Source: a virus (taxonomy: Duplodnaviria > Heunggongvirae > Uroviricota > Caudoviricetes). Taken from it: 40,216 nt of DNA. Positions within the stretch are counted from its first letter, which is position 1; the number at the start of each line of letters is the position of its first letter. Made by a program: the position numbers and the translations under genes. The stretch is taken from IMG/VR virus record IMGVR_UViG_2579779009_000004. One strand, given 5' to 3'. Of this stretch, positions 1 through 40,216 are shown piece after piece. Under the pieces are notes generated by a model. It did not search any database. It was not told the DNA's origin and saw only the letters and a list, made by a program, of their open reading frames with translations.

Positions 1-1284
1 TTACAGACTTCTGGAAGGTTGCACAGCTCTTACAACACGCGGTTGATCTTCCGCAGCGTCTTCCAGCGCACTTAAATCACGGTCTTTCACTTCTGGCATT
101 TTCAGCGCAGAGATTAAACCAATCACTGAATATGCCATGATCATAATGGCGATCGGATACCAGGATTCCGTCATGGTGCAGAAAATACCCGCCAGGATAG
201 GACCAAAACCGGAAGCGATAAGACCACCAATTTCTTTAGAAATGGCCATCCGGGTAAAGCGGTTTTTACAGCCGAACATTTCTGCCATGGTAATGTTTTC
301 CAGAGCAAATAATCCCAGCACCGCACAGTTATGAATCACAATCAGTGCAACCATAATGGTGCTCGGGGCATAGCTTTTATCTACAATGATAGAAAGCATT
401 GGCCATGCCAGCACAATCGCGGAGGTATTCATAATAATATACGGGATCCGGCGACCAATTTTATCGGATAACCAACCAAGGAACGGAATGGTCATAAAGC
501 CGAGAATCGAACTAATCATCAATGCATCTGTTGGAATTGCTTTGTTAAACAATAACGTCTGCACTAAATAGCCTGCAAGGAAAGTCTGAATTAACCCGGA
601 GTTACCCGCCTGACCAAAACGCAGCCCTGTTGCCAGCCAGAAGGATTTGCTCTGGAACATGCTACCAGCAGGTGCAGGTTTTGCTGTGGGTTGGTTGCTG
701 TCATTAACCTTCTCAAAGACCGGGCTTTCTTTCAGATTCATACGTAACCAGATAGCAAAGACCATCACGACAACGCTCGCCAGGAACGGTATACGCCATC
801 CCCACGCCAGCAGTTCCTCTTTACTGAGAATGAAGAACATAAAGGCCCAGATTGCCGTTGCGCTCAAGGTTCCGCAGTTAGTTCCCATAGCTACAAATGA
901 GGAGATAATTCCGCGCTTACCTTTTGGTGCATATTCCGCCAGCATCGTACCGGCACCGGAAATTTCCGCACCTGCACCCAACCCCTGAATAATACGCAGC
1001 GTCACCAGCAAGATGGGGGCAAAAACACCAATCTGTGCATAGGTCGGTAACACACCAATTAAGGTGGTACAGATCCCCATCATGGTGATGGTAATAAAGA
1101 GCACTTTTTTACGCCCTATTCTGTCGCCCATTTTGCCGAAAATAAATGCTCCGACAATACGCGCCACATAACCTGCACCGTAGGTTCCCATTGCCAAAAT
1201 TAACGCCATTGCCGTTGATGATTCAGGAAAAAATATTTCATGAAACACTAACGCTGCGCCGAGCGAATATAACTGGAAATCCAT
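1..1284 (-). CDS. ydfJ: MFS metabolite:H+ symporter-family transporter, 3' portion of ydfJ; N-terminus appears truncated by the prophage insertion
   Basis: 427-aa ORF with multi-pass membrane character and the MFS motif GKMGDRIGRKK; the ATG at 1282-1284 is preceded two codons upstream by an in-frame stop. Compared with recalled ProP/KgtP paralogues the protein begins about 35 residues into the family (at the WFDF-equivalent position). Confidence 0.8.
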   Translation of the reverse strand: MDFQLYSLGAALVFHEIFFPESSTAMALILAMGTYGAGYVARIVGAFIFGKMGDRIGRKKVLFITITMMGICTTLIGVLPTYAQIGVFAPILLVTLRIIQGLGAGAEISGAGTMLAEYAPKGKRGIISSFVAMGTNCGTLSATAIWAFMFFILSKEELLAWGWRIPFLASVVVMVFAIWLRMNLKESPVFEKVNDSNQPTAKPAPAGSMFQSKSFWLATGLRFGQAGNSGLIQTFLAGYLVQTLLFNKAIPTDALMISSILGFMTIPFLGWLSDKIGRRIPYIIMNTSAIVLAWPMLSIIVDKSYAPSTIMVALIVIHNCAVLGLFALENITMAEMFGCKNRFTRMAISKEIGGLIASGFGPILAGIFCTMTESWYPIAIMIMAYSVIGLISALKMPEVKDRDLSALEDAAEDQPRVVRAVQPSRSL

Positions 1285-1888
1285 AATTCACAGGTGTTTT
1301 TTCCCATCCTGTGGTTTCCTTGGCGTTTTCTAGGTTTTTTCAGATAGTTGCATTTTTTAAAAAGCATCCTAAGTTCGATCTCAGTGTCTATCTGGGGCCT
1401 ATTTCTGTCCCATATATGCCCCAAAAAAAACTCCCCAACAGATAAGTAGTTTTTTCATGGATTTATGCGTAAAATCAAGAACGGCTGGAAATCATTCAAT
1501 ACTCACACTATCGAAAAATTTACCAGCCAACCGCAGCACGTTCTTGCATAAGGCGTGTCTGCGGTTTTTCAACTATTCAGATACATCACTCCCATCACAT
1601 TCATTCCTCCGCATCAAAGGCATATAGGCTATATCACCTTGATATTTTTCTTTTTCAGATAAAAACTGTTATCTATGTATACTTTTAAACCCAATCCGTG
1701 TAGAGTCTCTGCATAAGATAGTTTGCAGTTGCCGCTTCAGCTTGCGCCATAAACCGCCTGATTTTTGCTGCCACCTGTTAGCATTCCTGTATACCTGAAA
1801 CGACAATGTTTATCTACGAACTTTAAGAACACCCAAGATAAAAATTGTCAACTATATCATATATAACACATTACTAATTCGAGGCTAT

Positions 1889-2002
1889 ATGAACAGCATA
1901 CTGATAATCACATCTCTCCTTATCATATTCAGCATTTTTAGTCATGCCCTAATAAAATTAGGGATTGGCATATCCAATAACCCAGACAAAACCGATGTAT
2001 AA
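1889..2002 (+). CDS. candidate small hydrophobic peptide (37 aa, [37 protein letters not shown])
   Basis: ATG at 1889 with GAGG four nt upstream, TAA at 2000-2002; single predicted transmembrane helix. Below the ORF-track size cutoff, no homology known to me. Confidence 0.25.
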
Positions 2003-2070
2003 GTCAACATATCCTGAATCAGACATACAATATCGCAATGAAAATCAATAATATTTTAAGGAATATCTTC

Positions 2071-2304
2071 ATGAAATCAAAAGACACCCTAAAGTGGTTC
2101 CCTGCGCAGCTTCCTGAAGTAAGAATTATCCTAGGGGATGCTGTAGTGGAAGTAGCAAAACAGGGAAGACCTATCAATACCAGAACATTGCTTGATTACA
2201 TTGAAGGAAACATAAAGAAAAAATCATGGCTGGATAACAAAGAATTATTACAAACAGCGATATCAGTTCTTAAAGACAACCAAAATTTAAATGGTAAAAT
2301 GTAA
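2071..2304 (+). CDS. ydfK: YdfK/YnaE-family small prophage protein (cold-shock-associated)
   Basis: ORF 2038..2304; internal start MKSKDTLKWFPAQLPEVRIILG gives 77 aa with AAGGA about 8 nt upstream; matches my recollection of K-12 YdfK and sits next to pinQ as in Qin. Confidence 0.75.
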   Translation: MKSKDTLKWFPAQLPEVRIILGDAVVEVAKQGRPINTRTLLDYIEGNIKKKSWLDNKELLQTAISVLKDNQNLNGKM

Positions 2305-2620
2305 TATAATAAACTTACTTTTTTATCATTTTTCCACTTTAACAACATTTTACTCCACTTTTCCACGACCAAACAACTTGAAATCTGGTTAAAATAACAC
2401 GCAACACTATTCTTCTTCCTTGAGTCCGCCCGGAACTCGAAAAACAAACCGAGTTAAAGCCATTTTTCACAAAATCGATTTTGGGTCTCACCAAAGTTAC
2501 GGGGTTGCATACGCATTCGTTTATTTTCGAACGTGTACATACAAATATGCACAAAAATAATCAAAATTATTTTCTGAGATGCATTATGATATGAACACCA
2601 ATTTCGTATAGAGTCTCACT

Positions 2621-3211
2621 ATGTCTCGAATTTTTGCTTACTGTCGGATATCAACGCTGGATCAGACCACCGAAAATCAACGCCGGGAAATCGAAAGTGC
2701 AGGTTTTAAAATCAAACCTCAGCAAATAATCGAAGAACACATTAGCGGCTCAGCAGCAACCAGTGAGCGTCCTGGTTTTAACCGGTTGCTTGCTCGCCTG
2801 AAATGTGGTGATCAATTGATTGTGACAAAACTGGATCGCCTTGGTTGTAATGCAATGGATATCAGGAAAACAGTGGAACAACTGACCGAAACAGGTATCA
2901 GAGTGCATTGCTTAGCATTGGGGGGCATTGACCTGACCAGTCCAACAGGAAAAATGATGATGCACGTAATTTCAGCAGTCGCTGAATTTGAACGAGACCT
3001 TTTACTTGAACGCACTCATTCCGGGATAGTAAGAGCCCGCGGCGCAGGGAAACGTTTTGGTCGACCACCTGTGTTAAATGAAGAACAGAAACAGGTGGTA
3101 TTCGAACGAATTAAGTCAGGTGTAAGTATAAGTGCCATTGCCCGGGAATTCAAAACCTCGCGGCAAACCATTTTAAGAGCCAAAGCAAAACTTCAGACAC
3201 CTGACATATAA
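2621..3211 (+). CDS. pinQ: serine site-specific DNA invertase of the Pin/Gin/Hin/Cin family
   Basis: 196 aa; N-terminal catalytic motif YCRISTLDQ, resolvase core and C-terminal HTH ([19 protein letters not shown]); adjacent to the tail-fibre genes as in Qin/Rac/e14. Confidence 0.95.
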
Positions 3212-3308
3212 AAAATAATCTCGGTGTGAGATGCTTTACGTCTTCCAAGCCCCCTTCCTTGCCGTAAATGGAAAGATACATCTAATTATAGAATTTATAT
3301 GTTTTACC

Positions 3309-3884
3309 CTACGGCAGTGCTGGCCATTCAATATCCTGTGCAGTTGACGTATCAACACGGTTCAGCAACACCCGATACTTTTTCCAGGCTTCCAGCAATG
3401 AGGTTTCTTCCTCCGTTGCGATTTCCAGATCTACAGCATCCTGAAGTGGCGCAATATGCTCACTGGCTACCTGCATCAGGCTGTTTTTTGTTTCTTCCGC
3501 CTCTCGGATCCGGAACAGTTTTTCTGCTTCTGCATCTTTCACCCAGGCTGTGCCGTTCCACTTCTGAAACTCCCCTTCCGGCGATAACCAGGTAACATTT
3601 TCCGGTAACGGACCGAGTTCAGAAATAAACAACGCGTCCCCTGACGCTACGTCATAAACCGTTTTACCCCGATGGTCTTCATCGAGATGCCACGATGCCT
3701 TATCACTGTTGAAAACAGCCACAAAGCCAGCAGGAATATCTGGTGGTGCAATATCGGTACTGTTTGCTGGCAGACCTGTATGAGGCGGAATATATGCGTC
3801 ACCTTCACCAATAAATTCATTAGTTCCGGCCAGCAGATTATAAATTTTTATGGTCCGTGGTTGTTCACTCATTCTGAATGCCAT
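3309..3884 (-). CDS. tfa: tail fibre assembly protein (Tfa)
   Basis: 191-aa ORF immediately downstream of stf; the stf stop and tfa start overlap (TAATG at 3882-3886); typical Tfa size and position. Confidence 0.85.
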
Positions 3885-6800
3885 TATGCAAGCCTCACAA
3901 TATAGTTAAATGCGATGTTTTTGACGGTGTTTTCCGCGTTACCAGCAGCGTTAACGGTGATGGTGTGTCCATGTGAACCAATCGCAACGGAGTGCGTATG
4001 AGCACCAATACCGACAGTATGCGCGTGTGCACCTGCAGATGCTGCTGTGCCGGACAGTGAATGGCTATGATTACCATCTGTACTGGTATTCGCTAACCAC
4101 CCCGTAGACATACCTACTGAGCCTTGTACACCCCAGGTATTTTGACCTGAGCTTGTATAACCATATTGATAAGTATCTTTAAAAACACTGGGGTTAAATC
4201 GACGGCCATCTCTATGGCTGTGATTACCAGCTGCATTCGTGCTGCCACTTAAACTATGGGTATGCGCACCAGTGTTATTCGTGGATTTAGTGCCGTAATC
4301 AAACGACGATGTGGTTTTCGTCCCCAAATCCGTACTGGATGCGCTGGCGCTGTGGGTATGCGATTTAATGCCATCCTGTTCCTGAGACAATACGGCACGA
4401 CCACTGGCGGGCTTGCCCTTAATCGTCCAGCCACGCAAATCAGGGATCACGCCTGACGGATAAGCGGCAGCAAGTTTCGGGTAGGCAGATTTGTCAAAAG
4501 TCTGCCCCTGCATCAGGGCATAACCAGACGGAACGGTATCTGATGGCCACGGGATTGGTGCGCCGACTGGGTAGCTTTCTGGTGGAAGATTTTTCGAGGT
4601 ATAAACTTCTGCCCAGTCTTCCTCAAAACCATAGCCATCTCTTGAAGAACGGTAGAACAGACCACCATTTCTGTAATGCGCCTTCATCTGCAGGGTCCGG
4701 CAACTTCCGACTCCGGTATAGAAGTTAACCAGAATATAGCTGTCGCCAGAGCGGGTGACATTGTAAGCGCCTGATTCGGCATTCCAGGGAACGCCACCAT
4801 CCGCATCGGCATATGTATCCGTTGCCCTTCTGGCAAAAGCAGCCACATGCGCGGCGGTTAAAGTAATATCTTTGGAACCATCAAACTCAACACCAGAAAC
4901 CCGTCTTGGCGTTTGCAGCTTTGTTGCTGTTAATGCATTACCGTTCAGACTTGCGGACAGTTTGGTTCCAATAACCAGTTCGCCGGTTGCGTTATCAATA
5001 GCAAACGGTCTTAATGTATTCCAGCCACCATAAACATCACCTTGATTGGTAAGCAGCAGGTAAGTTTTAGCGCCATCATTACGCCATAATGCCCCATACT
5101 CCCCACCTATCATTCGAATCTGATTACCACCACGCGCTACAATTTCGTCTGTGGCAAAAAGTTTTTTGCACGACAAGTTATCGTTAACGATTAACGAATG
5201 AGACTCATAAAAACCACGCCCACTCTTAAAATCAAGGATAACGTCCGCCGCGATACATTCAGTCGCCGGATTTGTTGCCCCAAACTTATAGGTCGTATCA
5301 TTAACAACGAGATCAGCACCAGGTGCGGATATTGACAGGCCATCTTCGATAAACGCAAAAACAGGGAAAGCAGCGCCATCAACATAGAACACAGAGCGCA
5401 AATCATCGCCCTTATTACTCATCATTATTGAGTGGATGGCTCGTTCATTGTTTTGATATTGCCAGAACATTCCATAAGCATAACGCCCCCTGTCAGTCCA
5501 GCCACCAGGCATAACAAATCCGTTAAACTCGCAGTTATTCATCGGATCGCCTGCGGTTCGCGTTGCCGTGGTGATAATGACCCTTGATGCCAGTTCGCTT
5601 ACTGAGCCAGCAGAACGCATAACAACAACAGGGTAATATTTTCCAGATATTGCACCTGCAGGAGCGTTAACCCGCACATAACGCATACCACGCTTATCAG
5701 CAAAGTCTGTTTTACTGACCGCGTTAATGTTGTTCAGGAAGCGTCCCTTATCGGGTATATCAGCGCCGTTCTGGTCTTTCTGCAGACGTTTCTCTGCATT
5801 GTCATAGGCTGATTTTACTGCCTTTGGCGTTGCCGCCAGCGTTTCAGACGAACTGTTGGTCGCACTGCTGAGCTGTACTATCCCCTTTTTCGTCGTACTT
5901 GCATCCTCAAGCGCCACGGCGGATGCAATATCCTCTGCCCGTTTAGCTGCTGTCTCGGCGCGCGTTGCTGCGGATTCTGCCGTATTCTTGCTCTGTGCTG
6001 CCGCCGTCGCACTGCCAGCAGCCTCTGTTGCCTTCGTGGATGCCGTCGTGGCGCTGCCTTTCGCTGCTGATGCCTGTCTGGTCGCCTCATCTTTTGAAGC
6101 AGACGCCGATGAGGCCGATGACGCCGCCGAACTGGCGGACGATGCGGCAGCCGTTTTTGAGGATTCTGCGCTGGTTTCCGACGCTTTCGCGTTCGTTTCG
6201 GATGTCTTCGCTGCGGAAGCTGACCTCGCTGCTGCGTTGGCCTGTTCAGTGGCTTCGCCAGCCTTCGTTGTGGCTGTTGAAGCAGACGATGCGGCACTTT
6301 CTGCCGATTTTCCGGCGGCGGTGGCACTGGCTGAGGCCTGCCCGGCACTTGTTGACGCGGTACTGGCAGACGACGCAGCCGCTGTTTTTGAGCCTGCCGC
6401 AGCTGAGGCGCTCTGTCCCGCTGCCGTCTCAGAAGACCTGGCGTTCGTCTCGGACGTTTTTGCCGCCTTCGCGGAATTTCCTGCCGCCGTTGCCGAGGAA
6501 GCTGCGCTACTGGCGCTCGAGGATGCGTTCGTTTCTGATGATTTCGCTGCCTCTTTTGAGGCCGCCGCATCCCGGGCTGAGGTGGCAGCTTCTGACGCTT
6601 TCGTGGTCGCGGTGGATGCAGAAGTGGCTGCTGATTGTTGTGACGCTGCGGCATTCGTTTCTGACGTTTTCGCCGCACCGGCACTGGTAGCCGCCGCGCT
6701 TTTTGAGGACTCTGCAGCGGCAGCACTTTTTGATGCTTCAGTAGCCTTTGTTGATGCCGTTCCTGCGCTGGAAGACGCTGACTGAGCCGACGTCGCGGCC

Positions 6801-7282
6801 TGCCCGGCTGATGTGCTGGCTGCACGTGCTGAGCCTGCAGCATCAGTCGCATGGGTTGCCGCCTCACGGGCTGATGTGCCGGCATCGCTGGCTGACTTCT
6901 TCGCGGCTGCCGTGTTCTGTGCCACCGCGGACGCGTTACGCGCCACCTCTTCCACCATCAGCTCAAAACGGCGCAGTGCCTCCGGACGGGCATCATCCTC
7001 CGTCATGGCACCGAGAAAATCATTCAGCGTACCGGGTCGGGAATCTTCATACACGGTGATGGTCCCGGCATGTGACGGCGGGAATCCTTCCACCAACAGA
7101 ATAACGCTGTACTGACCGTACTCAACGTCCATGCTGTAACGCCCGGCTTCATCCGGATTTTCTGAGGCCAGCGTGTTCACCACCACCGTGGTGCTGTTAC
7201 GTTTTGCTTTCAGCTGGATTGTGCAGTTCTGTACCGGTTTTCCTGTGCCGTCTTTCAGTACACCTGAAATCTTTACTGCCAT
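3884..7282 (-). CDS. stf: side tail fibre protein (Stf), long Rac-StfR-like form
   Basis: N-terminus [26 protein letters not shown] matches lambda Stf; long Ala/Ser/Thr-rich central region; C-terminal His-rich repeats ending ...[19 protein letters not shown] typical of Stf. The ORF-track start at 7288 is a GTG; the first ATG is at 7282. Confidence 0.9.
5860..6890 (-). repeat. low-complexity repetitive coding region (Ala/Ser/Thr-rich segment of Stf)
   Basis: About 1 kb with all six reading frames nearly stop-free (three long overlapping ORFs on both strands in the ORF track); reiterated GCN/TCN/ACN codons. Confidence 0.8.
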
Positions 7283-7293
7283 ATTCACCCCAC

Positions 7294-7319
7294 AAAAAAG
7301 CCCGCCTGAACCGGCGGGC
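7294..7319 (-). terminator. rho-independent terminator downstream of lom
   Basis: Perfect 7-bp stem gcccgcc/ggcgggc (7300-7306 and 7313-7319) with 6-nt loop, followed on the minus strand by a U-run (plus-strand A-run 7294-7299). Confidence 0.6.
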
Positions 7320-7346
7320 TGTCATAACACTGTGTTACCTGGCTAA

Positions 7347-7946
7347 TCAGAACTTATAACCGACACCCACGATGAAACCGTCAGTGCGCCAGTCGCCACT
7401 GCCGGAGCCTTCATAAGCAATATCAATGGCCACGGATTCGGTCGGGTTAAACTGCACGCCAGCTCCCCACGCCAGAGACGTGTTGCTGTGGCGACCGTCA
7501 TCACTTCCGGTCAGCACGTCGTGCGTTTTCCCCTTGTTGTCAGTTACGCGGAGATAATCCCCGGAGAAAGTCGACACACGGCTGTAAGCCATACCCGCCA
7601 TCGCATACGCGCTGAACCATTCATTCACGCGCACAGACGGCCCCGCCATCACGCTGAACCAGCGGTTACGCACGGAATCTTCATGCCAGCGGGTATCGCT
7701 GTAACGGGTAAGCTGGCGATTCTTGTCTCCTGCATAGCTGAATGACGTCACCAGCCCCAGTGTGTCCGTAAACTCATAACGGTATTTCACGTTAATCCCG
7801 TTAAGATCATCGCTGCCGGGAACGTTCGTCGAGGCATGAAGATAGCCCGCGCTCAGCGTGGACTGATGTTCAGATGCCCATGCAGGCGCACCGGATACGG
7901 ACAGACAGATGGCTGCGGACAAAATGGCTGCACAAACTTTACGCAT
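7347..7946 (-). CDS. lom: Lom-like outer membrane protein (Ail/PagC/OmpX family)
   Basis: 199 aa; signal peptide [24 protein letters not shown]; C-terminus ...[26 protein letters not shown] as I recall for lambda Lom; located between J and stf as in lambda. Confidence 0.9.
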
Positions 7947-7969
7947 AATTACCTCTCGCTTTTCTGCAA

Positions 7970-7994
7970 TAAAAAAGGCGCCATTTCTGGCGCC
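7970..7994 (-). terminator. rho-independent terminator between J and lom
   Basis: Hairpin ggcgcc-atttct-ggcgcc (7977-7994) followed on the minus strand by a U-run (plus A-run 7970-7976); GAGAGG Shine-Dalgarno for lom follows. Confidence 0.5.
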
Positions 7995-8013
7995 CGTATA
8001 TGGGTTATAAAAT

Positions 8014-11000
8014 TCAGCTGATACTGATGCCTGCGGTGGCTTTCTTCATCACCACAACCAGCAAATCGCTGATACTTGCTGTGGGATACCAGTCATTTAC
8101 CAGCCATGCTGACACCGAAAACTCCAGCGTCATGTGACCGTGACCGGCAGGCATATCAATAACGCCACTGTAAATCAGCGTATTATCCAGCGCGGTACGG
8201 TTATAAATTTCAGCACCGTTTTTCCGCACTATCAGACGGCATGAGGAGTAAATATCAGTATGCTCTCTCTCATGTTTAGCGCCGCTGAATGCCACCGCAG
8301 GAATAACAATCTGCCGGTCAAACGGCTGATCGTCATAAACCCTGACGGTAATGGTCCCTGATGGCCACCGTTCCGGTGCACGGGAGTCCCGGGGGAAAGC
8401 TTTGCCCACTGTTTTAACGAGATCGCCTTCAATCTGGTTCGCGGACAGTTTTCCCAGAACCCGACAGTTCTCGTTAATCGTGACGTTGTTGAGCGTCCCG
8501 GAGTTCGCATTCACGTTACCGCTGATATCGGCATTTTTCGCCGTCAGCCGCCCGTCCGGTGTCAGGGAAAATGCCGGAGGATTACCGCCGCTGGTAATGG
8601 TCGGAGCCGTCAGGCGTTTCAGGAACACGTCGTTCATGAATATCTGATCGCCCTGACCAACAAACATTGGTCTTGTGTTGCCATTAGACGGATCAATAAA
8701 CGCGATACGGTTAGCGGCAACCAGGAACTGGCTCAGTTTGCCTTCCTCCGTGTCCTCCATGCTGAGGCCAATACCCGCGACATAATGTTTGCCGTCTTTG
8801 GTCTGCTCAATTTTGACGCCCCACATGGCATTCCACTTATCACTGGCGTCCTTCCACTCTTTCGAAAACTCCTCCAGTTTGCTGGCGTTATCCTCCGTCA
8901 GCTCGACTTTTTCCAGCAGCTCCTTGCCAAGATGGGATTCGGTTATCTGGCCTTTGAAAAAATCCAGGTAACCTTCCGCATCATCGCTCGCCCGACCAAC
9001 AGCCTCCACGAATGCCGATTTGCCAACGGTGTTCACACTGCGAACGTAAAAATAATAATCATGGCCCGGCCTGATATTGATACTGGCAGCTATCCAGTAC
9101 AGCGCCGTGCCAAGATAGCGGGCTGTGGTTTCAACCTGCCTGATATCCGCAATCCGTTTTTCCGAGAACCAGAACTCAAACTGTACCGTCGGGTCATAAA
9201 CCGCAAGATGTGGCGTGGCGGTTATCTGAAAATAGCCCGGTGTCAGCTCAATCCGAGACGGCGCTGCCGGTGCGGCAATCCGGAACGATACCGATGCCGG
9301 ATCGCCCTGCAGCCCCCACGCATTTACCGCCCGGACCGTCAGCATGTAACGCCCCAGCGCCAGTTGCGTGAAGCGGTATGTGGTTTCCGTCGTCCGGGCC
9401 GTGCTGACCAGCCGCTCACTGCCGTCATCCGCTGCCACGGTCAGGCGAAGCAGGAAGCTCACGCCCTTCACCACTTTCGGCGTGTCCCAGCGGGCCAGCA
9501 CCTGATATTCCCCGCTGTCTGCGGTGACTTCGGCAGTCAGGTGCTGCACCGCTGGCGGCGTGACACCATTCACCGTGCCGCTCTGGTCGCCGTCAAAGTG
9601 CGCCCCGTTATCCACGATGGCCTCTTTCTCCGGTACATGCTGCACGGCAGTGATGGCATACGTGCCGTCGTCGTTCTCACGGATACTCACGCAGCGGAAC
9701 AGGCGCTGGCGCAACGTCGGCAACTTCAGCCCCCACACGCTGTATTCAGCAACGCCGTCAGGAACACGGCTCACTTTCACCTTCACGCCGTCGGTGACGG
9801 ACTGGACCTCCACGCTGACCGGATTACCCTCACCGTCAACCAGGCTTATCAGCGTGGTGCCGGAGGATGGCAGCGTGATTTCACGGTCGAGCGTCAGCGT
9901 CCGGGTCTGGCTGTTCACCGCCAGCACGCGACCACCGATGCTGATACCGGCATAGTCATCATCGCAGATTTCAATAACATCGCCCGGCACATGGCGAAGC
10001 CCTTCTGCGCCCACGCTGAAATCCACGGTCTGCGTTTCCAGCAGTTCCGTTTTAATCAGCCACAGCCCGGCTCGGTGTGCCTGCCCCCGACTGGTACAAC
10101 CAAAGGCATCCATCTTCGTGACATTACGACCGTAACGGGCAATGGCCTGCGTATCTTCAACAAGCTCTGTCGCCGTCTCCCAGCCGTTGTTCGGGTCAAT
10201 CCAGTTCACCTCAACGGCATTATGGCGGTCCTTCAGGGCGCTGAAGCTGTAGCGGAACGGCGCGCCATCATCCGGCATCACCACATTACTGCGGTTATAG
10301 GTCCACACCTTATCCGACTGTCGGTCCTGCACGAACGTCAGCGTCTGCCCGTTCCATACCGGCATACAGCGCATCGCCGAGCAGAAATCACTGAGCACAT
10401 CCCACGCCTTGCGCTGTGTGGTCAGGTAAGCGTTACAGGTGATGCGCGGCTCCGTGCCGCCAAAGCCGTCCGGCACCGACTGGTCGCAATTCTGGCCGAT
10501 GACATACAGCGCCCATTTATCCACATCCGCCGCACCAAGACGTTTCCCCATGCCGTAGCGCGGATGGGTCAGCATATCCCACAGACACCAGGCCATGTTG
10601 TTGCTGTATGCCGGTTTTAACGTTCCGTCCCAGATACCGCTGTATTGCCGCGTCTGCGGGTTATAGTTCGACGGCACCTGCAGAATGCGCCCGCGAAGAT
10701 GATAATTACGGCTCACCTGCTGGCTGCCGAACTGCTCCGAGTCCACCTGCACGCCAACCAGTGCCGTGTTCGGGTAGCACTGTTTCACATCGATGATTTC
10801 GGTGTATGACGACCAGAGCGTTTTGTTCTGCAGCTGGTCTGTGGTGCTGTCCGGCGTCATCCTGCGCATCCGGATATTAAACGGGCGCGGCGGCAGGTTA
10901 CCCACCACCACCGAGGCCAGATACTGCGAGGTGGTTTTGCCCTTAATGGTGATGTCTTTTTCCGTCACCCAGCCACCGTTACGCTGTATCTGAACCAGCA

Positions 11001-11409
11001 GGCGGACTTCCGATGGATTCCTGTCCCCCTTTGAGGTGGTTTCCACCAGTGCCTGCACACCGAAGGTAAAGCGCAGACGGTCGATGTTTGCCGACGTGAT
11101 GGTGCGGGTGATCGGCGTGTCATATTTCACTTCCGTACCCAGCACCGTCTCGGAGCCGGAGGATTCAAATCCCTCCGGCGGTGTCTGCTCCTGCTCACCT
11201 GCCCGGAACACCACCGTGACACCGGAGATATTGGTATTCCCCTCACTGTCCAGCACTGGCGTACTGTTCAGCAGCACGCTTTTTAATCCATCCACCGGAC
11301 CTTCAATCGGCCCTTCGCTGATGGCATCGATCACACTCAGCAACTGCGTGGACTTCAGGTTGTCCTTCGCTTCGCGCGGAGTATGCCCCTTACTGCTGCC
11401 TTTACCCAT
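8014..11409 (-). CDS. J: tail tip host-specificity protein J (central tail fibre)
   Basis: Begins [38 protein letters not shown]... and is near-identical to my recollection of lambda gpJ over about 980 aa, then diverges in the last roughly 150 aa. The ORF-track N-terminal extension (MKPPPGG...) is rejected. Confidence 0.95.
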
Positions 11410-11469
11410 TCCTAACGCTCCATAAACGACAAAACCGCCCGGAGGCGGTTTCACATAAAACGTTTTTCA

Positions 11470-12117
11470 TCAGCGACCAATCACTACAACCTGACCACCA
11501 TCCCCTTCGTCTGCCGTGCTGATCTCCTGAGAGACCACCCGCGACCCCACGCGCATTTCACCGTACAGAACGGGCAGAACATTGCCCTGGGCAACCATGT
11601 TATCCAGTGAGGAGAAATAGGTGTTCTGTTTGCCGTTATCTGTACTTGCTGCCGTGGGCGTCCTGGCTTTCGGTGCCAGCATCTGCGCCACTCCGCCCAG
11701 GATCATACTGGCCCCTGCCGCATACATGCCCGATACAGCCGCGGCACCCAGCCAGCCCACAGGGTTCCACCATGCCACCGCAATCAGCGCCGCCCCCAGC
11801 ACCACCTGAAACACACCGCCACTTTTAGCTCCCGCCAGACGCGGCACGATGTGGATCACGGCACCATTTGCCAGCGGCTCATTAAGACGGGCAGACAATT
11901 CGGTTTCACCTGCATCACGCCCGGCAATGCGTACCTGGTACCAGCCGTCGCTCAGTTTCTGACGAAACGCCGGGATCTGCATGGCCAGCGCCCGGATGGC
12001 TTCGGACCCCGTTTTCACTCGAAGGTCGATGCGGCGGCCAAATCGTTGTAAATCCCCGTAAAGGCAGATGCGTGCCATGCCCGGTGACGCCAGAGGGAGT
12101 GTGTGCGTCGCTGCCAT
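11470..12117 (-). CDS. I: tail assembly protein I
   Basis: 215 aa; C-terminus ...NMVAQGNVLPVLYGEMRVGSRVVSQEISTADEGDGGQVVVIGR as recalled for lambda gpI; overlaps K as in lambda. Confidence 0.85.
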   Translation of the reverse strand: MAATHTLPLASPGMARICLYGDLQRFGRRIDLRVKTGSEAIRALAMQIPAFRQKLSDGWYQVRIAGRDAGETELSARLNEPLANGAVIHIVPRLAGAKSGGVFQVVLGAALIAVAWWNPVGWLGAAAVSGMYAAGASMILGGVAQMLAPKARTPTAASTDNGKQNTYFSSLDNMVAQGNVLPVLYGEMRVGSRVVSQEISTADEGDGGQVVVIGR

Positions 12118-12758
12118 TTGTCGGTATACCTCTCTCGTTTACTCAGTTGTTCAGGAATATGGTGCAGCAGCTCACCGTCGCCGCAGTAAATGGCGGCATG
12201 ATTCGGCACCGATGAACCAAAACAGCACAGCAGCACATCGCCCGGTTGTGCTGATGACAACGCCACCTGATACAGCCCTGTGGCCTCCAGATTATCCAGA
12301 TAGAGATTCTGACCGTTACGCCACCAGTCATCCCCGCGATGAAAATCCGGCATCTCAATCCCCGCCAGATGATAAGCATCCCGGAACAGCGTGTAACAGT
12401 CCGTCACCCCGTGCTCAAAGCGCCGCCCGGTGAGATGCGGCACACAGCGGAACTTGTGAATCGCCCTCCGGCAGACCAGCCACCACGGCAAATCACTCTG
12501 CACCTGCAGCCGCCGGTCAGCCTCACTCAGCCAGGGCAGACCACCGGGATGACTGTGGACCAGTGCCACAATCTCACCCTGCATCTCTGCCTGCAGCCAG
12601 TCCTCCGGAGCCATCCGGAAATAATCCTCCGGCTCACCGGAAATATTCACGCAGGGAAAATATCTTTCCCCCTCCGGCGCTCTCACCACGAAGCCGCACG
12701 ACTCCGCTGGCGCACATCGCCGGGCGTGCGCCAGAATCGCTGATTCTGTCTCTGTCAT
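12015..12758 (-). CDS. K: tail assembly protein K (JAB/MPN plus NlpC/P60-like domains)
   Basis: Start MTETESAILAHARRCAPAESCGF (internal Met of the ORF 12015..12800) with the HSHP motif; matches lambda gpK; begins just after the L stop. Confidence 0.85.
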   Translation of the reverse strand: MTETESAILAHARRCAPAESCGFVVRAPEGERYFPCVNISGEPEDYFRMAPEDWLQAEMQGEIVALVHSHPGGLPWLSEADRRLQVQSDLPWWLVCRRAIHKFRCVPHLTGRRFEHGVTDCYTLFRDAYHLAGIEMPDFHRGDDWWRNGQNLYLDNLEATGLYQVALSSAQPGDVLLCCFGSSVPNHAAIYCGDGELLHHIPEQLSKRERYTDKWQRRTHSLWRHRAWHASAFTGIYNDLAAASTFE

Positions 12759-12762
12759 GGGA

Positions 12763-13461
12763 TTACTGCGAAAGTTTGTTAATGGAAAGGAAGCCGCCAA
12801 AGTTGCCGACGTTATTGCGAAACTTACAGCCGCTCAGGCATTTGCTGCATTTATCCTTCGTGATATCGGACGTCGGCTGGTCATATTCATCCGCGACTGC
12901 CGGACCGTGATAACCGCACTCATCACCGCGATAGGTCCAGGTGCAGGTGTTGGCCAGCATGATACGTCCCGGAAAAACAGCGCCGTCCGTTTCCGTCGGC
13001 GTGGACAGTACAAAAGAGGCACTCACCGCGCTCAGTTCGCTGCACTGCTCAATGCGCCAGCGGCTGATCACCTCCTGCTCCGGATCGGCGTCACTGTTTC
13101 CGTTGACGAAGTTCACCGCATCCAGAAAACGGGCGTAAACCTTACGCCGGACCACCGTTCCGCCGACCAGACTCTGCAGATCTTCCGCCATCCCGGTGAC
13201 CATACCGTACAGGTTAGAAACCGTCAGTGTCGGACGGGCAGCACTGCCCTTGCCGTTCAGTTCAAATCCCGTCCCCTGAATGGGGTATACCTGATACTGC
13301 CGCCCCTGCCAGATAACCGGCTCACCTTTTTCGTTCTGCTCATTACAGAAAAAATAACGTTCACCACCGACCTCTGTCAGATCGATTTCCCAGAGCACCA
13401 CCTGGGCTGACTGAGTGAGGCGTGTCGTCTCATGATGTGTTTCCTGTGGAATATCCTGCAT
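12763..13461 (-). CDS. L: minor tail protein L
   Basis: 232 aa, MQDIPQETHHETTRLTQSAQVVLWEIDL..., lambda gpL-like; GGAGG Shine-Dalgarno 5 nt upstream; between M and K. Confidence 0.9.
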   Translation of the reverse strand: MQDIPQETHHETTRLTQSAQVVLWEIDLTEVGGERYFFCNEQNEKGEPVIWQGRQYQVYPIQGTGFELNGKGSAARPTLTVSNLYGMVTGMAEDLQSLVGGTVVRRKVYARFLDAVNFVNGNSDADPEQEVISRWRIEQCSELSAVSASFVLSTPTETDGAVFPGRIMLANTCTWTYRGDECGYHGPAVADEYDQPTSDITKDKCSKCLSGCKFRNNVGNFGGFLSINKLSQ

Positions 13462-13470
13462 CAGAGCCTC

Positions 13471-13800
13471 CTATGCCACGACCTGTTCAAAATCTGCCGT
13501 TATGGTTACCCACAGCGCCCCCACGCTTGCCGACCATTTACGACAAACCACCCTGATCGGTTTCCAGTCATAAGGTGGCGTCCACTGAAATGCACGGACG
13601 CCACCGTGCCGTTCCAGAAAGGCTTTTAAAGATGGGTGGTCACATTTACGAACACGTATCGTCACGCTGTAAGTCGACAACTGGTTATTCAGTCCCGCCG
13701 CACGACGCTGTTCATAACCATCGCCCAGCTTCACTGTCACCACTTTCGGCTCTGATACCACATTCATATCCGGGCGCACTTTCCAGTGAAACGTCTCCAT
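13471..13800 (-). CDS. M: minor tail protein M
   Basis: 109 aa, lambda gpM-like; H stop and M start overlap (TAATG). Confidence 0.9.
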   Translation of the reverse strand: METFHWKVRPDMNVVSEPKVVTVKLGDGYEQRRAAGLNNQLSTYSVTIRVRKCDHPSLKAFLERHGGVRAFQWTPPYDWKPIRVVCRKWSASVGALWVTITADFEQVVA

Positions 13801-16800
13801 TACCGATATGCTCCACTTAACCGACCACCATCACGGGCCTGCTGTTGCATAAAGTCCGCTGCCGCTTTTTTCCCGAGGTCATAAACCGCCTTCAGGGCAG
13901 CCGGACCTATCTGCCCGTTCGTGCCATCGTTATTGATCTCGATGTTGTACTGCGGGGCAAACATCGCCATACCTGAACCACCAATATCCGCCACAACCCC
14001 CAGCTTACCGTCAGCACCACGACGCAGTGGCAGAATGGCTTCAGGTCCCGCTTCCCCCATCACACCCGCGCCTTTTGCAAAAGCAAAAAACGTCGGACGG
14101 TTAACCACCGTGCCACTGTAACGACTCAAATCAGCAGACTGATAAATCCCCCCATTGGCATTCAGGGAAAGGCTGCTGAGATCAAATCCCAGTACACTGC
14201 CAATCCCTTTTATCGATTTCATCATGGTTGCCTGCGCCAGGATTTTCGCCATATCTGACAGCACAGAAGAGGTGAAGGATTTGAAATTGAGTTTGCCGGT
14301 AGTGACAAAAGTTGCCAGGCCATTTCCCATGTTGCTGAAGGCTGACGAGAACACCTGTTCTGCTGTTCCTGCCGTATTATCTGCATCCACGGTAAAATTC
14401 TGAAATGCACGCAGGACTCCGTTTTTCCAGTTACCCTGCACAACTTCAAGCTGTTGCCAGTAACGGCGATTCTCATTCAGTTGTCGGTTCAGGCTCTCCG
14501 TCAGCGCCTGCTCGGCCTTTCTGTAGTCATCCGTGTTATATGTTCCTTTCTGCTCACTATCCCGCCTCAACTGCTCCAGCTGTTGCTGGTATTTCTGGCG
14601 AAGACTCAGTTGTACCTGATATCGCTGCCGCTGCTGATCACCCATACCCACCGTGGCGATATCCAGGTCATGTTGCTGACGCTGAGCGCGCTCTTCTTCA
14701 GCCAGTTGACTGGTCAGCTGAATTGTTTTTTTCTTCAGCTCGTTGAGTGCCGTCTGTTTCTGAAGCTCCTGCTGTTTTACATCCAGCAGCGTCAGTGCCT
14801 GAATCAGTTCATCTTTACGGGCCAGCACACTCTTTTCATCTGCCGTCAGTTTTTTCCCGTCCAGGTCGCTGATGCGCTGCTGCAGAGCCAGAAGCTGTTT
14901 ATGCGCTTCTGTCATCCTTTCCGTGGCAATGCCTGCTGACTGTCTGGCAGCAGCAATCTGTCCTTCCACCTGTGCCTGTTGCTGACTGTACTGCAGCAAT
15001 AACCGGGTGGCCTCATCATTACGGGGTTCGCGTGTTTTTTTCTTACCGGATGCCAGGGCTTTCTCGTAACGTTCATTTTCACGTTGTATCGCCGCATCCC
15101 TGACAGCCTGATCGGCGTACTGCATGGAATTAATACGCGCAATTTCACGCTGATGTCGTGCTGCTTCCGTTTCATTCATCCGGTTCAGTGCAGCATTTTC
15201 AGCATTACGGCGTTTCTGTTGCTCCTGATAATTCTGCTCTGCCTGCTCTTTTGCATCCTGCAAATCCTTCTGGCGTTTTTTCTCCTGAAGCTCGTTAAGA
15301 CGCTGCTGATCGTACTCAACCTGAGAAGATGATGCCGTCCAGGGGAGTCTTTTCGCCCGCGACACTTTCTCCTGTAAAGCGGAAATCTGTTCATCCAGCG
15401 AGTCTTCACGACCAATATTCATGGCCGCATCCCAGAAACGACTCCATAAATCAGACAGATACTTCAGCGTACTGCCCAGCGCATTGAGGTTATTATCAAT
15501 ATCCGCAGTACGCCGACCGGTTTCCTCTGCCAGTGCAGACATGGCTATCCGTGCCGCATCACTGGACCGCCCCTGTTCCCCAAGGACGCGTATCTGCTCA
15601 AGCTGAGTGGCAGTAAGAAAATGCAGCTCATTGTCCAGAGCCTTCGCGGCATTTACAGGATCATCCTTCAGCCGCTTAAACTGATTTATGGTATCGCTGA
15701 CCGACTGGCCAACCGATCGCTCCATCTGTGCGGCAGCTCTCGCCACCATACCGATATCGTTTCCACGAAATGCACCACTCCCCACCACCTGAGCCAGCGC
15801 ACCGGCTGCAGCATGTTGCGTGATACCATTCCCGGAAATAGCACGACTGAGCGTCCACAGCTGCCCGGCAGTGACTCCGGCATAATGCCCCGTCAGCGAC
15901 AACTGGCGGTTAAATTCTTCCCCCTCCTTCTGACCATCATACCAGGCTTTACCCAGACCATAGACGGCCGCGGCAATACCGCCAATAACCCCGCCCAGCA
16001 TCATGCCTTTCGGTGACATCAGTGTGTCTATCCATCCGGCACGGTTAGCCAGCGTTATCCCGGATCCCCTCAGCGCACCTAAATTGCCGCGAGCCAGTTC
16101 AACTATCAGAACGCCTATCTCCTGGCGGGCCGCTGCACTTTTCAGACCCAGCGAATGCGTGGCTTTTCCTGCCTGCTCCATTTTGCGGATATACACTTCT
16201 GCAGCACTGCTTACCCCCAGCTGGGCAGCCTTAGCACGAAGCAACTCAGAAGAAGAAAGATTCTGGCGGGTTGCCTGCTCTTTAAGCTGACGGATAAACG
16301 CCACTTTCTGTCGGGTAGCCTCTTCCTCAGCCTGTGTAAGAACACGGGTTTTCGCAGTAACCTCAGAAATCAGCGCCAGATAATCCTGCTGACCAATCCC
16401 GCCACTGTTTCTGGCCTGTCGGATCTGCTGCTGAATACGCTGTAATTCCTGCAGCCCCGCACTGGCCTGTTTCACACTGTCAATCTGACGATAAAACGCA
16501 GCAGCCGCTTTATCCTGAGCCTCCGCCAGAGCCATGGCCTGCGCCTGTTCCTCGCGCATTTTCTGGCTCAGTGCCTCCATGCGCTGGCGGGTTTTCTCCA
16601 CCTCGCGGGCCATGCGTTCATGAGCCTGTGCGTTCTTCTCCACCGTCTGCGCATGGACGGATGCGGCTGTTGCAGCCGAAGAAGCTGCCTGCGTTGTCTG
16701 CCGGGCGGCCTGAGTCTGACGCTCCATAAAACGCTGCATACGGGCAGAAGACCGTTCTGCATCGCTGGCTGCACCATTCAGAAGGTTTTTGATACGGGGA

Positions 16801-16865
16801 ATTTCATTTTTAAACTCTGCCGCATCAATCCCCAAATCAATGACCAGGTTGGCTATCTGGTCCAT
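13800..16865 (-). CDS. H: tail tape measure protein (H-like)
   Basis: About 1021 aa, coiled-coil-rich with Q/E/R/A repeats; C-terminus ...INNDGTNGQIGPAALKAVYDLGKK... resembles lambda gpH. Start chosen at MDQIANLVIDLG with GGAGGTG 6 nt upstream; the ORF track starts 10 codons earlier. Confidence 0.9.
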   Translation of the reverse strand: MDQIANLVIDLGIDAAEFKNEIPRIKNLLNGAASDAERSSARMQRFMERQTQAARQTTQAASSAATAASVHAQTVEKNAQAHERMAREVEKTRQRMEALSQKMREEQAQAMALAEAQDKAAAAFYRQIDSVKQASAGLQELQRIQQQIRQARNSGGIGQQDYLALISEVTAKTRVLTQAEEEATRQKVAFIRQLKEQATRQNLSSSELLRAKAAQLGVSSAAEVYIRKMEQAGKATHSLGLKSAAARQEIGVLIVELARGNLGALRGSGITLANRAGWIDTLMSPKGMMLGGVIGGIAAAVYGLGKAWYDGQKEGEEFNRQLSLTGHYAGVTAGQLWTLSRAISGNGITQHAAAGALAQVVGSGAFRGNDIGMVARAAAQMERSVGQSVSDTINQFKRLKDDPVNAAKALDNELHFLTATQLEQIRVLGEQGRSSDAARIAMSALAEETGRRTADIDNNLNALGSTLKYLSDLWSRFWDAAMNIGREDSLDEQISALQEKVSRAKRLPWTASSSQVEYDQQRLNELQEKKRQKDLQDAKEQAEQNYQEQQKRRNAENAALNRMNETEAARHQREIARINSMQYADQAVRDAAIQRENERYEKALASGKKKTREPRNDEATRLLLQYSQQQAQVEGQIAAARQSAGIATERMTEAHKQLLALQQRISDLDGKKLTADEKSVLARKDELIQALTLLDVKQQELQKQTALNELKKKTIQLTSQLAEEERAQRQQHDLDIATVGMGDQQRQRYQVQLSLRQKYQQQLEQLRRDSEQKGTYNTDDYRKAEQALTESLNRQLNENRRYWQQLEVVQGNWKNGVLRAFQNFTVDADNTAGTAEQVFSSAFSNMGNGLATFVTTGKLNFKSFTSSVLSDMAKILAQATMMKSIKGIGSVLGFDLSSLSLNANGGIYQSADLSRYSGTVVNRPTFFAFAKGAGVMGEAGPEAILPLRRGADGKLGVVADIGGSGMAMFAPQYNIEINNDGTNGQIGPAALKAVYDLGKKAAADFMQQQARDGGRLSGAYR

Positions 16866-17199
16866 AACGCACACCTCCGGAAATACCTTCCCCAAGATGC
16901 ATCAGTTCTTCGTCCGTTCGCTCCGGTATCCCGTTCTCTTCCGGTAAAAGGCTGAAATCAGCCACCGCAGCATCACTGCTACCGGACACCATTCTCACGA
17001 TCAATGCCTTCAGCGAGGCAAACTGCGCATCCATCCACACATCACTGAAGCTCTGCATCCGGAAATAATCGCCCCACTCACCAAGCTCAGTGGCCGACAT
17101 TTCCGACAGCATCCGCCGCCAGTCTGCCCGCCGGAACTCCCGGGCAAGCCGCATGACAAACTGCATTTCCCGCGTCAGGACTTTTCCGGCGTCAGCACC
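16837..17199 (-). CDS. T: T segment of the tail assembly chaperone G-T, expressed by -1 programmed frameshift from G
   Basis: The -1 frame is open from 17199 to a stop at 16837 and overlaps the 3' end of G, the arrangement conserved between the major tail and tape measure genes in lambda-like tails. Confidence 0.6.
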   Translation of the reverse strand, partial: GADAGKVLTREMQFVMRLAREFRRADWRRMLSEMSATELGEWGDYFRMQSFSDVWMDAQFASLKALIVRMVSGSSDAAVADFSLLPEENGIPERTDEELMHLGEGISGGVRYGPDSQPGH

Positions 17200-17564
17200 T
17201 CATGCTCCAAATCCCCGGCATTCTCAATGACTCCCATACCGCTCAGCGACAGAACCATCTCCGCCCCCGCTCCCAGGGCATCATACGACCATGTTGTAAT
17301 AACGGATGCGCAAAGCGTCTCAACATCCTGAGACTGTTCCGCATTCCACAGTGAGCGGGAAACCAGCCAGGCATTGATATCCATCCCCATCCGCAGAAAA
17401 GCAATCTGTCGTTCAGCCTCCGGCAGTTCTCCCTCTTCGGCATCAAACTTTGCCGTTCGCTGCTGAACAAACGCCAGATATTCAATTCTCTGCAGCCCGG
17501 ACAGCTCACTGAGCACCACGGACTGCTTTTCATAATTAAACGTGCCCTGTTTCAGAAACATCAT
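17175..17564 (-). CDS. G: tail assembly chaperone G
   Basis: MMFLKQGTFNYEKQSVVLSELSGLQRIEYLAF... resembles lambda gpG (MFLKTESFEHNGVTVTLSELSALQRIEHLAL...); AGGTGGAG precedes the start. The exact start is ambiguous between the ATG at 17564 and the one at 17561. Confidence 0.85.
   Translation of the reverse strand: MMFLKQGTFNYEKQSVVLSELSGLQRIEYLAFVQQRTAKFDAEEGELPEAERQIAFLRMGMDINAWLVSRSLWNAEQSQDVETLCASVITTWSYDALGAGAEMVLSLSGMGVIENAGDLEHEVLTPEKS
17181..17187 (-). other. candidate G-T -1 frameshift slippery heptamer G GAA AAG
   Basis: Minus-strand 5'-GGAAAAG-3' lies inside the only 22-nt window (17178..17199) where the G frame and the T frame are both open; lambda uses G GGA AAG. Confidence 0.45.
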
Positions 17565-17621
17565 GTTCTCCACCTGCAAAAAAGCCCCGGATAACCGGGG
17601 CAAATGATGAGTATCGTCCTG

Positions 17622-18365
17622 TTAACCTGCGGCGCTGACAGCCACCGCAGCCACTGCCACAAAATCGCCGTCAGAAGTCATGCCCACAATGCTGACACTG
17701 CCCTGCTTCACGCCTTTCACCGTGGCCACAAGCCCGTTCAGGGTCACCGTGGCAGTCTGTGGATCTGTCGAATGCACACTGATCGCTTTGTCACTGGCTC
17801 CGTCAGGTTTTACTGTAAAGGTCAGCGTGGTGGTTGCTCCCACTTTTACACTGGCAGATGCCGGTGCCACCGTCAGCCCGGTAACGCTCACTGTTTCAGT
17901 GCCTTCCTCTGCCAGATACGGACGCCCCACACCGCTGATTTTCACTGTGCGGGTCATCACGTCTTTTGAGGCAATGGTTTTACCCAGTGAGCTCAGCCAG
18001 CCACGGAAAACATCAACAGTGCCGTTGGGATATTTGATACGAAACGCGCAGACTTCACCGGAGTCGAACAACTGAACCAGTTTTTTCTGCCCGCTGTCAC
18101 CCGGACGCCAGGCCAGCGTCGCCGAAGTATCACCGACGGATTTCTGCCCCTGGGTTGTCGTTTTCCAGTCTGCATCTTCATCATCGAGATAAGTGTCATC
18201 TTCTGCATCAGCGGTCATTTCGCCAGGTTGCAGATCCTTCACCATCGCAAGACGCAGCCAGTCAGTGTCCGATAAAGGGTTCGCAAACGCATCGCCCTTG
18301 CCGGTGTACATCCAGAACGTCGTTCCCGCACCTTTCGTTTTTGCCAGTGGATTTGGTGTGGTCAT
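17622..18365 (-). CDS. V: major tail protein V with C-terminal Ig-like (Big_2) domain
   Basis: MTTPNPLAKTKGAGTTFWMYTGKGDAFANPLSD... resembles lambda gpV; AGGAGG 5 nt upstream of the ATG at 18365. The ORF-track start at 18371 is a GTG. Confidence 0.9.
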   Translation of the reverse strand: MTTPNPLAKTKGAGTTFWMYTGKGDAFANPLSDTDWLRLAMVKDLQPGEMTADAEDDTYLDDEDADWKTTTQGQKSVGDTSATLAWRPGDSGQKKLVQLFDSGEVCAFRIKYPNGTVDVFRGWLSSLGKTIASKDVMTRTVKISGVGRPYLAEEGTETVSVTGLTVAPASASVKVGATTTLTFTVKPDGASDKAISVHSTDPQTATVTLNGLVATVKGVKQGSVSIVGMTSDGDFVAVAAVAVSAAG

Positions 18366-18376
18366 TGCCACCTCCT

Positions 18377-18790
18377 TTAATTCGTGTACGTGATCTGGTA
18401 CGTGATTTCCGCCATCGCCCAGGTGGCCATCTCATTATCACGTTGATAGTTAAAACCGAGAGGGATCAGGGTGTCGATGAGTCCGGAAAGTGCCGGTATA
18501 TCATTCAGGGCCGGGAAAATGGTGCTCTCCATCCACATATCCAGCTCTGAATCCGGTGCCTGTGCCCGGATGAAGACAGCAATATGCAGAACAGCCTGCC
18601 AGTCATCTTCATCCGTCATTTTTCCGGTGTACTGAGCATCACTCAGCCACACCGCCACGGCAGGCAGTTCCTGCGCATCAATAAATGCCGGAAGCCCGTC
18701 AAAAAACGTGGCGCTGTCTCCACACTGTTCCCGAAGGCGTGCCAGTACGGCCTGGCGGATTTGTGTATGTCGGTTCATCGGGTCAGCCAT
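18377..18790 (-). CDS. U: tail terminator protein U
   Basis: 137 aa with ATFFDG...PAVAVWL...ELPDSELDMWMES, lambda gpU-like; overlaps the Z 3' end. Confidence 0.85.
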   Translation of the reverse strand: MADPMNRHTQIRQAVLARLREQCGDSATFFDGLPAFIDAQELPAVAVWLSDAQYTGKMTDEDDWQAVLHIAVFIRAQAPDSELDMWMESTIFPALNDIPALSGLIDTLIPLGFNYQRDNEMATWAMAEITYQITYTN

Positions 18791-19353
18791 AACCTCAGTT
18801 GTTGTTTCAGTGCATACCCCAGCTGTTTCGGCATTTCCGCAGCAATAATGCGGTCGCGGGCATCTTCAAATGCCTGTGTCAGCGGTCCGGACAGCGGGAC
18901 TTTCACCACATCAATGGGGTAACGATTTTTGCCATCAATACGCCGCATCACATGCCAGCGACCATTCGCCAGTTGCTGAATAAACGCATCCCGGAAAAGA
19001 TATTTACCCACCTTCAGCACACTGCCACGGTACTGCAGTTTTCCACCACGCCGGGCCAGTCTGACCCGGGCTGTCCCCAGCTTAATAGCGGGCAGATTGC
19101 CCCGGTTAACGCGGATCCTGGCCGTCATTTTTCCTGACGGACTGGCTTTAAACACCCGGACACGCTGACGTACCAGTTTCAGGGGGATCCCTTTCACCTG
19201 GTTATCTCCCGCAACGGTATTCCCGGCAACCTGCCGGGTGGCGACCGAGACCGCTTTCTGTGCCACACGGTTTATCGCCCATGCGCTGGCCTGTGGCACC
19301 ATACGGGTATCAAGGCTGTTCAGATTACGGATGGCATTCTCAAGCCCCTTCAT
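18775..19353 (-). CDS. Z: tail completion protein Z
   Basis: 192 aa, the same size and position as lambda gpZ (between FII and U). Confidence 0.8.
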   Translation of the reverse strand: MKGLENAIRNLNSLDTRMVPQASAWAINRVAQKAVSVATRQVAGNTVAGDNQVKGIPLKLVRQRVRVFKASPSGKMTARIRVNRGNLPAIKLGTARVRLARRGGKLQYRGSVLKVGKYLFRDAFIQQLANGRWHVMRRIDGKNRYPIDVVKVPLSGPLTQAFEDARDRIIAAEMPKQLGYALKQQLRLWLTR

Positions 19354-19364
19354 CCCACACCTCT

Positions 19365-19640
19365 TTACTCAATAAAGATCATTGGCTTACCGTTAAAACG
19401 TTCATGCCGTGTGACCGTCCATTGTTGTCCGTCATAAACAACGCGATCCCCGCGCCGTGGGCGGTATCCCGAAGAAAACACCACCAGAGAGACCGCAGGT
19501 CCGGACAGAGCATTCAGCTCTGCCAGTGTTTCTCCCGGGATCACAGTCATATCGACATCATTAATCGAGGCTGTCTTTCCCATCTTTCTAACCGTGATAG
19601 CATCCATACGCGCTGCCAGCCGGGAAAAGGGATCAGACAT
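19365..19640 (-). CDS. head-tail joining/attachment protein (FII-like position)
   Basis: 91-aa ORF between the head genes and Z; assignment is by position and size only. Confidence 0.5.
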   Translation of the reverse strand: MSDPFSRLAARMDAITVRKMGKTASINDVDMTVIPGETLAELNALSGPAVSLVVFSSGYRPRRGDRVVYDGQQWTVTRHERFNGKPMIFIE

Positions 19641-19956
19641 TGAGTTTTACCGGCACTTCTTCTGCACTGGTTCCGGCATCTGCCCAGACAACCCCGACCA
19701 GCGGATCAGAGCCGCTGTTAGTCAGCTGAACTTTTCCGGACTTCAGATAAACCTTCTTACCCGTTTTCATGTCATCCGTTTTCAGCTTAGGCAGCATAAA
19801 CACACCTTCGGTCATGCCGTCGCCTGTTTCACCCTGTGGAATATCGGTCAGCGCCACCGCAAAAACATCGCCCACCTGCACCAGATCTCCGCTGCTGATG
19901 GCTGCACTGGCAACAATCGCCACCGTTTTTCCTTCTTCTACAAAATTCTTTGCCAT
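19633..19956 (-). CDS. small head-associated protein, DUF2190-like
   Basis: 107 aa from MAKNFVEEGKTVAIVASAAISSGDLVQVGDVFAVAL... with GGAGA Shine-Dalgarno; immediately downstream of the capsid gene; the family name is from memory. Confidence 0.5.
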   Translation of the reverse strand: MAKNFVEEGKTVAIVASAAISSGDLVQVGDVFAVALTDIPQGETGDGMTEGVFMLPKLKTDDMKTGKKVYLKSGKVQLTNSGSDPLVGVVWADAGTSAEEVPVKLNV

Positions 19957-20042
19957 AACTGTCTCCGCACAGCCCCGTTCAGGGGCTGATTTCAGGTACA
20001 AAAAAAGCCCTTACGGGCCATCAGAGTTGTTGTCTGCGACGT

Positions 20043-22001
20043 TTACGCCGTACATTTCACCAGACCGCGGTGATCAACTGGCGCGACACCGGCGTCAATA
20101 CGCACTTTCGTTGTCACGCCATCCACACTGAAGCCCTCCATCTGATCAATATATGGCGTATCCACACCGTTGAGATAAGCCACTTCAATCGTATCGGAGC
20201 CTTTTGACGCAGCCAGGTAGAAGGTGGTCTGGCTGTTATCATCAAGACGAGGCTCTGCAATAACGGTCGCAAAATCTTTCACCGGGTTAATAATACCGGC
20301 GTTAATGTCAGCCCCCTTGACACTTGAGGAGCGAATGACCTGGTTAGCAACAGACTCCATCGCCGTCGGTACCAGTACGAACGCAGGACGAATATTCAGA
20401 TGACGCTCCCCCTCTTTCTGAACGCGCATCAACTGGCGGGCTTTATCCAGCGATGCCACGTCCATTGCAGCGCTCTCCAGTACGTTTGCATGTTTCGCTT
20501 TATCGAACAGACTTACATTATCTGTGGAGATTTTCGGGTTAGACGTCAGAATGGCATAAACCAGATCGGCAATAGTGGATTTCGCCGCACGGCCCAGTTT
20601 CATCGGGACATCGGTCAGCATATTCAGATCATCATTGATAATGGCCTGACGGGTGATACTGAACAGCTCGCCATAGGTCGCCAGTGCAATAGTGGCCTGT
20701 TTATCTCCGGTGGTGACGTATTTATATTCCGCCCCTTCACGCACCTGACGCAGAGCACTGAAGCCCCCCATACCCACACGATGGGCAATTTTAAAATCAG
20801 ACAACTGACCTTTCCGCGTCCACTGTTCATAGGTTTCAGGGGCATCTTCCCAGCCCTGCAGAATGGCTTTGTTCGCAACATCCAGCAGAATATTACCGAA
20901 GTCAGACGTACTGTGTGTGAACGCCGCACCGACCATCTGCATCGGGTTATAACCGGAAACCCCAATACCCCGTTCAGTTAGTGACATACGGGCATATTCA
21001 CGCAGGGTCATCCCGTTGTAGACATTATCACGTTCGGTTTTTTCAAATCCGGCACGCGCCATCAGCGCCTGGCGGATCCCGTCCCCCACAAAATTACCGT
21101 TACCGGCATAAATATGAGCCGGGGTATTTTTATTGGATGGCGTGGACTCGCGCCCCATCTCGTTCAACAGCTTTTCACGGGCCTGCTCCAGCGAACATTC
21201 AGGATCGGCAAGACACTGGGCCTGCAGCATCTGATAACGCCCGCCAAACATGGCAAACAGATCATTAATACCGTTTACACGCGCTTTTTGCTCTGCCAGT
21301 ACCTGCGCACGGATACTGTTTTCATCCACCACGGGTGCTGCTGCCTGCACTGGCGTCCGGGAGGCTGCAGGTTCATCATCCTGTACGCGTGGAGCACTGT
21401 TGCGTGGCGGAGTAATCATGTTTCGAATGGATTCCGGCATCTTTTTAAATTCCTCTGTACGTTTTGACTGAATACATGCCATTGCCTTAACGGCTGGTGT
21501 CACCTGATCAGCAAATCCCTGTGCCAGACATTCGGCACCGGACATCCAGGTCTCATCCGCCAGCATGGCAGCAATTTCATCGGTGGTTTTCCCGGTTTTC
21601 TGTGCATAAGCGGGTAACAGAACCGCCTCAACTTTATCGAGCAGGTCGGCATAGGTGCGCATGTCCTCCGCATCACCGCCCGTAAAGCCAAATGGTTTAT
21701 GAATCATCATGAAGGAGTTTTCCGGCATAATGACCGGGTTTCCCACCATCGCAATGACCGACGCCATTGACGCCGCCACACCGTCGACATAAACGGTAAT
21801 GGACGCACCATGTGTTTTCAGTGCATTAAAAATGGCGATGCCTTCAAAGACATCGCCACCCGGTGAATTAATATGGAGATTAATGTGGGTGATATCGCCC
21901 AGTGCATTCAGATCACTGATAAACTGCTTCGCTGTAACACCCCAGAAACCAATCTCGTCATAAATATAAATATCCGCGTCACTCTGGTGACCTGCCTGCA
22001 T
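20043..22001 (-). CDS. fused prohead protease (ClpP/S49-like), scaffold-like linker and major capsid protein
   Basis: About 652 aa starting MQAGHQSDADIYIYDEIGFWGV...; N-terminal ClpP-like serine protease region, a charged coiled linker, then a roughly 350-aa capsid-like region. Start placed at the first ATG after the portal stop; the ORF-track extension overlapping portal is rejected. Confidence 0.85.
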   Translation of the reverse strand: MQAGHQSDADIYIYDEIGFWGVTAKQFISDLNALGDITHINLHINSPGGDVFEGIAIFNALKTHGASITVYVDGVAASMASVIAMVGNPVIMPENSFMMIHKPFGFTGGDAEDMRTYADLLDKVEAVLLPAYAQKTGKTTDEIAAMLADETWMSGAECLAQGFADQVTPAVKAMACIQSKRTEEFKKMPESIRNMITPPRNSAPRVQDDEPAASRTPVQAAAPVVDENSIRAQVLAEQKARVNGINDLFAMFGGRYQMLQAQCLADPECSLEQAREKLLNEMGRESTPSNKNTPAHIYAGNGNFVGDGIRQALMARAGFEKTERDNVYNGMTLREYARMSLTERGIGVSGYNPMQMVGAAFTHSTSDFGNILLDVANKAILQGWEDAPETYEQWTRKGQLSDFKIAHRVGMGGFSALRQVREGAEYKYVTTGDKQATIALATYGELFSITRQAIINDDLNMLTDVPMKLGRAAKSTIADLVYAILTSNPKISTDNVSLFDKAKHANVLESAAMDVASLDKARQLMRVQKEGERHLNIRPAFVLVPTAMESVANQVIRSSSVKGADINAGIINPVKDFATVIAEPRLDDNSQTTFYLAASKGSDTIEVAYLNGVDTPYIDQMEGFSVDGVTTKVRIDAGVAPVDHRGLVKCTA

Positions 22002-22014
22002 CCTGAACCAGGAA

Positions 22015-23523
22015 TTATTCTTCGGACTGGTCGTCGGTGTGCTGCGGCTCCTGTCGTTTCGTTGCGGCACTGCTGCCTCCTTTATCACTGGCCGGATCGG
22101 TATCAAATACCAGATCCAGCTTGCGGTTTTCATCAATTTCGGCCTTGCGCCGACGTTTGACATCATCCGGATTACGACCACCTGCACGTACCCAGTCTGA
22201 TTCTGTCGCCGCTCCACCACGAATCTGAATTTTCCAGGCCTCAGCCTCCTTAACAGGGTCAATCCACGGCATCACCGGTCCGGAATACACCGCGGTATAC
22301 AGTGAAGATCGGTCCAGATCGCGGGGTAGCCTGATAACACCGGATGCCACAGCCTGTTTCAGCCAGGCACGGTACATCGGGCGGGTGACGGCACCAATAA
22401 ACCAGTCCTGCAGGATCAGGTAGCCATCAGTAGATTCAACCAGCTCCTGACGCTGGGCGCTGTAAGTGCCGTTATAGTTGCGCGCTGTACTGGAAAAACT
22501 CAGACGACTGCCCGCAGCCACGGCACGCAACTGACCATTACGAAAAGTTTCAAGGTTAGGATTGGGGCGATCCGACTTCACCATTCCGATTTCTTCGCCG
22601 GGTTTCAGATCGTCGTAAATAATGCCTGGCTGAATGGTAAGCTCGCGTTCATTCTCCTTGCTGTCATTACCATCCGTTTCATAGCTCTGTCCGTCGCCTT
22701 TCCGGATGTACATCCCCAGAGCAGCGGCGATCCTTGCTGCAGTCAGCTCAGAATCTTCATACTCTTTCAGAGCACTGAGGCGGATCAGCACACCGGACAA
22801 CAAAGACGTCCCGCGCATCTGGTGCAGACGGCGAACAAATTTAAGATGCAGCATTCGCTCTGCATCCACTTCTTTGGTTTCCATCTGCCGCCCGGATACG
22901 GGACGGCTTTTATACACCAGATATTTTTCGGGACGCCCCCAGTCATCAACAAACACGCCCTGATTCAGCCTGTTGCTCTCATCACTGGTCATGGGAATAA
23001 AGTCCGGCTCGAGCGCCTCCAGCCAGAAATGAACACCGGCAGAAGGCGTCAAGCTGTTTATGCGCCCGGAAACCATCTGGGCAAACACCTCACCATCGCG
23101 CAGCCAGGTACGCAGCATCAGACGTTCCAGCATCGGACGGGTAAACTGCCCGGTGACTTCCGGACTGACAGACCATTCACTCCATCGGGTGCGTATCTCC
23201 GCTGCCAGATCACGGGCAATGGCCCCATTGCGTAATACCGGATGTGGCTCGACAATAATCCCGTTTTTCCCCACCACCCGTTCTTCCAGCTTGTCAAATA
23301 CACCAATGACCAGATCGTGGTTGTTATCAAGGTAACGGGCCTGCTCACGTAACGACACGGCCCCGTACTGGCTTAACTGGTCGGCAGTTCGGTTCTCCCG
23401 TCGGGCTTTGTGTGTCCGCGTCGTTTTTACGGCCTCATAAGCCTGAATCACCGCACGGGAACGCAGCCTTGCCGCTTTCCATCCTGGTGAAAAAACGCCA
23501 ATCACATCATCAAGAATTGCCAT
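22015..23523 (-). CDS. portal protein
   Basis: About 502 aa from MAILDDVIGVFSPGW...; lies between W and the protease/capsid gene; its start overlaps the W stop (TGATG at 23521-23525). Confidence 0.9.
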   Translation of the reverse strand: MAILDDVIGVFSPGWKAARLRSRAVIQAYEAVKTTRTHKARRENRTADQLSQYGAVSLREQARYLDNNHDLVIGVFDKLEERVVGKNGIIVEPHPVLRNGAIARDLAAEIRTRWSEWSVSPEVTGQFTRPMLERLMLRTWLRDGEVFAQMVSGRINSLTPSAGVHFWLEALEPDFIPMTSDESNRLNQGVFVDDWGRPEKYLVYKSRPVSGRQMETKEVDAERMLHLKFVRRLHQMRGTSLLSGVLIRLSALKEYEDSELTAARIAAALGMYIRKGDGQSYETDGNDSKENERELTIQPGIIYDDLKPGEEIGMVKSDRPNPNLETFRNGQLRAVAAGSRLSFSSTARNYNGTYSAQRQELVESTDGYLILQDWFIGAVTRPMYRAWLKQAVASGVIRLPRDLDRSSLYTAVYSGPVMPWIDPVKEAEAWKIQIRGGAATESDWVRAGGRNPDDVKRRRKAEIDENRKLDLVFDTDPASDKGGSSAATKRQEPQHTDDQSEE

Positions 23524-23735
23524 CAGAACCTCGCCAGCCGGTACCCGGGATGCCCCCGTCGTCGTGTAATCAGAGCCGCAAGGCGGCGCTCCCACTCCTG
23601 CCGTCCCTGCCGGATCTCAGATAAGTTTTCCATGGTCATCTGCTGACCATTAAAAGTGACGGATTTTCCGTCCAGCACCGCCATTTCAGCTTCCGTATAA
23701 CGCTGAATCATGGCTTCAATATCATTCTGATTCAT
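23523..23735 (-). CDS. W: head-tail joining protein W
   Basis: About 70 aa; C-terminus ...RRRGHPGYRLARF resembles lambda gpW (...RRRGPAGFYV); its start overlaps the terminase stop (ATGA); GGAGG precedes it. Confidence 0.8.
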   Translation of the reverse strand: MNQNDIEAMIQRYTEAEMAVLDGKSVTFNGQQMTMENLSEIRQGRQEWERRLAALITRRRGHPGYRLARF

Positions 23736-25831
23736 AACCATCCTCCGGAAGTCAGCCAGGGGTTAACATCGTCAGTTACTGTTTTCTTCCGTTTTTGTTT
23801 TTTAACAGGCGTGGATACCGGCTCCGGTGAGGGTGACGGTTCGGTACTGTCCGGGACACACTCCAGCCAGGTTTCCCGGCTCGCCCACTCCGGTGCATCC
23901 GGCCAGCGGATCTTTTCGTATCCATGCAGAATGACCAGCGCCTCGGCATACACCATCAGGTCAAAAGCTTCGTTGGCACCGCGACCCGGCTTACTCCATT
24001 TCCCGTCACTGCTCCGCTCTTCATACGTCAGTTCGTCGTAAAACCAGCTCCCCAGCCAGTCAGGGAAATGCACATAGCCTGGACCTGGCGAGTCACGCCA
24101 TAACGCGTTATTCACCCGGTCTTTCAGGGCATCCGTCTGAAGAAGCCAGAGCGGCACATCACCTGCGGCCTGCGCCCGGCGGCCCGTTCGTCCGGTGTTA
24201 TCAGGGAATGTACGGCTGATCAGTTTTGCGCGCCGGATGCTGTCGCCCTTAAACAGGTAAATACGTTTACCAAGGCCATCACGACGGCAACGACGCCAGA
24301 ATTTATAGGCATTATCAGTGACCCCGTCTTCACCGCCGGAATCCACCGCCATTGCCATCAGTCGCATTTGTTGAGAAGGATCGGAGGCCAGCGGCCAGCT
24401 TTTATGAAAAACATCCGTCAGCAGGACATCCCAGTCTTCCGGATAGCTGGCCGGATCAATTCGCTGGCTCTCCCCGTCGCAGTCACTGCGCAATGACTGC
24501 GTGATGTTGTAACGATCAATAATCCAGCGTTCGCCACGGCTGCCATAGCCCGTTACCTGAACCACAAAACGGCGATGACGTCCCGCCTGCACATCCACTG
24601 TCGCCACAAGGAAATTAACGCCATCCGGAACACTGCGGGAAGGAACTGGCTCTGCCCGCTGCTCAAGCAGTTCACTTTTTCGTTGCTCCATGCTGGCACG
24701 AGGAAGATAAGGCAATCCCCAGTCGGTGTTGATAACCGCCCTGAGTGTTTCTTCGCTTCCTGTCGCTTCATACTCCTGTTCTGCAGTCAGTAATTTGTAA
24801 ACCAGTTGCGCCCAGGTCTGATACGCAGCAGCTGGCCCTTCCATCCAGAAACTGGCGATACGGGAGCGGCGCGGTTCACCGGAAACGTTGCCGTTACGAT
24901 CAATGACCTGACCTTCACGTAACCAGACTCCTGCACTATTGAGCTCACGCTTTTTCTCCGCAGTGATAATGCCGCTGCAGTGCGGGCAAAGTAGATACGC
25001 CGCCTCACTGGCTTTAAAGGGATCCGGTTCATTACGGTAGCCGGTCATGGCATCCATAGCTGGCTGAAAATATTCACCGCAGTGCGGACATGGCCAGTAC
25101 CAGCGGCGGCGGTCACCACGATTGTAAAGGGAAAGAATACCAGTCGTCGGTGGCGCTTCATGAGGCGACTTACGTCGCCATTTGCTGTCGCAGATGTCAC
25201 GTCCCGGCGAGCTCTCCACCAGAGTCATCCCGGCGGACATAAATGTGGTGGTACGTTTTGAGGCCAGGGAGAAACCATCACCCTCGCTGTCGATATTCTC
25301 CGGAAAACGGTCGTAATCGGTTAAGGCGACAAACCGGTAATCCGACGACGACATAATGTTGACCGAGGGCCAACCAATTTTAAGGAACGAGCCATCCCTG
25401 AACGTCTTATCATGGACATTATTGTCGTTACGACGTGGACTCATTCTTTTCTTTACCGCCGCACTGCTTCTGAACGTTCTGTCGAGGCGCTTTTTAGAAT
25501 GCTCGCGGGCCTTATCTTCGGTCATCTGCACAACGAGCATGTCCGAAGGATCGCAAACGATGGTATAGACAATCCATCCATCGATCAGACCAATGGTCTT
25601 CCCTGTTCGCGCAGGACCAACAAAAATCACCGCATCGTATTCACGCGATGCCAGGCAGTTCATGGGCTCAATGATGTAGGGTGTCAGTTCAGGATCCCAT
25701 GGCACCGAGTTACCAGCCCCCTTGGGAACACGCATGAATTTTTTAACAGCCTCCGAAATCGGCATGCGACGTGGTGGGGAAAATCCTGCCGATATGTCCC
25801 TTCCCAAATTTCGGGCTGATGAAAAACCCAT
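23732..25831 (-). CDS. terminase large subunit (GpA family)
   Basis: 699 aa; Walker A VGPARTGKT and a C-terminal nuclease-like region with Cys/His-rich motifs (CPHCGEYF...CPHCSG); AGGAGG Shine-Dalgarno; follows terS. Confidence 0.95.
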   Translation of the reverse strand: MGFSSARNLGRDISAGFSPPRRMPISEAVKKFMRVPKGAGNSVPWDPELTPYIIEPMNCLASREYDAVIFVGPARTGKTIGLIDGWIVYTIVCDPSDMLVVQMTEDKAREHSKKRLDRTFRSSAAVKKRMSPRRNDNNVHDKTFRDGSFLKIGWPSVNIMSSSDYRFVALTDYDRFPENIDSEGDGFSLASKRTTTFMSAGMTLVESSPGRDICDSKWRRKSPHEAPPTTGILSLYNRGDRRRWYWPCPHCGEYFQPAMDAMTGYRNEPDPFKASEAAYLLCPHCSGIITAEKKRELNSAGVWLREGQVIDRNGNVSGEPRRSRIASFWMEGPAAAYQTWAQLVYKLLTAEQEYEATGSEETLRAVINTDWGLPYLPRASMEQRKSELLEQRAEPVPSRSVPDGVNFLVATVDVQAGRHRRFVVQVTGYGSRGERWIIDRYNITQSLRSDCDGESQRIDPASYPEDWDVLLTDVFHKSWPLASDPSQQMRLMAMAVDSGGEDGVTDNAYKFWRRCRRDGLGKRIYLFKGDSIRRAKLISRTFPDNTGRTGRRAQAAGDVPLWLLQTDALKDRVNNALWRDSPGPGYVHFPDWLGSWFYDELTYEERSSDGKWSKPGRGANEAFDLMVYAEALVILHGYEKIRWPDAPEWASRETWLECVPDSTEPSPSPEPVSTPVKKQKRKKTVTDDVNPWLTSGGWL

Positions 25832-25839
25832 TATTCCTC

Positions 25840-26367
25840 CTAGAGACTCTCTCCTTCCTCATCAGGAATTAATTCAGCAGCACAAGCCTCGTAGGATTTT
25901 TCCTGAAGAGTGTATCGCAGGTCATCAATGGCCTGCTGTACAACGCCGACGGCCTGAGGAGTCAGGGCGCAATCGCGTTCAAGAACATCCGGAATTGTCT
26001 CCAGAACCTGGACGACAGCCTTTCTCATGGACGAATAGACGATGACTACTTCATCAACTGGGATGAGTTTTCGCTGCTCCTTTTCCAGCTTGATCCTTTC
26101 ATTTTCAGACTGGTACCAGTCTTTTCTCTCTTTCGGCTCCATACGGGATGGATCATGAACAGAGTCTGCTGCCTCATGCTTCACACTAAACAGGGCGGGC
26201 CCGACATGCTGCAGGGCGTAAACGGGGTTCCCCCTGACAGTCGCAGCCACAGGAGTGTTGGCCGCGAGGAGCCGTTTTTTTACTGTGTCCCGGTGAAGCC
26301 CAAAGGCCTCGGCGATTTTAAAAACACTCCAGTAATAAGCATCACCGATCCCGCTCACATTTGACAT
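25840..26367 (-). CDS. terminase small subunit (Nu1-like, HTH)
   Basis: About 175 aa from MSNVSGIGDAYYWSVFKIAEAFGLHRDTVKKRL (HTH-like) with GGAG 6 nt upstream; immediately upstream of terL and about 180 bp from the cosN-like sequence. Confidence 0.8.
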   Translation of the reverse strand: MSNVSGIGDAYYWSVFKIAEAFGLHRDTVKKRLLAANTPVAATVRGNPVYALQHVGPALFSVKHEAADSVHDPSRMEPKERKDWYQSENERIKLEKEQRKLIPVDEVVIVYSSMRKAVVQVLETIPDVLERDCALTPQAVGVVQQAIDDLRYTLQEKSYEACAAELIPDEEGESL

Positions 26368-26545
26368 AAGCAACTCCATCTGGCAGGTGAAAATCAGGTT
26401 TATTTATATATTTCAATTAATTGCAAACTGGTCTAATGACAGGGAGAAAAAATATTGTACAGGTGAAAAGAGAAATAACTTTTAATTATCAATAAATTAC
26501 CAAACATGCTGCCGCCGCCATGGAAATGCAAAAACTAGTCTTTTT

Positions 26546-26568
26546 CCGCGACGCTCCCGCCCCGTGGC
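26546..26568 (-). other. candidate cosN cohesive-end site
   Basis: Minus strand reads 5'-ACGGGGCGGGAGCGTCGCGG-3'; lambda cosN as I recall it is ACGGGGCGGCGACCTCGCGG (flanks identical, central six bases differ). It is about 180 bp upstream of terS, as cosN is of Nu1 in lambda. Confidence 0.5.
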
Positions 26569-26591
26569 AGGGGCCCCCACCGGGAGGACCC

Positions 26592-26614
26592 GACAGCCTG
26601 ACAGCCTGACAGCC
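26592..26614. repeat. tandem octamer repeat (GACAGCCT, about 2.9 copies) next to the cos candidate
   Basis: gacagcct gacagcct gacagcc read directly from the sequence. Confidence 0.7.
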
Positions 26615-26750
26615 GTGATGAGCATCTGATACAGCGCTTTACATAATGGCATAGGAATAATTCAGAAGGACATCACAGCATGCCCACACAAATTAGTGTG
26701 AGTGTCCTGTTTCTTCCTACGCACAGGACTGACGAGCATGAGGGGAAAAT

Positions 26751-26918
26751 ATGCGAACCATAAATGCCTCATCTTCAGCAATGCAACAGGCATCCGAACA
26801 GGACGATATTGTAAATTCACCTAATTACGAGGACATTGCAGTAGTTGAATTGCAGCTCTGTATTAGCCTGACAGTGACAGAATGCGATATTGACTCTGTC
26901 ACAGGTGAAATAGTTTGA
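26751..26918 (+). CDS. candidate small acidic protein (55 aa)
   Basis: ATG at 26751 with GAGGGG 5 nt upstream, TGA at 26916; MRTINASSSAMQQASEQDDIVNSPNYEDIAVVELQLC...; no homology known to me. Confidence 0.25.
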   Translation: MRTINASSSAMQQASEQDDIVNSPNYEDIAVVELQLCISLTVTECDIDSVTGEIV

Positions 26919-26938
26919 ATGATTAGCAGTTATGGTGC

Positions 26939-27145
26939 TCAGTCAACCACCAGGGAATAATCCTTCGAATTCTTATCGTGCTTCACCAACGCTGCCTCAA
27001 TTGCCCTGAATGCTTCCAGAGACACCTGATGTTCTATACATGCAATTACAACATCCGGGTAACTCATAGAAATGGTGCTATTAAGCATATTTTTTACACG
27101 AATCAGATCCAACGAGAGTTCATCAGCAGATTGTTCTTTATTCAT
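26939..27145 (-). CDS. hypothetical small protein (68 aa)
   Basis: ORF with GGAG 7 nt upstream of the ATG; sits between terS and ydfO, roughly where I recall ynfO in K-12 Qin (uncertain). Confidence 0.5.
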
Positions 27146-27445
27146 TTTGTCGCTCCATGCGTTTGCTCGTCATCTAGCGGTTAAAATATTACTTCAAATC
27201 TTACTGCATAAAAGAGGAAAAGTATGAAAGTTTGAGTACATCGACCTTACATACATCTGTCGGTTGCATATCCCTCCTGGATGCCAGCAAGGCTCAATTT
27301 TGTTACGCAATCAACACTATTCATCAAAAACAGGCTTAATATTTGACATAAATCATCAACAAAACACAAAGAGGTCAGACCAGATTGAAACAATAAACAC
27401 GATAATGCTAACTACGCGCCATCGTATCACATGGAAGGTTTACCA

Positions 27446-27856
27446 ATGGCTCAGGCTGCCATTTTTAAAGAAATATTCGATCAAGTGCGTAAAGATTTAA
27501 ACTGTGAATTATTTTATTCTGAGCTAAAACGTCACAATGTCTCACTTTATATTTACTATTTAGCCACAGATAATATTCACATTGTGTTAGAAAACGACAA
27601 CATAGTGTTAGTAAAAGGACTCAAAAAGGTTGTAAATGTTAAATTCTCCAGAAACAAACATCTTATAGAGACCTCCTATAATAAGTTGAAATCAAAAGAA
27701 ATCACATTTCAACAATACAGGGAAAATCTTGCTAAAGCAGGAGTTTTCCGATGGGTTACAAATATCCAGGAACACCAAAGATATTACTATGCCTTTGATA
27801 ACTCATTACTATTTACTGAAAGCATCCAGAAAACTACACAGATCTTACCACGCTAA
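27446..27856 (+). CDS. ydfO: DUF1398-family protein YdfO-like
   Basis: [45 protein letters not shown]... matches my recollection of K-12 YdfO; GGAAGG Shine-Dalgarno. Confidence 0.75.
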
Positions 27857-28007
27857 ACCATAACGTCCGGCTTCTCTCACTCCTGAGCCGGACTGCATTG
27901 GTTTAATAAAAACCATCAACAATTGTGATTTAGATATTCGGAACCATTCAAATATAACAAAACCCCGTAAAAACGAGGTTTATGGATAAATTTTATTATT
28001 GAATACA

Positions 28008-28181
28008 TCAGATTAAATTAATCTTGACATCATAGCTTTCAAGACCCGTCATTTTTTCCCGTGCGGTAAACTGAATACTGGTAACTTCTTTCCCGGTCTT
28101 TTTCTTAAGTTCAATAATTTTTTTTGTTATATATTCAGAAATATCTGCTTCTGCTTTTGTTTTTAAGTTTTCAATATTCAT
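28008..28181 (-). CDS. gnsB: GnsB-like small protein (57 aa)
   Basis: MNIENLKTKAEADISEYITKKIIELKKKTGKEVTSIQFTAREKMTGLESYDVKINLI translated by hand; AAGAGG Shine-Dalgarno; below the ORF-track cutoff. Confidence 0.75.
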   Translation of the reverse strand: MNIENLKTKAEADISEYITKKIIELKKKTGKEVTSIQFTAREKMTGLESYDVKINLI

Positions 28182-28352
28182 CATTTCCTCTTTTAGTCTG
28201 TTATGACTTTCCAGTTACACAGTAAGTCGATTATATGGTGCAAACGTGTAAAAGATAAGATGAAACATCGCAATAATCAACATACGATAGTCTAAATTTT
28301 ACACAAACAGACAAAGAGAATTTTCCTGAATTATCAATACAATAGCATCAAA

Positions 28353-28583
28353 TCAACTCAAGAGCCTTATTGCTGCTTCCAGAATTTCTTCTGAAGTAAC
28401 ATGTCGATCCGCGGCTACATAAATGACTTTATGATCTCCGGTCAGAGATGGAAACCCTGCGGCCATTACAGTAAGGTGTGTTTTTTCGCCATTTGGATAT
28501 TCACGCATGATGGTGTTAACTCCAGTCATCGCTGGCACTACCACTGCTGGTTCAGAGTTAAAAAAAACTATGATTTTTTTCAT
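28353..28583 (-). CDS. hypothetical small protein (76 aa), in the ynfN position of Qin
   Basis: MKKIIVFFNSEPAVVVPAMTGVNTIMREYPNGEKTHLTVMAAGF...; the ORF-track start at 28625 is TTG and lies inside the upstream terminator, so the internal ATG at 28583 is used; its Shine-Dalgarno is weak. Confidence 0.45.
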   Translation of the reverse strand: MKKIIVFFNSEPAVVVPAMTGVNTIMREYPNGEKTHLTVMAAGFPSLTGDHKVIYVAADRHVTSEEILEAAIRLLS

Positions 28584-28627
28584 GATGTTACCGTAGTATG
28601 TGAGTATCCATCGAATAGATACCAAGC

Positions 28628-28647
28628 AAAAAAGCTCCCGAAGGAGC
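28628..28647 (-). terminator. rho-independent terminator about 200 bp downstream of cspI
   Basis: Stem gctcc/ggagc (28634-28638 and 28643-28647) with a 4-nt loop, followed on the minus strand by U6 (plus A-run 28628-28633). Confidence 0.5.
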
Positions 28648-28854
28648 CTTCATTTTCACTTTTTTAAATCCAACGACAGACGGCTGGCATTTAAGTATTG
28701 TGAAATATTATCAAATGTAATCATCATTGATTTACAAAAGATACATTTTGCCCCGAAAGGATTCATGTCAGAAACATCAAAAGATGATGTTCTATACTGG
28801 GAACCATGACAACACGGGCATCTAAAGTGAATATGGTTTGTAATATTGTCTACC

Positions 28855-29067
28855 TCAAAGCGCCACTACATGAACAGCGGCAGGACCTTTAGGTCCGTTC
28901 TCAATACCAAATTCAACTTCCTGATTCTCAGTTAATGTTTTGAAATCGTTGCTCTGAATTGCTGAGAAATGGACAAACACATCTTTGCTGCCATCTTTCG
29001 GCGTGATGAAACCAAAACCTTTTTCAGGGTTAAACCATTTCACTAAACCAGTCATTTTGTTAGACAT
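28855..29067 (-). CDS. cspI: cold-shock protein (CspA family)
   Basis: [70 protein letters not shown], a full cold-shock domain with RNP1/RNP2 motifs; position matches cspI of Qin. Confidence 0.9.
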
Positions 29068-29429
29068 AATTATTACCTTTTGAAGAAATTAGCCCTTGGG
29101 CAGAATGGTCCGAAAAAAAATATCAGAGAGAAAAACCAACAAGGAAATCTCAAGAGGTACAAATAATAAAATTATAACAATGACTGCTTCAGATAAATTT
29201 GTAACAAACCAGAACACCATTAACGCATGATTAACCACCCATAGCAAGGATTACTTTTGTAAAGAAAAACACAGCAATGAAAGAATAGCTTTATTTATTA
29301 ATAAAACGTGTCATTCTGATTAAGACCTTTTATCTTACCCTTAAGATTTCAGGAATTTTGGCTCATGGAAGAGTCCTTTTTATTTAAATTTTACATTCCG
29401 CGATGTAAATGTTCCGATTTAATATTACC

Positions 29430-30453
<1,024 letters not shown>

Positions 30454-30457
<4 letters not shown>

Positions 30458-30765
30458 ATATATTTATGATGAGGACGCTCGTGCTTATTGGCAGGATTTT
30501 CAATCTTAAAGGAGTACTGATGCTGCAGATAAGACTCAACTTTTTCTGACAATTTTTCTGCTACTTCCAGGAAGACTTGCCGGACGCTCCTTCTGGCTGC
30601 TGCCTCATAAAACTCCAGCGCAGCTCCTTCAACACGGTCCATGGCGACATCCAGGTCAAAAATTTCACCGTCAAAGCGTTCCTTGTCCTGTAAGGCTACA
30701 GTTACCGTAACTTTATTCTCAAAATTACGGACTCCTTTCACAACCAGTTCATAGTCTTGAGTCAT
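30454..30765 (-). CDS. DUF1327-like protein between holin and endolysin (YdfR-like)
   Basis: 103-aa ORF; the same size and position as K-12 ydfR (essQ-ydfR-rrrQ) as I recall; function unknown. Confidence 0.55.
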
Positions 30766-30769
30766 TGGA

Positions 30770-30985
30770 TTACTCTCCTCTCGCAGCCTTACGCCTGTCT
30801 TCTTTAATCTTGAAATAAAGATTTGTCAGATACGTCAGCAGGCCAAAAACCAGGCTACCCAGCACACCGATTGCAGCCCACTGTGACGGAGTTACTTTAT
30901 CGAGTAACTGTAATGCCCAGAAACCAGCATTACCCGCCGATGTGCCATAGGCAACACCTGTTGTTAACTTATCCATTGATTTCAT
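30770..30985 (-). CDS. S: class II holin, phage 21 S-like (pinholin-type) with dual start
   Basis: [71 protein letters not shown]; two transmembrane segments and a charged C-terminus; GGTGAGG 6 nt upstream; Met1 and Met4 both in frame. The ORF-track N-terminal extension is rejected. Confidence 0.85.
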
Positions 30986-31205
30986 ATCCTCACCCCGATG
31001 TACACGGATGGTGCAATATGTTTGAAAAAGATCGGAGTCTACGGGGTAGTTTTGACAGCACACGTTGTTCTCAACGGCGCTAAAGAAACATACACATTAA
31101 AAATGTGAGTAATTATTTTGAAAGAAAGTCATATATAAAATAATAATACGAGAAATGTTTTCATATTTAGTGTACTGTATACGGCCATTTATACAGGAAA
31201 AGCCT

Positions 31206-31376
31206 ATGTCAGAACGTAAAGACTCAAAATCACGCCGTAATTATCTCGTCAAATGTTCCTGCCCAAACTGCACCCAAGAGTCAGAACACAGTTTTTCAAG
31301 AGTACAAAAAGGTGCCCTTTTGATCTGCCCTCATTGCAACAAAGTATTCCAGACAAATCTTAAAGCTGTAGCCTGA
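31206..31376 (+). CDS. candidate small zinc-ribbon protein (56 aa, CxxC...CxxC)
   Basis: MSERKDSKSRRNYLVKCSCPNCTQESEHSFSRVQKGALLICPHCNKVF...; AGGA 7 nt upstream; opposite strand to the lysis genes. Confidence 0.35.
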   Translation: MSERKDSKSRRNYLVKCSCPNCTQESEHSFSRVQKGALLICPHCNKVFQTNLKAVA

Positions 31377-31435
31377 TTGATTTTATTAGTAACAAGTATT
31401 TTTTATATTTTAATAATATATTTAAAGCAGATAAT

Positions 31436-31456
31436 AAAAAACCCGCCTGAGCGGGT
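31436..31456 (-). terminator. rho-independent terminator between the zinc-ribbon ORF and cspB
   Basis: Stem acccgc/gcgggt (31441-31446 and 31451-31456) with loop ctga; on the minus strand it is followed by U-rich sequence (plus A-run 31436-31440); on the plus strand the U-tract is weak. Confidence 0.5.
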
Positions 31457-31739
31457 TTGAGATTGTGGTGCTTTTTGTGGGAGTCATCCACTTACGCACT
31501 TTGTTTTGCGATGCCAGCAGTTAGCTTCTGCTGTGAAACTATTCATGCAGCAAACCTGCACTTCACCACAATGGTTAGCATACTTTTCCTGATTAAGATT
31601 TTGCCAAATATACTAGCCATTGTTTCATGTATTGGACCTCCTTACTTTTTATTAAAGAGATCCAATATTCACTACTCTGTCCGTATCTCTACTCAGGCAT
31701 CAGCCTTCTTCGTTATCGTATACAGACGAGCGATGAATT

Positions 31740-31955
31740 TTAATCAGTAATGATGACATTTGCTGCTGCAGGACCTTTAGCACCACTCTCTATAGAGAAG
31801 GTAACCTTTTGACCTTCAAATAAGGTTCGATAATTATCATTCTGAATCGCAGAAAAATGCACAAACACATCTTTACTACCATCAACAGGAGAAATAAAGC
31901 CGAAACCTTTATCAGCGTTAAACCATTTTACTAAACCAGTCATTTTATTTGACAT
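31740..31955 (-). CDS. cspB: cold-shock protein (CspA family)
   Basis: [71 protein letters not shown]; a paralogue of the cspI copy at 28855..29067. Confidence 0.9.
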
Positions 31956-32253
31956 TCTACATTCCTTAACTTGAGCCTTTCGGCATAAATGGTTTGCATA
32001 ACAGAAACGACTTCGTACTTAATTGGAGAGACTCAAAGAAGGAATAAGTGAATAACACCTGAAATGAGAACTGCTTTAGTAAACTACTTCGTATATCGTC
32101 TGTTCTTCAAACCGACGCAGTCATTAACTCATAGTTGAACATATGAAGCAATGTTTATTTTAGACATCCAGCCACCTTCAATCCTATCAAAAAAGTAGTT
32201 TTCTCCAGGAACGTGTGTATGGTGCACCAGGTTATCAGTATTAAGGAGTTTTT

Positions 32254-32456
32254 CTGTCCCCTAAAATGACAGGAATTGTCAAAAACTTTGACTACAAAAG
32301 CAGCAAAGGTCTTATATTCCCATCCGATGGCGTATCGATGCCCAGCTTCACGTTTCAGCTCTCAATCTTCGAGATGCAGAAGAAATTACCACAGGATTAC
32401 GCGTGGAATTTTGCTGGATAAATGGTTCGCGTGGACCTTCAACTGCCAATGTTTAT
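32254..32456 (+). pseudogene. cspF: cspF-like cold-shock gene, apparently inactivated
   Basis: Frame 1 from 32266 encodes [22 protein letters not shown] and then leaves the cold-shock-domain frame; the rest of the domain ([42 protein letters not shown]) is in the +2 frame, consistent with a single-base deletion near 32332. The expected upstream start position is CTG, and the C-terminal frame has no stop before the terminator. Confidence 0.55.
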
Positions 32457-32497
32457 CCCGGGATGAGATTCAATATCTCTATTGCCCCATTTAAAGC

Positions 32498-32534
32498 ACA
32501 AAAACCCGCTTATAAGCGGGTTTTCTACTTTTTT
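32498..32534. terminator. bidirectional rho-independent terminator (candidate tR' for the late transcript and terminator for the cspF-like gene)
   Basis: Perfect 20-bp palindrome aacccgcttataagcgggtt (32503-32522) flanked by an A-run on one side and a T-run on the other. Confidence 0.6.
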
Positions 32535-32570
32535 CTAAACGTCGGATACACAAAGCCCATCGTTGAGAAA

Positions 32571-32599
32571 ATCTTATCCATGTTTTTTGAAAAATGCAA
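32571..32599 (-). promoter_or_regulatory. candidate late promoter PR' (with qut region) downstream of Q
   Basis: On the minus strand TTGCAT (plus 32594-32599), a 17-nt spacer, then TAAGAT (plus 32571-32576), 32 bp downstream of the Q stop and about 60 nt upstream of the terminator hairpin. Confidence 0.35.
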
Positions 32600-32630
32600 A
32601 CATCATGTCGCCATCTTCAGCAAAAATCAT

Positions 32631-33383
32631 TTATCTCGTCACCTTCCTCAATTGCGCTTCCGCGTATGCTTCTTCCTGCCAGCACTTTGTTACCAGTTTA
32701 CCAATGACGTCCGCATACCCCTTATACCACTGATAATCGGTCAGGTCTGGTACCAGCTTCTGGACATGACGTCGTGCCAGCGTGGTCGGTAAACGACTAA
32801 ACCGGTTTCCATTACAACGCCCACAAATCTTATATACCGGTACGCCATGAAACCGGGTTCTTTTTTCATCCAGAACAATCCCTTTACCCTTACACCCTCT
32901 GCACGCTGTGCTGACTTCGCCCTTACCATGGCAATGCTGACATAGTTCCTTCACCCATTCTTCCTTGATTACAGATTCCCCGCGTCTGTAGTGTTTCACC
33001 ACTTCGCGCAATACATTATAAAATCCCGTACCTGAACAATGCTCACAGCGAGCCTTACTTGCCGCAGACCTGGAGTAATCAGCAAAGGCAAAATTCACGA
33101 GGTAAGGAATAATCTGTAACCGGATTTCTTCACTCAATTTGTTCAATGTCGGGTTATCCAGTGCCATCGCGTAATTTAGCAGGCCTTCAATCGCAAACTG
33201 AGCGTCCTGAACACCAACTTTTGCCAGAAATAAGGCCAACCCAAGTGGTGCTTTCGACTGCACCATCCCCTGCGCTGCCATTACATCCGTAATTGTTAAA
33301 CAACCGGTGCCTGTCGCTGGAGCGTCATCGCTCAATTTTGGAGATTTTGGGGAGTAATATTTTGGTAAGGCTTCAAGGTTCAT
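32631..33383 (-). CDS. Q: late-gene antitermination protein Q
   Basis: About 250 aa from [13 protein letters not shown]...; several Cys/His zinc-binding motifs ([30 protein letters not shown]); GTGGAG Shine-Dalgarno; located upstream of the lysis cassette. Confidence 0.8.
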
Positions 33384-33396
33384 GCTCGTTCTCCAC

Positions 33397-34446
33397 TTAC
33401 GCCAGTACGCCAATTGCCAGCGCGCGATCGATAAAACGAAATATCAGCTCCAGTTGGGAGCCATACTTCTCTTCAAATGCCACTGTATCCGTATGCAGCT
33501 CGTTGTGATGCTTTCTGCACAAAGGCAACACAAAGAGATCATGTGCTTTTGTTCCCATTCCGCCCTGCCCGTGACCAATCAGATGATGCGGATCGTCGGC
33601 TGGCATACCGCAGCAAGCACACGGCTGTGTCTTAACCCAACGTGTGTATTTCTCCTTAACCCAGCGGCGACGTTTAGGCAGCTTCATGAAAGATTCCGGA
33701 GACTCTGGATCAACGGTGATGCTTACCACCGTCTTTTCCTGTGGTGTTTTTTGTTGCTGGTGGGCGTAAGGCAACGGTGCAAGATTTTTTGTGCGTTGTT
33801 TCAATATGCTGGTGGCGGTCTGCTCTCCCGGTACGATGTCGCTTTCGCGGTACACCGAGCAGATTTTTTCCGCTGGTAATCCCAGCGAACGACGCGATAC
33901 AGCCTCAGGTAGTGCATCCACCACCTGATTGCAGACCGCCCACCAGGATAATTCAGCCAAAGATAATTCCCGCTCCTGCGTACCGCTTATTGCGTGACGG
34001 ATGACGTCAATCACCCATGCTGTCAGATTTTGTTGAGCAAGCAGCTCCAGTGATTCCGATGTCTGGTCACGCAGTTGGTTGTCGCAGTGCCAACACAACA
34101 CCATTGCGCCGGTACCATAACGGTGAATGACTGTTTCAGAGTGATGGTAATCGCCATTAGGCCACTGGCAGGATGTAACATGACGTAATAGCCAGTCAGA
34201 CAATGCGCCAACACCGCCAGCAGCACGAATCACCCGTTCGTTACTAAAAAACGGCAGCAATGTTTTGTCTTCCGCCAGCGACTGGCGAACGGCAGGAACG
34301 ACTCCGGATGGCAGATTACGCATGCTTTTTGGTTCCGGTTCCACCAGCACTCGAGGATTATGAAATATCTGTATGGATTCACGGCCCGGCTTAAGGACCA
34401 CCAGCCCAAGCTCAGGCACCAGAACAGGTCTAAGTAATACCCGCAC
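33397..34446 (-). CDS. DUF968-family protein with C-terminal HNH-like motif (YdfU-like)
   Basis: C-terminal ...CACCGMPADDPHHLIGHGQGGMGTKAHDLFVLPLCRKHHNELH is HNH-like. Start proposed at the GTG at 34444-34446 (GGAGG 4 nt upstream, one nt after the upstream stop) giving 349 aa; the ORF-track start at 34485 is the alternative. Confidence 0.7.
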   Translation of the reverse strand: MRVLLRPVLVPELGLVVLKPGRESIQIFHNPRVLVEPEPKSMRNLPSGVVPAVRQSLAEDKTLLPFFSNERVIRAAGGVGALSDWLLRHVTSCQWPNGDYHHSETVIHRYGTGAMVLCWHCDNQLRDQTSESLELLAQQNLTAWVIDVIRHAISGTQERELSLAELSWWAVCNQVVDALPEAVSRRSLGLPAEKICSVYRESDIVPGEQTATSILKQRTKNLAPLPYAHQQQKTPQEKTVVSITVDPESPESFMKLPKRRRWVKEKYTRWVKTQPCACCGMPADDPHHLIGHGQGGMGTKAHDLFVLPLCRKHHNELHTDTVAFEEKYGSQLELIFRFIDRALAIGVLA

Positions 34447-34447
34447 G

Positions 34448-34726
34448 TTACCTCCAGATCCGTTGCTGGAAAGTGCGGGACGCACGTGGTGGGCGTTCGG
34501 AGTAAGGCAATCTGACTGAGATTATCCAGTGACGGTAGTCGAGGCTAAGGGCTTTCTTAACCTCGTATCCGCGCCTGCGGTAACACTGAATTATCCATTC
34601 AGCCTGCTCTTCAGTGCATGGAGGGTGTTGGAACCATTCAGACTTGAATGCGTGAGAATACCGCTCGTGCGTGCAGACAAGAACGGGCGAATTATCAGAA
34701 TTGTAATATTTTACGTTGCGTGCCAT
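34448..34726 (-). CDS. hypothetical protein (92 aa)
   Basis: ORF with GGAG 7 nt upstream of the ATG; Cys/His-containing; no family recognised. Confidence 0.45.
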   Translation of the reverse strand: MARNVKYYNSDNSPVLVCTHERYSHAFKSEWFQHPPCTEEQAEWIIQCYRRRGYEVKKALSLDYRHWIISVRLPYSERPPRASRTFQQRIWR

Positions 34727-34792
34727 CGGTTTTCTCCGGTGGCACGGTGTTACTCAGCGGGAGTTCAGCCCCGCGCAAGATTGTAGATGAGT

Positions 34793-35044
34793 TTATTCTT
34801 CTGCAAAAGCTGAAAAGCCTGCTTTTATTCCGATCTCTTTCAGTGCCTGTAATGAAGTGACAAACTCACCTTCGCGCAAGATAAATCCGTCTGTCACTCG
34901 ACCATCCACAAAATTAATTAACGCAGCCCCATTCTTTCGCAAACACATAATGCGGTAATGACTAACAAGATTTCCATTTTCAACGCACACAGCATAGAGG
35001 CCATCTTCACAAAAAATTTTACGCAGTTCTTCGATGTTCATCAT
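34793..35044 (-). CDS. hypothetical protein (83 aa), possibly Rem-like by synteny
   Basis: ORF with GGAAGGA Shine-Dalgarno; same size and position as rem (between ydfU and hokD) in K-12 Qin as I recall; the sequence identity is not verified. Confidence 0.5.
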   Translation of the reverse strand: MMNIEELRKIFCEDGLYAVCVENGNLVSHYRIMCLRKNGAALINFVDGRVTDGFILREGEFVTSLQALKEIGIKAGFSAFAEE

Positions 35045-35160
35045 CAGAATCCTTCCGGATAATTAGCTCTCCCCTTTAAGGGACCATCCCTCTTATCCCT
35101 GCGCGCTACTTAAGTATTTTTGATTCTATTCCGGCACCGTCCAGAACTTCAAACGCGTTG

Positions 35161-35192
35161 AAAATAAAAACAAAAACCCGCCGAAGCGGGTT
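35161..35192 (-). terminator. rho-independent terminator downstream of hokD
   Basis: Hairpin aacccgcc-gaa-gcgggtt (about 35175-35192) followed on the minus strand by a U-rich tract (plus 35161-35176 is A-rich). Confidence 0.55.
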
Positions 35193-35260
35193 AAGTGCGG
35201 GTGCGTTGAGGATGCCTGCCACATCAGAGGTGGCGAGGGATTTCTCCCTCGCCGGGTTTC

Positions 35261-35416
35261 TTACTCCTCAGGTTCGTAAGCTGTGAAGACAGCGACCTCC
35301 GTCTGGCCGGTTCGGATTCGTACCTCGCAGAGGTCTTTCCTCGTTACCAGTGCCGTCACTATGACGGTTAAACAGATGACGATCAGGGCGATTAACATCG
35401 CCTTTTGCTGCTTCAT
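35261..35416 (-). CDS. hokD: Hok-family type I toxin (HokD/RelF)
   Basis: MKQQKAMLIALIVICLTVIVTALVTRKDLCEVRIRTGQTEVAVFTAYEPEE, 51 aa, Hok signature; the ORF-track extension upstream is rejected. Confidence 0.9.
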   Translation of the reverse strand: MKQQKAMLIALIVICLTVIVTALVTRKDLCEVRIRTGQTEVAVFTAYEPEE

Positions 35417-35636
35417 AGCCTGCTTCTCCTTGCCTTTCGGCACGTAAGAGGCTAACCTACATATGTCTAGCATGAAATTGGCCTCAGATTAATGTTAAGC
35501 GTCTTGCAGGACGCGTAATGTTAACTGGGGCTTTTCTCTATCTGCCGTTGGTGTTCATGCCCGAGGCAGATAGCCTCAAGCACCCGCAGCCATTCTACTT
35601 AACTACTGAAGTGGTCAACAAAAACTGGCCACCGAG

Positions 35637-36784
<1,148 letters not shown>

Positions 36785-36856
36785 TATGGCACCTGTGTTG
36801 TTCTGAGGTGAGCATATCACCTCTGTTCAGGTGGCCAAATTCAGTAAACCACTTCA

Positions 36857-38577
36857 ATGACGAACTGGCCTACGCTCTCTGGCCTGGTGATGTGGATGCC
36901 GGAAACATTGACGGCAGCATCCATCGCTGGGCAAAAAAAGAAGTTATCGACAACGACCGCGAAGACTGGAAGCGTATCTCGGCATCAATGCGCAAACAGC
37001 CTGATGCCCTTCGCTACGACCGCCAGACTATTTTTGGCCTTGTCCGTGAGCGTCCGATCGACATTCACAAAGATCCCGTAGCACTGAACAAATATATCTG
37101 CGAATACCTGACGACAAAGGGCGTGTTTGAGAATGAAGAAACAGACCTGGGCACTGTTGATGTTCTCCAGTCATCAGAAACACAAACTGATGCAGTGGAA
37201 ACTGAGGTATCTGATATCCCAAAAAATGAAACCGCGCCGGAAGCTGAACCATCTGTAGAGCGTGAGGGGCCGTTCTATTTCCTCTTCGCAGATAAGGACG
37301 GAGAAAAATACGGTCGCGCAAACAAACTTTCTGGTCTGGATAAGGCACTGGCTGCTGGCGCCACTGAAATCACAAAAGAAGAATATTTTGCCCGAAAAAA
37401 TGGCACATACACGGGCTTACCGCAAAATGTAGATACCGCTGAAGATTCAGAACAACCAGAGCCGATAAAAGTTACCGCTGACGAAGTAAACAAAATTATG
37501 CAGGCAGCCAATATCAGCCAGCCTGACGCTGATAAGTTGCTTGCTGCATCACGTGGTGAATTTGTTGAAGGGATTAGTGACCCGAATGATCCGAAATGGG
37601 TTAAGGGGATCCAGACCCGCGATTCTGTGAACCAGAACCAGCATGAATCGGAACGGAACTACCAAAAAGCGGAACAAAACAGTCCAAATGCGTTACAAAA
37701 CGAGCCAGTAACGAAACAGCCTGAACCAGTAGCGCAACAGGAAGTGGAAAAAGTCTGCACCGCCTGCGGTCAGACCGGCGGCGGCAACTGCCCTGATTGT
37801 GGCGCGGTGATGGGCGACGCAACATACCAGGAAACATTCGATGAAGAGTATCAGGTTGAAGTTCAGGAAGATGATCCGGAGGAAATGCAAGGCGCTGAAC
37901 ATCCACACAAGGAGAACACTGGCGGCAATCAGCATCACAATAGCGATAATGAAACTGGCGAGACGGCAGATCACCCAATTAAGGTGAACGGTCATCACGA
38001 AATCACATCCACCAGCAGGGCGTGTGACCATCTAATGATCGACCTTGAAACCATGGGAAAAAATCCTGATGCCCCGATCATCTCAATAGGTGCAATATTT
38101 TTCGATCCGCAAACCGGAGATATGGGACCGGAATTTAGTAAGACTATCGATCTGGAAACTGCTGGCGGAGTCATTGATCGGGACACCATTAAATGGTGGC
38201 TTAAGCAATCACGCGAAGCGCAATCTGCCATTATGACCGATGAAATCCCGTTAGATGATGCACTGTTACAATTGCGGGAATTTATCGACGAAAACTCCGG
38301 TGAATTTTTTGTTCAGGTTTGGGGAAATGGAGCCAACTTCGACAACACGATTTTGCGCCGTTCATACGAACGGCAGGGGATCCCCTGCCCGTGGCGTTAC
38401 TACAACGATCGCGATGTACGCACAATCGTTGAGCTGGGGAAAGCCATAGACTTCGATGCCAGAACGGCTATTCCATTCGAAGGTGAGCGCCATAATGCAC
38501 TTGATGACGCCCGTTACCAGGCAAAATACGTTTCAGTTATCTGGCAAAAACTGATCCCGAGTCAGGCTGATTCTTAA
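36857..38577 (+). pseudogene. 5'-truncated gene encoding a protein with a C-terminal DEDDh (DnaQ-like) 3'-5' exonuclease domain
   Basis: The reading frame runs straight out of the IS911 right end with no credible start or Shine-Dalgarno after the IS; the C-terminal region has Exo I/II/III motifs (HLMIDLETMG, VWGNGANFDNTIL, HNALDDARYQAKY); it is upstream of xis and int. Confidence 0.6.
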
Positions 38578-38649
38578 TGTTCAACTGTCGCCGGTTGTGA
38601 CTGGTATTCTGCAACCGGCGCTCGTCTGATGTAAGAGATAAAGAAATCG

Positions 38650-38901
38650 ATGAGCGAAGTAATCATGATTGTCTCTCCCGGCAAATGGGTATCCGAAGAG
38701 CAGTTAATTGCGCTGAAAGGAATAAAAAAAGGTACGTTAAAAAAGGCCCGGGAAAAATCGTTTATGGAAGGAAGGGAATATAAGCATGTCGCTCATGACG
38801 GTATGCCATGGGATAACAGTCCATGCTTTTACAACCTGGAAGAAATTGATCGCTGGATTGAGCGCCAGGCATCAGCGAGACCAAGACGTCATCTTACTTG
38901 A
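38650..38901 (+). CDS. xis: putative excisionase / small DNA-binding protein
   Basis: 83-aa basic ORF immediately upstream of, and co-oriented with, the integrase. Confidence 0.5.
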   Translation: MSEVIMIVSPGKWVSEEQLIALKGIKKGTLKKAREKSFMEGREYKHVAHDGMPWDNSPCFYNLEEIDRWIERQASARPRRHLT

Positions 38902-38935
38902 CTAAAAGCCACACTAACTAATGAGAGAAGTTGAA

Positions 38936-40216
38936 ATGAAATATCCGACAGGCGTGGAAAACCATGGAGGGAAATTACGTATCTGGTTTGTTTATAAAGG
39001 CGTAAGAGTCAGGGAAAATCTGGGGGTTCCTGACACAGCAAAAAACAGGCGCGTTGCAGGTGAACTACGCTCCTCTGTTTGTTACGCAATAAAAACTGGT
39101 GTTTTCGACTATGCAAAACAGTTTCCCTCCTCACGCAATCTGGAAAAATTTGGTGAGGCCCGACAAGATTTAACCATAAAAGAACTGGCTGAAAAATTTC
39201 TGGCACTGAAAGAAACTGAAGTCGCCAAAACATCACTCAACACATACCGTGCCGTCATCAAAAATATCCTGAGCATAATCGGTGAAAAAAATCTTGCCTC
39301 ATCGATTAATAAAGAAAAATTACTGGAGGTTCGTAAAGAGTTACTGACTGGATACCAGATCCCCAAAAGTAACTATATTGTTACACAACCAGGGAGATCG
39401 GCTGTAACTGTAAATAATTACATGACAAATCTTAACGCCGTGTTCCAGTTTGGTGTTGATAACGGTTACCTGGCAGATAATCCGTTTAAGGGGATCTCGC
39501 CATTAAAGGAATCAAGAACCATTCCGGATCCTCTTTCGCGGGAAGAATTTATCCGTCTTATCGATGCGTGCAGAAATCAGCAAGCAAAAAATTTATGGTG
39601 TGTTTCTGTTTATACTGGCGTTCGCCCTGGTGAGCTGTGTGCACTTGGATGGGAGGACATAGATCTGAAAAATGGAACAATGATGATCAGGAGAAATTTA
39701 GCAAAAGACCGTTTCACGGTACCAAAAACACAGGCGGGAACCAATCGGGTCATTCATCTTATTAAGCCAGCAATCGACGCTCTCCGGAGTCAGATGACAT
39801 TAACGAGACTGAGCAAAGAGCATATCATTGATGTTCACCTCAGAGAGTATGGCAGAACAGAAAAACAAAAATGCACCTTTGTTTTTCAACCTGAAGTGTC
39901 AGCGAGAGTAAAAAATTATGGTGACCATTTTACCGTTGACTCAATAAGGCAGATGTGGGACGCAGCGATAAAACGTGCCGGACTCCGCCATCGAAAATCA
40001 TATCAGTCGAGACATACTTATGCCTGCTGGTCGCTGACAGCTGGTGCTAACCCGGCATTTATAGCAAACCAGATGGGCCATGCAGATGCGCAAATGGTAT
40101 TTCAGGTATACGGAAAATGGATGTCTGAAAACAATAATGCACAGGTAGCTTTGTTAAATACACAGTTAAGCGAGTTTGCCCCAACCATGCCCCATAACGA
40201 AGCAATGAAAAATTAA
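38936..40216 (+). CDS. int: tyrosine site-specific integrase
   Basis: About 426 aa from MKYPTGVENHGGKLRIWF...; a C-terminal catalytic domain with conserved Arg, His-x-x-Arg and Tyr residues (…VYTGVRPGEL…HTYACWSLTAGANPAFIANQMGHADAQMVFQVYGKW…); the stop is the last triplet of the window. Confidence 0.9.
   Translation: MKYPTGVENHGGKLRIWFVYKGVRVRENLGVPDTAKNRRVAGELRSSVCYAIKTGVFDYAKQFPSSRNLEKFGEARQDLTIKELAEKFLALKETEVAKTSLNTYRAVIKNILSIIGEKNLASSINKEKLLEVRKELLTGYQIPKSNYIVTQPGRSAVTVNNYMTNLNAVFQFGVDNGYLADNPFKGISPLKESRTIPDPLSREEFIRLIDACRNQQAKNLWCVSVYTGVRPGELCALGWEDIDLKNGTMMIRRNLAKDRFTVPKTQAGTNRVIHLIKPAIDALRSQMTLTRLSKEHIIDVHLREYGRTEKQKCTFVFQPEVSARVKNYGDHFTVDSIRQMWDAAIKRAGLRHRKSYQSRHTYACWSLTAGANPAFIANQMGHADAQMVFQVYGKWMSENNNAQVALLNTQLSEFAPTMPHNEAMKN

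Follow-up and report, generated by a model that had tools for sequence, protein, structure and literature searches.

The window analysed in this work, a stretch of 40,216 nt, opens with a reading frame of the host transporter gene ydfJ and continues into prophage DNA. This raises the question of whether the prophage inserted beside an intact gene or inside it, and of where the exchange between the two genomes took place. A sequence-only reading of the window had proposed that the prophage splits ydfJ and that the attachment site should lie near 1285-1900. Our results support the first of these views, and we are almost certain about the nature of positions 1276-1286: they form the junction distal to the integrase, attR by the lambda convention, of a lambdoid prophage of the Qin type, a kind represented by the free phages mEp460_ev081, Tritos and HannyBb, and this junction arose by Int-mediated integration into codons 28-31 of ydfJ. 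The features discussed below are collected in Table 1.

Table 1. Features of the host gene, the junction and the integration module in the window
Feature	Position	Strand	Description
ydfJ'	1..1284	-	427-aa MHS-family MFS transporter gene without promoter and first 28 codons
att core GAAATCCATAA	1276..1286		11-bp identity common to attP, attB and both prophage junctions
Phage arm of att site, about 175 bp	1287..1461	+	Identical or nearly identical to the attP flanks of mEp460_ev081, Tritos and HannyBb
HK97-shared segment	1462..1567	+	88.8% identity to HK97; also in other lambdoid phages; begins just after the annotated sib site of HK97
Intrinsic-terminator-like hairpin (1529-1566) and U-run	1529..1571	+	RNA fold -20.7 kcal/mol, z = -3.9
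ynfT	1889..2002	+	37-aa small membrane protein, YnaM/YnfT family, prophage cargo; NCBIfam NF041477, 63.9 bits (cut-off 35)
ydfK	2071..2304	+	Cold-shock protein gene, prophage b-region; RefSeq annotation in near-identical genomes and K-12
Excisionase, DUF1233 family	38650..38901	+	Pfam PF06806, E = 1.6e-31
Tyrosine integrase with N-terminal arm-DNA-binding domain	38936..40216	+	PF12167 (Arm-DNA-bind_2), E = 1.6e-23; PF00589 (Phage_integrase), E = 4e-18

The 427-aa reading frame and the intact allele

In profile searches the 427-aa product matches Pfam MFS_1 and Sugar_tr as well as TIGR00883, the model for MHS metabolite/H+ symporters. An uninterrupted ydfJ of 1,368 nt, coding for 455 aa, is annotated between ydfI and rspB in strain 05-3629, and with respect to this allele the window product is short of 28 residues, so that the N-terminus of a full-length MHS member, with the start of the first transmembrane segment, is incomplete. 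The matches of the truncated product start at position 7 of TIGR00883 and at positions 37, 40 and 37 of the NCBIfam models for ShiA, ProP and KgtP-like transporters, whereas those of the intact 455-aa YdfJ start at positions 1, 12 and 22 of TIGR00883, ShiA and ProP. The earlier estimate of about 35 missing residues agrees with the ShiA, ProP and KgtP-like models, but not with the gene's own intact allele, against which the loss is exactly 28 residues. The apparent ATG of the 427-aa frame (1282-1284) is the internal Met29 of the 455-aa protein, and it falls within the att core.

The stop codon that had been noticed two codons upstream of this ATG is present, as an in-frame TGA on the minus strand (...CAC CTG TGA ATT ATG); the coding-strand sequence that precedes the ATG is ...CACCTGTGAATT-ATG. 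We also considered whether the phage might supply a replacement N-terminus for YdfJ, and this is ruled out, since it is the phage side that brings the TGA.

Could the 427-aa frame nevertheless be the complete native ydfJ, with the prophage lying in the intergenic space between ydfJ and rspB and no gene disrupted? The RefSeq record of K-12 carries ydfJ (b1543) as an ordinary 427-aa CDS with no pseudogene label, the SE11 genome paper describes the insertion site as 'between ydfJ and rspB', and the truncated protein, with 453.5 bits, stays above the curated TIGR00883 cut-off of 443.45 (the intact allele reaches 462.9 bits). Against this stand the shifted model starts described above, the PGAP label of ydfJ in strain ABW_A19 ('incomplete; missing N-terminus'), and the structure of the empty and occupied sites. 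We built a synthetic empty site of 585 bp by joining window positions 987-1286 to the sequence that follows the shared 11-mer in strain LR-46. This join gives a continuous 455-aa ORF, MTIEKHERSTKDLVKAAVSGWLGTALEFMDFQLYSLG..., whose residues 29-455 are the window ORF. The 585-bp sequence was found in one piece and at 100% identity in many genomes, and in 2,011 of the 5,426 complete E. coli genomes (37%) a single place covers at least 80% of it. In occupied genomes, a 28-codon ydfJ stub adjoins rspB, and the core lies inside the reading frame. A native 427-aa protein beside an intergenic prophage is therefore very improbable, and we retain the reading in which ydfJ has been split.

Expression of the truncated protein is formally possible, given that the K-12 RefSeq record lists the 427-aa ORF as a normal CDS. 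We infer, from the loss of the promoter, of the ribosome-binding context and of part of the first transmembrane segment, that the truncated gene is non-functional.

The breakpoint and the att core

In a base-by-base alignment, positions 1-1286 of the window share 99.2% identity, with ten mismatches, with the intact ydfI-ydfJ-rspB locus of strain 05-3629, and divergence is complete from 1287 onward. Similarity to ydfJ does not continue further upstream of the gene: it ends at 1286. On the other side, window positions 1287-2620 are 99.6% identical to mEp460_ev081, 98.5% to HannyBb and 98.4% to Tritos, and in these three free phages the equivalent segment is directly preceded by the core, a 37-bp spacer and the integrase gene. 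Since similarity to the host ends at 1286 and what follows is contiguous with an integrase gene in three free phages, the 600 bp after ydfJ are phage DNA. Together with the existence of the uninterrupted 455-aa locus, these observations support the proposal that the transporter gene is split by the prophage. Many complete E. coli chromosomes match positions 1-2100 at 99.8-100% identity, with ydfJ, ynfT and ydfK annotated there by PGAP, and the ydfJ-side junction of the window type is present in 1,990 genomes.

The base composition changes close to the same place. In 300-bp windows the G+C content is 0.32-0.41 mostly or wholly within 1285-2400, and 0.43-0.52 wholly inside ydfJ. The sequence-only reading had taken the AT-rich 600 bp for the end of the phage b-region carrying attR; they are indeed phage DNA next to the b-region, but the core is outside the AT-rich stretch, at the gene boundary, as it overlaps the apparent ATG. 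The interval 1285-1900 is only just touched at its edge by the core, and the deeper placement that it implied did not hold. An att site at about 1300-1900, with host upstream sequence from 1285 to that point, would fit the AT-rich composition, which is like that of typical att arms. We nevertheless give it a negligible probability: all that positions 1287-2100 have in common with the intact host locus are chance words of at most 14 nt, and all of 1287-2620 occurs in free phages, contiguous with the core and int.

The core GAAATCCATAA corresponds to nt 83-93 of intact ydfJ, that is, to codons 28-31 (F-M-D-F), and a search of the window found exactly one copy. When phage attP and the empty attB are aligned with the window junction and with the integrase-side junction of other strains, reciprocal flanks appear around the core, and the same reciprocal pattern was obtained when this four-way alignment was widened to six sequences with both ends of the K-12 Qin prophage. 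Across the core, attP joins the int side to the window side, and attB joins the ydfJ side of the window to the rspB side. The alignments thus display the short identity core with reciprocal flanks that characterizes a lambda-type att site. In Tritos the core carries one substitution, GAAATGCATAA.

As the sequence-only reading had observed, the integrase gene is at the opposite edge of the window; that reading accordingly expected attL and the other half of ydfJ just beyond 40216, an expectation that the relatives described here support. The integrase gene follows the excisionase gene and reads outward, and the window ends with its stop codon. In strain LR-46 and in the three phages the core begins 37 bp after this stop codon. 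In LR-46 the sequence past the integrase runs through these 37 bp and then through ...CTCTT-GAAATCCATAA-ATTCAAGCGCAGTGCCCAGCC..., into the 5' end of the short ORF by rspB. LR-46 and K-12 both have a second copy of the core at the int end, and the equivalent place would be about 38-48 nt past the end of the window. Among the complete RefSeq E. coli genomes, window positions 34000-40216 have no collinear 100% match, the best being 98.6% identical in four pieces, and for this reason the second junction has been placed from relatives. We assembled for it a 542-bp query from the last 300 bp of the window, the 37-bp spacer, the core, the ydfJ 5' stub and the end of rspB, and this was found in one place in 2,704 of the 5,426 complete E. 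coli genomes (49.8%), at 100% identity in many of them.

The precision of these breakpoints also bears on how the junction was formed. The prophage carries elsewhere an IS3-family element with an associated deletion, and IS elements interrupt the ydfJ locus in other strains, so transposition, illegitimate recombination or deletion could be considered in place of the integrase. However, K-12 and LR-46 share their breakpoints with the window down to the single nucleotide, and these breakpoints fall on the attP core in three free phages; the same ydfJ-side and int-side junctions recur in the genomes counted above, and there is no IS end at 1287. An origin by any of these other routes is exceedingly improbable, and we propose that the junction was made by the phage integrase.

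In lambda-type integrases, Int acts with IHF to recombine attP with the host site, and Xis reverses the reaction. By analogy with them, the phage tyrosine integrase, together with host IHF, would recombine attP with the ydfJ site at the shared core GAAATCCATAA, with strand exchange presumably taking place inside the 11 bp. Integration would duplicate the core, the second copy being placed from relatives. It leaves the 3' 427 codons next to ydfI (window 1-1284), and the promoter and the first 28 codons next to rspB, beyond position 40216. Xis would direct the reverse reaction, and excision would be scarless and restore the 455-aa gene.

The integration module and the phage arm

Our analyses show that the window Int is identical to that of the free phage mEp460_ev081 at 423 of 426 positions, and that the Xis proteins of the two are 100% identical. 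The integrase combines a catalytic and an arm-binding domain, with an excisionase gene upstream of int, as is typical of the lambda-type heterobivalent integrases, and its catalytic residues (VRPGEL, SRHTYA, GH and VY) were recognized by eye from known tyrosine-recombinase motifs.

The arm that follows the core is specific to this integrase/att module, and by position it is equivalent to the P arm of lambda. In phages with other integrases (HK97, 2H10, Turner and others) similarity to the window starts only at about 1462-1513. An att arm of this type is expected to carry arm-type Int sites, Xis sites and IHF sites. A repeat search around attP found no secure arm-type Int sites in 1287-1461; the repeats that it gave form short families with no more than two or three members, which may be due to chance, and they include an 18/21 core-like copy inside the 3' end of int. 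A repeated motif, CAGATAGTTG, is located at 1341-1350, and CA(A/G)ATAGTTG is present in two direct copies around attP, with its last part, AATAGTTGA, once inverted, a copy number that is possible by chance. A consensus scan for IHF was negative in window positions 1287-1500; the exact IHF consensus, TATCAAATAGTTG, is found in the relatives in the 37-bp spacer between the int stop codon and the core, outside the window.

Farther from the core, the position of ynfT matches that of K-12 ynfT (b4748). Rfam, searched at gathering thresholds, had no match in 1-2070, and promoter and terminator consensus scans of 1200-2700 were no richer than in shuffled sequence (7 against 5.0 and 1 against 0.7, respectively). 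The terminator scan missed the hairpin at 1529-1566, the loop of which is beyond the limit of the scan.

The fold energy of 1529-1571 was matched by none of 200 shuffles. The hairpin is invariant in the three free phages and conserved in HK97. It follows the core at a distance of about 240-285 nt, on the strand that transcription from int would reach once the phage is circular. In the phage form it stands beyond attP and downstream of int, and in the prophage it stands apart from int, and we consider it a candidate tI-like terminator by position, which would be split from int on integration. A BLAST match in this region bears the HK97 'sib' label, which we rejected, because the match overlaps the annotated feature by just 7 nt and conservation does not extend to the sib hairpin. 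HK97 sib as annotated (L006 2458-2507) has no alignment to the window, where only the segment immediately after sib is shared, and the window stretch equivalent to sib folds weakly (-6.5 kcal/mol, z = -0.4). Because the hairpin at 1529-1571 is not homologous to the annotated HK97 and lambda sib, a retroregulatory role in int expression is put forward as a hypothesis, to which we give somewhat less than an even chance.

The module resembles that of lambda and HK97 in the order of its parts, namely xis, int, a core shortly after the int stop codon, a long arm and a terminator hairpin in the b-region, and also in having a heterobivalent integrase and in that integration parts int from the downstream hairpin. 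It differs in its core and in its host site, which in lambda and HK97 are GCTTTTTTATACTAA and the region between gal and bio, and in the subfamily of its integrase (Arm-DNA-bind_2). Furthermore, and unlike that of lambda and HK97, this type of integration disrupts a protein-coding gene without restoring it.

A defective relative of K-12 Qin and its effect on ydfJ

The Qin-type junction in ydfJ is already known, common and well annotated. Qin has been reported to integrate site-specifically at the 5' end of ydfJ, with loss of the promoter and truncation by 28 codons (PMC6379469), and for the laboratory strains W, K-12, B and Crooks ydfJ has been listed as the gene into which Qin is inserted (PMC3032704). 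The left junction of the cryptic prophage Qin of K-12 MG1655 (NC_000913.3 1632277..1652745) agrees with the window junction to the base over the 90 nt aligned, with the same 11-bp core; its start at 1632277 corresponds to window position 1276, and K-12 ydfJ occupies 1631002..1632285. Both prophages have the order ynfT-ydfK-pinQ-tfaQ at the ydfJ end and an IntQ-type integrase at the rspB end, and ynfP, a small ORF at the other end of K-12 Qin, is the ydfJ stub.

The two prophages differ in what they have kept. With about 39 kb, the window prophage surpasses K-12 Qin in the completeness of its late genes and of int and xis: it retains the full morphogenesis module, from the terminase to the side tail fibre (a 1134-aa Stf), as well as an intact Int and an intact Xis. 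K-12 Qin, of 20.5 kb, has lost the genes for head and tail, and its intQ is a pseudogene interrupted by IS2. In contrast, the dicA/dicC/dicB/relBE region kept in K-12 Qin is missing from the window prophage. In K-12, no excision of Qin was detected (PMC3105296).

The free phages have the same int-xis-attP module, and in them the att arm, ydfK and the pin region are 98.4-99.6% identical to the window. In the structural half of the window (1287-25000), 93% of the sequence is covered by mEp460_ev081 at 97.5% identity. The genomes of these phages, mEp460_ev081 (LR597641), Tritos (OV696610) and HannyBb (PP925841), are complete, measure 45-46 kb and include repressor and replication genes. The window has lost that region, and with it codons 1-249 of the exonuclease gene; what is left of this gene, residues 250-823, is abutted by an IS3-family element (35607-36856), and the repressor and the O-like replication protein of mEp460_ev081 have no homologue anywhere in the window. 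Given the cut exonuclease gene beside the IS3-family element and the missing homologues, the window copy is a defective Qin-type prophage without its immunity and replication region.

What could be the role of such a prophage in its host? The repressor, the replication genes and the pL region are lost, yet Int and Xis remain 99% and 100% identical to the proteins of viable phages, and one could speculate that the prophage acts as a reversible switch ('active lysogeny'), in which the prophage would now and then leave precisely at the 11-bp core, so that the 455-aa ydfJ is restored and ydfJ-ydfI is connected again with the rspAB promoter. Our data show only that excision would be scarless and that both states of the site are common, 37% of genomes being empty and 50% occupied. 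We regard this reading as very improbable; if it were true, a cluster for sugar-acid uptake and catabolism would be turned on in a subpopulation.

The occupancy of about half of the complete E. coli genomes that we obtained is consistent with the presence of Qin in 48% of 638 strains (PMC6379469). The significance of these results beyond correct annotation is small. The exact coordinates of the core, of the phage arm and of the int/xis module allow a clean delimitation of the prophage and the design of primers for excision assays. Our results indicate that the 427-aa 'YdfJ' of the window and of K-12 is a 5'-truncated, promoterless remnant and not the native transporter, the true protein having 455 aa, and that in the prophage state ydfJ-ydfI is uncoupled from rspAB.

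Att core variants and the adjoining phage arm

The att core of the free phage Tritos (approximately 1590-1600 of its locus, L011) carries one substitution, GAAATGCATAA, when compared with the E. coli ydfJ site and with the other phages. Either the substitution falls at a site not included in the strand-exchange overlap, or it may lower integration efficiency; both are possibilities. A core-like copy of 21 nt, TGAAAACAATAATGCACAGGT, was also located on the plus strand inside the 3΄ end of the integrase gene (window ~40127-40147). This copy precedes the core by 127 bp, is identical at 18 of 21 positions to the attP core region TGAAATCCATAATTCACAGGT, and could be due to chance or represent a secondary Int-binding site.

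Past the core, the strong terminator-like hairpin (Table) is kept in the three free phages with the same int-xis-attP module (mEp460_ev081, Tritos and HannyBb) as well as in HK97, where the annotated sib sits just upstream of the matching position. When the phage is circular, this hairpin may act on int transcripts as a tI-like element. Between the att arm and pin are placed ynfT and ydfK, which accompany the b-region module in phages bearing different integrases (2H10, Turner), and are cargo-like genes.

Features of the prophage (RNA elements are Rfam matches above the gathering score)
Feature	Window position	Strand	Remarks
Terminator-like hairpin	1529-1571	+	Folding -20.7 kcal/mol, z = -3.9
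ynfT	1889-2002	+	Small membrane protein gene
ydfK	2071-2304	+	Cold-shock gene
Pin-type serine invertase gene	2621-3211	+	
tfa and side tail fibre gene	3309-7288	-	Side tail fibre, 1134 aa
IS009 RNA	3343-3541	-	Inside tail-fibre-assembly gene
cspA-type thermoregulator leader	28828-29213	-	
cspA-type thermoregulator leader	31724-32116	-	
sok antitoxin RNA	35411-35585	-	hokD locus
IS3-family element	35607-36856		Two transposase ORFs; terminal inverted repeats of 27 bp, imperfect
Exonuclease gene, 5΄-shortened	36853-38577		Only residues 250-823 kept

Invertase, tail fibre genes and RNA elements

The invertase gene adjoins tfa and the side tail fibre gene. These genes are not flanked by inverted repeats: in window 2300-7600 the only two inverted pairs found are short (15-16 nt) and internal, and because of this the invertase appears to be an orphan lacking an invertible segment, as in K-12 Qin. 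By synteny with K-12, the two cspA-type leaders were assigned to cspI and cspB.

Defective state of the prophage and an insertion in another strain

The prophage of E. coli ABW_A19 (NZ_CP067307.1; locus L001) has a ydfJ junction identical to that of the window, and its major capsid gene is interrupted by an element of ~11 kb (L001 22824-34512), adjoined by an IS66 element. Among the products of the insertion are an integrase, a major capsid protein and a head decoration protein of its own, as well as a primase, an SSB, an Icd-like protein and a TIR-domain protein. It resembles a phage satellite of the capsid-forming type, residing within a prophage capsid gene.

In the window, the exonuclease remnant is adjoined by the IS3-family element, and no homologues of the mEp460_ev081 repressor and replication genes, which in that phage lie between exo and rem, were found anywhere in its sequence. 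Because the exonuclease gene is cut short and the repressor and replication genes are missing, this prophage is defective, although int and xis are intact.

Follow-up and report, generated by a model that had tools for sequence, protein, structure and literature searches.

The pinQ gene of a Qin-type prophage is probably an orphaned Tn3-family resolvase gene rather than a tail-fibre invertase gene

Introduction

Does the recombinase gene pinQ, which lies beside the tail-fibre genes of a Qin-type lambdoid prophage, belong to a tail-fibre switch? Like Gin (Mu), Cin (P1), Hin (Salmonella) and PinE (e14), PinQ is a small serine recombinase with a C-terminal HTH whose gene adjoins prophage tail-fibre genes. 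The original prediction called it a Pin-family invertase and took the locus for an orphan or "fixed" inversion system of the Mu/P1/e14 type, allowing that the enzyme might act on sites that had gone unrecognised. That pinQ and pinR of K-12 lack an adjacent invertible segment is already known, and the single-cassette arrangement is therefore ordinary. Here, we have analysed the whole 40,216-nucleotide stretch of record IMGVR_UViG_2579779009_000004 (the window), together with the relatives of PinQ and their loci.

Results

Organization of the locus

The window contains the right end of a Qin-type lambdoid prophage, in which stf and tfa form an ordinary, lambda-like fixed module. The genes concerned are the following:

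1–1284, minus strand: ydfJ, encoding an MFS transporter, a chromosomal gene at which the prophage ends
2071–2304, plus strand: ydfK, encoding a cold-shock protein, upstream of pinQ and co-directional with it
2621–3211, plus strand: pinQ, encoding a small serine recombinase of 196 aa (ORF and Pfam: Resolvase, HTH_7)
3212–3308, no strand: the gap of 97 bp separating the stops of the convergent genes pinQ and tfa
3309–3884, minus strand: tfaQ (tfa), Caudo_TAP by Pfam, the sole tail-fibre assembly gene of the window
3884–7288, minus strand: stf, the full-length side tail fibre gene (1134 aa), sole copy, with phage_tail_N, Gp34_trimer and Collar domains
7347–7946, minus strand: lom
8014–11454, minus strand: J

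The genes ydfK and pinQ belong to one cargo region, located between tfa and the prophage end. Transcription of pinQ converges on tfa, whereas the invertase genes of Mu and e14 are co-directional with the tail-fibre gene and have a crossover site ≈55–65 bp upstream of the invertase start. The stops of pinQ and tfa are indeed less than 100 bp apart, as predicted, and a search of the gap between them returned neither a crossover-like site nor a terminator-like hairpin.

Positions 1–4080 are 98.4% identical to K-12 Qin, a stretch that spans ydfJ, ydfK, pinQ and tfaQ and reaches the 3' part of stfQ. Among known systems, PinQ (b1545, Qin) and PinR (Rac) of K-12 are the nearest; K-12 PinQ is the same gene in the same place and differs from PinQ of the window at three residues; Cys76 and the decayed upstream region, described below, are common to both. 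K-12 Qin keeps just the 3' part of stf (stfQ), fused next to nohA, whereas the prophage in the window retains the full-length stf, lom and J. This arrangement is also that of the active phages 2H10, mEp460, Tritos, Turner and Kati, and a 6.3-kb region is collinear and in one piece in 980 records. Positions 1300–7600 match ATCC 25922 at 100%, although this strain is not one of the 25 best matches to 1–2000.

Search for an invertible tail-fibre segment

When Tfa and the C- and N-termini of Stf were compared with the whole window by tblastn, the matches were the genes themselves, followed by nothing better than E = 0.58, confirming that there is a single stf and a single tfa and no alternative cassette. 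Up to two mismatches to AAACCNNGGTTT gave 16 matches in the whole window, compared to 19.9 expected, and none between 2300 and 7300. A crossover-site matrix was derived from the half-sites of gix, pix and hix. The true sites in Mu and e14 scored 28–31 bits with this matrix, while the best score was 10.9 bits in the whole window (chance maximum 11.7 ± 2.3) and 8.5 bits in 1300–7600. In an inverted-repeat search, the top matches in the control sequences were gix (41 nt, 93%) and pix (21 nt, 95%), whereas the arms found in 1300–12000 of the window were 70–89% complementary, all at noise level, and no direct or inverted repeat pair rose above noise in that interval. Thus, the dyad and repeat-pair searches called for by the original prediction returned nothing above noise or chance in 2300–7300, and the absence of a gix/hix-like site, first judged by eye, holds with methods that detect the gix of Mu and the pix of e14. 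The recombinase is in this sense an orphan among its neighbours, with no cassette and no gix-like site. Nor was there any res-type half-site or dyad above chance anywhere in the window, using a matrix built from the PinQ clade (see below). A cis substrate of either the invertase or the res type is absent from the 40-kb window.

Kinship of PinQ

PinQ matched the Resolvase catalytic domain (PF00239, E = 3.6e-36) and HTH_7 (PF02796, E = 3.8e-11) in Pfam, a fold that it has in common with the TnpR of Tn3 and γδ; the NCBIfam matches (Mpi invertase, XisF) were all below threshold and uninformative. The identity of PinQ is 40% with PinE and 37% with Gin, while these two share 78%. The raw score was higher against Gin (109 bits) than against γδ resolvase (82 bits). 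The relatives of PinQ, at 58–84% identity, are the TnpR resolvases of one group of Tn3-family transposons. The recognition helix of PinQ, SRQTILR, is that of these resolvase relatives, compared to STLY[K/R] in Gin and PinE. These comparisons place PinQ outside the Gin/Cin/Hin/PinE clade and indicate that pinQ descends from the resolvase clade, so that the label "Pin-family invertase" is misleading.

The res array of the relatives

We collected 80 loci encoding relatives of PinQ. When these were aligned, half-sites of the form TGT[A/C]CGAAA recurred at about −115 (>), −97 (<), −75 (>), −51 (<), −33 (<) and −20 (<) relative to the start codon (arrowheads, orientation). Each locus has one such cluster, always directly upstream of the gene, and no further cluster was found within 8 kb on either side; this is therefore the pattern of a resolvase, not of an invertase. 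By analogy with Tn3 and γδ, the array of six half-sites probably functions as a res site. Site I of the relatives is a 26-bp dyad with the clade consensus TGTCCGAAACCG-(GT/AC)-CGGTTTCGTACA. Site I of Tn3, by comparison, is 28 bp. Site II reads TGTCCGAAA-N14-TTTCG[G/T]ACA. A search of the full-text literature for the half-site strings returned primer noise alone.

The Tn3 transposase is the divergent upstream neighbour in eight of the nine relatives tested by Pfam, and an upstream ORF of the size of a Tn3 transposase (≈980–1060 aa) is present at about 15–18 of the loci. One tnpA-res-tnpR junction occurs at 99% identity or more on 334 plasmids. The nearest relative that has Arg at the position of Cys76 (84% amino acid identity) is encoded on the IncF plasmid pAMSC2, where site I is intact and the promoter-proximal sequence is nearly identical to that in the window. 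A relative in the Erwinia phage LS-2018a (61%) has a variant yet intact half-site array (TGTACTAAA); examination of its locus revealed neither a tail-fibre link nor inverted repeats.

A decayed res upstream of pinQ

Positions 2508–2610 of the window are homologous, column by column, to the res of the relatives, and in this alignment all six half-sites are decayed:

2508–2533, plus strand: remnant of res site I (the crossover dyad), CATACGCATTCG-TT-TATTTTCGAACG, placed by alignment
2548–2579, plus strand: remnant of res site II, TGCACAAAA-N14-TTTCTGAGA, placed by alignment
2586–2610, plus strand: remnant of res site III, consisting of two half-site remnants, ATATGAACA and TTTCGTATA

Overall, the half-sites scored 5–10 bits in the window and 11–19 bits in the relatives. 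Those of the site I remnant reached at most 5.4 bits, versus 16–19 bits in the relatives, and the site II dyad scored 8.7 bits, under the chance maximum of 10.3 ± 3.4. The best-preserved remnant is TTTCGTATA of site III (9–10 bits). The site III remnant overlaps the probable −10 box of pinQ, TATGAT (2585–2590), which is TATAAT in the relatives. As judged from the alignment and these scores, the res upstream of pinQ has decayed. Searches for homology to the relatives beyond about −110 and for a tnpA remnant in the window found none. In these respects, and in the residue change described next, the locus departs from the tnpA-res-tnpR arrangement of Tn3 and γδ.

We considered the possibility that PinQ and its sites had co-evolved a new half-site specificity. 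This was rejected, because no new consensus emerges from the six remnants and the recognition helix has not changed.

Cys76 and selection on PinQ

The altered residue lies in the motif LDRLG[R->C]:

2846–2848, plus strand: codon 76 of pinQ, TGT (Cys), equivalent to the catalytic R71 of Tn3/γδ resolvase

The codon is CGT in the pAMSC2 relative. Every phage-type sequence, K-12 PinQ among them, has Cys76, and no other relative does. Outside the phage clade, the motif was readable at 71 loci, each of which encodes Arg; Arg is likewise present in 112 of the 120 database proteins listed, the other eight being five phage-type sequences with Cys and three in which the LDRLG motif is itself altered. 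This distribution indicates that the change from Arg to Cys is fixed in the phage lineage. Of the remaining catalytic set, Y7, R9, S11 and R73 are present in PinQ, and the equivalent of D36 is Glu39 throughout the clade. In Tn3 resolvase, Y6, R8, S10, D36, R68 and R71 are essential, and R71A and R71K abolish recombination and slow cleavage ≈1000-fold (PMC2794168). Extrapolating from Tn3 resolvase, the catalysis of PinQ would be impaired by the substitution.

Between two diverged phage alleles, dN/dS was 0.38, compared to a median of 0.07 and a maximum of 0.15 for the Arg-bearing relatives; by this measure, the constraint on the protein is about five-fold relaxed. The value is nevertheless significantly below 1 (p = 0.001). 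The phage lineages carry 16–23 derived changes at positions conserved in the clade, versus two in the plasmid sister, which likewise indicates that the protein evolves faster and under less constraint in the phages. However, pinQ is not simply rotting, since full-length copies occur in thousands of genomes as well as in active phages.

Discussion

The reading that we favour, and consider probable, is that pinQ is an orphaned tnpR-type resolvase gene from a Tn3-family transposon whose res has decayed, and not a tail-fibre invertase gene. The gene would have been captured from such a transposon and become part of the cargo that lies between tfa and the attachment site. The ancestral enzyme would have acted on a three-subsite res just upstream of its gene, such as lies between the divergent tnpA and tnpR in the relatives; this res can still be recognised by homology, but its six half-sites have decayed, tnpA is gone, and the equivalent of R71 is Cys across the phage lineage. 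PinQ would then perform no recombination on the prophage in the window, and is likely to be a very weak recombinase at best. Since residual purifying selection is detectable and the gene is retained in active phages, it may have a leftover function or one that does not involve catalysis, such as DNA binding.

The main alternatives keep PinQ as an invertase or as an active recombinase. That the locus is the relic of a Mu/P1/e14-type invertible segment, "fixed" by deletion of the second cassette and the crossover sites, is suggested by the position of a small serine recombinase gene next to stf and tfa, and lambdoid phages with real Gin-type invertases do exist: in mEpX1, such a gene lies beside a tail-fibre gene with an 18-bit gix-like site. 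However, unlike the loci of Gin, Cin, Hin and PinE, that of PinQ lacks 26-bp crossover sites, an invertible segment and dual cassettes, and PinQ differs from these enzymes in sequence (37–40% identity), in gene orientation and in its recognition helix. What lies upstream of pinQ is homologous to the res of a transposon and not to a crossover site, tblastn revealed no trace of a second tfa or stf, and all 11 phage records with a PinQ of at least 98.5% identity are single-copy, 2H10 having the same single-cassette layout as the window. We therefore find a fixed inversion system scarcely credible; given its kinship, reversed orientation and upstream homology to a Tn3-family res, pinQ was probably never part of a tail-fibre switch. 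Slightly less improbable, but still very unlikely, is that PinQ works in cis on sites, in the locus or close to it, that have diverged and that both matrices missed. Site recognition was deduced from the relatives and the specificity could have shifted, and conservation of the upstream remnant extends to both of the diverged phage alleles (about five differences in 164 bp). Yet by inspection the six remnants form no new consensus, the Arg-bearing relatives have the same recognition helix, no repeat pair rose above noise, the 980 records hold the 6.3-kb region collinearly, and no inversions were found in Qin or rac across E. coli genomes (PMC12529663). Of the suggestion that PinQ acts on unrecognised sites, what survives is an action in trans, outside the window.

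Such an action has been reported for K-12 PinQ on e14: overproduction raised inversion of the P segment from 30% to 88% and protected against phage T2, T2 survivors carried the inversion, and the effect was lost on deleting stfP, stfE or e14 (PMC12529663, published in 2025). This would make PinQ an active recombinase in trans, inverting the pix-flanked P segment of an e14-like element elsewhere, with a chimeric Stf blocking T2 adsorption. K-12 PinQ and PinQ of the window differ at just three residues, and pinE-like sequences are common: with a chimeric query (window 1–2000 plus pixR-pinE) counted as matching places per record against a baseline, E. coli has about 1.8 extra pinE-like (Gin-family) places per genome, and a genome identical to window 1–2000 (ABW_A19) has two. 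On the other hand, the same study (PMC12529663) found the P segment locked in a pinE single mutant despite intact pinQ and pinR, and mentions no catalytic-dead control; inversion of 88% exceeds the roughly 50% equilibrium given by PinE, suggesting selection or bias rather than simple catalysis. The Cys at the R71 equivalent and the resolvase-type recognition helix also speak against this activity, and pix scores ≈0 bits with the half-site matrix of the PinQ clade, compared to 30–37 bits for the cognate dyads. In addition, van de Putte and Plasterk (1984) reportedly located the gin-complementing activity of K-12 in e14 and nowhere else, by classical genetics. The sequence evidence thus sits uneasily with direct catalysis by PinQ on the e14 P segment, and we regard an active trans invertase as unlikely.

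We hold with similar reserve, as an unlikely but tenable extension of an orphaned resolvase, that lambdoid phages keep a res-less, catalytically attenuated resolvase derivative for a non-canonical role. PinQ might be a modulator that binds DNA and biases or licenses the action of other serine recombinases, for example PinE on the e14 P segment, which would explain both the dependence on PinE and the skew beyond 50% in K-12; or it might interfere with the res sites of Tn3-family transposons that are common on enterobacterial plasmids.

What is new here is the reinterpretation: the name "Pin" is a misnomer for a member of a Tn3-family resolvase lineage with a decayed res and a Cys at the position of a catalytic Arg. 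This bears directly on the 2025 claim that PinQ is an active trans invertase driving an anti-phage switch, and it cautions that a small serine recombinase gene near tail-fibre genes does not automatically encode a host-range invertase.

The pinQ Locus and Its Counterpart in Qin

Genes at the locus were assigned from open reading frames and Pfam matches:

1–1284, minus strand: ydfJ, chromosomal MFS transporter
2071–2304, plus strand: ydfK
2621–3211, plus strand: pinQ, 196 aa, Resolvase and HTH_7 domains
3309–3884, minus strand: tfa
3884–7288, minus strand: stf, 1134 aa
7347–7946, minus strand: lom
8014–11454, minus strand: J

Positions 1–4080 match E. coli K-12 MG1655 at 98.4% identity, across ydfJ and as far as the 3′ part of stfQ, indicating that the window corresponds, in intact form, to the right end of the cryptic prophage Qin. 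The recombinase gene is pinQ itself, already known; its product differs from K-12 PinQ at three residues. E. coli ATCC 25922, like several further strains, is 100% identical over positions 1300–7600, and at least 80% of this region is collinear at one place in 980 records. Strain ABW_A19 (NZ_CP067307.1) is 100% identical over positions 1–2000, for which ATCC 25922 was absent among the 25 best matches, despite its identity over 1300–7600. The active lambdoid phage 2H10 has the identical arrangement (J-lom-stf-tfa, convergent pin, ydfK-like gene, dinI, int), and mEp460, Tritos, Turner, Kati and other phages carry PinQ at ≥98.5% identity. The middle of stf (5856–6900) is Ala/Ser-rich and repetitive; long open reading frames of 309, 335 and 241 aa on the opposite strand or in other frames there were rejected as genes, being by-products of the stf repeats.

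Absence of an Inversion Cassette

The original prediction was of a Pin-family invertase without an alternative tail-fibre cassette, in an orphan or fixed inversion system. A tblastn search of the entire 40 kb revealed no second copy of Tfa or of the Stf N- or C-terminus, and the facing stops of pinQ and tfa are separated by 97 bp, confirming a single stf, a single tfa and an interval below 100 bp. The tail-fibre module is of the plain fixed type.

The motif AAACCNNGGTTT, with up to two mismatches, was no more frequent than chance in the window and had no matches in 2300–7300. The gix and pix half-sites of Mu and e14, together with hix, were used to construct a position weight matrix. True sites score 28–31 bits with this matrix; the top-scoring 26-mer of the window reached 10.9 bits, within the chance maxima of 11.7 ± 2.3. 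This 26-mer (CCCGTAAAAACGAGGTTTATGGATAA, 27964–27989) has one good half (9.1 bits) and is conserved in K-12 Qin, in the interval from ydfO to gnsB (7566–7591 of the fetched locus, L089). An inverted-repeat finder that ranked gix (Mu) and pix (e14) top returned only noise from the window. The lambdoid phage mEpX1, which has a true Gin-type invertase, served as a further positive control and yielded an 18-bit gix-like site within its tail-fibre gene. The systematic dyad and inverted-repeat searches thus gave only chance-level matches, in agreement with the earlier failure to find a gix/hix-like crossover site by eye in the tfa–pinQ interval.

In mEpX1 (L088), the gix-like site, in the only tail-fibre gene annotated, and a half-degenerate site that precedes the invertase gene by ≈65 bp lie at 4402–4427 and 5901–5926. 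The ≈1.5-kb segment between them apparently has one coding orientation only.

The invertase genes of Mu and e14 run in the same direction as the tail-fibre gene, and each has one crossover site ≈55–65 bp before its start codon. In the window, by contrast, pinQ converges on tfa, with its 5′ end facing away from the tail-fibre module.

Probable Tn3-Family Resolvase Ancestry of PinQ

PinE and Gin share 78% identity, whereas PinQ has 40% identity to PinE and 37% to Gin; on sequence comparison, PinQ is outside the invertase clade. Phage records with ≥98.5% identity to PinQ are from E. coli lambdoid phages; the next is an Erwinia phage at 61%, and the rest fall below 45%. Thousands of relatives with 58–84% identity are present in the protein database, many of them plasmid-borne, and pinQ-like sequences occur on 1,761 PLSDB plasmids, with DNA similarity reaching ≈60–80 bp upstream of the start codon. 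Five listed proteins (P0003, P0005–P0008) are chimeras in which a plasmid-type (Arg) N-terminal part is joined to a PinQ-type C-terminal part at differing breakpoints, suggesting that plasmid tnpR and prophage pinQ have recombined. P0008 is encoded on an E. coli chromosome of 5.4 Mb; some short-contig chimeras could be assembly artefacts.

Eighty loci of relatives were fetched from species-representative genomes. Their upstream 120 bp contain a position-conserved array of the half-site TGT[A/C]CGAAA (alignment A3):

≈−115 to −90: 26-bp near-perfect dyad, TGTCCGAAACCG-(GT/AC)-CGGTTTCGTACA
≈−75 to −44: second dyad, TGTCCGAAA-N14-TTTCG[G/T]ACA
≈−33 and −20: two more half-sites, overlapping the TATAAT box

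Each locus has a single half-site cluster, always immediately upstream of the recombinase gene, and no further cluster was found within 8 kb on either side at any locus. An invertase requires two sites in cis; a single cluster is what characterises a resolvase, which has one res per replicon. At ≈15–18 loci the upstream neighbour is an open reading frame of ≈980–1060 aa, and eight of the nine neighbours tested were Tn3-family transposases (DDE_Tnp_Tn3 and DUF4158 domains), which, taken with the array, matches the classical layout tnpA ← res → tnpR. For one of these junctions, 334 plasmids carry copies with ≥99% identity. On the model of Tn3 and γδ, the array would function as a res site.

Some genomes have paired PinQ-clade resolvase genes close together (L045, 1280–2649; L052, 3378–3947 and 8889–9449; L019, 8001–8576 and 14773–15096). 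Those in L045 are divergent and have a doubled half-site array in common; those in L052 lie in direct orientation, separated by ≈5.5 kb, and might flank a segment that can be excised. The 61% relative in Erwinia phage LS-2018a (L004, 7880–8606) keeps the Arg and an intact upstream array with the variant half-site TGTACTAAA, and thus the site may have changed together with the protein in this lineage.

In the window, the 110 bp that precede pinQ can be aligned column by column with the relatives' res. In the nearest Arg-bearing relative, on the IncF plasmid pAMSC2 (84% amino acid identity), site I is intact and the promoter-proximal sequence nearly identical. Each of the window's six half-sites is altered at clade-invariant positions, scoring 5–10 bits compared to 11–19 in relatives, and the remnants do not converge on a new consensus. 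Nowhere in the window did a res-type half-site or dyad exceed chance; the best dyad, the site II remnant, scored 8.7 bits (chance maximum, 10.3 ± 3.4; real dyads, 30–37). No tnpA remnant was detectable in the window. The predicted orphan status of pinQ therefore stands, but a relic of a Mu-type host-range switch was rejected because of the convergent layout, the position outside the invertase clade and the upstream homology to res.

Catalytic Residue and Selective Constraint

PinQ has the motif LDRLGC where its relatives have LDRLGR. Codon 76 (2846–2848) is TGT, compared to CGT in the plasmid relative, a single CGT-to-TGT transition. Cys76 is present in all eight phage-type loci, in K-12 PinQ, in a diverged phage-type allele (L087) that also adjoins tfa, and in the large database clusters P0001, P0002, P0004, P0009 and P0088. 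Arg is found at 71/71 loci outside the phage clade with a readable motif and in 112 of the 120 listed proteins; the motif itself is altered in three more. The R-to-C change is common to all PinQ/PinR-type sequences seen, K-12 included, and Cys occurs in no other relative. The position corresponds to R71 of Tn3 resolvase, where R71A and R71K make recombination undetectable and strand cleavage ≈1000-fold slower (PMC2794168); by analogy, PinQ would be similarly affected.

Between two diverged Cys-bearing alleles, dN/dS was 0.38 (dS 0.22), compared to a median of 0.07 and a maximum of 0.15 for Arg-bearing relatives (25 pairs, comparable dS). At positions conserved in enterobacterial relatives, the phage stem has 11 derived changes (R76C included), the phage tips 5 and 12 more, and the plasmid sister 2. 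Neutrality was rejected for the phage alleles (binomial test, p = 0.001). Constraint on the protein is thus relaxed about five-fold but still present, which, with retention in active phages, argues against pure decay and is compatible with some remaining function, possibly a non-catalytic one.

Relation to Published PinQ Activity

Kirigo et al. (2025) characterised K-12 PinQ and reported that, upon its overproduction, the inverted orientation of the 1797-bp P segment of e14 rose to 88%, giving a chimeric StfE2 by which T2 adsorption is blocked (PMC12529663). PinQ did not invert the DNA adjoining pinQ, and neither Qin nor rac showed inversions in a BLAST survey (PMC12529663), in agreement with the orphan status in the window. 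Direct catalysis by PinQ in trans on the P segment may occur, but sits uneasily with Cys76, with a recognition helix resembling that of the resolvase relatives, with scores of ≈0 bits for the pix sites in the PinQ-clade half-site matrix, and with the pinE single mutant, in which the P segment was locked in one orientation (PMC12529663). Sequences similar to pinE are common among E. coli genomes.

PinQ is best described as an orphan that descends from a Tn3-family resolvase, lacks a res and is probably attenuated in catalysis. While the locus was already known, the resolvase ancestry and Cys76 provide sharp tests of the recent functional claim for PinQ.

What the first reader, a model, noticed from the sequence alone, without database searches (positions are those of the whole stretch)
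17175..17204. G-T frameshift window with a slippery heptamer one base different from the lambda site
The T frame (-1) is closed by a TGA at plus 17200-17202 and the G frame ends at 17175-17177, so any G-T fusion must shift within 22 nt. The only shifty motif there is GGAAAAG, whereas lambda uses GGGAAAG (from memory). The P-site codon cannot re-pair canonically, so fusion would rely on single-tRNA slippage of tRNA-Lys on A AAG, or G-T is made at low efficiency here.
Basis: partly seen in the sequence, partly recalled or inferred. Interest (0 to 1): 0.45.

Follow-up and report, generated by a model that had tools for sequence, protein, structure and literature searches.

The report
Phage tail G–T frameshift site
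This is the ordinary programmed -1 ribosomal frameshift site that joins the two tail-assembly chaperone genes G and T of a lambda-like E. coli phage; its GGAAAAG "slippery" sequence differs from lambda's by one base, but it is the commonest form among the relatives sampled here and is already annotated as the shift site in phages N15, phi80 and LLS.

Summary
On the minus strand, G (17561/17564..17175, PF06894) ends at TGA 17177-17175. The -1 (T, PF06223) frame opens after TGA 17202-17200. The only in-register shifty motif in the 22-nt overlap is G_GAA_AAG (17187-17181).

It is not an oddity:
- Anchored on the T domain, 353 related loci all carry G_GNA_AAR at exactly the position of lambda's proven G_GGA_AAG. 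264 of them have GGAAAAG, which is 18 of 23 full-length clusters at 80% identity.
- The T part aligns without gaps from the first residue after the heptamer.
- The three synonymous (third-codon) positions inside the heptamer are nearly invariant, while neighbouring ones vary freely.
- GenBank already marks GGAAAAG as the -1 slippery sequence in N15, phi80 and LLS.
- The ATG used by annotators as the T start (17166) is not conserved.

Most likely mechanism: tRNA-Lys re-pairs from AAG to AAA, and tRNA-Glu re-pairs near-cognately from GAA to GGA through a middle G·U pair. The conserved leading G argues against pure single-tRNA slippage.

A Shine-Dalgarno-like GAGGTG lies 8 nt upstream and may stimulate the shift; this is suggestive only. 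No conserved downstream structure was found, and efficiency is unmeasured.

Verdict: real, functional and already known; low interest.

The parts
17175..17564 (-). Gene G, the tail assembly chaperone. It is 128 aa from the probable start ATG 17561, or 129 aa from ATG 17564. Stop TGA at 17177-17175.
   Evidence: PF06894 Phage_TAC_2, E=7e-40. Translation. Homologues start MFLK. GGAG at 17571-17568 lies 6 nt from ATG 17561.
17181..17187 (-). Slippery heptamer G_GAA_AAG in X_XXY_YYZ register. GAA is the P-site codon and AAG the A-site codon.
   Evidence: It lies at the same place relative to the T domain as lambda's GGGAAAG. It is conserved in 264 of 353 loci, and all 353 have G/A-G-N-A-A-A-R. The same heptamer is annotated as the slippery sequence in N15, phi80 and LLS.
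16837..17181 (-). The T part of the G-T fusion, read in the -1 frame. G 17181 is re-read as the first base of GTC. It encodes 114 aa (VLTREMQFVMRLAREF...DSQPGH); stop at 16839-16837. Predicted fusion = join(17561..17181, 17181..16837), 241 aa.
   Evidence: PF06223 Phage_tail_T, E=5e-15. Translation. Gap-free alignment of T parts from the first residue after the heptamer in 13 lineages, lambda included.
17200..17202 (-). TGA that closes the T (-1) frame upstream and sets the 5' limit of the shift window.
17196..17201 (-). Shine-Dalgarno-like GAGGTG, 8 nt upstream of the heptamer. Candidate 5' stimulator (inferred, not shown).
   Evidence: Duplex with the 16S 3' end is -9.2 kcal/mol, against -7.3 for the dnaX AGGGAG. 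Mean anti-SD energy over 13 lineages dips at spacers of 7-10 nt. Absent in the N15/phi80 subgroup.
17164..17166 (-). ATG used by annotators as the start of a separate T gene. Probably not a real start.
   Evidence: PGAP and the phage records start T here. The Met is Leu, Arg or Ile in other lineages. The only SD-like bases (GGGA) lie 2 nt from the ATG.
13800..16865 (-). Tape measure gene (H-like). Its start ATG 16865 overlaps the end of T by 29 nt.
   Evidence: PF06791, PF09718 and PF24622. Start as annotated in mEp460 and in RefSeq. RBS GGAGGTG at 16878-16872.
17622..18371 (-). Major tail tube gene (V-like, with a Big_2 domain), immediately upstream of G.
   Evidence: PF16461 E=6e-67 and PF02368.

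Best explanation
This is the programmed -1 ribosomal frameshift site of a lambda-type G/GT tail-assembly chaperone pair, in a mEp460/cdtI/Ayreon-like phage or prophage of E. coli.

Most ribosomes read G to its stop at 17177-17175 and release gpG. A minority slip back one base when GAA and AAG of G_GAA_AAG (17187-17181) occupy the P and A sites. tRNA-Lys re-pairs perfectly from AAG to AAA. tRNA-Glu re-pairs near-cognately from GAA to GGA: C36:G, U35·G, U34:A. Translation then continues with GTC CTG ACG... and yields a 241-aa fusion, ...LTPEK-VLTREMQ....

By analogy with lambda, the G part of that fusion binds the tape measure protein and the T part recruits the tail tube protein.

Shown here: anatomy, register, orthology of the site to lambda's, and conservation at the nucleotide level. 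Inferred: that the fusion is made, how the two tRNAs behave, and any boost from the upstream GAGGTG pairing with 16S rRNA.
For: 1. Family and context. G is PF06894 and T is PF06223. They lie between a V-like tube gene and the tape measure gene.
2. T is in the -1 frame, and the overlap holds one in-register shifty motif.
3. Position. In 13 lineages with under 90% identity in G, the heptamer is in X_XXY_YYZ register. The T part aligns without gaps from the first residue after it. This includes lambda, whose site is experimentally established (lambda; PMC5009743).
4. Protein conservation. The G C-terminus PEK[SP] is conserved down to 55% identity, while the preceding roughly 20 residues are hypervariable.
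5. Nucleotide conservation. All 353 loci have the A_AAR core. The G-frame synonymous positions inside the heptamer carry 1.57-2.0 bits, against 0.05-0.85 bits upstream. Elsewhere in these genes AAG is only 36% of Lys codons and GAA 54% of Glu codons.
6. The leading G is kept across CCG, GCG, GTG and CTG.
7. GenBank curators annotate the same heptamer as the -1 slippery sequence in N15, phi80 (with a gpG-T join) and LLS. They describe Gifsy-2 T as part of a frameshift hybrid.
8. The ATG at 17166 is not conserved.
Against: - No direct evidence here that the fusion protein is made in this phage.
- In a reconstituted E. coli system, AUG GAA AAG gave mainly the 0-frame product and is called 'less slippery' than G GGA AAG (PMC6924986).
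- A_AAG tetramers without a stimulator gave about 0.15% against a 0.11% background; 5.6% was reached only with a strong pseudoknot (PMC4066793).
- No conserved downstream structure was found.
- The upstream SD-like element is only moderately unusual within these G-rich genes (rank 0.03-0.57 per lineage). It is missing from the N15/phi80 subgroup.
- One locus has AGAAAAG, so the leading G is not absolute.
Confidence: 0.85

Rival explanations
1. Pure single-tRNA slippage. Only tRNA-Lys shifts on the tetramer A_AAG, either in the A site or in the P site while UCC awaits decoding. The preceding GAA codon and the leading G play no pairing role. This is the first reader's preferred mechanism, and the protein product would be identical.
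For: - The invariant core across the family is A_AAR. The P-site codon varies (GAA, GGA, GCA), and GCA cannot re-pair on GGC.
- One AGAAAAG variant exists.
- Tetramer and hexamer NNA_AAG sites are known to be used, for example in IS1222 (review PMC5009743).
Against: - The base before the P-site codon is G in 22 of 23 clusters, although the codon it ends varies (CCG, GCG, GTG, CTG). Neighbouring third positions are free.
- All P-site codons start with G, so the first pair (C36:G) is always restorable after the shift.
- A_AAG alone is barely above background without a strong stimulator.
Confidence: 0.25
2. T is translated on its own from ATG 17166, for example by re-initiation after termination at the G stop 8 nt upstream. 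No fusion is needed in this lineage.
For: - An ATG lies 8 nt after the G stop.
- Gene callers and most records annotate a separate 109-aa T from it.
- The Met is present in the closest relatives (L001, L114, L130, L195).
Against: - The Met is Arg, Leu or Ile in L194, L092, L093, L094, L098, L100, L109, L111 and lambda.
- There is no properly spaced Shine-Dalgarno sequence.
- T-frame homology starts at the heptamer, 5 codons before the ATG.
- Heptamer synonymous sites are conserved.
- In lambda, the T domain is made as part of the frameshift product gpGT and acts there (PMC5009743).
Confidence: 0.07
3. The shift is made at the RNA level, by transcriptional slippage on the A run, rather than by the ribosome.
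For: A run of four A is present.
Against: - By established knowledge, four A is far below the run lengths that give productive RNA polymerase slippage (roughly 7 or more).
- The conserved pattern is register-specific (G_GNA_AAR), as expected for tRNA re-pairing.
Confidence: 0.01

Closest known systems
Phage lambda G / G-T programmed -1 frameshift (Levin, Hendrix and Casjens 1993; Xu, Hendrix and Duda 2004, 2013, 2014)
   Same: - Homologous G (PF06894) and T (PF06223) domains, with the same gene order V-G-T-H.
- T is in the -1 frame.
- The shift site is at the identical position relative to the T domain.
- A-site AAG to AAA re-pairing by tRNA-Lys.
   Different: - The P-site codon is GAA (Glu) instead of GGA (Gly), so re-pairing on GGA needs a middle G·U pair.
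- The G stop follows one codon after the heptamer (TCC TGA) rather than five.
- G is only 33-37% identical to lambda G.
N15 genes 14/15, phi80 G-T and phage LLS genes 11/12
   Same: The identical heptamer GGAAAAG in the same register is annotated in GenBank as the -1 translational frameshift slippery sequence. phi80 and LLS carry joined CDS features.
   Different: - These are a different G/T sublineage: T is 42-45% identical and G 34-35% (N15 G was not compared).
- Their G stop is five codons downstream, as in lambda.
- They lack the GAGG element 10 nt upstream.
Gifsy-2 (Salmonella) G/T; phages mEp460, cdtI, Ayreon, Tritos
   Same: - Gifsy-2 has the same CCGGAAAAGTCCTGA junction, and its T is annotated as part of a frameshift hybrid.
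- mEp460, cdtI and Ayreon are 97-99.7% identical to the window over G-T.
   Different: In the mEp460-type records G and T are annotated as separate genes with no slippage feature.
E. coli dnaX -1 frameshift cassette (A_AAA_AAG with an upstream SD-like AGGGAG and a downstream stem-loop)
   Same: - tRNA-Lys slips on A_AAG.
- An SD-like sequence lies upstream at an equivalent rRNA register: GAGGTG with an 8-nt spacer corresponds to about 11 nt in dnaX terms (dnaX described in PMC6924986).
   Different: - The first codon is not slippery.
- No conserved downstream stem-loop.
- The role of the SD-like element is untested and it is not conserved across the whole family.
NNA_AAG hexanucleotide / A_AAG tetranucleotide -1 sites (IS1222 G_CGA_AAG, B. 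subtilis cdd A_CGA_AAG; Licznar et al. 2003)
   Same: Only the A-site tRNA-Lys can re-pair cognately, and the preceding codon ends in A (review PMC5009743).
   Different: - Those sites depend on strong 3' structures. For A_AAG, efficiency was 5.6% with the IS3 pseudoknot and about 0.15% without. None was found here.
- Here the base before the hexamer is also conserved.

Membership tests
Lambda-type G/GT tail assembly chaperone with programmed -1 frameshift | Upstream ORF homologous to gpG | tested here: met
   PF06894, E=7e-40, covering 2-118 of 129 aa. 37% identity to lambda G in the alignment.
Lambda-type G/GT tail assembly chaperone with programmed -1 frameshift | Downstream ORF homologous to gpT, in the -1 frame, overlapping the end of G | tested here: met
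   PF06223, E=5e-15. Frame relation read directly from the sequence.
Lambda-type G/GT tail assembly chaperone with programmed -1 frameshift | Position between the major tail tube gene and the tape measure gene | tested here: met
   V-like PF16461 at 18371-17622; tape measure PF06791 and PF09718 at 16865-13800.
Lambda-type G/GT tail assembly chaperone with programmed -1 frameshift | Slippery sequence in register within the overlap, at the conserved position | tested here: met
   G_GAA_AAG at 17187-17181. Positionally orthologous to lambda G_GGA_AAG. It is a non-canonical variant: XXX is not homogeneous.
Lambda-type G/GT tail assembly chaperone with programmed -1 frameshift | No independent translation start for T | tested here: inconclusive
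   An ATG exists at 17166 in this lineage. It lacks a spaced SD and is not conserved in other lineages.
Lambda-type G/GT tail assembly chaperone with programmed -1 frameshift | G-T fusion protein made at a low fixed ratio to G and required for tail assembly | not testable with these tools
   Needs a reporter assay, western blot or mass spectrometry. Lambda values (about 4%, 30:1) are from PMC3296357 and PMC5009743.
dnaX-like SD-stimulated -1 frameshift cassette | SD-like sequence about 10-14 nt upstream of the shift site | tested here: inconclusive
   Present in the window: GAGGTG, -9.2 kcal/mol, 8-nt spacer. It recurs in the mEp460/Gifsy/Symbiopectobacterium lineages, but its rank within genes is only 0.03-0.57, and it is absent in N15/phi80.
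dnaX-like SD-stimulated -1 frameshift cassette | Stable stem-loop 5-9 nt downstream of the shift site | tested here: not met
   Consensus structure over 14 sequences is -3.8 kcal/mol with covariation term +0.45. The local fold of the window has z = -2.3, but its stems are broken in relatives.
Canonical X_XXY_YYZ heptamer sites | Both P- and A-site tRNAs can re-pair with at most a wobble-position mismatch | tested here: not met
   GAA to GGA gives a second-position G·U pair (sequence; stated in PMC6924986).

The most novel reading that the evidence does not exclude
In the mEp460/Gifsy-2 sublineage, the weak heptamer G_GAA_AAG is raised to a useful level by pairing of the conserved upstream GAGG(TG) with the 16S rRNA 3' end, as in dnaX, with no 3' structure at all.

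Alternatively, these phages assemble tails with a G-T:G ratio well below lambda's 1:30.

Either case would make a sequence used in vitro as a 'less slippery' comparison sequence a natural programmed site. That site sits in a module carried by about a third of complete E. coli genomes.
Probability: 0.3. Interest if true: 0.35.

Novelty: already known. Interest (0 to 1): 0.15.

Why it matters
The main value is for annotation. This G-T module occurs at 95% identity or more in 1848 of 5426 complete E. coli genomes. RefSeq's pipeline and most phage records annotate a separate T gene from a non-conserved ATG, not the frameshifted G-T fusion. Searches restricted to canonical X_XXY_YYZ heptamers will miss the site.

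There is also a small mechanistic point. The commonest natural G-T site in the sample seeded here is a sequence that in vitro work treats as poorly slippery. Its real efficiency, and what sets it, are worth one reporter experiment.

It does not change the understanding of tail assembly or of frameshifting.

Tried and rejected
- **Downstream stimulatory structure.** A single-sequence fold gave z = -2.3. The consensus fold over 14 diverged sequences has almost no energy and no covariation. The stems of the window's fold are broken in close relatives. Rejected as a conserved element.
- **Bare 7-mer enrichment.** GGAAAAG is not significantly enriched in the window. This statistic is not informative.
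- **SD-like element as a family-wide feature.** The statistics are only suggestive. Fisher combination gives about 1e-3, but lineages are not independent. The element coincides with a semi-conserved Glu. It is absent from N15/phi80. Kept only as a hypothesis.
- **Literature.** Searches for GGAAAAG with phage, tail or N15 returned mostly primer hits. The Licznar 2003 NNA_AAG paper was not held, and Xu et al. 2004 (Mol Cell) was found only as a reference and not looked up, so I could not read whether GAA_AAG efficiency or N15 G-T was measured. The PRFect supplement did not hold the definitions of its non-canonical motifs such as 'twofour'.
- **Genome-contig scan.** It returned only 13 loci. Diversity came from the viral-contig scans.
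- **Transcriptional slippage and +2 shifts.** Considered and dismissed on sequence grounds.

Full report
**What is in the sequence.** The tail genes run on the minus strand. Gene G reads ...GAG GTG CTG ACG CCG GAA AAG TCC TGA, with its stop at 17177-17175. It probably starts at the second ATG of an ATGATG pair (17561). That ATG lies 6 nt from a GGAG and matches the MFLK start of homologues.

The frame one base back (-1) is closed by TGA at 17202-17200. It then runs open to 16839-16837. Any fusion of the two frames must therefore arise within 17199-17178, which is 22 nt. A codon-by-codon check finds one in-register shift-prone motif there: A_AAG inside G_GAA_AAG at 17187-17181. This includes lambda's GGGAAAG, which I read from the lambda record and which Maynard et al. 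2012 list (PMC3296357).

**What the genes are.**
- G matches Pfam PF06894 (lambda tail assembly chaperone G, E=7e-40).
- The -1 frame product matches PF06223 (minor tail protein T, E=5e-15).
- The gene upstream is a lambda-type tube protein with an Ig-like domain.
- The gene downstream is a lambda-type tape measure protein.

The segment is 97-99.7% identical to phages mEp460, cdtI, Ayreon, Tritos and others. It occurs at 95% identity or more in 1848 of 5426 complete E. coli genomes. In those records G and T are annotated as two separate genes, with T starting at the ATG equivalent to 17166.

**Comparative evidence that this is the shift site.** I collected 361 related loci from viral and genome collections, seeded with six G proteins of different sublineages, plus annotated records. 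Locus counts reflect this seeding and are not prevalence estimates.
- I anchored each locus on the conserved LARE..DW motif of T and looked 39 nt upstream. All 353 loci that could be anchored have G/A-G-N-A-A-A-R there: 264 GGAAAAG, 82 GGGAAAG, 5 GGCAAAA, 1 GGCAAAG and 1 AGAAAAG.
- After clustering G+T at 80% identity, 18 of 23 full-length clusters have GAA as the P-site codon, 3 have GGA (lambda and a Serratia/Symbiopectobacterium group) and 2 have GCA.
- In 13 lineages with under 90% identity in G, the heptamer is always in X_XXY_YYZ register. The T parts align without a single gap from the first residue after it, lambda included. The site is therefore positionally orthologous to lambda's experimentally established site.
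- The G C-terminus PEK[SP] is conserved down to 55% identity, while the 20 residues before it are hypervariable.
- The three G-frame third-codon positions that fall inside the heptamer carry 1.74, 2.00 and 1.57 bits. The seven third positions just upstream carry 0.05-0.85 bits.
- Elsewhere in these genes AAG is only 36% of Lys codons and GAA 54% of Glu codons.

This is the signature of selection on the RNA sequence, not on the protein.

**Already known.** GenBank marks exactly this heptamer as the 'slippery sequence for -1 translational frameshift' in N15 (NC_001901, 10027-10033) and phi80 (FN582354, with a joined gpG-T CDS). In phage LLS (PQ299149) it is labelled 'minus-one programmed translational frameshift site GGAAAAG'. 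Gifsy-2 carries the same CCGGAAAAGTCCTGA junction as the window, and its T is described as part of a frameshift hybrid. The one-base difference from lambda is therefore not a peculiarity of this window. GGAAAAG is the common form, and lambda is the minority form in this seeded sample.

**Mechanism.** tRNA-Lys can re-pair perfectly from AAG to AAA. This is the strongest A-site slip in E. coli (Sharma et al. 2014, PMC4066793).

tRNA-Glu on GAA would face GGA after the shift. The first and third positions pair normally and the middle one is G·U. Peng et al. 2019 (PMC6924986) call this a second-position mismatch. In their reconstituted system, AUG GAA AAG gave mainly 0-frame product, whereas G GGA AAG shifted readily when EF-G was limiting.

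However, the base before the P-site codon is G in 22 of 23 clusters. It is the third base of CCG, GCG, GTG or CTG, and every P-site codon begins with G. The first pair of the shifted P-site tRNA can therefore always reform. I take this as evidence that the P-site tRNA matters, and that the unit under selection is the heptamer G_GNA_AAR, not the tetramer alone.

**Possible stimulators.**
- No conserved downstream structure is detectable. The consensus fold is -3.8 kcal/mol with unfavourable covariation. The window's own fold (z = -2.3) is not maintained in relatives.
- Upstream, the window has GAGGTG at 17201-17196, 8 nt before the heptamer. It pairs with the 16S 3' end at -9.2 kcal/mol, stronger than the dnaX AGGGAG (-7.3), and in an rRNA register one base further than in dnaX.
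- GAGG or GGAG about 10 nt upstream recurs in most lineages of the mEp460/Gifsy/Symbiopectobacterium group. The Glu codon there is GAG in all of them.
- The caveats are substantial. The element is only moderately unusual in these G-rich genes, it overlaps a semi-conserved Glu, the lineages are not independent, and the N15/phi80 group lacks it.

I report the upstream element as a hypothesis, not a finding.

**Rivals.**
- Independent translation of T from ATG 17166 is unlikely. The Met is Arg, Leu or Ile in most other lineages. No spaced Shine-Dalgarno sequence precedes it. T homology begins five codons upstream of it, at the heptamer.
- Transcriptional slippage on four A is implausible.
- Pure tetramer slippage remains a live variant of the mechanism. 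It would give the same protein.

**Verdict.** This is a real, functional and well-conserved programmed frameshift site of a known kind, with a heptamer already recorded in public annotation. Its only residual interest is quantitative: how efficient G_GAA_AAG is in vivo and whether the upstream SD-like element sets that level. There is also a practical point, namely that the fusion goes unannotated in a very common E. coli prophage module.

Noticed in passing
window 17601-17578 (minus strand): A terminator-like hairpin, GCCCCGGTTATCCGGGGC followed by TTTTTT, lies between the V-like tube gene and G. It is annotated as a rho-independent terminator in mEp460, Ayreon and N15. It would lower transcription of G, T and the tape measure gene relative to the tube gene.
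   Followed up: partly
window 17564-17559 (minus strand): G begins with ATGATG. The second ATG (17561) has the better spacing to GGAG and matches the MFLK start of homologues, so G is probably 128 aa rather than 129.
   Followed up: partly
window 16865-16837 (minus strand): The tape measure gene start (ATG 16865, RBS GGAGGTG at 16878-16872) overlaps the end of the T frame by 29 nt.
   Followed up: no
L094 (Ewingella americana) and L110-L113 (IMG/VR); junction CTG GCA AAA TAG: A third junction type, G_GCA_AAA directly followed by the G stop codon. The P-site tRNA-Ala cannot re-pair, and the stop would sit in the A site once AAA reaches the P site. This may be a stop-assisted P-site slip.
   Followed up: partly
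proteins P0031, P0046, P0001 and P0003: Rare singleton variants occur. Two are single-ORF G-T proteins made by in-frame deletions that remove the shift site. One G carries an internal duplication. One G is fused to an upstream gene. These are probably decaying prophages or assembly artefacts.
   Followed up: partly
L085 (MAG: Bacillota bacterium) and L090 (MAG: Proteobacteria bacterium): Metagenome-assembled genomes labelled Bacillota and Proteobacteria carry a G gene 93-98% identical to this E. coli phage module. This is probably mis-binned E. coli prophage DNA.
   Followed up: no
L255 cluster (AGAAAAG) and L201 cluster (GGCAAAG): Single loci carry a heptamer altered at position 1 or position 3 while keeping A_AAG. 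I could not tell whether these are functional variants or errors.
   Followed up: no

What the first reader, a model, noticed from the sequence alone, without database searches (positions are those of the whole stretch)
26540..26620. cosN-like sequence with altered central bases, implying a different 12-nt cohesive end
The minus strand reads ACGGGGCGGGAGCGTCGCGG about 180 bp upstream of the Nu1-like gene, mirroring the lambda geometry. If nicking is positioned as in lambda, the cohesive end would be GGGCGGGAGCGT rather than the lambda/21/80/82-type GGGCGGCGACCT. An adjacent GACAGCCT tandem repeat (26592-26614) could be a terminase-binding or cosQ-like element, or incidental.
Basis: partly seen in the sequence, partly recalled or inferred. 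Interest (0 to 1): 0.45.

Follow-up and report, generated by a model that had tools for sequence, protein, structure and literature searches.

The report
Prophage cos site, known cosN variant
This is the DNA-packaging cut site (cos) of a common Tritos/cdtI-like lambdoid prophage of E. coli; its predicted sticky end GGGCGGGAGCGT differs from lambda's at four bases, and this kind of variation is already recorded in public phage genomes and described in the literature, so it is real but ordinary.

Summary
The minus strand at 26546-26565 reads ACGGGGCGGGAGCGTCGCGG, 184 bp upstream of the small-terminase gene.

It is the cosN of a complete lambda-style cos:
- cosQ heptamer GGGTCCT (26585-26591), 22 nt before the nick (23 nt in lambda);
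- conserved CG flanks and left half GGGCGG;
- the only perfect IHF consensus in the window (26487-26499);
- repeated TTTTCACCTG motifs as candidate TerS sites;
- terS, a gpA-family terL, portal and a ClpP-capsid fusion gene downstream.

Two GenBank/ENA phage genomes (cdtI, Tritos) begin with GGGCGGGAGCGT and end ...CCACG. Part or all of the 261-bp cos matches 2,037 of 5,426 complete E. coli genomes, and it is 100% identical in ATCC 25922.

The Feiss laboratory has reported that bp 7-12 of cosN vary naturally while cosQ and bp 1-6 are conserved. Gifsy-1's end, GGGCGGCAGCGT, differs from this one at a single base.

- The small terminase is Pfam DUF1441, only a remote relative of Nu1.
- The GACAGCCT repeat is not cosQ. 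It is absent from plaque-forming relatives that have the same cosQ and cosN.

The physical ends were not mapped here. Verdict: already known, low interest.

The parts
26585..26591 (-). cosQ-like heptamer GGGTCCT (packaging-termination signal), 22 nt upstream of the top-strand nick
   Evidence: Identical to lambda bp 48473-48479, which lie 23 nt before the nick. Invariant in the alignment of five phages and present upstream of most cosN sites in the IMG/VR sample. cosQ is described as highly conserved in PMC4669245.
26549..26564 (-). cosN: the 12-bp cohesive-end sequence GGGCGGGAGCGT (26551-26562) plus the CG dinucleotide on each side. Inferred nicks lie between 26563 and 26562 on the minus strand and between 26550 and 26551 on the plus strand.
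   Evidence: The cdtI and Tritos records start at the base equivalent to 26562 and end at the base equivalent to 26563. The nick positions are inferred by homology and were not measured.
26529..26548 (-). Conserved segment next to cosN (CGGAAAAAGACTAGTTTTTG, bp 15-34), in the position of lambda's I2 spacer
   Evidence: Almost invariant across three different TerS/cosB types and across DUF1441-type loci (AAAACGGCTAGTTTT). Also recognisable in the cyanophage Cr-LKS3. The role of I2 in termination comes from PMC4669245.
26501..26513 (-). Candidate R3-like TerS site (GCAGCATGTTTGG, bp 50-62)
   Evidence: Occupies the position of lambda R3 (bp 50-65, PMC9026076). Relatives with TerS 53-64% identical have GCAGCAGGTG here. 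The segment differs between TerS types. Inferred, weak.
26487..26499 (+). IHF consensus TATCAATAAATTA (I1-like), bp 64-76 from the nick
   Evidence: The only perfect WATCAANNNNTTR match in the 40-kb window; 1.64 are expected over the whole window. An ATTGAT core at this position is invariant across three cosB types and in L053 and L081.
26460..26469 (-). Candidate R2-like site TTTTCACCTG (bp 94-103)
   Evidence: An exact 10-mer direct repeat of the copy at 26384-26393. L029 has TTTCAGGTGACAA at the same position. Inferred.
26384..26393 (-). Candidate R1-like site TTTTCACCTG (bp 170-179), just upstream of the terS start
   Evidence: TCACCTG sits at exactly bp 173 in the window, L053 and L029 (TerS 53-58% identical), while the surrounding sequence has diverged. 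Inferred.
25840..26379 (-). terS, small terminase subunit (179 aa; alternative start at 26367)
   Evidence: Pfam DUF1441, E 1.7e-44. PHROG 141 'terminase small subunit', E 3.8e-65. 100% identical to the annotated TerS of cdtI and Tritos. hhalign against a Nu1 profile: probability 84%, E 7e-6, collinear.
23732..25831 (-). terL, large terminase subunit of the gpA family (ATPase plus endonuclease)
   Evidence: Pfam GpA_ATPase E 4.9e-81 and GpA_nuclease E 1.8e-86. 24% identity to lambda gpA, E 5e-22.
26592..26614 (+). GACAGCCT x2.9 tandem repeat directly upstream of cosQ; judged incidental
   Evidence: TRF. One unit fewer in HannyBb, PhiR40_1 and mEp460; absent in cdtI and in plaque-forming phi458, which have the same cosQ and cosN.

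Best explanation
The region 26384-26591 (minus strand) is the cos site of a Tritos/cdtI-like lambdoid prophage that carries a Gifsy-2/mEp213-type head and packaging module.

Proposed mechanism. During lytic growth, the small terminase (DUF1441 family, with an N-terminal helix-turn-helix) binds cosB, the stretch between cosN and terS. IHF assists by bending the DNA at bp 64-76. This positions the gpA-family large terminase on cosN, which it nicks on both strands 12 bp apart, next to the conserved CG dinucleotides. The left chromosome end then carries the 5' overhang GGGCGGGAGCGT and the right end carries its complement, ACGCTCCCGCCC. DNA is packaged towards terS, that is, towards lower window coordinates. 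Packaging ends at the next cos, where cosQ (GGGTCCT) and cosN are needed.

[quoted passage not shown] The GACAGCCT repeat plays no required part.

What is shown: the sequence elements, their spacing, their conservation, the gene families, and the starts and ends of the deposited records. What is inferred: the exact nick positions, the identity of the TerS-binding sites, and IHF binding.
For: - Sequence and chance: (the composite cosQ-spacer-cosN pattern is unique; 0 of 100 shuffles match).
- Lambda comparison. cosQ is identical, the spacing is 22 versus 23 nt, the flanks ACG and CGCGG are identical, and 8 of 12 overhang bases are identical.
- Record termini: cdtI and Tritos begin GGGCGGGAGCGT and end CCACG. 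Tritos makes virions and plaques (PMC9928086).
- Gene context: DUF1441 TerS, gpA-family TerL, lambda-family portal and a ClpP-capsid fusion, with the lysis cassette upstream.
- Conservation: cosQ-cosN-I2 is invariant across three cosB/TerS types. 19 of 124 IMG/VR sites carry the same GAGCG centre, and 17 of those 19 are followed by a DUF1441 TerS.
- Prevalence: 2,037 of 5,426 E. coli genomes match at least part of the 261-bp cos, and 871 match at least 80% of it.
- cosB: a single IHF consensus at bp 64-76; TCACCTG at bp 173 is conserved in diverged relatives.
- Literature: natural variation of bp 7-12 with conserved cosQ and conserved flanks (PMC4669245); GGGCGGCGCGCT inferred for mEp213/LLS, which have the same head type (PMC12315714; record feature). 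Gifsy-1 has GGGCGGCAGCGT.
- A distant family member, Cr-LKS3, is reported to have 5' cohesive ends starting GGGC, followed by the same CGCGG...GGCAGTTTTT flank (PMC9303873).
Against: - No terminus mapping was available for this phage or for any phage with this exact cosN. The papers I could read do not say that the cdtI or Tritos ends were determined experimentally (searches failed).
- TerL is only 24% identical to lambda gpA, so identical nick placement cannot be assumed.
- Within the DUF1441 family, the spacing between the conserved flanks is not fixed: 9 nt in Cr-LKS3, about 10 in CP-1639, about 14 in Gifsy-2.
- The R-site assignments rest on short motifs. The R3-like segment in the window (GCAGCATGTT) matches its relatives' GCAGCAGGTG only imperfectly.
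Confidence: 0.85

Rival explanations
1. It is the cos site, but the nicks are not placed as in lambda. The overhang would then have a different length or register (for example 9-10 nt, or shifted), and the true cohesive end would not be GGGCGGGAGCGT.
For: TerL is only 24% identical to lambda gpA. In the same TerS family, Cr-LKS3 is reported to have a 9-nt overhang, and the spacing between the flanks varies from 9 to 14 nt. I found no experimental mapping for this cos type.
Against: Here the spacing between the conserved ACG and CGCGG flanks is exactly 12, as in lambda. In Cr-LKS3 the reported end also fills exactly the interval between those flanks, which suggests the nicks follow the flanks. 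Two depositors placed the genome ends at these positions. Feiss-lab papers treat this group as having 12-nt lambda-like ends.
Confidence: 0.1
2. The GACAGCCT tandem repeat is a functional part of cos, either an extra terminase-binding site or a cosQ-like termination element.
For: It directly abuts cosQ. One to three units occur at that position in several relatives.
Against: The copy number varies: 2.9 here and in Tritos, one unit fewer in HannyBb, PhiR40_1 and mEp460. The repeat is absent in cdtI and phi458, which share the same cosQ, spacer and cosN. phi458 forms plaques. Where the repeat is absent, the sequence resembles lambda's own upstream sequence. The conserved lambda cosQ heptamer is present separately.
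Confidence: 0.04
3. The match is a fossil or a coincidence: the prophage is defective, or it packages from another site, and this sequence has no current function.
For: Many E. coli lambdoid prophages are defective. The RefSeq annotation marks nothing in this interval.
Against: The chance expectation is negligible. The site sits in the canonical position between the lysis genes and an intact terS-terL-portal-capsid operon. Near-identical phages (Tritos, HannyBb) are propagated as phages. The core is strongly conserved across diverged relatives.
Confidence: 0.02

Closest known systems
Phage lambda cos (cosQ-cosN-cosB)
   Same: The cosQ heptamer GGGTCCT is identical. The nick flanks ACG and CGCGG are identical, as are bp 1-6, 10 and 12 of the overhang. 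An IHF site follows a segment in the R3 position. terS starts at about bp 190. TerL belongs to the gpA family.
   Different: Overhang bp 7, 8, 9 and 11 differ (GGGCGGGAGCGT versus GGGCGGCGACCT). The cosQ-to-nick spacing is 22 nt, not 23. The candidate R motifs are unrelated to lambda's. TerS is DUF1441, not Nu1. TerL is only 24% identical. 8 of the 16 cosN positions are rotationally symmetric, against 10 of 16 in lambda (my count from the sequences; the lambda figure is given in PMC9026076).
Phage cdtI (AB285204) and phage Tritos (OV696610, E. coli LF82 prophage 3)
   Same: The same cosN, cosB and TerS (TerS 100% identical; DNA 98-99% identical). Both records begin with GGGCGGGAGCGT.
   Different: cdtI lacks the GACAGCCT repeat and has a different sequence upstream of cosQ. 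The window is 100% identical to the prophage in E. coli ATCC 25922 over the cos region.
Salmonella phage Gifsy-1 cosN (GGGCGGCAGCGT)
   Same: 11 of 12 overhang bases are shared, with the same AGCGT right half. cosQ is GGGTCCT. It is cited by Feiss as a natural variant at bp 8, 9 and 11.
   Different: Bp 7 is C in Gifsy-1 and G here. Gifsy-1 has a Nu1-type TerS and lambda/21-type head genes, and its right flank is CGCAGG.
mEp213 / mEp043 / LLS cos (GGGCGGCGCGCT) with Gifsy-2-type head module
   Same: The same TerS family (DUF1441, about 41% identity), the same fused ClpP-capsid head type, and the same cosQ, flanks and GGCTAGTTTTT segment.
   Different: The overhang right half (CGCGCT versus GAGCGT) and cosB are different. 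terS starts nearer to the nick, at about bp 130. TerL is about 77-78% identical.

Membership tests
Lambda-type cos site (12-nt 5' cohesive ends; 'lambda-like phages' in the sense of Feiss, PMC4669245) | cosN with the conserved left half GGGCGG and a conserved CG dinucleotide flanking each nick, 12 bp apart | tested here: met
   ACG|GGGCGGGAGCGT|CGCGG at 26546-26565, minus strand; lambda comparison.
Lambda-type cos site (12-nt 5' cohesive ends; 'lambda-like phages' in the sense of Feiss, PMC4669245) | The 7-bp cosQ GGGTCCT a fixed short distance upstream of cosN | tested here: met
   GGGTCCT at 26585-26591, 22 nt before the nick; 23 nt in lambda.
Lambda-type cos site (12-nt 5' cohesive ends; 'lambda-like phages' in the sense of Feiss, PMC4669245) | cosB between cosN and terS: repeated TerS-binding R sequences with an IHF site between R3 and R2 | tested here: inconclusive
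   The IHF consensus is present at bp 64-76 and is unique in the window. TTTTCACCTG occurs twice, and its position is conserved in relatives. The R3 equivalent is degenerate, the orientation of R2 differs from lambda's scheme, and no binding data exist.
Lambda-type cos site (12-nt 5' cohesive ends; 'lambda-like phages' in the sense of Feiss, PMC4669245) | A gpA-family large terminase encoded just downstream | tested here: met
   Pfam GpA_ATPase and GpA_nuclease; 24% identity to lambda gpA, E 5e-22.
Lambda-type cos site (12-nt 5' cohesive ends; 'lambda-like phages' in the sense of Feiss, PMC4669245) | Virion DNA physically carries complementary 12-nt 5' overhangs with this sequence | not testable with these tools
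   No read data or virion DNA were available. There is only indirect support from the cdtI and Tritos record termini.
Pfam Phage_Nu1 (PF07471) small terminase | A match to the Phage_Nu1 profile above its gathering score | tested here: not met
   There is no Phage_Nu1 hit even at E <= 1, whereas lambda Nu1 scores 333 bits in the same search. BLASTP finds nothing. Remote collinear similarity appears only with hhalign (probability 84%).
DUF1441-type small terminase / Gifsy-2-mEp213-LLS-type packaging and head module | DUF1441 TerS followed by a gpA-family TerL, a lambda-family portal and a fused ClpP protease-major capsid protein | tested here: met
   Pfam hits, PHROG 141, the RefSeq annotation of the identical ATCC 25922 prophage, and homologues in Gifsy-2, mEp213, LLS and VT1-Sakai.

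The most novel reading that the evidence does not exclude
The right half of cosN may not be simply neutral. It could define cohesive-end 'compatibility groups' that travel with the TerL clade. In the sample here, the GAGCG centre goes with TerL 75-100% identical to the window's (mostly above 80%), while TerS/cosB is swapped freely (42-100% identical). Other centres go with TerL 67-80% identical. If the centre were selected, for example to stop chromosomes that start at one resident prophage's cos and end at another's from re-circularising, then cohesive-end diversity in poly-lysogenic E. coli would be an isolation mechanism between co-resident lambdoid prophages.
Probability: 0.1. Interest if true: 0.45.

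Novelty: already known. Interest (0 to 1): 0.12.

Why it matters
It matters little beyond correct annotation. Knowing the cos position and the likely 12-nt ends helps to orient and delimit genomes of this very common E. coli prophage type (ATCC 25922, LF82 Tritos, the cdtI phage), to interpret virome read pile-ups, and to predict which satellites or co-resident prophages could be packaged by its terminase. It also illustrates a published rule: cosQ, the left half of cosN and the nick flanks stay fixed even when the terminase proteins have diverged to 24% identity or less, while bp 7-12 drift.

Tried and rejected
- The exact 12-mer in the literature returned only an unrelated mammalian promoter paper.
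- Vahanian et al. 2017 (the cosN survey) and Asakura et al. 2007 (the cdtI phage) could not be read by PubMed id, DOI or PMC id. I therefore could not check whether GGGCGGGAGCGT is listed in the survey, or whether the cdtI ends were mapped.
- The Tritos, phi458 and Ayreon papers contain no end-mapping.
- The first genome-contig scan used a spacer one N too long and found nothing. The repeat with the plain 20-mer found 7 loci. Four have the cos context (E. coli, E. ruysiae and two MAG contigs that are probably mis-binned). Three are chance matches without that context (a Treponema MAG and high-GC Sphingomonas and Streptomyces contigs).
- A PDB sequence search with TerS gave only noise. BLASTP of TerS against Nu1 gave nothing.
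- The repeat finder did not report the 10-mer direct repeat; I found it by exact matching.
- I considered and rejected the idea that Nu1-type phages always have the CGACC centre. That result is biased by the search pattern, and Gifsy-1 (Nu1-type TerS, CAGCG centre, CGCAGG flank) is a counter-example.
- The promoter/terminator scan of the region was uninformative.

Full report
**Observation**

The string is unique in the window even when 3 mismatches are allowed, and none of 100 dinucleotide-preserving shuffles contains it. The GACAGCCT tandem repeat is also real: 26592-26614, 2.9 copies. Lambda's own ends, fetched for comparison, read ...GGGTCCT(23 nt, ending in ACG)|GGGCGGCGACCT|CGCGG.... The window therefore differs from lambda at overhang bp 7, 8, 9 and 11. 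It keeps bp 1-6, 10 and 12 and both nick flanks.

**Anatomy**

Reading the minus strand, and numbering from the first base of the predicted left end (bp 1 = window 26562), the elements are:
- The lambda cosQ heptamer GGGTCCT at 26585-26591, 22 nt before the nick (23 nt in lambda).
- cosN at 26549-26564.
- A conserved segment CGGAAAAAGACTAGTTTTTG at bp 15-34.
- A variable segment at bp ~40-62, where lambda's R3 lies.
- A perfect IHF consensus, TATCAATAAATTA, at bp 64-76. It is the only such match in the 40-kb window, where 1.64 are expected overall.
- Two exact copies of TTTTCACCTG, at bp 94-103 and 170-179.
- The small-terminase start at bp 184 (second ATG at bp 196), against bp 191 in lambda.

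The composite cosQ-spacer-cosN pattern occurs once in the window and in none of 100 shuffles.

Downstream on the same strand lie terS (Pfam DUF1441; PHROG 141 'terminase small subunit'), a gpA-family terL, a gpW-like adaptor, a lambda-family portal and a ClpP-major-capsid fusion. Upstream lie a Q-type antiterminator, the lysis cassette and several csp/gns morons. RefSeq annotates nothing in the cos gap.

**Identity of the element**

- Over the cos region, the window is 100% identical to a prophage of E. coli ATCC 25922. At least part of the 261-bp cos matches 2,037 of 5,426 complete E. coli genomes, and 871 genomes match at least 80% of it.
- In the phage collection it is 94-99% identical to HannyBb, Tritos (prophage 3 of E. 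coli LF82) and phage cdtI. Their TerS proteins are 100% identical to the window's.
- The cdtI record (AB285204) and the linear Tritos record (OV696610) both begin with GGGCGGGAGCGT and end with ...CCACG.
- Tritos is reported to form virions and plaques (PMC9928086).
- I could not establish that either set of ends was mapped experimentally. The Tritos paper says nothing about cos, and the cdtI paper is not held.

**Comparative evidence**

I scanned IMG/VR with ACGGGGCGG-N5-TCGCGG.
- The lambda centre CGACC accounts for 64 sites, and 57 of them are followed by a Nu1-type TerS.
- Every locus with a DUF1441-type TerS has a different centre. GAGCG, the window's centre, is the commonest: 19 sites, 17 of them followed by a DUF1441 TerS. 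The others include CGCGC (9), CGGAC (5), CTGGC (3) and CGAAC (3).
- The pattern fixed the flanks and bp 12, so these counts are biased. Gifsy-1 is a counter-example to any strict rule: it has a Nu1-type TerS, GGGCGGCAGCGT and a CGCAGG flank.

An alignment of the window with HannyBb, PhiR40_1, phi458 and mEp460 shows an almost invariant block from cosQ through cosN to GGCTAGTTTTTG (mEp460 alone has G instead of T at bp 12). Divergence begins at the R3 position, an invariant ATTGAT core follows at the IHF position, and the sequences then diverge again. This is the pattern expected if cosQ, cosN and I2 are shared while cosB is specific to each TerS.

Relatives whose TerS is 53-64% identical keep GCAGCAGGTG at bp ~50-59. 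L053 and L029 also keep TCACCTG at exactly bp 173, and L053 has an IHF match at bp 64, although the intervening sequence has changed. This gives moderate support to the R3-I1-R2-R1 assignment.

The cosN centre follows the TerL lineage: GAGCG loci have TerL 75-100% identical to the window's (mostly above 80%), and other centres have 67-80%. It does not follow the TerS lineage, which ranges from 42% to 100% identity within the GAGCG loci.

Among species-representative genomes, the exact 20-mer in its cos context occurs only in E. coli, E. ruysiae and two MAG contigs that look mis-binned.

**The terminase proteins**

TerL is only 24% identical to lambda gpA (E 5e-22). TerS has no BLASTP similarity to Nu1 and no Phage_Nu1 Pfam hit. 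A profile-profile comparison of 12 DUF1441 TerS sequences against 11 Nu1 homologues gives 84% probability (E 7e-6) over 128 collinear columns, starting at the N-terminal helix-turn-helix. 'Nu1-like' is therefore fair as a functional and remote-homology description, but the protein is not a member of the Nu1 family as Pfam defines it.

**The GACAGCCT repeat**

The repeat directly abuts cosQ, but it is not cosQ. There are 2.9 copies here and in Tritos, one unit fewer in HannyBb, PhiR40_1 and mEp460, and none in cdtI and phi458. In those two phages the sequence upstream of cosQ instead resembles lambda's. phi458 forms plaques (PMC9701743). The repeat is therefore dispensable, and most likely a slippage-prone polymorphism.

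**What is already known**

- Feiss et al. 2015 (PMC4669245) define the lambda-like phages by their 12-nt 5' ends. They state that differences at bp 7-12 are common (N15 at bp 9 and 12; Gifsy-1 at bp 8, 9 and 11), that such changes do not measurably affect cos cleavage, and that cosQ, the left half of cosN and the CG flanks are conserved.
- A dedicated survey exists (Vahanian et al. 2017, Virology 509:140; cited). I could not read it.
- The LLS paper infers GGGCGGCGCGCT for LLS and mEp213, which share this head and TerS type (PMC12315714). The LLS record annotates that end.
- I confirmed Gifsy-1's GGGCGGCAGCGT directly. It is one base (bp 7) from the window's end.
- The cyanophage Cr-LKS3, a distant DUF1441-TerS phage, is reported to have 5' cohesive ends of 9 nt (GGGCTCGCG) (PMC9303873). 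Its record continues with CGCGGAAGTCGGCAGTTTTT, the same right flank as here. This suggests that the nicks follow the conserved flanks.

**Mechanism and confidence**

The best explanation is a standard lambda-type packaging site. TerS and IHF assemble on cosB. The gpA-family TerL nicks cosN 12 bp apart and produces the 5' overhangs GGGCGGGAGCGT and ACGCTCCCGCCC. Packaging proceeds towards terS and terminates at the next cosQ-cosN.

I am about 95% confident that this is the functional cos. I am about 85% confident in the full account, including the exact 12-nt ends. The main residual doubt is the absence of physical end mapping, together with the variable flank spacing (9-14 nt) in more distant family members.

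**Verdict**

The finding is real and its central interpretation is correct. However, the sequence already sits at the termini of public phage records, and the phenomenon is described in the literature. Novelty: already known. Interest: low.

Noticed in passing
L024:3760-4700 (also L018 and L047): Three IMG/VR contigs each carry two lambda-type cosQ-cosN sites in inverted orientation, 520-865 bp apart. In L024 and L047 the sites flank a single Nu1-like gene (184 aa in L024, 33-35% identical to Nu1), and in L024 no terL follows it. This may be a satellite- or PICI-like packaging cassette.
   Followed up: partly
L081 (IMG/VR), the cos region found: This cos has DUF1441-type flanks (cosQ variant AGGTACT, AAAACGGCTAGTTTTT), an R3-like GCAGCAGGTG and an IHF match, but the lambda CGACC centre and no recognisable TerS downstream. 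It may be a satellite that exploits this terminase type.
   Followed up: no
L130 (CP-1639), L134 (Gifsy-2), L136 (Cr-LKS3), L127 (mEp460), L131 (mEp460_4F5): The spacing between the conserved ACG and CGCGG nick flanks varies within the DUF1441-TerS family: 9 nt in Cr-LKS3, about 10 in CP-1639, 12 in most, and about 14 in Gifsy-2. mEp460 has G instead of T at bp 12. The mEp460_4F5 record lacks 3 nt inside cosN, possibly an assembly artefact at the physical ends.
   Followed up: partly
IMG/VR loci (for example L029, L049, L050, L063, L124): A subset of DUF1441-type cos sites has AGGTACT in place of the cosQ heptamer GGGTCCT, at the same distance from cosN. The Feiss papers describe natural variation in cosQ as not apparent.
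   Followed up: no
window 26902-26911 (minus strand): A third copy of the candidate TerS-site motif (TTTCACCTGTGACAG) lies about 340 bp upstream of the nick, at the 3' end of the small conserved ORF 26751-26918 (+, phrog_4035). Three of the six TTCACCTG occurrences in the window (both strands) lie within 530 bp of one another on the same strand.
   Followed up: no
window 26497-26652 (minus strand): A 51-aa ORF spans cosN. Its equivalents are annotated as hypothetical proteins in the HannyBb and mEp460 records. It has no family hit and would be cut in virion DNA, so it is probably a spurious gene call.
   Followed up: partly
window 3343-3541, 28828-29213, 31724-32116, 35411-35585 (all minus strand): Rfam hits above the gathering score: IS009 sRNA, two cspA thermoregulator leaders (upstream of the prophage cspI and cspB morons) and the sok antitoxin RNA of the hokD locus.
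   Followed up: no
window 20043-22262 versus 22015-23595 (minus strand): The longest ORF for the ClpP-capsid fusion (739 aa, TTG start) overlaps the 3' end of the portal gene by about 250 nt. RefSeq annotates a shorter product (2,028 nt) in the identical ATCC 25922 prophage, so the true start is probably internal.
   Followed up: no
IMG/VR and genome loci compared: The cosN centre co-segregates with the TerL clade and not with the TerS/cosB type. This is consistent with the cosB plus TerS DNA-binding module being exchanged as a cassette, independently of cosQ-cosN and TerL.
   Followed up: partly

Follow-up and report, generated by a model that had tools for sequence, protein, structure and literature searches.

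The hokD gene in the window, by which we mean the whole stretch of 40,216 nucleotides that was analysed (IMG/VR virus record IMGVR_UViG_2579779009_000004, Caudoviricetes), is very probably part of a complete and self-contained hok/mok/sok type I module of the hokW/hokD type, beside which an ISEc52-associated deletion has cut into the hok promoter. Positions 35161..35606 hold the whole hok transcription unit, from the boundary of the IS to the end of the terminator T-run. Modules of this kind are known and usual in such a genomic setting, the deletion alongside is a routine IS-associated one, and the whole is ordinary, already-known biology.

The toxin gene is an ORF of 51 codons on the minus strand, read from 35416 to 35261, and its product is identical to HokD. 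In a Pfam search it matched the family HOK_GEF (PF01848) with E=1.2e-23 over profile positions 1-42 of 42, as a full-length member of the Hok/Gef toxins, which have ~50 aa and a transmembrane helix at the N-terminus. RefSeq gives the label hokD to a locus that is 100% identical, and to matching loci in thousands of E. coli genomes. The module is situated upstream of the Q antiterminator gene of a Qin-family lambdoid prophage, where its neighbours are rem-ydfU-Q. Exactly 190 nt (35417..35606) lie between the hok ATG and the end of ISEc52, whose transposase is encoded on the same strand; the sequence-only reading of this DNA was right to place hokD directly downstream of, and co-oriented with, an IS transposase. 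Codon 47 of hok is TAC and is followed by G, and the UACG motif (35278-35275, minus strand) is retained; A-to-I editing by TadA, from Tyr to Cys, has been described at the equivalent position of the hok family including hokD (bioRxiv 10.1101/2025.08.07.668861, PMC12214031). Passages of the same preprint cite earlier work in which overexpression of HokD was toxic, and in which chromosomal hok loci, as formerly tested, gave no post-segregational killing (cited in bioRxiv 10.1101/2025.08.07.668861). An intact hok locus therefore need not be an active one. The parts of the module are the following.

35261..35416, minus strand: hok toxin ORF, 51 aa (Pfam HOK_GEF; RefSeq hokD, WP_000813254.1).
35261..35473, minus strand: mok-like ORF, 70 aa, in frame with hok (from the ORF list; 64/70 residues as in MokW of 933W).
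35411..35585, minus strand: complete 5' leader of the hok mRNA, with tac, ucb, the mok Shine-Dalgarno and start, and the Sok target (RF01794; predicted +1 at G35585).
35465..35535, plus strand: Sok-like antisense RNA, 71 nt (gapless transfer from the sokW misc_RNA annotated in 933W and VT2-Sakai).
35430..35458, plus strand: TTGCCT-17 nt-TAACCT, the putative promoter of Sok, with its end 6 nt upstream of the Sok start (position and homology only).
35574..35585, minus strand: tac, the 5'-terminal element of the hok mRNA (predicted pairing with 35199-35211).
35199..35211, minus strand: fbi, the fold-back inhibitory element, in the 3' UTR of hok (predicted partner of tac).
35165..35192, minus strand: intrinsic terminator of the hok mRNA, a hairpin (35192-35175) followed by a T-run (terminator scan).

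According to an Rfam search, the family RF01794 matches 35585..35411 on the hok strand with 112.7 bits, against a gathering score of 59, and over model positions 1-157 of 157. The same model, run on each of them, also matches the loci of E. coli M16807, of 933W and of O157:H16, whereas a search of the K-12-type relE-hokD locus with RF01794 gave no match. The family is named "sok" and is modelled in the hok-sense orientation, with the end of the model at the hok AUG. In 933W the match lies on the hok strand (L007 1520-1694), and the annotated sokW is found inside it on the opposite strand (1570-1640). A match to RF01794 therefore marks a conserved hok leader with the Sok gene on the other strand, and a Sok strand read straight off such matches would be wrong.

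The window aligns with 933W without gaps between the -10 region and the stop codon of hok, so that the annotations of mok and Sok can be transferred directly. The mok ATG (35473-35471) is preceded, at a distance of 8 nt, by a GAGG Shine-Dalgarno sequence (35485-35482). The mok-like ORF is 91% identical to the annotated MokW and has the same in-frame layout as in 933W, and its coupling to hok is predicted. The Sok candidate agrees with sokW in position, strand and hairpin, the function of sokW itself being known only for Sp5 (PMC8621323). In its predicted fold (-28.7 kcal/mol) the 5' tail stays unpaired over the mok start and is followed by a long hairpin and then by a U-tail, and a fold of 83 nt of the Sok region has -30.5 kcal/mol with z = -4.6. 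The putative Sok promoter has the same sequence in 933W and M16807; a simple consensus promoter scan did not call it, because its -10 is weak. Promoters were assigned by position and conservation, and the hok +1 and the ends of Sok by homology and position. Taken together, the 190 nt upstream of hok contain a complete hok leader with mok and a putative Sok antisense gene, so that the antitoxin would be Sok and not RelB, and the earlier proposal that hokD had lost its co-regulated antitoxin system is not supported. The search of the upstream interval for a Sok-like RNA, which that proposal had itself put forward, was an apt check and gave a positive outcome.

The Sok 5' tail and the mok start differ at several positions from those of hokW in 933W (35465-35490 versus L007 1615-1640), while the remaining leader is nearly identical. 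Co-resident hok copies may be recognised separately, each by its own Sok RNA. Weak Rfam matches in the hok 3' UTR and leader (isrK with 25.7 bits, rsmX, ceN48) are far under the gathering score and were taken as chance matches to terminator-like hairpins. Elsewhere in the window, two cspA-type thermoregulator leaders of Qin-type cold-shock genes (28828-29213 and 31724-32116, both on the minus strand) and an IS009 RNA (3343-3541, minus strand) score above the Rfam gathering score.

Folding of the transcript of 423 nt that runs from G35585 through the terminator gave a minimum free energy of -170.6 kcal/mol (z = -7.1). In this fold all 12 of the 12 nt of tac (35585-35574) are paired with the fbi element, with one bulge, and the fbi sequence is invariant in the window, 933W, M16807 and K-12-type loci. 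When 50-60 nt are trimmed from the 3' end, tac is predicted to refold as a local 5' hairpin, and in predicted folds the tac-fbi pairing survives 5' extensions of 22-250 nt. These folds are thermodynamic predictions on single sequences. A switch from a closed to an open form through tac and fbi has been described for the R1 hok mRNA (PMC9841398), and the fold predicted here agrees with that published mechanism. If the module behaves like R1 hok/sok and Sp5 hokW/sokW, a hok mRNA of ~420 nt (35585 to ~35165, minus strand) would be made in a closed form, in which tac pairs with fbi and which is neither translated nor bound by Sok. Slow trimming of its 3' end would open the mRNA and expose the Shine-Dalgarno sequence and the start codon of mok. 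There the 71-nt Sok RNA from the opposite strand would pair, and translation of mok, and hence of hok, would be blocked.

The upstream border of the module is set by an insertion sequence, and the far end of this element lies in a truncated prophage gene.

35607..36856, minus strand: ISEc52 (IS3 family, IS911-like), 1,250 bp (inverted repeats; Pfam HTH_Tnp_1 and rve; 99.8% identity to annotated ISEc52).
36857..38577, plus strand: prophage exonuclease gene, truncated at its 5' end with ~250 N-terminal codons missing (Pfam Rv2179c-like 3'-5' exoribonuclease domain); the other endpoint of the deletion.

The element has the features of the IS3 family: a length of ~1.25 kb, inverted repeats that end in TG...CA, and orfA (HTH) and orfB (DDE rve) on one strand. 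The terminal inverted repeats are 27 nt long and imperfect (TGAAGTGG...CCACTTCA; IRR at 35607-35633 and IRL at 36830-36856). The reading frame orfA (HTH_Tnp_1) occupies 36787..36482 and the orfB region (rve) ends at 35637, both on the hok strand. A 3-bp target duplication was sought at the ends of ISEc52 and none was found, the plus-strand flanks being TAC and ATG.

In E. coli M16807 the same prophage lies next to rspB, and it matches the window over 34319-35606 at 100% and over 36857-40216 at 99.97%. Between these two matches M16807 has 7,706 bp (L006 4008-11713), where the window has the 1,250-bp IS. The lost segment comprises the first ~250 exonuclease codons, ydfD, dicB, the DicF RNA, ydfA/B, the repressor, cro, ydaT, replication genes, DUF977 and DUF4209. 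The intact exonuclease gene of M16807 is 2,472 nt long, and position 36857 of the window aligns inside it, at L006 position 4007. The lack of a target duplication fits either an adjacent deletion mediated by the IS or a recombination of two copies. ISEc52 has replaced 7,706 bp of the prophage, probably in an IS-associated deletion that left no target-site duplication.

None of the 5,426 complete E. coli genomes has the junction of hok with the IS, and the 34-nt junction sequence had no match among the GTDB species representatives, from which it follows that the deletion is recent and strain-specific. In the best match among 6,187 E. coli records the alignment stops exactly at the IS boundary, and no E. 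coli record has hok, IS and exonuclease as one colinear piece. Two "88%" matches to the hok-IS-exonuclease sequence were rejected, as each is made up of three scattered pieces in another arrangement.

The prophage is grounded by the 7.7-kb deletion. It retains int/xis and late genes, and has neither an immunity nor a replication region nor an early rightward promoter to drive Q. At the left end of the IS, an ORF that starts with a GTG at 36808 runs into the remaining exonuclease frame, and judged from the reading frames an IS-exonuclease fusion product is formally possible. Intact relatives (M16807, L006 ~11600-11700; also L002 and L005) have an unannotated hydrophobic ORF of ~30 codons with an AGGAGG ribosome-binding site, which stops immediately ahead of the hok -35 and which the window has lost. 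In the O157:H16 strain Res13-Lact-PEA12-26 (L005 3251-3680), a second, independent IS911-like element of the same orientation lies upstream of hokD; its distance from hok is greater by 139 nt, and the hok promoter there is intact.

At the junction itself two promoter elements meet.

35592..35597, minus strand: TAGAAT, the -10 hexamer native to hok, 6 nt upstream of the predicted +1 (shared by the window, M16807, 933W and O157:H16).
35613..35618, minus strand: outward-facing -35 hexamer TTGACC at the right end of the IS, 15 nt from the hok -10 (from the sequence).

In the intact loci the hok promoter reads TTGGCG-17 nt-TAGAAT-6 nt-G(+1), and in 933W and O157:H16 both TAGAAT and the surroundings of the -35 are conserved. 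In the window the IS junction is found 21 nt upstream of the predicted hok +1, within the spacer between -35 and -10. The native -35 TTGGCG, as in M16807, is replaced by IS sequence, while the -10 and everything downstream are untouched. One breakpoint of the deletion falls between the hok -35 and -10, with TTGGCG gone, TAGAAT kept and the TTGACC of the IS brought to a suboptimal distance. The position 17 nt from the -10 is now occupied by TGTTGA, which agrees with the consensus in 2/6 positions, compared to 5/6 for TTGACC and 4/6 for TTGGCG. A consensus promoter scan did not call the hybrid hok promoter.

The right inverted repeat of IS911 carries an outward -35 that forms fusion promoters, for which a spacing of 17 bp is optimal, and the transposase promoter of IS911 is weak, 40-fold under the junction promoter (PMC9330008). 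TTGACC would be the corresponding -35 of ISEc52, since it would come to lie 17 nt from a TTTACT in IRL if the two ends of the element abutted with a 3-bp spacer. A terminator scan from the orfB stop to the end of the IS found none, so that weak read-through into hok is possible. A read-through transcript from the IS would stay locked by tac-fbi pairing and controlled by Sok, and the change of promoter would therefore be tolerated. From these points we infer that hok is transcribed at its former level or a lower one, and not at a raised one, with Sok unaffected and no harm to the cell. The displaced -35 leaves hok without a constitutive promoter entirely of its own; it is a lesion of one member and gives no ground to exclude the locus from the hok family. 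The earlier statement that the native promoter had been lost is accordingly correct for the -35, which the IS junction has removed, and incorrect for the -10. Its sequel, that expression would depend on read-through from the IS or on a cryptic promoter, asks a fair question as far as a hybrid or weakened promoter or read-through is concerned. A narrower point is reasonable, namely that the native promoter is damaged and that signals derived from the IS may contribute.

Could the locus be dead? Loss of the -35 might have silenced hok so that only Sok is made, which would leave a decaying remnant like the IS-inactivated hok loci reported from K-12. We consider this possible, though rather unlikely. 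The removal of the native -35, with the poor TGTTGA in the 17-nt position, speaks for it, as does the grounding of the prophage, and with a spacer of 15 nt the hok promoter may have next to no activity, which would make the module silent rather than functional. Pedersen and Gerdes are said to have found in 1999 that K-12 hok loci were inactivated by IS150 and IS186. Moreover, hok/sok loci of K-12 have been described as inactive (PMC1635323). On the other hand, the stretch from the -10 through the terminator is 100% identical to M16807 and has no sign of decay, and the TTGACC/15-nt/TAGAAT promoter and read-through from the IS could each give some transcription. The absence of the junction from the complete genomes indicates a recent event, whose decay would not yet be visible.

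Could the IS, conversely, have activated hok? The -35 in IRR together with the hok -10, read-through from the transposase, or both, would then lift the hok mRNA above its native level and shift the balance of hok to Sok, and the outcome would be a stronger addiction or abortive-infection device, or a module coupled to expression of the IS. TTGACC is nearer to the consensus than the native hexamer, the IRR -35 of the IS911 type is known to create fusion promoters (PMC9330008), and the IS is co-oriented with hok with no terminator intervening. Against this, the spacer has 15 nt and not the optimal 17, and the IS911 transposase promoter is a weak one (PMC9330008); the tac-fbi lock is still predicted when the transcript is extended at its 5' end, and the putative Sok gene is undamaged; and raised transcription of a toxin would be counter-selected. 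Activation of this kind therefore seems improbable to us. We give slightly less credence to a working hybrid of the IS -35 and the hok -10, and/or transposase read-through into hok, that would tie the supply of toxin mRNA to the IS and not to the prophage. If it were true, the locus would be a natural case of an IS rewiring a type I toxin-antitoxin module, and IS911-like insertions upstream of hokD might recur for that reason, a second one having been seen in O157:H16.

On a model that follows the sequence-only reading, hokD would have been the distal gene of a relB-relE-hokD operon, from which the IS or the deletion removed relBE and the promoter and left an orphan hokD without an antitoxin, in need of read-through from the IS or of a cryptic promoter. 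In its favour are the relB-relE-hokD order of K-12-type genomes and a co-oriented IS with no terminator after its orfB stop, next to a deletion without target duplication. The model is hardly tenable, because the 190 nt are a full hok leader with a predicted Sok and not remnants of relE, because homology to the K-12 relE-hokD locus begins only 14 nt before the ATG, because no relBE is found among the 7.7 kb that the intact and 100% identical relative M16807 still has, and because RelBE is a type II system, unrelated to the control of Hok and not its antitoxin.

The comparison of the two forms of hokD in E. coli supports the reading of the locus as a self-contained module. K-12-type genomes do carry relB-relE-hokD, as the sequence-only reading had it, and upstream of the 14 nt that they share with the window before the hok ATG their sequence is relE. 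The window has no relB and relE directly upstream of hok and is not a relBE-hokD operon, and M16807 is likewise without both. That no relB or relE lies in the 190 bp was confirmed by a tblastn search of the entire 40-kb window with K-12-type RelB and RelE, which returned only chance matches (E>1) and none near the locus. The further claim that relBE had been lost from the locus is contradicted by M16807, whose flanks are 100% and 99.97% identical and whose intervening 7,706 bp contain no relBE. As judged from these sequences, relBE appears never to have been part of the hok locus of the window, and its lineage shows no sign of a former relBE there.

Among the 5,426 complete E. coli genomes, the full-leader locus of hokD type (counted where at least 80% of the query was covered) is present in 3,450, and the relE-hokD junction, which is the K-12-type junction without a leader, in 1,173. 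With its own leader hokD is commoner than behind relE, and the sequence-only reading fails on the point by which it had proposed to be judged, since hokD is normally an independent unit and its occurrence without relBE is not an anomaly. The ancestral hokD ORF is reported to have had ~70 codons and to have been shortened to 51 by integration of relBE (PMC6379469). The relBE-hokD arrangement of K-12 is a derived state, in which relBE stands in place of the leader, as is already stated in the literature.

The value of the analysis is therefore mainly corrective. The relBE-hokD operon of K-12 is the exception, and the usual hokD of prophages is a self-contained hok/mok/sok module; because the module with the full leader is the usual form, "hokD without relBE" is normal and needs no special explanation. 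The sole strain-specific feature is the ISEc52-associated 7.7-kb deletion, which incidentally cut the hok promoter between -35 and -10. This deletion offers, on a modest scale, a natural experiment on the amount of hok transcription that a type I module requires, and it opens no new question.

Among known systems, hokW/mokW/sokW of the Stx2 phages 933W and VT2-Sakai (Sp5) may be compared with the window in most respects. The module (35606..35165) is 93.5% identical to it in nucleotides over 94% of its length, and the locus of phage HannyBb is 99.3% identical to the module of the window. As in the window, 933W and VT2-Sakai have a 70-codon mok, of which 64/70 amino acids are identical, in frame with a 51-codon hok, and sokW occupies the same position on the same strand as the putative Sok of the window; both are found in lambdoid phages or prophages. 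For hokW-sokW of Sp5 it has been demonstrated by experiment that the toxin is neutralised by an antisense RNA antitoxin, as in a type I system (PMC8621323). Compared with hokW, the window has substitutions in the Sok 5' tail, in the mok start region and in the C-terminus of Hok, and the sequence of the terminator is different. The neighbourhood differs as well, as hokW of 933W adjoins ygiW-like and Ea22-like genes and the hok of the window lies upstream of rem-ydfU-Q. The -35 of the promoter is replaced by the end of an IS in the window only.

The hokD of the K-12 prophage Qin (relF), the third gene of relB-relE-hokD, shares with the window the identical 51-aa Hok, the 3' UTR with fbi and terminator, and the downstream neighbours rem, ydfU and ydfT/Q. 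It is without the whole leader, that is tac, the mok start, the Sok gene and the promoter, whereas the window has the leader and no relBE. Unlike the hok of the window, it is transcribed from the relBE promoter.

The elements of hok/sok (parB) of plasmid R1 were also found or predicted here, namely the tac-fbi pair, a mok with a GAGG Shine-Dalgarno sequence and a candidate antisense Sok. The Sok of R1 and the predicted Sok RNA of the window have in common a single-stranded 5' tail and a terminator hairpin, and the two loci belong to the same Rfam and Pfam families; the Sok hairpin of the window is ~16 nt longer than in the Rfam consensus. In R1 mok is out of frame with hok, while in the window it is in frame, as in mokW. 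The R1 system is located on a plasmid and the locus of the window in a prophage.

Finally, the junction resembles the fusion promoters of the IS911 type, in that the TTGACC at the right end of ISEc52 faces outward and abuts a genuine -10, TAGAAT (PMC9330008). It differs from them in its spacing, which is 15 nt rather than ~17. The -10, moreover, comes from an existing promoter whose -35 has been displaced, and to judge from this arrangement the event would be a promoter swap and not the activation of a silent gene.
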